Shown here: positions 1 through 28,989 of the stretch, piece by piece | How positions within the stretch are numbered: position 1 is the stretch's first letter | Layout: each line of letters begins with the position of its first letter | Source: a virus | IMG/VR virus record: IMGVR_UViG_3300010355_000409 | DNA: 28,989 bases | Direction: 5' to 3' (one strand) | The notes under the pieces: model-generated | The model's database searches: none | The model's input: the letters and a program-made list of their open reading frames with translations, nothing else | Told to the model about the DNA's origin: nothing | Made by a program: the position numbers and the translations under genes

Positions 1-117
1 TAGCAACCTCACCAGATGGAAACATTTGGACATTCCAAACTACAACTGCTCCGGGTGGTAGCTGGTATTCTATAACTTACGGCAATGGACTTTTTGTGGC
101 TGTTGCTTTTACAACAT
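1..117. repeat. Terminal overlap, identical to 28873..28989 (circular closure or terminal redundancy of a ~28,872-bp genome)
   Basis: Base-by-base comparison of 1..117 with 28873..28989 shows no mismatch. The reading frame is preserved across the junction (GTG at 96 corresponds to GTG at 28968; the offset 28872 is divisible by 3). Confidence 0.9.
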
Positions 118-392
118 CAACAACTGCCGGAATAGCAACCTCACCAGATGGAAACATTTGGACATTCCAAACTACAACTGCTCCGGGCGGTGTATGGAGA
201 TCAGTCACTTATGGTAATGGTCTCTTTGTGGCTTTAGCACAAACAAACTCCACCACTGCTGGAATAGCAACCTCACCAGATGGAAACATTTGGACATTCC
301 AAACTACAACTGCTCCGGGTGGTAGCTGGAGATCAGTCGGATATGGTAATGGAAAGTTTATACTTACATTATCTTCAGCTTCTCAGTGGTAT
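1..392 (+). repeat. 132-bp (44-aa) tandem coding repeats: end of unit b, unit c (129-260), unit d (261-~392)
   Basis: GGAATAGCAACCTCACCAGATGGAAACATTTGGACATTCCAAACTACAACTGCTCCGGG recurs at 129 and 261 (and at 28737 and 28869). Unit c differs from unit a (28737-28868) at 2 of 132 positions. Confidence 0.9.
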
Positions 393-2804
393 TCCATGTA
401 TCTTTTGAAAGTCGCCTACACCGACAATGCAACTGTCATTGGCTCAAACAACATCAACTCGATCCAAGCCATTGGTGATACCTTGGCCATTGGAGGAGTT
501 GGTGGACGCCTTGGATCGTTTGATGCCTTGGCCCAAAAGACTCTTTACACTGCCGGAACCGGACTCTCTTCCAACGCAATGATCATTGGTGCCAACGACA
601 TCAATACTATGGTTGACTACAACAGCCAACTCATTGTCTCAGGAGCTACTTCTACAACCAACAGTATTACCGAAGCCGGTGTTTATACTCCATTCTATTC
701 TGAGGGTGGAGCCGTAACTGCCAATCTGCTCACTGGATTCAACTCACTTGGTTACCTCTATACCTACCGATACGAGAATGGTTTGTATCTTATTAACCTC
801 ACTGGCAACTCGGTTGGAAAGGCTTACACGCTCGACAATGCAACTAAGGCCATCAACACGCTCAACTGCCGGTTTGCCATTCCGCAGGTTTCAAACAACC
901 TCACCCGCCACATCATCACCACCACAGATCAGTCTGGCAGGAACATTTATGATGGATCAAGCATCAAGGCCACTGGACTTGTTGGTTACACAGACTTTGC
1001 CACCTACTCTGGAACGGTAGTTTATCCTCCTGCACCTTATGTTCTTGGCAATGGAAATGTGCTTCAGTCTCAGGCTGGATTTGGTTATACTGACTTTACA
1101 TTCCGTTTAACCTCCTCGGCAACCAACATTTACAACTATGTACCTCAGTTCCAGTCTTCAGTAACCGGACTCTATCAGGTTGTGCAAGGCAACACCAATA
1201 CGCTCATCAATGCCTACGGAAAGCTCACCAACAACCTCGGTGTGACTCCCAGTAAGCCCTTTGAGTTCCGTGTCGGTTGGACGAATGGTGTTCAGTCTTA
1301 CATCTCCACTGCCCTACTTGATGGTATTGCCTCAGACTCTCTTGGAACCATCATCACCAACGTCGGTGAGTTTGATGACACCTACACGCCAATGTGGAAA
1401 GACGATGACAAGATCGTCTACCTCTACAACAACAAGCTCATCATCACCAAGATCGGAACCAACATTGTTGACAGGGTTCAGAGGGTTGATACCAACATTT
1501 ACAAGCTCAACTCCATTTCTCCACTCAACATCATCGATCCGTCAGACAATACTCTCCGCTTGGGTTCCATCGACTACAACAACCGGATGCTCTTTTCTTC
1601 GACTGTGGCCCCGACTGTCTCAACCAAAATAGCGAGCTTTATCCAAGGCAAGTATTCAAACTCCATTGACACTGGCGACAAGCTCGTGACAATCCTGAAT
1701 CCAACTTCAACCAACATTGAGGTTATTGGATACCGCATTCCTGTCGTAGCCACAAGTGTGAACGAATACTCGGTTGATACCTACTTCAACGACATTTATT
1801 CCTACTCAACATTGAATGATGGCTCTGAGCTTATCGTTTCCTCAAGAGTAGATACCGTCTATGCTCCAACCACCATTTTGCCGGTATCTCTTGGAGTGGA
1901 ATACAAGTCTGGAACCGCTCAGGTAGCCGGTATTACCACCTTCTTGAAGCCGGAATATGACGGATACAGCATTGGAAACGATATTGTTGGCAACTACGAC
2001 AGCTTCCTTCTCTTCGGACAAACCTATCTCTTTGATGGAAACACCATATTCGCCGCTCAGATTGATGTGGCCAATGGTATCTTCTCCTCAAAGACACCGG
2101 TTACTTCCGCTGTTGGACTTGTTCACATTGCCACCACGCCAACTGAAGCCTACTTCCGAAGCAACTTTGACAACTCTATCTACACCTTTGAGGGAGGCCG
2201 AAACCTCAACAAGTTCAAGAGGATGAACCAAATGCCGTTCATCAACTCTGGACTCTTCTCCACGGTAGACAACTCTCTCGTGTTGGACACTGACACCTCG
2301 TTCATCTGGGTTCGAGACGGTGTGGTTACCGAGACTCCGAAGAAGGCAAGTCAGACTTCACTGAAATACTATGACACGGTGAATGGCATCATCATCGGAA
2401 ACGATCAGAAGAACTGGAAGTACACCTACTACAAGGAATCCAACTCGACTGTCGTGCCGTTGAGCCTTCAGACTCCCTACTTTGGATTCAACCTCAACGA
2501 AAAAAGTATTCTCGCAAACTGGGTGGTAACTATATACAACGAGAATAAGGATCAAGTAGAGATTACAGGAACGTCCTATGTCATCGACAGTGACGTTTCG
2601 AGAATACAGAATGTGAAATGGACGATAAATCCAAAAGATTACAATGACGGCGGATATGCACGAGTTCGTTTGCAACCGCAATACCAGCGATCACTGGGAA
2701 CGTCTCTCAAGCTGGACACCAACGACAAGATCATCGTTGTGTCTGTGCTTCCAGAGTTCCGCAGGGCTGAAACTGCGACGGTAGCCGCCGCTCGATCACG
2801 ATAA
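1..2804 (+). CDS. 3' portion of the giant tail fibre / receptor-binding protein (continues from 26373..28989 across the junction; combined ~1767 aa)
   Basis: The frame is open from nt 3 to the stop at 2802-2804. The track start at 96 (GTG) is internal, because the same frame runs off the window end at 28989. The N-terminal part contains SPDGNIWT Asp-box blades and the rest is beta-rich (N/T/S/Y/G). No SD precedes position 96. Confidence 0.85.
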   Translation, partial: ATSPDGNIWTFQTTTAPGGSWYSITYGNGLFVAVAFTTSTTAGIATSPDGNIWTFQTTTAPGGVWRSVTYGNGLFVALAQTNSTTAGIATSPDGNIWTFQTTTAPGGSWRSVGYGNGKFILTLSSASQWYSMYLLKVAYTDNATVIGSNNINSIQAIGDTLAIGGVGGRLGSFDALAQKTLYTAGTGLSSNAMIIGANDINTMVDYNSQLIVSGATSTTNSITEAGVYTPFYSEGGAVTANLLTGFNSLGYLYTYRYENGLYLINLTGNSVGKAYTLDNATKAINTLNCRFAIPQVSNNLTRHIITTTDQSGRNIYDGSSIKATGLVGYTDFATYSGTVVYPPAPYVLGNGNVLQSQAGFGYTDFTFRLTSSATNIYNYVPQFQSSVTGLYQVVQGNTNTLINAYGKLTNNLGVTPSKPFEFRVGWTNGVQSYISTALLDGIASDSLGTIITNVGEFDDTYTPMWKDDDKIVYLYNNKLIITKIGTNIVDRVQRVDTNIYKLNSISPLNIIDPSDNTLRLGSIDYNNRMLFSSTVAPTVSTKIASFIQGKYSNSIDTGDKLVTILNPTSTNIEVIGYRIPVVATSVNEYSVDTYFNDIYSYSTLNDGSELIVSSRVDTVYAPTTILPVSLGVEYKSGTAQVAGITTFLKPEYDGYSIGNDIVGNYDSFLLFGQTYLFDGNTIFAAQIDVANGIFSSKTPVTSAVGLVHIATTPTEAYFRSNFDNSIYTFEGGRNLNKFKRMNQMPFINSGLFSTVDNSLVLDTDTSFIWVRDGVVTETPKKASQTSLKYYDTVNGIIIGNDQKNWKYTYYKESNSTVVPLSLQTPYFGFNLNEKSILANWVVTIYNENKDQVEITGTSYVIDSDVSRIQNVKWTINPKDYNDGGYARVRLQPQYQRSLGTSLKLDTNDKIIVVSVLPEFRRAETATVAAARSR
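2528..2537 (+). promoter_or_regulatory. Intragenic copy of the AACTATATAC motif (possible internal promoter for the 2816 gene block)
   Basis: Exact 10-mer match to 24514-24523. Lies ~280 nt upstream of the next gene start. Confidence 0.2.
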
Positions 2805-2815
2805 GGAGAAATAAA

Positions 2816-3877
2816 ATGGGATTCTTTTCATCCATAGGTGAAGCACTCTTTGGAACTGAAACCAAGAAACAGGGCCGTGAACTCGCCGCATCTGCGGCCA
2901 AAGGCACAACTGCTGTAGGAACTCAAGCCAAAGCCATGGGAGCCGAAGCGGCCAAGATGGGTGCTGGTTATGATGTTGGAACACAGCAGTCTATGGGCAA
3001 GAATGCCGCCGACTATATGCAGAAAGCCAATGTTGCCGCTCAGGGACAGGCTGAACAGTCGGCCCGCACTGCCGCTACTCAGGGAACTCAGGCCGCTCTT
3101 CAGGCCGCTCGTTCGTCTGGACTTTCAAAGGGACAGGCGGCTTTGGCTTCTGGACAACAGGCTGGAAACATTTATACCGGAGCCTATCAGCAGGGCCTTG
3201 AATCTGGACGAAACCAGTATCAGGGTGCCACTCAGCAGTTTGCTGGACAAGGCGCACAGATGGCTGGCCGAGCACAGAACGCTCTCAATACCCAGCTTGG
3301 TGCCGCTACAGGACAGGCCAACATTGGACAGCAACAGATTGCCAATGCTAACCAGACTGCTTCGAATACTTGGGGAACCATTGGAACCATTGCCGGTGCC
3401 GCCGCTACCATGTCTGATGAACGAGCCAAGGATGATGTAGAGGAAGTCGGAGAAAAGAAGTCTTCGTTTGACATCAACTCTCTTAAATCCATGCTTGAAA
3501 AACCATCCTCAAATATCTCTGCTGGGGCCAAGATTGGAACTGCCTACAAGGCAAATAAAGAAGAAGTTCCGTCAGATGAAAATGCAAAGAAAGATATTTT
3601 TCAGTCTGCTCGTGAAACTCTTGACAACTTTGATGTCATGGACATAGCAAAGAAGGTTCGTCCTGTACGCTTCAAGTATAAGGAAGAAGTATACAACAGC
3701 CCCGGAGAAAAGGTTGGAGTCATTGCCCAAGACTTGGAAAAGACTCCCTTGGCGTCTGTAGTCCATGAAAACGATCAGGGACTCAAGATGATCGACACCT
3801 CAGAACTCTCACCGGCTATTCTCAATCTTGTCATCCAGCTTGCTCGCAAGGTTGACAAACTCGAAGGAGCAAAATAA
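2816..3877 (+). CDS. Virion protein with a Gln/Ala/Gly-rich N-terminal domain and a C-terminal Peptidase S74-type intramolecular chaperone domain
   Basis: TAAGGAGAAATAAAATG ribosome-binding context. The C-terminal ~100 aa fit the S74 pattern (SDENAKKDI..VRPVRFKYK..GVIAQDLEK..IDTSEL..LARKVDKLE). The N-terminal ~200 aa are Q/A/G low complexity. Confidence 0.8.
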   Translation: MGFFSSIGEALFGTETKKQGRELAASAAKGTTAVGTQAKAMGAEAAKMGAGYDVGTQQSMGKNAADYMQKANVAAQGQAEQSARTAATQGTQAALQAARSSGLSKGQAALASGQQAGNIYTGAYQQGLESGRNQYQGATQQFAGQGAQMAGRAQNALNTQLGAATGQANIGQQQIANANQTASNTWGTIGTIAGAAATMSDERAKDDVEEVGEKKSSFDINSLKSMLEKPSSNISAGAKIGTAYKANKEEVPSDENAKKDIFQSARETLDNFDVMDIAKKVRPVRFKYKEEVYNSPGEKVGVIAQDLEKTPLASVVHENDQGLKMIDTSELSPAILNLVIQLARKVDKLEGAK

Positions 3878-5118
3878 TGGCAGACGCAACCGTAACCGCT
3901 CGTATCGCCAAGATAAAAAAGCTTTTTGCCAATCCAAGGCGAACGACAGAACAGACTAAAGAACTTGAAAGATTACTCACCGAGCAGACTGCTTGGGAAA
4001 AGGCTCATCCAGCCGAAGCCATGTCTTTGTCTACTTCCTATGATATTCCAAAGCCAGCCACTCCTACTGCAACTCCTGCTCCTACCAAACCAGCCGGAAG
4101 AACTCGTGAAGAGGAACTGGCCGCAACTGATGCGGGACAAGCCGCTCGTGCCGCCGCCATTGCAGAAGGAAAATCTCCTGCTGTAGCTGATGCTATTGCT
4201 CTTCAAGCCTATACCACTTGGAAACCCACGGCACCAGCCCCAGCTTCACCAGAAGGAGAAGATTCTTTCTCTCGCCACTATGAAGCTCAGGGTGAAGCAC
4301 TTGAATCTGACTATCGTAGTTTTGCCCTTCACCTCCGAGATTTGGCCGACAAGGGAGAACTTGTTGGAGCCGATGGCAAGCCACTTCCAATGTACTCTCG
4401 TGAGCAGATTGCCGAAATGGATATTCCGGCTCTCAAGAAACTCGTTGCGGCCAACCCCGGACGAGCAAATACATTTTTTGAACGTCCTCCTGCTGAAGTA
4501 GCTGAGTCTCTGGCTGGAACTGGTAGAACTGGTATTGGCAGGGAATCTGGAATGGTTGAACTTCCTCCTGCTCCGACTGGTGCTCCTGCCCCAGCTAAAC
4601 CAGCCCCGGCCCCGGCTCCTGCTGTAGAGCCTCCCAAGCCAGCAGAACCAGCAAAAGATGAAATACCTTATGAGGCCACTATGGCTTCAGCCGCACCTGC
4701 TGAACCAAAGGCAGAAGCTCCAAAGAAAAAGAAGTTTGGAGAAATGGCTGGCGATCTATACAAGAAATATGGCGTTCCAGTTCTCGATATTCTACAGGCT
4801 GTGGGATACCAGAGGGGCGGAATAACCAAGCCAACCAACATTGAAAACAAATATCAGGAAAGACTTGCTCAGGATGAGCGAAATTATCAAAAGAAACTTG
4901 AAGAAGACAGGGCTTCTCGTGAAGAGGCTACCTATCAGAAGAGGATTGCAGATCAGAGGACTTGGGAATCCCAACAGGCTGAACTTGCGAGGATTGCAGA
5001 AAAAGAAGCTCGTGGAGAGGAACTTTCTTCAAGAGAGAAGATTGCCCGCATGCAGATTGAGGCCACCCGTGCCGCCGCTCGTGCTTCAGGCGCTCCTGCC
5101 TCCATCATCCCAGATTAA
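3877..5118 (+). CDS. Pro/Ala-rich virion-associated protein, function unknown
   Basis: TAATG stop-start overlap with the upstream gene. PAPAKPAPAPAPAVEPPKPAEPAK tract. Charged helical C-terminus. Confidence 0.7.
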   Translation: MADATVTARIAKIKKLFANPRRTTEQTKELERLLTEQTAWEKAHPAEAMSLSTSYDIPKPATPTATPAPTKPAGRTREEELAATDAGQAARAAAIAEGKSPAVADAIALQAYTTWKPTAPAPASPEGEDSFSRHYEAQGEALESDYRSFALHLRDLADKGELVGADGKPLPMYSREQIAEMDIPALKKLVAANPGRANTFFERPPAEVAESLAGTGRTGIGRESGMVELPPAPTGAPAPAKPAPAPAPAVEPPKPAEPAKDEIPYEATMASAAPAEPKAEAPKKKKFGEMAGDLYKKYGVPVLDILQAVGYQRGGITKPTNIENKYQERLAQDERNYQKKLEEDRASREEATYQKRIADQRTWESQQAELARIAEKEARGEELSSREKIARMQIEATRAAARASGAPASIIPD

Positions 5119-5130
5119 AAGGATAATAAT

Positions 5131-7227
5131 ATGACCACAGAAGAAGCCCTACAGTATGTCAGATCAGGCACAGCAACTCCACCAGCTTTGAATACCGAAG
5201 ATGATAAAAAGTTCAACTGGGAAGATATTGCCGCTGGTGGATACTCTGCTATCAACTCTGCGTTGTTTGGTATCCCAGACGTTCTCGTCAAGGTAGCAAG
5301 CTCTGATGCCTACAAAAACCTTCAGGCTCTCAGAGAAAGAAACAAAGCCGCCTCATTGGTTGGAGACATTGCTGGTGCGTTTGCTCCTACTGGTGGACTT
5401 CTTGCCAAAGGTATCGGAACTGGTGCCAAGCTCGTTGGACGAGGACTCCAAGCCGCAAAGCTCGCCAAGGGTGCCGCCACTGCCGCCAAAGTTGCCAAGG
5501 TTGCTGATACCGCTGGCGACATTATCAAGGGAACCAAGGCTGTTAAGGGACTTGGTGGTGCCGTAGGCCGAGGAGCCTTGGCAACTGCTGAAGCTACTCT
5601 CCCGAGGCTTGTAACCGGTGAGATTGATCTTGGAGAGGCCGCACAGGGTGCCGCACTCGGTGGAGCAGTCGGAGCCGCTGGATACGGGCTCGGAAAGGCC
5701 ATTGGACGCATTCCAGAGCTTTTCGCAGAGGCTCAAAACTGGGCAAACAAGACTATCCTCAAGCGAGCCGACATTACCAACAAGGTTATGCGGGCGCAAG
5801 AGCAGTTTGCCGGTGGAGATGTCAAGAAATATGTAAAAGAACTCGCCGATCTGGCTGATGAGTTTGAACTTCACAGGGAACCAAAGCTCGATGAGCTTGT
5901 TGACAATGTGAAGAAAACTTGGCGAGATATGGCAGAAAAGTTTGACGCTTCTGGATTTACCACCGACGCTCAAAAGGTTATCGACACTGAAGATGTGGCT
6001 CAGGCTATCAAACGCAATGTTGGAACCATGGACGCGGTAAACGATATTGTAACCAAGACTGAGGCAACTGAAGGTTTTGGCAACAAGAGAAAATATCTTC
6101 AGGAGATCATCTTCGGAGATAAGACTGGTGAAGATGAAAAGAAGATTGCTCGTGCCATCCTTGGACAGATTGAGGAAGAGGCAGAAAAGCTCTCTGGACT
6201 CGATGTAGGAAAGGCTAAGGAACAGTGGAGAATGATGAAGCCGTTTGAGATGGCCGACAAGCTCGAAGATATGCGAATCTCTGGTGCTGGAACCGTCCGT
6301 GGTTCCGATACTGCCTTCAAGTTGGCACTCGGTGGAGTCGGAGCGGCAGTCGGTGGTGGCTCTCAAGTGAAGGGTGTCATCGACGATCCTTCAAACCCAG
6401 ATGCTTGGTCCAAGCTCATTACCGCCTCACTTGGTGGCTCTCTGGCCGGTGCGGCAAACAAGCAGATTGGCATTACGCTCGCCAAAGCTATTCGAAAACT
6501 CCCTGCCGACAAGATTGCTGAGTTTGCAGAAAAGATTGCCAATGGTAAGGTGGCTGAAGTATTGGCCAAACTGCCAAAGACTGAAGCTCTCACGAGCGTA
6601 GCTGGAAAGCTCATTTCAGAGCGTTTGGCTGACGAACCTATCGCCACTCCTGTTGGAGAAGAACCAGTTTCGGCAGATTCACCGGAAGGACAGGCTCTAC
6701 AGGAAAAAGAGCAACAGTTTGGTGAAGAATATATCACCAGACTTGGACAGAAGATGGTTGAATACTGGGCTCTCAACTTTGCTGATACCATGACATATGA
6801 GGAATACGTCAAGAAGGTTGGCGAGATGACGGGCAACTTTGATCCTCGCAAGACTGCCAGCTTCTTCTATCGAGATAAGAAAGAAAGATCAAACTTCCTC
6901 CGCGATCTTGATGTGGCTGAAACCCTCAAGGGAAAAGATATTTCCTCAACATTCGCCAAGCCCGGACTCTTCTCGTCCATTCTTGAGCCAGCACAGTCGG
7001 CACAGCAAAAGATGGATCAGGCTACTGTCATCGATACTATTGCCAAACTCGTCACTGATGAAGGTAATCTTCCATCCAAGGCCACCAAGGAAACCATTCA
7101 GGCTGACATCTCTGCCATCTTGGACTTGGAAGCCACACCAGAAGAGAAGCAACAGCTTCTTTTCCAAAAGCTCGAAGAGAAGTACGGCATGAACTATACC
7201 TCGCTCAAAGAGCTTGGACTGGCATAA
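5131..7227 (+). CDS. Large Gly/Ala/Lys-rich virion protein (possible internal/ejection protein), function unknown
   Basis: 698-aa ORF in the structural block. AAGGA lies upstream of the ATG. The composition resembles podovirus internal proteins, but I recognised no diagnostic motif. Confidence 0.75.
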   Translation: MTTEEALQYVRSGTATPPALNTEDDKKFNWEDIAAGGYSAINSALFGIPDVLVKVASSDAYKNLQALRERNKAASLVGDIAGAFAPTGGLLAKGIGTGAKLVGRGLQAAKLAKGAATAAKVAKVADTAGDIIKGTKAVKGLGGAVGRGALATAEATLPRLVTGEIDLGEAAQGAALGGAVGAAGYGLGKAIGRIPELFAEAQNWANKTILKRADITNKVMRAQEQFAGGDVKKYVKELADLADEFELHREPKLDELVDNVKKTWRDMAEKFDASGFTTDAQKVIDTEDVAQAIKRNVGTMDAVNDIVTKTEATEGFGNKRKYLQEIIFGDKTGEDEKKIARAILGQIEEEAEKLSGLDVGKAKEQWRMMKPFEMADKLEDMRISGAGTVRGSDTAFKLALGGVGAAVGGGSQVKGVIDDPSNPDAWSKLITASLGGSLAGAANKQIGITLAKAIRKLPADKIAEFAEKIANGKVAEVLAKLPKTEALTSVAGKLISERLADEPIATPVGEEPVSADSPEGQALQEKEQQFGEEYITRLGQKMVEYWALNFADTMTYEEYVKKVGEMTGNFDPRKTASFFYRDKKERSNFLRDLDVAETLKGKDISSTFAKPGLFSSILEPAQSAQQKMDQATVIDTIAKLVTDEGNLPSKATKETIQADISAILDLEATPEEKQQLLFQKLEEKYGMNYTSLKELGLA

Positions 7228-7237
7228 GGAGAAATAA

Positions 7238-7519
7238 ATGACTGGAATAATGAACAAGTTTGTCGATATGGCAAAGTCTGAATATAAACCAAAAGATCAC
7301 ACCTCACAAGAAGTCATGGCAAAGGCTGAAGTAAAAGAAAAGAAACATTTTGTCAGGACGCTGGGCGATGTGCGAGTGGCCGCAGAGGCCCAACGCATCT
7401 TCAACCCGGCTCTTCCTCCCACTGTTCCCAAAGGCCCAACAGCGGCTCAGATGGAGTCTGGAACCACGACTGCAATGGATACTACTGGCAACTGGGGAAC
7501 TCCTGAAAGGATAGAATAA
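7238..7519 (+). CDS. Hypothetical small structural-module protein
   Basis: TAAGGAGAAATAAATG context. ATAATG overlap with the next gene. Confidence 0.65.
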   Translation: MTGIMNKFVDMAKSEYKPKDHTSQEVMAKAEVKEKKHFVRTLGDVRVAAEAQRIFNPALPPTVPKGPTAAQMESGTTTAMDTTGNWGTPERIE

Positions 7520-8538
7520 TGGCCGTAAAATACGACTCAACCTTGCTTGCAACTATAAACGATCCTCTTGAAATCCAGAAGGCCGATCTCGATCTATTAA
7601 AAAAGATTAACGAACAGGCTGGACTTTTGGAGACACAGACGATCAAGCTGTCTACAGGCTTCAATACAGAGTCGGAAGAAATAAAAAATATCGATGATCT
7701 TTCAGATTCAAGGTTTTTTACTTTCAACAGCGAGGCTATAGGCGCACCGATAACTGGATCACAATACACCAATGCCCGTGGAATATCTTTTACTTCTGGT
7801 GATAATAGAACCCAGATAGCCAACATTACAAAATCTGGCGGAATCCTTTGGAGAACAAGAGAGAATGAAGTGTGGAGCAGGTGGAGAACCCTCATAGACA
7901 ACATCAATGTGTCTTCTATTTACAGAAACGACTTTTTGCTTACAGCCAGTGGAAACGTGACGGATGGTTTTATCACTACAGTTGTTGCTTCTGGGACTGT
8001 TGCTCAAGGAGCGGTTGCCGATGATCACCCCGGAAGCGTCAGAATAACCAGTTCAACTACTACAAATAGCGGAGCCTATGTTGCTACACAAGCCAATGCC
8101 TTGACGATAAAAAATGTAAAGCAGTATTCGGCCATTTATAGTCCGCTGTCATTCGTGGCAACGGTTACAACGAGACTGGGTATTCATAATACTTTGACAG
8201 CAACCGCACCGACACTCGGTGTTTATTGGGAGGCGGTTGGAGCCAGTTGTACGGCAAAAGTAGTTGGAACTTATGGAACCTATACATCAAATACGGTAAC
8301 TCTATCTACAGGAGTATGGTATCAGTTTTCCATCAAAATACTTGGTAGCACGGCTTACTTTGATCTTTATCTTGACGATGGAACCTTGGTTGCGTCGTTT
8401 AGCACTGGGATAACTCTCAACAGCACGGCAAATAATGCTTGCTTTATATCAACAAAGGCCGGAACTGCGAAAACAGCACTCGTAGACTTGGACTTGGTTA
8501 AGTTGAATATGTTGGGTGAAAACCCTCGATATGTGTGA
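7519..8538 (+). CDS. Second tail-fibre-like protein (knob-like N-terminal part, ConA/LamG-like beta-sandwich C-terminal part)
   Basis: GAPITGSQYTNARGISFTSGDNRTQ..WRTRENEVWSRW resembles fibre knob domains. C-terminal VWYQFSIKILGSTAYFDLYLDDGTLV resembles lectin-fold strands. Pattern-level evidence only. Confidence 0.65.
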   Translation: MAVKYDSTLLATINDPLEIQKADLDLLKKINEQAGLLETQTIKLSTGFNTESEEIKNIDDLSDSRFFTFNSEAIGAPITGSQYTNARGISFTSGDNRTQIANITKSGGILWRTRENEVWSRWRTLIDNINVSSIYRNDFLLTASGNVTDGFITTVVASGTVAQGAVADDHPGSVRITSSTTTNSGAYVATQANALTIKNVKQYSAIYSPLSFVATVTTRLGIHNTLTATAPTLGVYWEAVGASCTAKVVGTYGTYTSNTVTLSTGVWYQFSIKILGSTAYFDLYLDDGTLVASFSTGITLNSTANNACFISTKAGTAKTALVDLDLVKLNMLGENPRYV

Positions 8539-8548
8539 GGATAAAAAC

Positions 8549-8698
8549 ATGGACTACGATGTAAACAGACAAGGAGAACGACGACACATGACACCAGATA
8601 ACCTTACTCCCATCGTCGCTTTATTCGATGAAAAACTCAGTGAGTTAAAAAAGGAACTCAAGGAAGATCAGGATGAATGCCTTGGGTGGAGCAACTAA
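8549..8698 (+). CDS. Hypothetical 49-aa protein
   Basis: GAGGA lies 7 nt upstream of ATG 8549. The track start at 8516 has no RBS. Confidence 0.45.
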   Translation: MDYDVNRQGERRHMTPDNLTPIVALFDEKLSELKKELKEDQDECLGWSN

Positions 8699-8741
8699 AA
8701 CAACTCTTAGGGTTTGGCTGTCGCACATTTTGGGATAAACC

Positions 8742-8909
8742 ATGAATAAAAAAGAGTTTAGGGATAGTGCCATAGAATATATCAAACAAATCTATGAACA
8801 CAACAAGTATCAGGACATAGAGATGTGGGAGCATCTTCTGGCCACCATTATGGATTACATAGACGAGAACATACAATACTATCATGGAGATGATAATGAA
8901 ACAAAATGA
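8742..8909 (+). CDS. Hypothetical 55-aa ORF (below the track cutoff)
   Basis: Open frame MNKKEFRDSAIEYIKQIYEHNKYQD... that fills an otherwise empty gap. No clear SD. Confidence 0.25.
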   Translation: MNKKEFRDSAIEYIKQIYEHNKYQDIEMWEHLLATIMDYIDENIQYYHGDDNETK

Positions 8910-9354
8910 CGGAGAGTTATTGCCAGTAATACGATCAGTTGGTTGTTATTTTCTTTCACTTGGGCGGATTATAGAGCTTGAGGCGGGAATAGAGTTTACT
9001 GCCGAGCAATACAATGCCGTCTGGAAAAGATCAGAAGAAAAAAAATATATTGTGTCTAAGGACATAAAAAAGCCTGATCACATCATGAAAGAGTTTGCCT
9101 ATGAGGCCAAGAAGATGGCTATATCAATCTGTCAGGTTGGACAGGAACTTGATGAAAAAACAACCTTTTGGGGTTGGGTGACGCCTGTTTACAAAAACTA
9201 TAAGTATGTCGTTGAAATGAGAAAAACGAATGGAGTTGTCGGAACGCACTTTGTGCTTTGTGACAAAGACAAGAACCTAATCTATGACTCTTACGACTTT
9301 CATGACTATGAGTGGAAGCCGTCTGGAAGATATATTTTTTACACAAAAATCTAA
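8884..9354 (+). CDS. Papain-fold (C39-like) cysteine peptidase, candidate endolysin
   Basis: Cys in SVGCYFLSLG and His/Asp in GTHFVLCDKDKNLIYDSYD match a Cys-His-Asp peptidase layout. Sits upstream of the holin- and spanin-like ORFs. The start may be 8884, 8890 or 8896. Confidence 0.55.
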   Translation: MEMIMKQNDGELLPVIRSVGCYFLSLGRIIELEAGIEFTAEQYNAVWKRSEEKKYIVSKDIKKPDHIMKEFAYEAKKMAISICQVGQELDEKTTFWGWVTPVYKNYKYVVEMRKTNGVVGTHFVLCDKDKNLIYDSYDFHDYEWKPSGRYIFYTKI

Positions 9355-9366
9355 GGAGGATTTACC

Positions 9367-9963
9367 ATGGCAGATTATACAAGGATAGCTGGGCTGGCAG
9401 TTGGTGAGGCTTTTGACGGAGCACAAGCGACGGCAGAAGCTCTTGTTGTGGCCTACCCAGATGTTATTTCCATCTATCAAAACGAGAGCGAATACCCCTA
9501 CCCAGAAGGACAGGTTGCGGTTGATCCAGCAGAAACCGGAGTAACCACCGCCATTTCCACCAGCAAGGCTTCTGATGATGATCCGCTCATTATCGAGATT
9601 GAAGTAACCGCTGAAGCGACTGCTTCAGGTGATCTCACTATTGAGTTTCTTGAGGAAGAGCCCATTGTCGTGGCCGTGCTTGATACCGACGACACGCCAG
9701 CCAAGGTGGCCACTAAGATAGCCGCCGCTACATTCCCCGGATACACCGCTACGGTAGACACCGCCACAGTAACTCTTACCCAAGACTCTGATCCACAGGG
9801 TGACGCAATCCTTTTGGTTATCGATCACATGGGACAGACTCTCAATGCCTACAAGGACAACTACATTGTCTGGGAAACCATTATTAAGAACTTTGTTGAA
9901 ACAGAGACGATCACCGTCTGGGGAAAGACTGACTTTGAAAAGTGGTTTGTTGCGGTAGTCTAA
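9367..9963 (+). CDS. Acidic hypothetical protein
   Basis: AAGGAGG lies 6 nt upstream of the ATG. 198 aa. No domain recognised. Confidence 0.7.
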   Translation: MADYTRIAGLAVGEAFDGAQATAEALVVAYPDVISIYQNESEYPYPEGQVAVDPAETGVTTAISTSKASDDDPLIIEIEVTAEATASGDLTIEFLEEEPIVVAVLDTDDTPAKVATKIAAATFPGYTATVDTATVTLTQDSDPQGDAILLVIDHMGQTLNAYKDNYIVWETIIKNFVETETITVWGKTDFEKWFVAVV

Positions 9964-9964
9964 T

Positions 9965-10165
9965 ATGCTCGACAAAATAAAGAAAAGCCGGGTGTTCCAG
10001 CTTCTCTATAAGTTTTGCTCGGTAAAGGGCCTGTTTGTTCTCGCTTCGACATACGGGCTTTTTACCGGGCGTATTTCCGAATATACCTTTACCCTTGCTT
10101 GGGCAGTGTTTATCGGATTAAGAGAGCTTTACAAACACCTCAAAGGAGAAAAGAATACCCCTTGA
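9965..10165 (+). CDS. Holin-like small membrane protein
   Basis: 66 aa with two hydrophobic segments (GLFVLASTYGLF, FTLAWAVFIGL) and a charged C-terminal tail. Located in the lysis block. Confidence 0.45.
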   Translation: MLDKIKKSRVFQLLYKFCSVKGLFVLASTYGLFTGRISEYTFTLAWAVFIGLRELYKHLKGEKNTP

Positions 10166-10614
10166 AATGCGTAAAATATATTTTTTTATTGGCCTTGTTC
10201 TTGGTGCCGCTTTGTGTTTCGGCACAGTCTACTTTGTCTCTATCAGAGCAAGCCAAAGAACAGTTGAGGATTATAGAACTAAACAACGCGAGCTTGAAGC
10301 TACAGTTGTCGAGCTTAGAGACTCAGTTGGCCGAAGAGAAGCTGATATTGGAAGACTTACAAGTCTCAACAACGATCTCCAAGGAGAAAATAGAAGAGCA
10401 ACAGAGGATTATCGACGACTTGCAGAAGCAAATAGAGTTAGACAAGGCTATATTGAAACAGCAAGAAAACTTGTTGACGGAACAGATGACGCGCTTCGAA
10501 AACTTGAGCTTATCATTGACGCTTTCGAGAAACTGGAACAAGGCATTAACCGTTAGTGTCTGTATACTTTTGCCGGTTGTAGTCATAGAAACCATTATTC
10601 TGATCAAAAAATAA
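10162..10614 (+). CDS. Alternative +1-frame ORF fully overlapping 10167..10556 (signal-peptide-like N-terminus, coiled coil, C-terminal TM). Uncertain, possibly a frame shadow.
   Basis: The frame is open for 150 codons from TTG 10162. Sequence features: KYIFLLALFLVPLCVSAQ, then L/E/Q/K heptads, then VCILLPVVVIETIILIKK. Leu is mostly TTG/TTA and Ile often ATA, which is atypical for this genome. Confidence 0.2.
   Translation: MKCVKYIFLLALFLVPLCVSAQSTLSLSEQAKEQLRIIELNNASLKLQLSSLETQLAEEKLILEDLQVSTTISKEKIEEQQRIIDDLQKQIELDKAILKQQENLLTEQMTRFENLSLSLTLSRNWNKALTVSVCILLPVVVIETIILIKK
10167..10556 (+). CDS. i-spanin-like protein (N-terminal TM anchor plus periplasmic coiled coil)
   Basis: MRKIYFFIGLVLGAALCFGTVYFVSI followed by a charged heptad-like helix. 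Codon choice (CTT/GTT/GCT) matches the well-supported genes. Confidence 0.6.
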   Translation: MRKIYFFIGLVLGAALCFGTVYFVSIRASQRTVEDYRTKQRELEATVVELRDSVGRREADIGRLTSLNNDLQGENRRATEDYRRLAEANRVRQGYIETARKLVDGTDDALRKLELIIDAFEKLEQGINR

Positions 10615-10627
10615 GCATAGTTTATTG
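10614..10627 (+). promoter_or_regulatory. AGCATAGTTTATTG motif, copy 1
   Basis: One of five intergenic copies of AGCATAkTT(T)ATTr. Ends 1-2 nt before the first stem of the structured RNA. Confidence 0.4.
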
Positions 10628-10628
10628 T

Positions 10629-10760
10629 GGATGCGGCTTTGCGAGGCAAAGTAATCCTGCCGAGAAGGAGGTTATCCTTCTGTAAGCACCGAAGGCTATC
10701 GCATCTGACATTTCTCCCTCCTTGTAATCTGGGCGGTTCGAAAGAACCGTCCTCTTTTTT
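10629..10760 (+). ncRNA. Candidate ~130-nt structured RNA ending in an intrinsic terminator
   Basis: No ORF. Closing stem GGATGCG (10629-35) / CGCATCT (10700-06). Hairpins CTTTGC-GAG-GCAAAG (10637-51) and AGAAGG-AGGTTAT-CCTTCT (10663-81). Single-stranded ACATTTCTCCCTCCTTG (10708-24), then the terminator. Confidence 0.4.
10731..10760 (+). terminator. Rho-independent terminator
   Basis: GGGCGGTTC-GAAA-GAACCGTCC (9 bp including one G.U, GNRA loop) followed by TCTTTTTT. Confidence 0.8.
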
Positions 10761-10774
10761 AGCATAGTTATTAG
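10761..10774 (+). promoter_or_regulatory. AGCATAGTTATTAG motif, copy 2
   Basis: Ends 1 nt before ATG 10776, which has no SD. Confidence 0.4.
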
Positions 10775-10775
10775 T

Positions 10776-11015
10776 ATGACGGCAGAAGCGTATTACAGGG
10801 CCGATGGGCTATTCTTGGTGATAACAGATGAGCGTATATACGCATTTACTCAAGACAAACATCTGTCAAAACTGTCCCTCAAACTCCAATGGGCTCTTGA
10901 CAACAACCCTCAAGATGTCATAAAGCTCTTGTCCACCATGAAGGCCGTAAAAAAAGAATTTTTATTTTTCAAGATTATTTCACTTTTGTCAAAAAGATTG
11001 CAAGATATATTGTAA
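10776..11015 (+). CDS. Hypothetical 79-aa protein (possibly leaderless)
   Basis: Open frame with no SD. The motif copy lies immediately upstream. Confidence 0.4.
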   Translation: MTAEAYYRADGLFLVITDERIYAFTQDKHLSKLSLKLQWALDNNPQDVIKLLSTMKAVKKEFLFFKIISLLSKRLQDIL

Positions 11016-11125
11016 ACACATTTGCAACACATTACCAAGCTCTGAAAGCGACGGGAAAACAAGGGGAGATTTGCTACATTTAGGCCGAGCATTGAGGCAT
11101 CGGGACTGTACATTAAAACATTTTA

Positions 11126-11170
11126 GGATTGTCCGACTGCGGCGGAAAGACAATCCAAAAGCAGTCGGAC
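11126..11170 (+). promoter_or_regulatory. Two overlapping dyad symmetries upstream of the replication gene
   Basis: GGATTGTC (11126-33) / GACAATCC (11149-56), and GTCCGACTGC (11131-40) / GCAGTCGGAC (11161-70). They share 11131-33, so they are mutually exclusive as RNA stems. Confidence 0.4.
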
Positions 11171-11187
11171 ATTTATATTGTGCTACC

Positions 11188-11237
11188 AAACCATGGGTAT
11201 GAGAGAACCGCCACTCTCTTATATCTATGGTTTTTTT
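11188..11237 (+). terminator. Terminator/attenuator-like hairpin plus T-run just upstream of the replication gene RBS
   Basis: AAACCAT..GAGAG-aaccgcca-CTCTC..ATGGTTT followed by TTTTTTT. The stem is imperfect. Confidence 0.45.
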
Positions 11238-11255
11238 ATTACAAGGAGTATTGAA

Positions 11256-12410
11256 ATGAAATGCAATCTGAAAGAAGCAATGGTAGTCCCAAACAGCTTT
11301 TATAGGGACACAAAGGATTGGGGTTTGGCAGAATTTAAAATTTATATTTATCTTGCCTCAATGTGCTTTGGAGACAAAATGGTTTGCTGGCCGTCACAAG
11401 AGCGTATTGCTGAAGATACTGGAATAGCCCTACCAACAGTAAAATCCAATATAAAACACCTTAAAGATCGAGGCGCGATAAAGATTGTCAGAGCTTCAGA
11501 ATATGATGAAAATGCTGATCTTCGACAGAGGGCCTATATTCTTACCGACTGGACTAACCTAAAAAATCTTGATGCCGTTAAAAAACAGTCTCACAAGAAA
11601 AAAGTAGGTATCCCAAACAATAGGTATCCCCAAGACACCAATGTAGGTATCCCAAATATACCTAACAAGGTATCCCAAACATCTAATAAGAAAGACAATA
11701 TAAGAATTACAATTAAAGAATTAAAGAAAGAAGGCGCGGGTGAGTTTGATGAAACAGATGAAAATGAACACCAAGAAGCAACTGAAGCTCAAGGAAAACA
11801 AGGGGAGGGCGTCCAAACATATGAAGCAAATGTATCAGAAAGAATATCTGCCATAAAGAACATTTCAGCCGTATTTTTTAGAGAAGGATTCATCGCTTCA
11901 GAAAGCCAAAAGGCTAAGGTTCTCAATGACGAAAACATCTCAGATGCCCAGCTTGCCCTTGCCTCGAAAAATATCCTGAAGTGGGCCAGCTATGTCAAAT
12001 ACTTGAACACTACACTCAAGTCGCCAGTTGATGGTTCCATGACTATTTTCCATAACAATGTCACCAAGTTTTTAAGGTGGCTCGAACCGGAAGAGAAGGT
12101 TCTGTCCTACGAAGAGCAAGAAAAAATAAATATAAATTTGAAGCAGTCCGTCAAGCGGCTTTGCGATGAGAATGGAATCTGGGATCAGGATGAATGCTGG
12201 AAGTGGGTGAACGACAACAACAACGTGCCGTGGATTGAGAACAAGATGGATCACGTCCAGAACCTTTGGGTATCCCGCTTCGATCTCATCATAAAGGACG
12301 GCAAGCTCGCCTTCGGTCACGACATTCTGACTAAGGACCAGATAAAATCTCTTTCCAAAGATAACATTCAGGCCACCGTGCGTAAGATAAATGGCGAGGT
12401 GCGAAAATGA
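11256..12410 (+). CDS. Replication initiator-like protein (N-terminal winged-helix HTH) with ori iterons inside its gene
   Basis: AAGGAG lies 7 nt upstream of ATG 11256. WPSQERIAEDTGIALPTVKSNIKHLKDRGAIKIVR is a typical HTH. Internal iterons plus an AT-rich tract, as in the lambda O gene. Confidence 0.75.
   Translation: MKCNLKEAMVVPNSFYRDTKDWGLAEFKIYIYLASMCFGDKMVCWPSQERIAEDTGIALPTVKSNIKHLKDRGAIKIVRASEYDENADLRQRAYILTDWTNLKNLDAVKKQSHKKKVGIPNNRYPQDTNVGIPNIPNKVSQTSNKKDNIRITIKELKKEGAGEFDETDENEHQEATEAQGKQGEGVQTYEANVSERISAIKNISAVFFREGFIASESQKAKVLNDENISDAQLALASKNILKWASYVKYLNTTLKSPVDGSMTIFHNNVTKFLRWLEPEEKVLSYEEQEKININLKQSVKRLCDENGIWDQDECWKWVNDNNNVPWIENKMDHVQNLWVSRFDLIIKDGKLAFGHDILTKDQIKSLSKDNIQATVRKINGEVRK
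11605..11678 (+). repeat. Four direct iterons AGGTATCCC(C)AA(A), candidate origin of replication
   Basis: Copies at 11605, 11621, 11644 and 11667. Copy 3 is followed by the inverted half-site ATACCT. An AT-rich stretch follows at 11679-11740. Confidence 0.7.
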
Positions 12411-12829
12411 ATTCGGAATGGATCAAGGCGGTTCAGAGCCAAGACATGATCGAGATCAAGAAGGAAATCCAAGACCAGTTCATGAAGGAGGGCATGATCA
12501 TGTCCGCCAAGTGGTGCCAGCTTGACAAGACCTACAAGTATCTGTATCTGTGGAACAGGTACGCAAGCGCGGGTGCCCTGCTTTATTTTTCGCAGGATTT
12601 GGAGTTTGTGCTTGCCGACACGAAAGCTTGCTTTGAGAGGAGGTATCCAGTCAGGGACAATCTTTGCGTACAGGAAAATTTATTTTTGTGTTCTTGGACC
12701 AAGGCCAACTACTTCCAGTGGTGTTTGATCATCCACGAGGACAGGCCGGAATGGTTCACCGACAGCCTTTTTTCGGAATGGGCCGACAAGTATAGGCTCT
12801 ATAAACTTGAAAAAGTATTCGAGAACTGA
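12407..12829 (+). CDS. Hypothetical protein
   Basis: ATGA overlap with the upstream gene. 140 aa. Confidence 0.7.
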   Translation: MNSEWIKAVQSQDMIEIKKEIQDQFMKEGMIMSAKWCQLDKTYKYLYLWNRYASAGALLYFSQDLEFVLADTKACFERRYPVRDNLCVQENLFLCSWTKANYFQWCLIIHEDRPEWFTDSLFSEWADKYRLYKLEKVFEN

Positions 12830-12853
12830 TATACTATTACAAGGAGAAACACT

Positions 12854-13102
12854 ATGTGGTTTAAGACACAAAAGCAGATTGACAAGGAGATTCAGGAAAT
12901 CCTTGCCGGTAACAATGGCGATACCTATACGAATGTGGACTTGATCGCCGGTCAAGATAAGGACAGATTCCTGACTGACATGAAGGGTATTTATGAGCCG
13001 GTTCTTTTTATGGAGAACACGGCCTTGGTCCGGCTACCAAAGGACTTCAAATGCGAAGGTTATAACATCAGGATAACCCATGTAGACAAATTCAGCAAAT
13101 AA
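12854..13102 (+). CDS. Hypothetical protein
   Basis: AAGGAGA lies 7 nt upstream of the ATG. 82 aa. Confidence 0.65.
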   Translation: MWFKTQKQIDKEIQEILAGNNGDTYTNVDLIAGQDKDRFLTDMKGIYEPVLFMENTALVRLPKDFKCEGYNIRITHVDKFSK

Positions 13103-13104
13103 AT

Positions 13105-13133
13105 TTGACTTTTGGCCAGAGTTGTGGTAAGAT
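13105..13133 (+). promoter_or_regulatory. Sigma-70-type promoter (TTGACT-17 nt-TAAGAT with TGn extended -10)
   Basis: TTGACT 13105-10, 17-nt spacer, TG at 13125-26, TAAGAT 13128-33. Lies ~27 nt upstream of the ATG at 13160. Confidence 0.55.
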
Positions 13134-13159
13134 AATGATACATGATACCGGAGGAAACC

Positions 13160-13588
13160 ATGAAAAAGATGATACTTGTTTTTGCCTTTATCTCTCTTGC
13201 AACTCTGGCCTTTGCCCAGAATACATTCTACATCGAGGGCGGATTTATTCCTCGGTCCACTGAGGTTGACTGGGAGGAAAATAAGCTCAATCTTGACACT
13301 AATGTCCTCTATATCACACTCGACACGAGGATTTTTGCCTTTGACTACTTGCTTTTCGGTGGCGATGTAACTACTTGGATGGTTCCACATGATCCTCTAA
13401 CCACCACATTTTATCCGTTCTACATGTCCTATGTCTTTGAGGCTGGGTTGAAGATTGACAACTTTGAGCTTGGCTATACTCACCGCTGTTCGCATCCTTT
13501 GGCCACGCTTGGATACATCTCTGATCCGCTGTATAAGCTTGACTCTTCCAGTGACAAGATTTGGGCCAAACTTTCTTTTGAGTTTTGA
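13160..13588 (+). CDS. Small outer-membrane beta-barrel-like protein (Lom/OmpX-like architecture)
   Basis: GGAGG lies 5 nt upstream. Signal peptide MKKMILVFAFISLATLAFA|QN. Alternating hydrophobic strands. C-terminal ...KLSFEF with a terminal Phe, typical of OMPs. Confidence 0.7.
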   Translation: MKKMILVFAFISLATLAFAQNTFYIEGGFIPRSTEVDWEENKLNLDTNVLYITLDTRIFAFDYLLFGGDVTTWMVPHDPLTTTFYPFYMSYVFEAGLKIDNFELGYTHRCSHPLATLGYISDPLYKLDSSSDKIWAKLSFEF

Positions 13589-13590
13589 CT

Positions 13591-14019
13591 ATGGAGGGTA
13601 GAAGGGTGAAGCACATTCTGGTGGTGGTGTTGATCATTGTTGCGATATTGCTCGCCCTTCTGCTCTCCTCTTGTTCCACGCTTCCAACCGTAACCGACTA
13701 TTCGTCCTTTCAATCTCTTGCTGATATCAACGACTTTATCCACTACAACATCAAGTATAAGGGTGAATACAAGGACTTGGATACAGTCCAAAGCCCTGAA
13801 ACCACATTGGCCACAAGACAAGGAGTGTGCTTGGATGACTGTGTGCTATTCGTCTACTTGGCAAAACTCTCTGGCTGGACTGTCAAAGTCCTTCCAGTTC
13901 AAACAACTACTGGTTATCATACCATCGTCGATGCGGGATCGAGCGGGTACTATGATCCTGTCGCGGGAACCTTTCTTGGCTATAGCCTCCCTAAAGGCTG
14001 GTCGGTGACAACTTTTTAG
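13591..14019 (+). CDS. Lipoprotein with a transglutaminase/C39-like cysteine peptidase core
   Basis: Lipobox LLLSSC after a hydrophobic segment. GTG 13606 with GGAGG 8 nt upstream is an alternative start. QGVCLDDCVLF...GYHTIVD...YYDP supplies Cys/His/Asp. Confidence 0.7.
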   Translation: MEGRRVKHILVVVLIIVAILLALLLSSCSTLPTVTDYSSFQSLADINDFIHYNIKYKGEYKDLDTVQSPETTLATRQGVCLDDCVLFVYLAKLSGWTVKVLPVQTTTGYHTIVDAGSSGYYDPVAGTFLGYSLPKGWSVTTF

Positions 14020-14037
14020 GGATTTTATCAGAAAAAA

Positions 14038-14051
14038 AGCATATTTATATG
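14038..14051 (+). promoter_or_regulatory. AGCATATTTATATG motif, copy 3
   Basis: Intergenic. About 45 nt upstream of the terminator stem at 14096. Confidence 0.35.
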
Positions 14052-14095
14052 TATAGGGAATAATCTTTCTTTTTGTTGGTGTGTTTTCTCCGGTT

Positions 14096-14131
14096 AGGGG
14101 CAAGTCAGAAATGGCTTGCCTCTTTTTTTTT
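14096..14131 (+). terminator. Rho-independent terminator
   Basis: AGGGGCAAG-tcagaaatgg-CTTGCCTCT followed by a run of 9 T. Confidence 0.85.
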
Positions 14132-14187
14132 ATTTTTTTTCTTCACTATTTGCATTTTCCCCACAAGATATATATGGAGGAAACAAA

Positions 14188-14415
14188 ATGAGTACACTTG
14201 AACAGTATGCCTTGAGCCTTTATCCGAATGGCCTGATCGACGGGCTAACCTATGAAGACGGTTTTGGCTTTGTGGTCTGGATCACAACACCGGATCACTC
14301 GACTCACGCAGTATCAACCAAGATGATGTTGGTCGATGCCGAGTCAAACAGGCACTCGAAGGCCATGTCCAGCATCCGATCACAGATCGCATCTGCCATG
14401 GAGGCCCTGAAATGA
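14188..14415 (+). CDS. Hypothetical 75-aa protein
   Basis: GGAGG lies 7 nt upstream of ATG 14188. The track start at 14116 lies inside the terminator T-run. Confidence 0.7.
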   Translation: MSTLEQYALSLYPNGLIDGLTYEDGFGFVVWITTPDHSTHAVSTKMMLVDAESNRHSKAMSSIRSQIASAMEALK

Positions 14416-14912
14416 GAAGCTGGACAGAGAAGACAAAGGAACAGTCCGCCATTGAGGCAACTGGCTTTCGGGCCAGAGTAAAGCCGATACTTGATAGGAT
14501 CACTGACGAATATACAATGTTTGAGCCAGACACTCACGAGCAAAAGAATCTCAAGGTTGATGGATTCGCCAAGGTCGGAAAGGTTGAGTTTTTCTTTGAG
14601 AACAAGATTGTCAATGGAAACTACGATAAGATTTTTGCCGAATATCTCGCCGAGCCGGATAACTATCCTCCTCGCGCCGGTTGGATGGAGATTGACTCTC
14701 GGGTCAACAAGCCAACCGTCCTGATCTACGCCATGATCAACAAGGTCTATCTCTATAATCTTGACAAGATCAAGGCTTGGTACAAGACGGCAGACAAGTC
14801 AAAGTGGCGAGAGTCGAAGATCAGGGATTACAGGTTCAACCAAAACATGTGGGGTTATCTTATCCCAGTATCAGAGCTTCAGCCATTCCTTATTTCCGAA
14901 TACTCGGTTTGA
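14412..14912 (+). CDS. Hypothetical protein (weak PD-(D/E)xK-like D...ExK pattern)
   Basis: ATGA overlap with the upstream gene. VDGFAKVGKVEFFFENK is only suggestive. Confidence 0.7.
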   Translation: MRSWTEKTKEQSAIEATGFRARVKPILDRITDEYTMFEPDTHEQKNLKVDGFAKVGKVEFFFENKIVNGNYDKIFAEYLAEPDNYPPRAGWMEIDSRVNKPTVLIYAMINKVYLYNLDKIKAWYKTADKSKWRESKIRDYRFNQNMWGYLIPVSELQPFLISEYSV

Positions 14913-14924
14913 GCATATTTATTG
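14912..14924 (+). promoter_or_regulatory. AGCATATTTATTG motif, copy 4
   Basis: Identical 13-mer to 22574-22586. Followed directly by TAAGGAGAATAAAAATG of gene 14939. Confidence 0.4.
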
Positions 14925-14938
14925 TAAGGAGAATAAAA

Positions 14939-15121
14939 ATGACAAAAATAACATCTAATAACACCGAGATAATCTATCGCCTTGTAAAAAAGAATCCGGG
15001 CCTCGTACTGTCTTCTTCCGATCACATGGTCTTGTTTGCCGATGGGGTTGACTGTACTGAAGTGGAAAAGACTTTTGGAAAAGAGATTATTATTACAAGG
15101 GATTTTGTGTGGAGCAAATAA
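14939..15121 (+). CDS. Hypothetical 60-aa protein
   Basis: TAAGGAGAATAAAAATG context. The track start at 14777 overlaps the previous gene. Confidence 0.65.
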   Translation: MTKITSNNTEIIYRLVKKNPGLVLSSSDHMVLFADGVDCTEVEKTFGKEIIITRDFVWSK

Positions 15122-15330
15122 ATGGATTTGATCCGACTTTGCCGCTGTTGATGGGGCCGTGTTTTGGAGGAAAAAAGCATTTGTGGATCGAGATGTTTCA
15201 AAATGAATACCTCTTGGTCTGCAAGTGCGAATACTGTCTACAGGATGCGGTAGTTTACCATAATCTTGAGGATGTAGCCGAAAAACTATTTGGATATAAA
15301 TATGGCAAAGATTACCACAGAGAAGATTGA
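15109..15330 (+). CDS. Hypothetical small Cys-containing protein (start uncertain: GTG 15109 or ATG 15151)
   Basis: Open frame that fills the gap. No clear RBS. Confidence 0.35.
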   Translation: MEQINGFDPTLPLLMGPCFGGKKHLWIEMFQNEYLLVCKCEYCLQDAVVYHNLEDVAEKLFGYKYGKDYHRED

Positions 15331-15757
15331 CAAAAACAAGATGCAGTTGGCCATTGAGTCTGGAAATGAAAAAGAAATTTATTTTTATTTTCGCAAGATC
15401 GCCAACTCGGTCAGGTGGAAGCATGTGGAAATGGAAGACTGGCGGTCCATCGCCATTGCCAGAGCCTTCAGGTATCTGCCGTCCTATACTATAGATCGCG
15501 GGCTTGCCTTCTCCTACTTCTGGCGGATCATCACCATGGAACTCAACTATCAGTATCGAGACTATAAGAAAAAGAGAGACAGGCAACCAACCGGCCAGCT
15601 TACCGATGACATCAGGGCAAACAGCGACGAAGAAAGCTTTATTCTCATTGAAGATAAATACTATGAAAGCAAGCTTGTATTTGAAGCAATGGCAAAAGTA
15701 AAGCGAAAACAACATCAAAGGGAAAGGATCATATCTATCCTGAAAGGAGAAGCATGA
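15302..15757 (+). CDS. Sigma-70 region-2-like protein (minimal phage sigma factor candidate)
   Basis: EDWRSIAIARAFRYLPSYTIDRGLAFSYFWRIITMELNYQYRDYKKKRD fits the region 2.1-2.4 pattern of ECF-type sigma factors (D..Q.A...A...L..F....F..W...I..N...D..R...R). Only ~150 aa. Region 4 is weak or absent. Confidence 0.6.
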   Translation: MAKITTEKIDKNKMQLAIESGNEKEIYFYFRKIANSVRWKHVEMEDWRSIAIARAFRYLPSYTIDRGLAFSYFWRIITMELNYQYRDYKKKRDRQPTGQLTDDIRANSDEESFILIEDKYYESKLVFEAMAKVKRKQHQRERIISILKGEA

Positions 15758-16053
15758 CAAGTCAAGAAAAAACTAAATACAGGAGAACACACCAGTGGAA
15801 AAACTGGCGGCTGTTTCTCATAAAGAAGAAGGAGTACAAGTGCGAGATTTGCGGAATGAGGCACAAGACTGGATTGCAGGTCCACCATTTCGACGAGGCA
15901 CACTATACCGATCTACATGAAGACAAGTTTGCAGTCTTGTGCAAACGGGATCACCAGCTTATCGAGCAACTTCTATCAAGAAAGTCGTTTGACATTGATG
16001 TCTACTGCCAAGAGCTAAAAAGAGTCTATTTAGAGTCAAAAAAATACAAATAA
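15754..16053 (+). CDS. HNH endonuclease (small, free-standing)
   Basis: CEICG...LQVHHFDEAHY...AVLCKRDHQLIE gives CxxC, HH and CxxxH. ATGA overlap with the upstream gene. Confidence 0.8.
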   Translation: MTSQEKTKYRRTHQWKNWRLFLIKKKEYKCEICGMRHKTGLQVHHFDEAHYTDLHEDKFAVLCKRDHQLIEQLLSRKSFDIDVYCQELKRVYLESKKYK

Positions 16054-16103
16054 ATTTAACTATTGATGATATTGCTTACAAGATAATGTAAAGGAGAAAT
16101 AAA

Positions 16104-16292
16104 ATGTCAGACGATGAGTTTCTTGAGTATTTTGAGCCAGACTTTACACCGGCAGAAGATGAACTGTGCAAGTGCGGAGGATCGCATTCATATGTAGAGG
16201 AGTATGTAAACGAGGATGTCCAGATTTTGATCTGCAAGCGATGTCAACATAGGTCAGTAGGATATTTTACAAATCCAGAGGAGGAAGAATGA
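16104..16292 (+). CDS. Small zinc-ribbon-like protein
   Basis: AAAGGAGAAATAAAATG context. CKCGG...CKRCQH. Confidence 0.65.
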   Translation: MSDDEFLEYFEPDFTPAEDELCKCGGSHSYVEEYVNEDVQILICKRCQHRSVGYFTNPEEEE

Positions 16293-16295
16293 AAC
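16248..16295 (+). repeat. Copy 1 of a ~47-bp imperfect direct repeat (gene end + SD + ATGAAA junction)
   Basis: CATAGGTCAGTAGGATATTTTACAAATCCAGAGGAGGAAGAATGAAAC. About 42 of 47 positions match 16468-16515. Confidence 0.8.
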
Positions 16296-16459
16296 AAGAA
16301 AAAACACTTATTGGTTTTGGAAAACTTCCAAAATGTTTGGAAAAATATGTAAGACTAACTGCAACAAAGTGGTTTGAGATAAATAAAGACGATGAGCACA
16401 AAGCCCTATTTGATCTTGTCGAATACGTGCAAAAGTTAGAATTTGGAAAAAGGGAGTAG
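16289..16459 (+). CDS. Hypothetical 56-aa protein (below the track cutoff)
   Basis: GAGGAGGAAGAATGA stop-start coupling. Open frame MKQEKTLIGFGKLPKCLEKYVRL... Confidence 0.5.
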   Translation: MKQEKTLIGFGKLPKCLEKYVRLTATKWFEINKDDEHKALFDLVEYVQKLEFGKRE

Positions 16460-16467
16460 GTAATATG

Positions 16468-16515
16468 CATAGGTCAGTAGGCTATTTCAACAATCCAGAG
16501 GAGGAACAATGAAAA
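16468..16515 (+). repeat. Copy 2 of the ~47-bp junction repeat
   Basis: CATAGGTCAGTAGGCTATTTCAACAATCCAGAGGAGGAACAATGAAAAC. Encodes a 15-codon relic (MHRSVGYFNNPEEEQ*) of the C-terminus of gene 16104. Confidence 0.8.
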
Positions 16516-16664
16516 CGAAACTTGAAGAGTTTGAATGCAAACTTAGAATGGATTTGAATGTAAAAAATGATGAATACGAAAAAGTCATCATTGAGTTTTT
16601 TGAAAAGTATATTAGACTCATGGAAGATAAACGAAATAAAGAGAGAGATAAAACACATGCTTGA
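16509..16664 (+). CDS. Hypothetical 51-aa protein (below the track cutoff)
   Basis: GAGGAGGAACAATGA context duplicated from 16289. MKTKLEEFECKLRMD... Confidence 0.45.
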   Translation: MKTKLEEFECKLRMDLNVKNDEYEKVIIEFFEKYIRLMEDKRNKERDKTHA

Positions 16665-17208
16665 TGAGAAGAGGGCGGCTACATTGCAAACCATGTATTT
16701 GGTATCTCGACATCCTGTTATCTTGGTTGAGCTACAAAGAGAGGCTGAAGCAATGTGCCGCCCTCTCATTTCACAGCAGTTGAAGAAGACTGGCATATCC
16801 TTTTTCCCGAAAGAAAAAATAAATTTTATTTCCTACGAGTCTTCAACGAGATTCATGGAAATGTATCTAAAGAACCCCGAGTGGGTGTGCCGATCATTCG
16901 CGGCCCGACTCAACCTCGAAGTCATTTATCATCTGTATAACAAGAAGAACAAGCAGTTGGACAAGCTGGAAGACATATCTACACAGCCAATATCAAACCC
17001 AGAACCAGTACAACAGGAAGACACGAGGTTTGTCATAGAGGACATTATGTCAGATACAGTCTATTGGCGGAATGTACTCATGAACTGCTACAGATCAAAG
17101 AGCTATAGATCATTTATTTTATCCATTGAGCCTATCGTTGGAAGGAGATGGATATATGATCGAGCACAGAGATTACACAAACTCTACAAAAATACAAGGA
17201 GAATCTAA
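16657..17208 (+). CDS. Hypothetical protein
   Basis: ATG 16657 overlaps the upstream stop (ATGCTTGA). The track start at 16567 would overlap the small upstream ORF. Confidence 0.65.
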   Translation: MLDEKRAATLQTMYLVSRHPVILVELQREAEAMCRPLISQQLKKTGISFFPKEKINFISYESSTRFMEMYLKNPEWVCRSFAARLNLEVIYHLYNKKNKQLDKLEDISTQPISNPEPVQQEDTRFVIEDIMSDTVYWRNVLMNCYRSKSYRSFILSIEPIVGRRWIYDRAQRLHKLYKNTRRI

Positions 17209-17507
17209 TGAACACCTGTTTTACTTGCAACTTTTACGGAAAATGTGATGTAAGGGTTAAAACTTGCCCAGACTGGACAGCTTGGGACAAGTCTACCATC
17301 ATTTTGAACCTCGATGCCTTCAATGGCCTCTGGCTTGGACTCCACAAGAAGTGGTTTGAACGATACCCACGGAGTCTATTAAACAAGCGAAGAAAGGTTA
17401 TCAAGCTCTATCTCTCAGGAGAAACAGAATCCCAGATTATAAACAGGCTGTCCACCGAGATAACCAATAATCTCTTGGAGGTTCTTGATGCCCAAAAAGA
17501 AGAATAA
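17208..17507 (+). CDS. Cys4 N-terminus plus C-terminal sigma region-4/LuxR-like HTH protein
   Basis: CFTCNFYGKCDVRVKTC, then RRKVIKLYLSGETESQIINRLS (HTH-like). TAATG overlap with the upstream gene. Confidence 0.6.
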   Translation: MNTCFTCNFYGKCDVRVKTCPDWTAWDKSTIILNLDAFNGLWLGLHKKWFERYPRSLLNKRRKVIKLYLSGETESQIINRLSTEITNNLLEVLDAQKEE

Positions 17508-17655
17508 AGAGAAAAATCCACTGTTTGAACTCAGGGTTATGACTATACGTCTCCCTGAGTATCAGCATCAGTATATGGGCCAAGTGGCAGAAGTCACTGG
17601 AACATCCATCGCGGATCAAATCCGCCAACTTATCGACATTTATATTGAGGTATAA
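17488..17655 (+). CDS. Ribbon-helix-helix (CopG/Arc-like) DNA-binding protein, 55 aa (below the track cutoff)
   Basis: RVMTIRLPEYQHQYMGQVAEVTGTSIADQIRQLIDIYIE shows a beta-strand followed by two helices. Confidence 0.5.
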   Translation: MPKKKNKEKNPLFELRVMTIRLPEYQHQYMGQVAEVTGTSIADQIRQLIDIYIEV

Positions 17656-17657
17656 CC

Positions 17658-18149
17658 ATGACACAGGAACAACAGAACGAACGAAACAACATTATCAGAG
17701 AGCTTGCCCAGTGGATGAACCACGACAGGCTCTATGCCTACACGCTCAACGTGTATGCACTGCAAGAAGGGCTTATCACTGAGGAAGAGGCCAACAATGT
17801 AAAGGGCCTTTTGGATCAACGGTGGCAAGAGGATATTGATACAGAAAAGAACAAGAATAAATACATGATGGCCATCTTCAAGAAACACGGCTTTTCATTC
17901 ACTAAGGTTCTGTGGAGACTCATTGAGCAGTTCCCCACACGATCTGTTGGCGATCCGGCTGACGCCACGTTTCATCCAAACAATGACAAGATCATCAAGG
18001 ATACGGGCATTCCGTCTGTATCTTACTATGAGATTATCAACAACATTATCAGTGCTGGGTACATGTCAAAGGAAATAAAAAATAAATCTTTAATCTACAA
18101 GATCAACTTTCCTGCCATTATGGCCGTAGTCTCTGAGACTACAGACTAA
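17658..18149 (+). CDS. Hypothetical protein, positional candidate for the small terminase subunit
   Basis: Lies immediately upstream of terL. HTH-like IIKDTGIPSVSYYEIINNIISAGY. The call is positional only. Confidence 0.6.
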   Translation: MTQEQQNERNNIIRELAQWMNHDRLYAYTLNVYALQEGLITEEEANNVKGLLDQRWQEDIDTEKNKNKYMMAIFKKHGFSFTKVLWRLIEQFPTRSVGDPADATFHPNNDKIIKDTGIPSVSYYEIINNIISAGYMSKEIKNKSLIYKINFPAIMAVVSETTD

Positions 18150-18157
18150 CTATATAT
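18148..18157 (+). promoter_or_regulatory. AACTATATAT motif (candidate late promoter) upstream of terL
   Basis: Member of the AACTATATA family. Lies 30 nt before ATG 18187. Confidence 0.35.
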
Positions 18158-18186
18158 CTGATCATCAGGAATATAAGAGGAACACA

Positions 18187-19767
18187 ATGGCAAAATATCA
18201 AAAGGGACAGTCTGGAAATCCTTCCGGGCGTCCAGCGGGCGTAAAGAGCTATCGAACGATGGTTCAGGAAGCCTTTGTAAACGTAATGCAGTCTCCAACC
18301 AAGAACGGTCAACAAACCGTTCCGTATTATATTGCCTTCTTGGATAAAATGAAGAAGTCTGCACTGGAACCCGGATCACGGGCCAACATGTTTTTTGCCA
18401 ATCTGCTATTGCAAGAGAATGTACTGGATGATATAGACAGGCAGTTGAATAAATCTAAACGAGAAGACATGGACTTTATGTCTTACCGAATCTGGAAACA
18501 GTGCCACGACATGCAACAGAGAATACTTTTATCAAAAGAAAAGTTCATTTTTGTCATGGCTGGACGCCGTGCTGGTAAATCTGAGACAAATAAGTTCAAG
18601 GCAGAGGAGATAGCGACTACAGTAGACAATGCCCGTATTCTCATTATCGGACTGTCATTCACCCGAGCACTGGAAATCTATTGGAATGAGCTTGTGGCAG
18701 ACTTTACTGCCATGGGTATTGACATAGCTGAACAAAGACGGACAGAAGGTTTGATCCGCCTGTCTAACGGTTCTGAGATACACCTTGTAGGCAATACAAC
18801 AGTAGATGAGCGAGACAAGCTCAGAGGATCAAAGTGGCACCTTATCATTATTGATGAGGTTCAGTCACAAAAGGCTTTGCCCATTCTGATCGATGAGATA
18901 CTTGAGCCAACGCTGTTGGACTATAAGGGACAGATGATCCTGACTGGTACAGGCCCAAAGGTTCGAGGAACGTATTGGGAAATGCTTTGGACAGATCAGA
19001 GCCGCAAGGCCGCTCGCTTCAACTTCAACATCAAAGATAATCCATTCATTCCAGATTATCTGACGGTTCTTGATCAGATTAAAATAGACAAGAATCTCAC
19101 CGACAACTCACCACTGTTTCAACGAGAATACCTTGGACAGATTTCCTATGATGATGACGCCTTGTGCTTCAGGCTCACTGAAGCAAACAATCTGAACAAA
19201 CAGGAAATGGCCAACTGGATCAACTCTCAACCGAGGACAGACATCAAGTTCTCTGCTGGTCTGGACTACGGTTTCACTGATGCTGATGGATTTGCCATCA
19301 TCATGTTCTCTACAAGTAAGCCAGAGAAGTGGCTTGTTTATGAACATAAGGGCAACCGTACTGGCATTACAGAACTATCAGACAAGATCAAGGAAGGTAT
19401 GAAGTATATTGAAACCGATCCTGTCTTTCAGTCTATTCCAGATCGCTTCTTCTACATTTACTCAGACGCAGGGGGAGCCGGTAAGAAGATTACATTCGAG
19501 CTTGCGACACAATATGGTTTACCTTGCCTTGATGCCTACAAAGTTGATAAGGATTTCCAAGTCGAAATGCTTCAGGAAGAAGTCCGAAACGGTTCTCTCA
19601 AGGTTGATCCAGAAGGTGTGTTCGCCGATGAGGCACTGAAGACTGTCTTTGCCCGTAACGATAGGGATGAGCTAACCCGTGTCATTGACGATGATATATT
19701 CCACCCAGACATTATGGATGCCATTCGTTATGCACTTTCGCTTATCTGGGTAAACTACAAAAAATAA
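18187..19767 (+). CDS. terL: Terminase large subunit
   Basis: Walker A VMAGRRAGKSE, Walker B WHLIIIDEVQ. C-terminal RNaseH-like nuclease acidic residues (GLDYGFTDADG, HPDIMDAIRYAL). The N-terminal KGQSGNPSGRPAG motif is common in phage terminase-region proteins. Confidence 0.93.
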   Translation: MAKYQKGQSGNPSGRPAGVKSYRTMVQEAFVNVMQSPTKNGQQTVPYYIAFLDKMKKSALEPGSRANMFFANLLLQENVLDDIDRQLNKSKREDMDFMSYRIWKQCHDMQQRILLSKEKFIFVMAGRRAGKSETNKFKAEEIATTVDNARILIIGLSFTRALEIYWNELVADFTAMGIDIAEQRRTEGLIRLSNGSEIHLVGNTTVDERDKLRGSKWHLIIIDEVQSQKALPILIDEILEPTLLDYKGQMILTGTGPKVRGTYWEMLWTDQSRKAARFNFNIKDNPFIPDYLTVLDQIKIDKNLTDNSPLFQREYLGQISYDDDALCFRLTEANNLNKQEMANWINSQPRTDIKFSAGLDYGFTDADGFAIIMFSTSKPEKWLVYEHKGNRTGITELSDKIKEGMKYIETDPVFQSIPDRFFYIYSDAGGAGKKITFELATQYGLPCLDAYKVDKDFQVEMLQEEVRNGSLKVDPEGVFADEALKTVFARNDRDELTRVIDDDIFHPDIMDAIRYALSLIWVNYKK

Positions 19768-19796
19768 ATTTTATTTCAGATTTCTGCTCTACGCCT

Positions 19797-19816
19797 AAAC
19801 TATATATAAGGAGAAA
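19797..19816 (+). promoter_or_regulatory. AAACTATATATAAGGAGAAA (candidate late promoter plus RBS)
   Basis: Identical 20-mer to 21819-21838. Confidence 0.4.
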
Positions 19817-19822
19817 AAGAGA

Positions 19823-20059
19823 ATGAATATAAGCGCACTGCTTACAGCCTATAAACAGATTAAGGATGCCGAGAAGAAACAGAAGCAGTTGGACAGACTG
19901 TCTGCGACTGATCTCAACTATGGCATTGTCAGGGATTTGATCAACTCGGCCTACAATGGAGTTGTTATCACTGTCACTCTGAGGGACGGAACAAAGCTCG
20001 ACATTAAACGCGAGGATAACTTTGATCGGCTTCAGAAGAAATATGTGGAGGGATTCTAA
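19823..20059 (+). CDS. Hypothetical 78-aa protein between terL and portal
   Basis: Strong SD. TAATG overlap with the portal gene. Confidence 0.7.
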   Translation: MNISALLTAYKQIKDAEKKQKQLDRLSATDLNYGIVRDLINSAYNGVVITVTLRDGTKLDIKREDNFDRLQKKYVEGF

Positions 20060-21798
20060 TGAAGCGAGATACAGACTTTATTCTGAAAGACATGGCCCAG
20101 ATGGAAGGCTTTCTCGCTCGTCGGGATGTCAAGTACCGTCGCAACTTTAACCGCTATTACAACAACTTCAACCGCAATGAGGACATTTGGACTGTTTATG
20201 GAAATGTTATTGCCTACTACACCATGCAGGATGAAGAGGCTGGCATCATTCCTTACATCAATATCCTTCGTTCGTGCGTTGATACCACTGCAAGCAAGCT
20301 CAGTCAAACCAAGGTTCGCCCCTTCTTCAATCCAGTCTTGGGAACCTTTAGGACTGTAAAAACCTGTAGAAATGCTCAGGTGTTCTTTGATGAATACTAT
20401 GACAAGGAAAAAGTTTATCCGAAGTCTGTCAATGCCATCACCGATGCATTGGTGTTTGACATGGGTGTTCTTTGGATTGACGATGAGACTGCTACCATCA
20501 AGAAACTGTCTCCTTGGGAGTTTATCTTCGATGTGGCTGAGATGACGTTTGGCGATCTAACCCGAGTAGAGGTTAGGCGCAAGCAGTATCCTCTTACTTC
20601 ACTCAGACATCTCTTGAAGAAGGGAACAGAGTATTATGCCCGTCTTGAAGATACGCCCAATGCCTACGTTGACTATCGTATCTACTATGATCTGATCAAC
20701 AAGGTTCAATACAAGTTTATTGGCAATGAGTTGTTCCAGACTCGCAAGATTGACTATGCGGTCGCACCGATGGTTTGGATGTACTACAAAGACCCGATCA
20801 AGGGAGCCTTCTCTGACTCCATGGTTGATGTTGTCTATCGTCTTCAAAAAATGATAGATGATCTAACCTACAAGATTTCTGTGGCCGCTGAACTGTCACC
20901 TGCCAATCTGATATTCGTTCCACGAGGGGCTGACATTAAGACTTCAATGATCGGATCAGCCAAGATCGGTGACATATTTGAATACAATATGGCTGTGTCT
21001 GGTGGAAACCCCATCACTGTTGCCACTCCCCCTGTCATTGATCCGTCCTATTTGCAGTTGCTTGAAATGTTTGAGCAGAAAGCCTACAACATGGTTGGCG
21101 TCAGCCAGTTGTCTGCACAGAGCAAGAAGCCCAGTGGACTCAACTCTGGTGTGGCTCTTCAGACGCTTGAAGACGTAGAGTCTGAACGACACAACGTCCT
21201 TCTCTCAACCTACATCCATTTTGTACAGGCTCTTGCCGAGCGCATGATCGAAGTTATGCCAGAGGATGCAGATGTACTTCCACGCCGTCGATCCCGTTCT
21301 GCTATTACTTGGAAGGATATTAAGAAGGAACGGGAAATGTTCAACATTCAGTTCTCTGCTTCTTCTTCTCTGTCTAAAGACCCGAAGGTTAAGATGGAAC
21401 AGATTGAAAAGCTCATTGGCATGAAGATTATTGATCCTTCACTTGCCGCAACTCTCTTGGAAATGCCTGATCTTGAGAACGCCTACTCCATTGCTACTGC
21501 CGCTCATGATATGAACGAAAAGATTATCGAACGTGTTATTGAGGATGGCCCCGATCCAAAGACTGGCATGTTCTATTTCTATGAGGGAACCAACATTCAG
21601 GCTCTCTTTGGACAGGCTATGAATACTCTCATGAGGCTTGATGCCAATGATGAAAAGCCAGAAGTATTGCAGAATCTTACTGCCTTTATTGCCCAGCTTA
21701 AAGACATGATGGATGAGATCAATGCGGCCCTTCAACCGCCCCCTCCTCCACCTGCCCCAGAGCAAGGGCCACCGCCACCTGAACAACCTCCCATGTAA
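20059..21798 (+). CDS. Portal protein (positional and size-based call)
   Basis: 579 aa between terL and the scaffold/capsid genes. Pro-rich C-terminal tail PPPPPPAPEQGPPPPEQPP. I recognised no unique motif. Confidence 0.75.
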   Translation: MKRDTDFILKDMAQMEGFLARRDVKYRRNFNRYYNNFNRNEDIWTVYGNVIAYYTMQDEEAGIIPYINILRSCVDTTASKLSQTKVRPFFNPVLGTFRTVKTCRNAQVFFDEYYDKEKVYPKSVNAITDALVFDMGVLWIDDETATIKKLSPWEFIFDVAEMTFGDLTRVEVRRKQYPLTSLRHLLKKGTEYYARLEDTPNAYVDYRIYYDLINKVQYKFIGNELFQTRKIDYAVAPMVWMYYKDPIKGAFSDSMVDVVYRLQKMIDDLTYKISVAAELSPANLIFVPRGADIKTSMIGSAKIGDIFEYNMAVSGGNPITVATPPVIDPSYLQLLEMFEQKAYNMVGVSQLSAQSKKPSGLNSGVALQTLEDVESERHNVLLSTYIHFVQALAERMIEVMPEDADVLPRRRSRSAITWKDIKKEREMFNIQFSASSSLSKDPKVKMEQIEKLIGMKIIDPSLAATLLEMPDLENAYSIATAAHDMNEKIIERVIEDGPDPKTGMFYFYEGTNIQALFGQAMNTLMRLDANDEKPEVLQNLTAFIAQLKDMMDEINAALQPPPPPPAPEQGPPPPEQPPM

Positions 21799-21818
21799 AA
21801 ATGGGTGTCAAAAAACTG

Positions 21819-21838
21819 AAACTATATATAAGGAGAAA
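21819..21838 (+). promoter_or_regulatory. AAACTATATATAAGGAGAAA (candidate late promoter plus RBS)
   Basis: Identical 20-mer to 19797-19816. Confidence 0.4.
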
Positions 21839-21842
21839 TAAC

Positions 21843-22406
21843 ATGAACGAAATGCATTCAGATGAACAGGCCGATGTACAACTCATTTGTCAGGTTCTTA
21901 ATGAGGAACTGGAACCGGTTATCACGGTTATCAAGAATATCCTCGACAAGATTACGGCCATGGACGATGAGCTTGATGGACTTGCCAAGGTCGTCAATGA
22001 AGAGATTCTTGGTGGTATCATCAATCTCTACAACACCAAGGAACGCATGTCTGGCATCAGTTCACTTTCTGAGAAGTATGGTTCCCTCATGGGTCCATAC
22101 AAGGATTTCTATTCCGAGCTTTCCGAGGGCAAGGACATCTACGAAGAGCTTTACAACGAGCTTGAGGAGTTTAAGCAGTCAGCGGAATCCGTTGACGACT
22201 CTGCCGTAGATGCCAAGGTTCAGGAGCTTGCAAACATGCTCAAGGCAAAGTTTGAGAAGGTTCGTGGAATGAGCGTCGGAGAAGAGAAACCCGTGGCCGT
22301 TGAAGTCGAGATCGAGAAATCCAGTGAAGCCGAAGCCCCGAAGGCCGATGAGCTTATCGACAAGATTCGCAAGATGAAGTCTCGCGCTGGCGATGTCAAG
22401 TTCTAA
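21843..22406 (+). CDS. Scaffolding-like protein
   Basis: Acidic, helical 187-aa protein between the portal and capsid genes. TAAGGAGAAATAACATG context. The track start at 21801 lacks an RBS. Confidence 0.7.
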   Translation: MNEMHSDEQADVQLICQVLNEELEPVITVIKNILDKITAMDDELDGLAKVVNEEILGGIINLYNTKERMSGISSLSEKYGSLMGPYKDFYSELSEGKDIYEELYNELEEFKQSAESVDDSAVDAKVQELANMLKAKFEKVRGMSVGEEKPVAVEVEIEKSSEAEAPKADELIDKIRKMKSRAGDVKF

Positions 22407-22409
22407 TGT

Positions 22410-22426
22410 GTTGGGCGTTGCCCAAC
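22410..22426 (+). other. Stable hairpin after the scaffold gene (no adjacent U-run)
   Basis: GTTGGGC-GTT-GCCCAAC. Confidence 0.4.
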
Positions 22427-22463
22427 CCGAAAAATAAAATCTTTTTCTAATAAGGAGAAATAA

Positions 22464-22512
22464 ATGGCTGTTACTTCTGACAGTGCCGTTCTTACAGTGT
22501 TCAAAGAGTGGT
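22464..22512 (+). CDS. Major capsid protein, candidate exon 1 (MAVTSDSAVLTVFKEW + first base of the next codon)
   Basis: Best-in-genome RBS TAAGGAGAAATAAATG, but the ORF stops after 16 codons. The exon end pairs with an internal guide sequence. Confidence 0.55.
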
Positions 22513-22573
22513 AAACCGTCGATCTGCCTCTCTATAATAAAACTGGGTGAACTGCTGGAAAAGCGTCAAAACG

Positions 22574-22586
22574 AGCATATTTATTG
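22574..22586 (+). promoter_or_regulatory. AGCATATTTATTG motif, copy 5 (inside the intron, 2 nt before the HNH ATG)
   Basis: Identical 13-mer to 14912-14924. Confidence 0.4.
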
Positions 22587-22588
22587 TT

Positions 22589-22957
22589 ATGATGGGACCA
22601 AAACCGTATAAACCAACAGACAGTAGATATGAATATGTCAAGGTGAAGATAGGTGGAGCTTGGAAAAAGGTTTTATATCATAGATGGCTATGGGAACAGG
22701 CTTATGGCAAAATACCTGCTGGAATGCAGGTACACCATAAGGATGAAAACCCAACCAACAATGATATAGACAATCTGGAAGTGGTGGATGCATTTGAGCA
22801 CAACTCAATGCATCATCTTGGGAATAAATACCCAAGTAGAAAACCACATGGGCCAGAACCAAACAGGAAGGCGTGGACAACTCGAAAAGCTCGATCAGCA
22901 TCCAAGCACAACGAAACCAATAAGAGTAGTTGTGAAGGTTCAACGACTAACGGGTGA
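22589..22957 (+). CDS. HNH homing endonuclease (intron-encoded)
   Basis: YHRWLWEQAYGKIPAGMQVHHKDENPTNNDIDNLEVVDAFEHNSMHH is an HNH_3-type motif. The last codons overlap the intron R element. The start could also be GTG 22547. Confidence 0.8.
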   Translation: MMGPKPYKPTDSRYEYVKVKIGGAWKKVLYHRWLWEQAYGKIPAGMQVHHKDENPTNNDIDNLEVVDAFEHNSMHHLGNKYPSRKPHGPEPNRKAWTTRKARSASKHNETNKSSCEGSTTNG

Positions 22958-23082
22958 GGATGGTAACCAATAATCCCGACACGAGCGCCCAGCATCGTGA
23001 AAGCGATGATGATATAGTCTGATCATACGGGATGACAAACCGTATGAAGTAGGGGATAAAGAGCCTCTACGATAACATAATG

Positions 23083-24431
23083 ACACCGACAAGGAGATGG
23101 AGTCTGTCCTTTGGAGGGCAAGCCCCGTTCTTCGTGACATCAAGAAAAACCGCGTTGGTGGAAAAACCTACAACTTCGCGGCTAACTATGGCTCTGGTGG
23201 AGCTTGTGCTGGTGATGCTACCATCGCCGCTACCAATGCCGCCAGTGGAACTTCAAAGTCCGTTCAGTTCGCCGTTACCCCCGGCCAACTCTTTTCCATT
23301 TTCAACGTGGGTGCTCAGGAAGTTCTCGCGTCTGAGAATATCCGTGGAGCGTTTGTTCCTGTTCCTGTCGTAAAGATGTACGATGGTACAGCCGCCTTTA
23401 GGCGCTTGTTTGCCACCGCTCTCTATGGTATGGGATTTGGTGAAGTCGGACAGGTTGGTGCTAATGCTGGCACCATCACTCAGGGTACTGCTAATACCAT
23501 CGACTTCGTTGAGTTCTCTCTCGTTGTCAAGCTCGACATTGGTTCTCAGTTCATCGTGACGAATGGTGCTCTTCCCTCCTCGAACCTCCGCACTCTCGTT
23601 TGCACCGTCACCGCCATCAATGGAACTTCCGTTACCTTCAATGCCGCCGCTGGTGCCAATGAGACTTGGGCCGCTACTGACTGGGTAGAGATTTATGGTT
23701 GCCGCTCTGGTGCCACACCTCTTCTTCCTGTTGGTCTTACTGGCTGGCTCCCAACCATCGCTGGACGCTCTGGTGGAACTTGGACTACCTACATTGGCAC
23801 GAGCTTCTTCGGCGTTGATCGCTCTGTGTTCCCTGATCGCTTGGCTGGTAACTACGTTGTTCGTAACACTGCTGGTTCTGAAAAATATGTTGACTGTATT
23901 GTTCGCGCTGTGAAGGCCGTTCGTAATGCCGGTGGAAATCCTCAGTGGCTCGTCATCAATCCTGATGACTACAACAAGGTGATCACCGAAGTCAACGCCC
24001 AGACCACCTATTTCCAGCAAACAGATATGGGTAAGGCAAAGGGAAAGAGCAACGAGTTCGTCCGTGGTTTGAATAACATGAAGTATGCCTTCAATACCTC
24101 TTGGGTTGACAAGGTTTACGATGATCCGTTCTGCCCACGCTTCACCGCCTACATTATCGATGAGGAAACCATCGAGTTCGCCATGCTCACGAACGGTGAC
24201 ACCCCGGTTAATGATGGCATTTCTGCCAACAACCCCGGAGTTCAGGCTGTTAATGGCGTCAGCACTCCTGATGTCAAGAACACCTACGCCTTCATCTTCG
24301 ATGACTACATCACTGTCCAGCCCGGAAGCCTCGCTTCTTCTGGCCCAGTGTCTCAGGTCATCCTTCAGCTTTACGGTTCGTTCGCATTGCGGGCACCCGG
24401 AAAAAATGCCGTAATAAATTTCGTTTCGTAG
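23083..24431 (+). CDS. Major capsid protein, candidate exon 2 (unspliced ORF reading 23097..24431)
   Basis: 444-aa ORF downstream of the scaffold gene, followed by a strong terminator. The N-terminal region is colinear with T7 gp10-type capsid N-termini (VF..E.VL.....S.V......GGK...F). ATG 23097 has AAGGAG abutting it with no spacer. Confidence 0.8.
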
Positions 24432-24454
24432 CTGATATAAAAAATGTTTCTTCG

Positions 24455-24491
24455 GGAGAGCCCTTTCTACAGAGGGCTCTCCTCTTTTTTT
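24455..24491 (+). terminator. Rho-independent terminator after the capsid gene
   Basis: GGAGAGCCCT-ttctacag-AGGGCTCTCC (10 bp) followed by TCTTTTTTT. Confidence 0.85.
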
Positions 24492-24513
24492 GTATTCGCG
24501 AACACTATATTGC

Positions 24514-24523
24514 AACTATATAC
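24514..24523 (+). promoter_or_regulatory. AACTATATAC motif (candidate late promoter, restart after the capsid terminator)
   Basis: Preceded by the related AACACTATAT (24501-10). Lies 30 nt before ATG 24553. Confidence 0.35.
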
Positions 24524-24552
24524 AATGAAATCCTAAGCACAGGAGAATACGC

Positions 24553-25884
24553 ATGCTTGCAACAGATATTATCAAACGCGCCCGCTCGCTTTCTGATACT
24601 CCAAACTCACTCTTCATCTCAACCTCAGATGAACAGCAGTCTCTTTATGAATCTTGGAAAGACATTTATTCCAAGATCACTGACTCATCTGACGACTATT
24701 TTCTCATTGAAATCTTCCTTGACATGTCTACCGCTGTCCAGCTTGGAACCAACGAATGGGAGATTACCGTTCCCGCAGATGTCTACAAGATTCGTTTTGT
24801 AAACTACCGGGACACGACTGGTGGCTGGACAAACATGTACAAGTTTGCTACCGATAGTCGGAACAGGTTGTCAGGATCACCGAAGTACCGATGGCGGGCC
24901 AACAAACTCTGGGTTACTGGTTCCACTCTTCCTTCGGCCATCAGGCTCGAATACTACCCAGCCCCTATCGTTCCATCCATTCCTGAGCCGGATTGGAACT
25001 ACTGTCTTTCTCTTGCCCAGTATGACAAGACGAATGTATCAAGCCCCAACTACTTCTCAGTCATCAATCCAAACAACTCAGACAATACCGACTATCTCAT
25101 CTACATTTTTGCCGGAACTACTATCAAGGTGGAGTCAGCCACACTCAACTCAACCACCACTCTCTATACCTCTACTGGACTTTCCAATGTCATTTATAAT
25201 CTTGGATACATTTACTACCTAAAAGGGGGTGACATATTCCGAGCCACTACCAATCTTCAGTCTACTATCGTTCCCGCCGCCATTACGTCTGTAGGAAATA
25301 TCACAACCTTCTCTATCTCGAAAGGAAAAATATATTTTTCTGACGCGACAGACACCTATCAGTGTAATCTTGATGGTTCCACTCCCGTTGTTTTGTATGC
25401 CTACACCACGAAAGGTGTGAATGTTACTGACACTGGCATCTACTACATCAAGGATTCAGACGGACTGATCTACAACAATGCCGTATCGCTTGGCATATTG
25501 GCTGATCAAATCTCTGGCGATGGAACCAACTACTACTATCTCGACTCTGCTGGTGTGGTTCACAAGAATGCAGACACAGTTTTGGCACTCAATGTGTCCT
25601 ACATTGGCCAACCATCTAATGGCTTCATTGCTCTCATCAATGATCAGCTTGAAGTCAAGGCTGTTTCTACCACTGATGACACGGATTTCATCTATCCGAT
25701 CAACGAAGCCAATGAGATTATGGCCTACCAGTGTGCTATCGACTTCAGGCGCAAGCAAAATGGAGACTTGACTGCACTTTTGGCCCGTTTGGCTGAGATT
25801 TGGGACAGGTTCTTTGACGTTTTGAAGAGAGATGAAGGACTTCCAGAGCGTAGGGCTCGGGATTGTCCGTTTTTCAACTATTAG
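24553..25884 (+). CDS. Virion protein, possible head-tail adaptor with an inserted beta-propeller-like repeat region
   Basis: Helical N- and C-termini (IIKRARSLSD..., ...EIMAYQCAIDFRRKQNGDL). The middle has repeated IYY.KD.DG.IY / YYYLDSAGVVH-type strands. Positional call. Confidence 0.7.
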   Translation: MLATDIIKRARSLSDTPNSLFISTSDEQQSLYESWKDIYSKITDSSDDYFLIEIFLDMSTAVQLGTNEWEITVPADVYKIRFVNYRDTTGGWTNMYKFATDSRNRLSGSPKYRWRANKLWVTGSTLPSAIRLEYYPAPIVPSIPEPDWNYCLSLAQYDKTNVSSPNYFSVINPNNSDNTDYLIYIFAGTTIKVESATLNSTTTLYTSTGLSNVIYNLGYIYYLKGGDIFRATTNLQSTIVPAAITSVGNITTFSISKGKIYFSDATDTYQCNLDGSTPVVLYAYTTKGVNVTDTGIYYIKDSDGLIYNNAVSLGILADQISGDGTNYYYLDSAGVVHKNADTVLALNVSYIGQPSNGFIALINDQLEVKAVSTTDDTDFIYPINEANEIMAYQCAIDFRRKQNGDLTALLARLAEIWDRFFDVLKRDEGLPERRARDCPFFNY

Positions 25885-25892
25885 GAGATGAA

Positions 25893-26360
25893 ATGATAAC
25901 TGCATATACGAGTGGAAAATATAAGATTCCATTTTATGTTGATGATGTAGATGCTTGGGTGTTAGATTACAACTGGGGGGCCTTATATTCAAAAGGAAAG
26001 CTGAAGTGCATAAGGAGGGGTGAGAGAAAATCTGGAATATATTCACATCATTTTCTTCATCGAGATATTGCGAATCCAGATAAAGATATGCAGGTTGATC
26101 ATATTGATAAAAATCCTGCAAACAACTGTAGAAACAACCTGAGAATATGCACAAATGCTGAAAACAGCAGAAATAGATCAGGTCACAACACTCTAAAAAA
26201 GAAAGGAGTGTATAAAAGCAAATATGGTAAGTATATTTCATTGATAACTATCAATGGTATTAGAAAATATCTTGGCATATATGAAAAAGCCGAAGATGCA
26301 CACATCGCTTACTGCGAGGCCGCGAAAAAATATCATGGCGAATTCGCAAGTTTTGACTAA
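25893..26360 (+). CDS. HNH endonuclease with a C-terminal AP2-type DNA-binding domain (free-standing homing endonuclease)
   Basis: VDHIDKNPANNCRNNLRICTNAENSRN (HNH_3), then GVYKSKYGKYISLITINGIRKYLGIYEKAEDAHIAYCEAAKKYHGEFA (AP2). AGGAG lies 5 nt upstream of ATG 25893. Confidence 0.85.
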   Translation: MITAYTSGKYKIPFYVDDVDAWVLDYNWGALYSKGKLKCIRRGERKSGIYSHHFLHRDIANPDKDMQVDHIDKNPANNCRNNLRICTNAENSRNRSGHNTLKKKGVYKSKYGKYISLITINGIRKYLGIYEKAEDAHIAYCEAAKKYHGEFASFD

Positions 26361-26372
26361 AAGAGGAAAAAC

Positions 26373-28989
26373 ATGGACGATACCGCAAAGTTTGAAGTTA
26401 ATATCCGAAACTCCATCAATACTGACACTATTGAGCAAGACTTCAAGTCTTTTGAAGATGCCTCTGCTCCAATGCTTGTAAATACTGGTATAGAGCGAGA
26501 TGGTGGAGTAACCAACCTCTATGAAACTGAAAATACCTACTCTGAGGCTGGACAATATGTTATTACTGAAGATGGCAAAACTATTTCCATTGTAAACTCA
26601 TCCACACCTGACTATAAAACCATCAAGATTGATGGCAAATCCATCGGACAGGCCAGTTCCTACGGAGTGGAATATCAGTTTGCCGTTGAAGGTGTTGAAG
26701 ATGTCTTCTTGGATTCTTCTTCCTATGTCACTTGCACTTTGATCGACAATGTGATCACGGTGTCTGAATACGACTATACCCAGACGCTTTTGAATACTCG
26801 TCAGGTAACCTTCACCAATCTCTCTGATGTCCTCAAGTTTTATACCTCACTCTCATTCGTCAGATATAATGGAATGAAATATGCAGACAGTTTGGAGTGG
26901 GCACTCAGGCTCGGAGATCAGGTTGTCATCTTGAAAGAGTCTGACACTGGTGTTACCATTGCCAAGGCTTTGCAGTCTACCACCGCTCTCGGATCATCTG
27001 CCATTAACGCTTCTATCGTCTACAACAACCAACTCATCGTAGCCGGTGTTTCAGGCAAGGTTGCTTCGTTCGACGGCTCTGCTTGGAAAAACTTTGACGG
27101 TTCTGGAACCGGAACTGGTATTTTCAACTCTGGTGATGCCACGCTCGGTGTCGTTGGATCAAATAACATCAACTGTCTTGCCAACTATTCATATGGTGGC
27201 GTCAGCTATCTCGTGGTTGGCGGAGCTTCTGGCCGTATTGGTTCTTACAACGGAACCTCTTGGATTATCTGGTCCTCTGGTGGAGTGGTATCCAATAATG
27301 CAACTGTCATCTCTACCGACAATGTGACTGCCATGTTGCAGGTTGGAGAATACCTCATTATTGCCGGTAGTGCTGGTAAGATTGGTTCTTGGAATGGACG
27401 CACTGCCGCCTTTGTGAACTACAATGTTGCCGGTGTATCCGACAATGCAACCCTCATTGGAGCAGTCTCCATCAACGCCATGACTGTTTGGACTGATCCA
27501 GATGGTTATCCGACTCTCGTTGTGGCCGGTGCTGGTGGTAAGGTTGGATCAATGAAGATTACTGGTGGTGTGAACTGGGCAAACGTATCTTCTCCATTCT
27601 ATACACTTAAAGCATCATTTGGAAATGGTAAGTTTGTAATGCTACAGACAAACACAAGAAATATATATTCTTCGTTAGATGGTGTTTCTTTTTCAATAAT
27701 ATCTCAACTTCCATCAATAATATCAACATCAAATACACGAATAAATTTTGGTAATGGGTTATTTATTGCATTTTCTTCAAATGATAGAGATTTTGCTACT
27801 TCACCAGATGGTATCACTTGGACAACATATTCATATCCTGTTGAATACTCAACAGGATATTCTTTTGGAGATTATGGTAATGGAATTTATCTTTTCCAAA
27901 ACGGAACCAATATATTATATACTTCAGATTTTGTAGATTGGAATAGTTCAACCATTGTGTCAACAGATAGCTTTAGCCCAGCAACATATGGAAACGGATT
28001 ATGGGTATCTGCGGATTCAACAAATAATACAAATGCCTGTGCTACTTCGCCAGATGGTATTACATGGACAGTCAGAACAATGGCATATACCGCACAACTT
28101 ACAAAACCAGTATATGCCAACAACATCTGGATTTCTCCGAGTGCCAATATAAACTTTTGTTATACATCGCCAGATGGTATTACATGGACACAAAGAACAA
28201 TGCCATCAAATTATGACTGGTCTTCTTGTGTTTGGGCTAATGGGCTATTTGTTATGGCTAAAAATAGCACAACATCTATTGCAACTTCACCAGATGGTAT
28301 TACATGGACAGCCAGAACATCAACCACAAATGTTAATCTTAACTTTGGATTGGCATATGGTAATGGAGTTGTGTTGCAATATGCAATTAGTGGCACTGGA
28401 ACACTGTCAATGTCATATTCACAATCTGACCAATCCACCAAATCCATCTTCTCTGTCGCCTCAACCCCGGCCTACCCAACCAACAATGCAACTGTCATCG
28501 GAGCCAATGCCATCAATGCAATGACTGTTTTCGACTCACAGTTAGTCGTTGCTGGTGACGGAGGAAGGGTCGGATCGTTTGGAGGATATGGCTGGGCCAA
28601 CTATAACCAGACGACTGCTAATATGTTGCAGACGGTGGTGAAAGCGGATGGTTCTCCGGGTTCTATTGGCTGGCTATCTGTCACCTATGGCAATGGACTC
28701 TTTGTTGCTGTTGCAAATACAACATCAACAACTGCCGGAATAGCAACCTCACCAGATGGAAACATTTGGACATTCCAAACTACAACTGCTCCGGGCGGTG
28801 GATGGAGATCAGTCACTTATGGTAATGGTCTCTTTGTGGCTTTAGCACAAACAAACTCCACCACTGCCGGAATAGCAACCTCACCAGATGGAAACATTTG
28901 GACATTCCAAACTACAACTGCTCCGGGTGGTAGCTGGTATTCTATAACTTACGGCAATGGACTTTTTGTGGCTGTTGCTTTTACAACAT
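26373..28989 (+). CDS. 5' portion of the giant tail fibre / receptor-binding protein (runs off the window end and continues at 1..2804)
   Basis: ATG 26373 after AAGAGGAAAAAC. I translated it by hand and found no stop through 28989, which explains its absence from the ORF track. It contains NATVIG..IN....L.V.G..G..GS-type blades and SPDGITWT Asp-box blades. Confidence 0.85.
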   Translation, partial: MDDTAKFEVNIRNSINTDTIEQDFKSFEDASAPMLVNTGIERDGGVTNLYETENTYSEAGQYVITEDGKTISIVNSSTPDYKTIKIDGKSIGQASSYGVEYQFAVEGVEDVFLDSSSYVTCTLIDNVITVSEYDYTQTLLNTRQVTFTNLSDVLKFYTSLSFVRYNGMKYADSLEWALRLGDQVVILKESDTGVTIAKALQSTTALGSSAINASIVYNNQLIVAGVSGKVASFDGSAWKNFDGSGTGTGIFNSGDATLGVVGSNNINCLANYSYGGVSYLVVGGASGRIGSYNGTSWIIWSSGGVVSNNATVISTDNVTAMLQVGEYLIIAGSAGKIGSWNGRTAAFVNYNVAGVSDNATLIGAVSINAMTVWTDPDGYPTLVVAGAGGKVGSMKITGGVNWANVSSPFYTLKASFGNGKFVMLQTNTRNIYSSLDGVSFSIISQLPSIISTSNTRINFGNGLFIAFSSNDRDFATSPDGITWTTYSYPVEYSTGYSFGDYGNGIYLFQNGTNILYTSDFVDWNSSTIVSTDSFSPATYGNGLWVSADSTNNTNACATSPDGITWTVRTMAYTAQLTKPVYANNIWISPSANINFCYTSPDGITWTQRTMPSNYDWSSCVWANGLFVMAKNSTTSIATSPDGITWTARTSTTNVNLNFGLAYGNGVVLQYAISGTGTLSMSYSQSDQSTKSIFSVASTPAYPTNNATVIGANAINAMTVFDSQLVVAGDGGRVGSFGGYGWANYNQTTANMLQTVVKADGSPGSIGWLSVTYGNGLFVAVANTTSTTAGIATSPDGNIWTFQTTTAPGGGWRSVTYGNGLFVALAQTNSTTAGIATSPDGNIWTFQTTTAPGGSWYSITYGNGLFVAVAFTT
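27590..28430 (+). other. AT-rich Asp-box propeller module inside the fibre gene (compositional island)
   Basis: Sampled 60-nt lines at 27661-27780 count ~25% G+C, against ~52% at 27361-27420. The reading frame is uninterrupted. Confidence 0.7.
28737..28989 (+). repeat. 132-bp tandem coding repeats: unit a (28737-28868) and start of unit b (28869-)
   Basis: Same 59-nt core as at 129 and 261. With 1..392 these form a 4-unit array in an a-b-a'-b' (264-bp) higher-order pattern. Confidence 0.9.
28873..28989. repeat. Terminal overlap identical to 1..117
   Basis: Exact 117/117 match. Confidence 0.9.

Follow-up and report, generated by a model that had tools for sequence, protein, structure and literature searches.

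A predicted mobile group I intron with an HNH endonuclease ORF splits the major capsid gene in an uncultured tailed phage

Organization of the capsid locus

The sequence analyzed here (hereafter the window) is a 28,989-nt stretch of viral DNA (IMG/VR record IMGVR_UViG_3300010355_000409) with the gene order TerL, portal, scaffold and capsid gene, in which the portal neighbour rests on weak phrog_156 and SU10_portal matches. The capsid gene lies on the plus strand in two parts: exon 1 (22464..22512), encoding Met1 to Trp16 and contributing one base, the first, to the codon of Tyr17, and exon 2 (23083..24431), which runs from the last two bases of this codon to the stop codon. The point of interruption is 49 bases after the start codon. 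The 570 nt between the two exons (22513..23082, plus strand) form a group I intron of an IA-like subgroup, whose last base is the omega-G (23082) and which contains a 122-aa HNH homing-endonuclease ORF (22589..22957, plus strand). The capsid gene is preceded by a ribosome-binding site (RBS; TAAGGAG) with its spacer (22451..22463, plus strand), and these form, together with the ATG, the 16-nt string TAAGGAGAAATAAATG (22451-22466). The exact string recurs at 7225, and the motif (t/a)aaggagaaataa(a/c) was also found ahead of the ATGs at 2816, 7238, 16104 and 21843, in agreement with the preliminary description of this DNA, which had reported near-identical strings at these genes. The first ATG of the long capsid ORF, at 23097, is directly adjoined by AAGGAG with zero spacer. 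Downstream of the capsid gene, a strong intrinsic-terminator-like hairpin followed by a T-run is present (24454..24493, plus strand; 13-bp stem with 7 G-C pairs). No further introns or tRNAs were found in the window.

In the unspliced RNA, U22512 and the first two intron bases (AA) form a UAA stop codon straddling the 5' splice site, and the 16-codon ORF at 22464..22514 is the exon-1 ORF of this unspliced form. Joining 22512 to 23083 (predicted junction 22512^23083, with exon 1 ending in AAAGAGTGGT and exon 2 starting with ACACCGACAAGG) yields a 465-aa product with the N-terminus MAVTSDSAVLTVFKEW-Y-TDKEMESVLW. The tryptic peptides predicted for this product are AVTSDSAVLTVFK, together with the junction-spanning EWYTDK.

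The 444-aa ORF of exon 2 matched no family in Pfam or PHROGs, and PDB sequences searched with a profile built from the full-length capsid alignment gave no match. The capsid protein was identified by fold comparison only. An AlphaFold2 model of a homologue (P0001) that is 89% identical to the spliced capsid protein had a pLDDT of 81 and a pTM of 0.81, and the best 35 Foldseek matches of this model in the PDB were without exception HK97-fold capsid proteins, from tailed phages or viruses (E-values down to 1.8e-8), including Mic1, A-1(L), SU10 and HK97. By the modelled fold of this homologue, the protein can be identified as an HK97-type major capsid protein, which bears out the capsid identity given earlier to the long ORF. 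No match could be found among 50,697 phage records, either by tblastn with the spliced capsid protein or by megablast with this region and 25 kb of the window.

Identity and boundaries of the intron

It had previously been proposed, from the sequence alone, that a group I intron with an HNH ORF splits the capsid gene, and a search with the Rfam group I model had been suggested as a check. In the window, the RF00028 covariance model matched positions 22483-23046 over its full length (model positions 1-253) with 52.1 bits (E 1.1e-10), above the gathering score of 50. On the basis of this match, the agreement of the N-terminus with those of homologues, the existence of intron-less alleles and the compensatory changes across five variants (see below), we consider it very probable that the element is a mobile group I intron of IA type, predicted to be self-splicing, and that it lies within the codon for Tyr17 in the HK97-fold major capsid gene of this uncultured tailed phage.

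An alignment of the spliced product with intron-less homologues, also suggested earlier, revealed an exact N-terminal match: the spliced N-terminus agrees residue for residue with those of over 100 homologues that lack an interruption and measure 452-478 aa (for example, MAVTSESAVLTVFKEWYTDKEMESVLWRASP in P0010). K14 and Y17 were invariant in 54 sequences, and the codon split by the intron is thus that of an invariant residue. At the DNA level, exactly the 570-nt segment is missing from three intron-less alleles (L006-L008), which read ...GAGTGGTA[C/T]AC.GA.AAGGA... in the alignment; the L007 sequence across the site is ...AAGGAATGGTACACCGACAAGGAAATGG... Intron-less alleles and homologues fix the 3' junction after G23082, and they agree with the 5' splice site after U22512, the omega-G at 23082 and the 465-aa product as first described.

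Conserved RNA structure

All helices described here are on the plus strand. P1 (22505..22533) is formed by the exon sequence AGAGUGGU (22505-12) and the guide GCCUCUCU (22526-33), with eight pairs, among them the wobble U22512.G22526 at the 5' splice site, and L1 at 22513-25. It was found independently by RNAalifold and is invariant in all five variants, hence giving zero covariation signal. Rfam placed P1 elsewhere (22487-22507), with a weak 3-bp P2 located 3' of it; both were dropped because the other P1 gives the U.G splice site and is the one found by RNAalifold. P2 is absent, and the core consists of P3-P9 plus P7.1 and P9.1. In L1, the P10 guide GUCG (22518..22521) pairs with CGAC of exon 2 (23087-23090) according to RNAduplex. 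The relatives keep P10 by means of other sequences (CUCGGA/UCCGAG, CUGAC/GUCAG and CAGU/ACUG); duplexes of 4-6 bp could be formed in all five variants, and their sequences track the differences in exon 2.

The 5' strand of P3, CUGGGUG (22543..22549), pairs with CGCCCAG (22986-22992), including two compensatory pairs. The pairing first proposed for P3 (CCAGC 22989-93 with GCUGG 22554-58) had to be revised, as GCUGG belongs to P4, whose 5' strand UGCUGG (22553..22558) pairs with UCAGCA (22895-22900) in both Rfam and RNAalifold. P4-P6, which had been left unplaced, could now be located. The 5' strands of P5 and P5a occupy 22562..22575 (P5, 22562-64 with 22889-91; P5a, 22572-75 with 22881-84), and five pairs of these two helices show double changes. 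P6 and P6a (22902..22938) consist of 22902-03 with 22937-38 and 22907-12 with 22929-34, respectively; four of the six P6a pairs show compensatory changes. The 5' strand of P7 lies in the R element (UCA[AC]GACUA, 22940..22949) and pairs with UAGUCUGA of the S element (23015-23022). P7 is a predicted helix, in which GUUCAACGACUAA and GAUAUAGUCUGA can form eight pairs with a 2-nt bulge, pseudoknotted with P3; all of its columns are invariant and carry no covariation signal. The R/S motif pair of P7 is present in at least 118 IMG/VR contigs. RNAalifold also suggested that the S element pairs with exon 2 (GUC/GAC), a suggestion discarded because S belongs to P7. The interval between P7 and P3' holds a single hairpin, P7.1 (CGGG...CCCG, 22951..22978), whose outer stem covaries (three pairs with double changes); a separate P7.2 was not evident, and the subgroup label is accordingly IA-like. 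P8 (CAUCGU-GAAA-GCGAUG, 22993..23008) was located by Rfam and a per-sequence check, and each variant has a hairpin of differing sequence at this position. Compensatory changes were observed in six of the eight pairs of the P9 hairpin (23023..23047) and in three pairs of the P9.1 hairpin (23049..23070). The R (22938-51) and S (23009-22) strings, P8 at 22993-23008, both P1 strands, the RBS and the 16-codon ORF were all found where the preliminary description had placed them.

Using the five variants, RNAalifold recovered P1, P3-P6, P7.1, P9 and P9.1 unaided. Of all cells, 96.3% were paired, compared with 33-41% when the partners were slid. In total, 23 base pairs in P3, P5/P5a, P6a, P7.1, P9 and P9.1 showed compensatory double changes in a set of no more than five variants, which share descent and come from Logan and ENA assemblies; none of 500 shuffles reached the observed values.

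The HNH endonuclease ORF

The HNH call made earlier for the ORF within the intron was supported by a match to Pfam HNH_3 (PF13392; 62.8 bits, cut-off 24.8, E 2.2e-17), and the ORF also matches PHROG HNH families. It is intact in all five variants with conserved HH-D-N-NL-HN-HH residues (motif [VI]HHxD..N..NL..HNxxHH). A sequence search of the protein against the PDB gave no match. The ORF is placed in the terminal loop of P5a and extends through P6 and P7 into P7.1, such that its last ~77 nt overlap P5a', P5', P4', P6, J6/7, the 5' strand of P7 and P7.1. The region upstream of the ORF has no recognisable Shine-Dalgarno sequence or RBS, which may limit translation of the HNH protein.

Alternative interpretations

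The segment could also be read as a decayed, non-splicing relic, in which case a 444-aa capsid protein would start at ATG 23097 and the 16-codon ORF would be a leftover. Gene callers annotate the relatives P0006, P0009 and P0028 precisely so (440-444 aa), and AAGGAG lies just ahead of this ATG. However, it does so without a spacer, and the same bases are Lys-Glu codons in intron-less genes. Moreover, more than 100 homologues conserve the 21 N-terminal residues, the invariant K14 and Y17 among them, all five diverged intron-bearing genomes retain the exon-1 ORF with the junction in phase, and the ribozyme helices still pair through 23 double substitutions, which makes a relic very improbable. 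Even less probable is the absence of any intron, that is, a free-standing HNH gene with a small ORF upstream of it and a shorter capsid gene downstream. Such HNH genes are common in phages, and one is found in another part of the head module in the relative L006, but the covariance-model match, the covariation of the structure and the R/S core motifs all argue for an intron, and removal of the 570 nt restores the conserved protein precisely.

Within the group I intron reading, the preliminary description had allowed for an acceptor at 23089, following another in-phase G (G23088) near the omega-G at 23082. The product would read ...KEWYKEME... with 463 aa, and a G is found at exon position +6 in all variants. 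We rejected this acceptor, to which we give as little chance as to the relic, because it would delete the conserved Thr18-Asp19, which is present in the full-length homologues listed at about 60% identity or more. The six nucleotides concerned are also present in the intron-less DNA alleles, the conserved P10 treats 23087-90 as exon, and blastn similarity to other phage introns stops at 23082/23083.

Distribution and detection of the intron

Four more distinct metagenomic variants (L001, L004, L005 and L207) were found to carry, at exactly this position, a homologous intron with an HNH_3 ORF. Truncated intron-bearing genes accounted for 4 of 120 among the homologues listed, giving five distinct intron variants with the window. 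All 80 loci of relatives in IMG/VR were uninterrupted, and an exact-pattern scan of IMG/VR and JGI metagenomes for the string from the P1 guide to P3 gave no matches. All five intron-bearing variants possess the exon-1 ORF, the in-phase junction and the UAA across the 5' splice site. The capsid protein of the window is closest to that of L001 (81%), whereas its HNH protein and intron are closest to those of L005 (75% and 89%, respectively); this incongruence, seen among few sequences, is consistent with lateral movement. The AAA codon of Lys14 was also considered as a mark of intron-bearing alleles (co-conversion or immunity) and rejected, since intron-less alleles have AAA 24 times and AAG 33 times.

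When the same-site relatives were searched with RF00028, scores of 46.3, 37.7 and 25.7 bits were obtained, all below the threshold, and L207 had no match; the intron of the window itself is only 2 bits above it. A scan at the curated Rfam threshold thus picks up one of the five homologous introns, and such introns are therefore under-annotated in metagenomic phages. Gene callers shorten the capsid protein, whose correct length is 465 aa and not 444 aa, and truncated versions, derived from four related contigs, are already present in public protein collections. Structural, proteomic and phylogenetic work on this capsid family should take the spliced form. In addition, the five variants and the many intron-less alleles provide a small natural data set on homing into an essential and very highly expressed gene.

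Proposed mechanism

Splicing and catalysis in vivo are what we infer from these data. Reading of the late transcript would begin at the strong RBS (22451). After folding of the intron, P1 would offer U22512.G22526 to attack by exogenous guanosine, P10 (22518-21 with 23087-90) would align exon 2, and the omega-G (23082) would be swapped into the guanosine-binding site of P7. Ligation of 22464..22512 to 23083..24431 would then generate the mRNA for the 465-aa capsid protein, and ribosomes loading before splicing would halt at the UAA across the 5' splice site. The HNH enzyme may cleave, or place a nick in, capsid alleles that lack the intron, near ...GAGTGGTA^CAC..., its activity and target both being presumed (L006-L008 provide candidate target sequences), and repair of the cut allele would copy the intron in (homing). 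Beyond such selfish homing, we would speculate, with considerable doubt, that the enzyme serves as a weapon against co-infecting intron-less relatives by cutting an essential capsid gene at its most conserved N-terminal patch, and that the UAA at the 5' splice site might couple ribosome termination to ribozyme folding. The proposed weapon role would have a parallel in gp210, an intron endonuclease from phage PhiPA3 (PMC11620839).

Comparison with known phage introns

The intron is probably a textbook mobile element of a kind ordinary for phages, and group I introns in capsid genes have already been documented. In mycobacteriophage LittleE, as in the window, the gene of the major capsid subunit is interrupted by a group I-type intron with a putative homing endonuclease; for LittleE, RT-PCR together with N-terminal sequencing demonstrated splicing (Pope et al., 2013; PMC3706429). 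In both cases exon 1 ends with U and the intron ends with G. The LittleE intron is sporadic among close relatives, as the window intron may be. The two, likened here by description, differ in phage lineage, host type and insertion site, and the LittleE intron is 820 bp long; splicing in the window is a prediction. The lactococcal phage Tuc2009 also has a group I intron in its major head protein gene (cited in PMC3706429 and PMC2504315). Tuc2009 is a phage of low-GC Gram-positive bacteria, as the window phage may be, and their introns are again likened by description; the capsid proteins are unrelated by sequence (the tblastn search of phage records mentioned above).

The td, nrdB and sunY introns of phage T4 (for a review, see PMC2988022) are IA2 introns, whose enzymes are of the GIY-YIG (I-TevI, I-TevII) or HNH-like (I-TevIII) type and are encoded in P6a or P9.1 loops. 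They have an IA-type core with an extra pairing between P7 and P3', an endonuclease ORF looped out from a peripheral helix and an in-frame stop near the 5' splice site, and they home into alleles lacking the intron. The window intron has the looped-out ORF and the early in-frame stop in common with them, its core and the hairpin between P7 and P3' are IA-like, and it is presumed to home likewise. On the other hand, in this comparison by description, the window intron has its ORF in the P5a loop, overlapping the P6-P7 core, and lacks P2.

By sequence, the closest introns were those in the tape-measure gene of Clostridium phages phiCP13O, phiCP34O and CPQ4 and in the large terminase gene of Streptococcus thermophilus Brussowvirus phages. 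Over the 3' core, which extends from P6/P7 to the end of the intron, they share 72-79% identity with 22894-23083 of the window, the match ending at the 3' splice site, whereas blastn detected no similarity between the 5' halves (P1-P5). They score 51 (Clostridium) and 33.7 (Brussowvirus) bits with RF00028 and also split late structural or packaging genes, although both the gene interrupted and the insertion site differ from those in the window. At ~290 nt between two annotated TerL CDSs, the S. thermophilus intron is too short for an endonuclease ORF.

Identity and boundaries of the capsid-gene intron

A preliminary description made from the sequence alone had proposed that the major capsid gene is split by a group I intron; the finding is real and that interpretation was essentially right. 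A whole-window Rfam scan gave a single match, to RF00028 (Intron_gpI) at 22483-23046 on the plus strand, which spanned the full model length and scored 52.1 bits (E 1.1e-10), above the gathering score of 50 bits. Joining 22512 to 23083, the predicted splicing event that would remove 22513..23082, yielded a 465-aa protein, for which 324 homologues were retrieved from a database of 5.8 billion proteins. Among the 120 homologues listed, nearly all were 452-478 aa long, covered 97-100% of the query and had an N-terminus like that of the predicted spliced product (for example, MAVTSESAVLTVFKEWYTDKEMESVLWRASP in P0010). In intron-less alleles (L006-L008), the DNA reads ...GAGTGGTA[C/T]AC.GA.AAGGAAATGGA..., that is, the window sequence without 22513..23082. 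Both comparisons agree with the junction and product originally proposed. K14 and Y17 were invariant in an alignment of 54 sequences, and the intron therefore interrupts the Tyr17 codon after its first base (T|AC). The alternative acceptor at 23089, also raised earlier, was rejected because it would delete a Thr-Asp pair retained by full-length homologues on the list with ~60% identity or more. A one-base ambiguity in the boundary (cuts after A22513 and A23083 give identical mRNA) was settled at U22512 and G23082 by the group I rule of U at -1 and a terminal G.

Secondary structure and covariation

The Rfam alignment placed P3 (CUGGGUG/CGCCCAG, 22543-49/22986-92), P4 (UGCUGG/UCAGCA), P6, the R and S elements, P8 and P9, with an insertion of roughly 300 nt in the P5 loop. 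On this basis GCUGG (22554-58), first taken for a strand of P3, is the 5' strand of P4, and helices P4-P6, which the preliminary description could not place, are now mapped. With the ORF loop replaced by direct joining, RNAalifold analysis of five sequences independently predicted P1, including its U.G pair at the splice site, as well as P3, P4, P5/P5a, P6/P6a, P7.1, P9 and P9.1, with compensatory double changes in 23 of the 66 predicted pairs. In the full model, to which P7 was added as a pseudoknot, 96.3% of 350 cells could pair and 23 pairs showed double changes, compared with 33-41% and 3-6 pairs, respectively, when the 3' partners were slid by 1-3 columns; none of 500 shuffles reached any observed pairing measure. 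P1 and P7 were invariant across the five variants, so that covariation neither supports nor contradicts them. P8 was misaligned by MAFFT and was examined variant by variant; each variant had its own hairpin at this position (for example, CAUCGU-GAAA-GCGAUG and CAACAUG-AUGA-UAUGUUG). P10, between the L1 loop and the first bases of exon 2, was kept via differing sequences (CGAC/GUCG, CUCGGA/UCCGAG, CUGAC/GUCAG and CAGU/ACUG). The intron (22513..23082) lacks P2 and has one composite hairpin between P7 and P3', where IA-type introns carry extra pairing.

The HNH reading frame

The proposed HNH ORF was confirmed at 22589..22957, matching Pfam HNH_3 (62.8 bits, E 2e-17) and many PHROG HNH families. 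All five variants have an uninterrupted frame for the putative endonuclease (122-124 aa) with the motif [VI]HHxD..N..NL..HNxxHH retained. Its start lies in the P5a loop, where no Shine-Dalgarno sequence was found; the frame then runs through P5a', P5', P4', P6, J6/7 and the 5' strand of P7 to a stop in P7.1 (C-terminus ...EGSTTN), and thus the ribozyme core doubles as coding sequence.

Distribution of the intron

Four of the 120 listed homologues (P0006, P0009, P0028 and P0032) were shorter, at 426-444 aa, and on each of their contigs an HNH_3 gene was found just upstream, within an intron of 567-585 nt at exactly the window's site; the exon-1 ORF was intact and the junction in phase in all four. 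Together with the window, these represent five distinct variants. Capsid proteins from these loci (L001-L005 and L207) are N-terminally truncated in public protein collections, as gene callers fail to recognise the intron and place the start beyond it. None of the L001-L005 introns was detected by Rfam at the gathering threshold; at an E-value threshold relatives scored 46.3, 37.7 and 25.7 bits, and the L207 intron gave no match with E up to 0.01. The practical gain from these results is a corrected capsid annotation, together with evidence that most relatives of this intron escape Rfam scans run at the threshold.

The gene was uninterrupted in 80 of 80 IMG/VR relatives, and the intron therefore appears to be sporadic. 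The window capsid protein was closest to L001 (81% pairwise identity) and L004 (80%), whereas for the HNH protein and the intron RNA outside the ORF the closest was L005 (75% and 89%, versus 61% and 77% for L001). This incongruence, among the few sequences compared, would fit lateral transfer by homing. The head module of intron-less L006 contains a further endonuclease insertion, a 175-aa HNH_3 gene (5929-6456) that lies two genes downstream of the capsid gene and overlaps the end of the ORF before it.

Capsid-gene group I introns are already documented, and this one adds to a well-known kind of mobile element. Earlier work describes one in the major head protein gene of lactococcal phage Tuc2009, and mycobacteriophage LittleE has a capsid-gene intron carrying an endonuclease gene, its splicing demonstrated by RT-PCR and N-terminal sequencing (PMC3706429, PMC2504315). 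No cultured relative of the present lineage was found (megablast and tblastn against 50,697 phage records). The 3' half of the intron was 72-79% identical to sequences interrupting the tape-measure gene in Clostridium perfringens phages and the large terminase gene in Streptococcus thermophilus Brussowvirus phages; the similarity stops at the 3' splice site, and both loci score with RF00028. Proteus phages vB_PMG_YP1 (73260-73357) and 3H10_20 (687-784) matched the P6-P7-P7.1 region (22894-22991) at 76-77% (hits H7-H9) in stretches without annotated features, likely unrecognised group I introns in cultured phages. The R...S core motif occurred in at least 118 IMG/VR contigs. One 168 kb contig (L065, IMGVR_UViG_3300045988_173030) has three copies within 1.2 kb on one strand (6699-7842), which by analogy with Staphylococcus phage Twort may be several group I introns in one gene.

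Capsid gene and head module

All sequence strings quoted in the preliminary description were present at the positions it gave. The 16-codon ORF MAVTSDSAVLTVFKEW* (22464..22514, plus strand) follows the ribosome-binding string TAAGGAGAAATAAATG (22451-66). This 16-mer recurs unchanged before the gene at 7238, the motif aaggagaaataa is found ahead of the ATGs at 2816, 16104 and 21843, and AAGGAG indeed touches ATG 23097, the first of the long ORF. A UAA stop spans the 5' splice site (22512-22514; last exon U plus intron AA) in all five variants (window, L001, L004, L005 and L207), so that translation of unspliced RNA would end on P1. Just 3' of the scaffold stop codon lies a perfect 7-bp hairpin (GTTGGGC-GTT-GCCCAAC, within 22411-22450); the sequence beyond it is A/T-rich and contains an interrupted T-run. 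The hairpin was not called by a simple terminator scan and could be a leaky terminator or RNA-stability element preceding the capsid gene.

The host gene product had no Pfam, PHROG or PDB sequence match. An AlphaFold2 model of P0001, a full-length homologue of 89% identity, had pLDDT 81 and pTM 0.81, and its 35 best Foldseek PDB matches were all tailed phage or virus capsid proteins, including those of Mic1, A-1(L), SU10 and HK97 (E down to 1.8e-8). Upstream lie a large terminase gene at 18187-19767, which gave distant tblastn matches, a portal gene with weak matches to phrog_156 and SU10_portal, and a gene for an acidic scaffold-like protein of 201 aa; 3' of the capsid gene, at 24454-93, is a strong terminator. 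The portal protein has an unusual, low-complexity, proline-rich tail (...QPPPPPPAPEQGPPPPEQPPM, 21730-21798) directly before the scaffold gene. The listed start of the scaffold-like ORF, ATG 21801, lacks an RBS; the true start is probably the in-frame ATG 21843, preceded by the phage's consensus RBS (ataaggagaaataac), giving 187 aa. In relatives, this gene encodes 182-187 aa (L005, L006 and L207) or 202 aa (L002).
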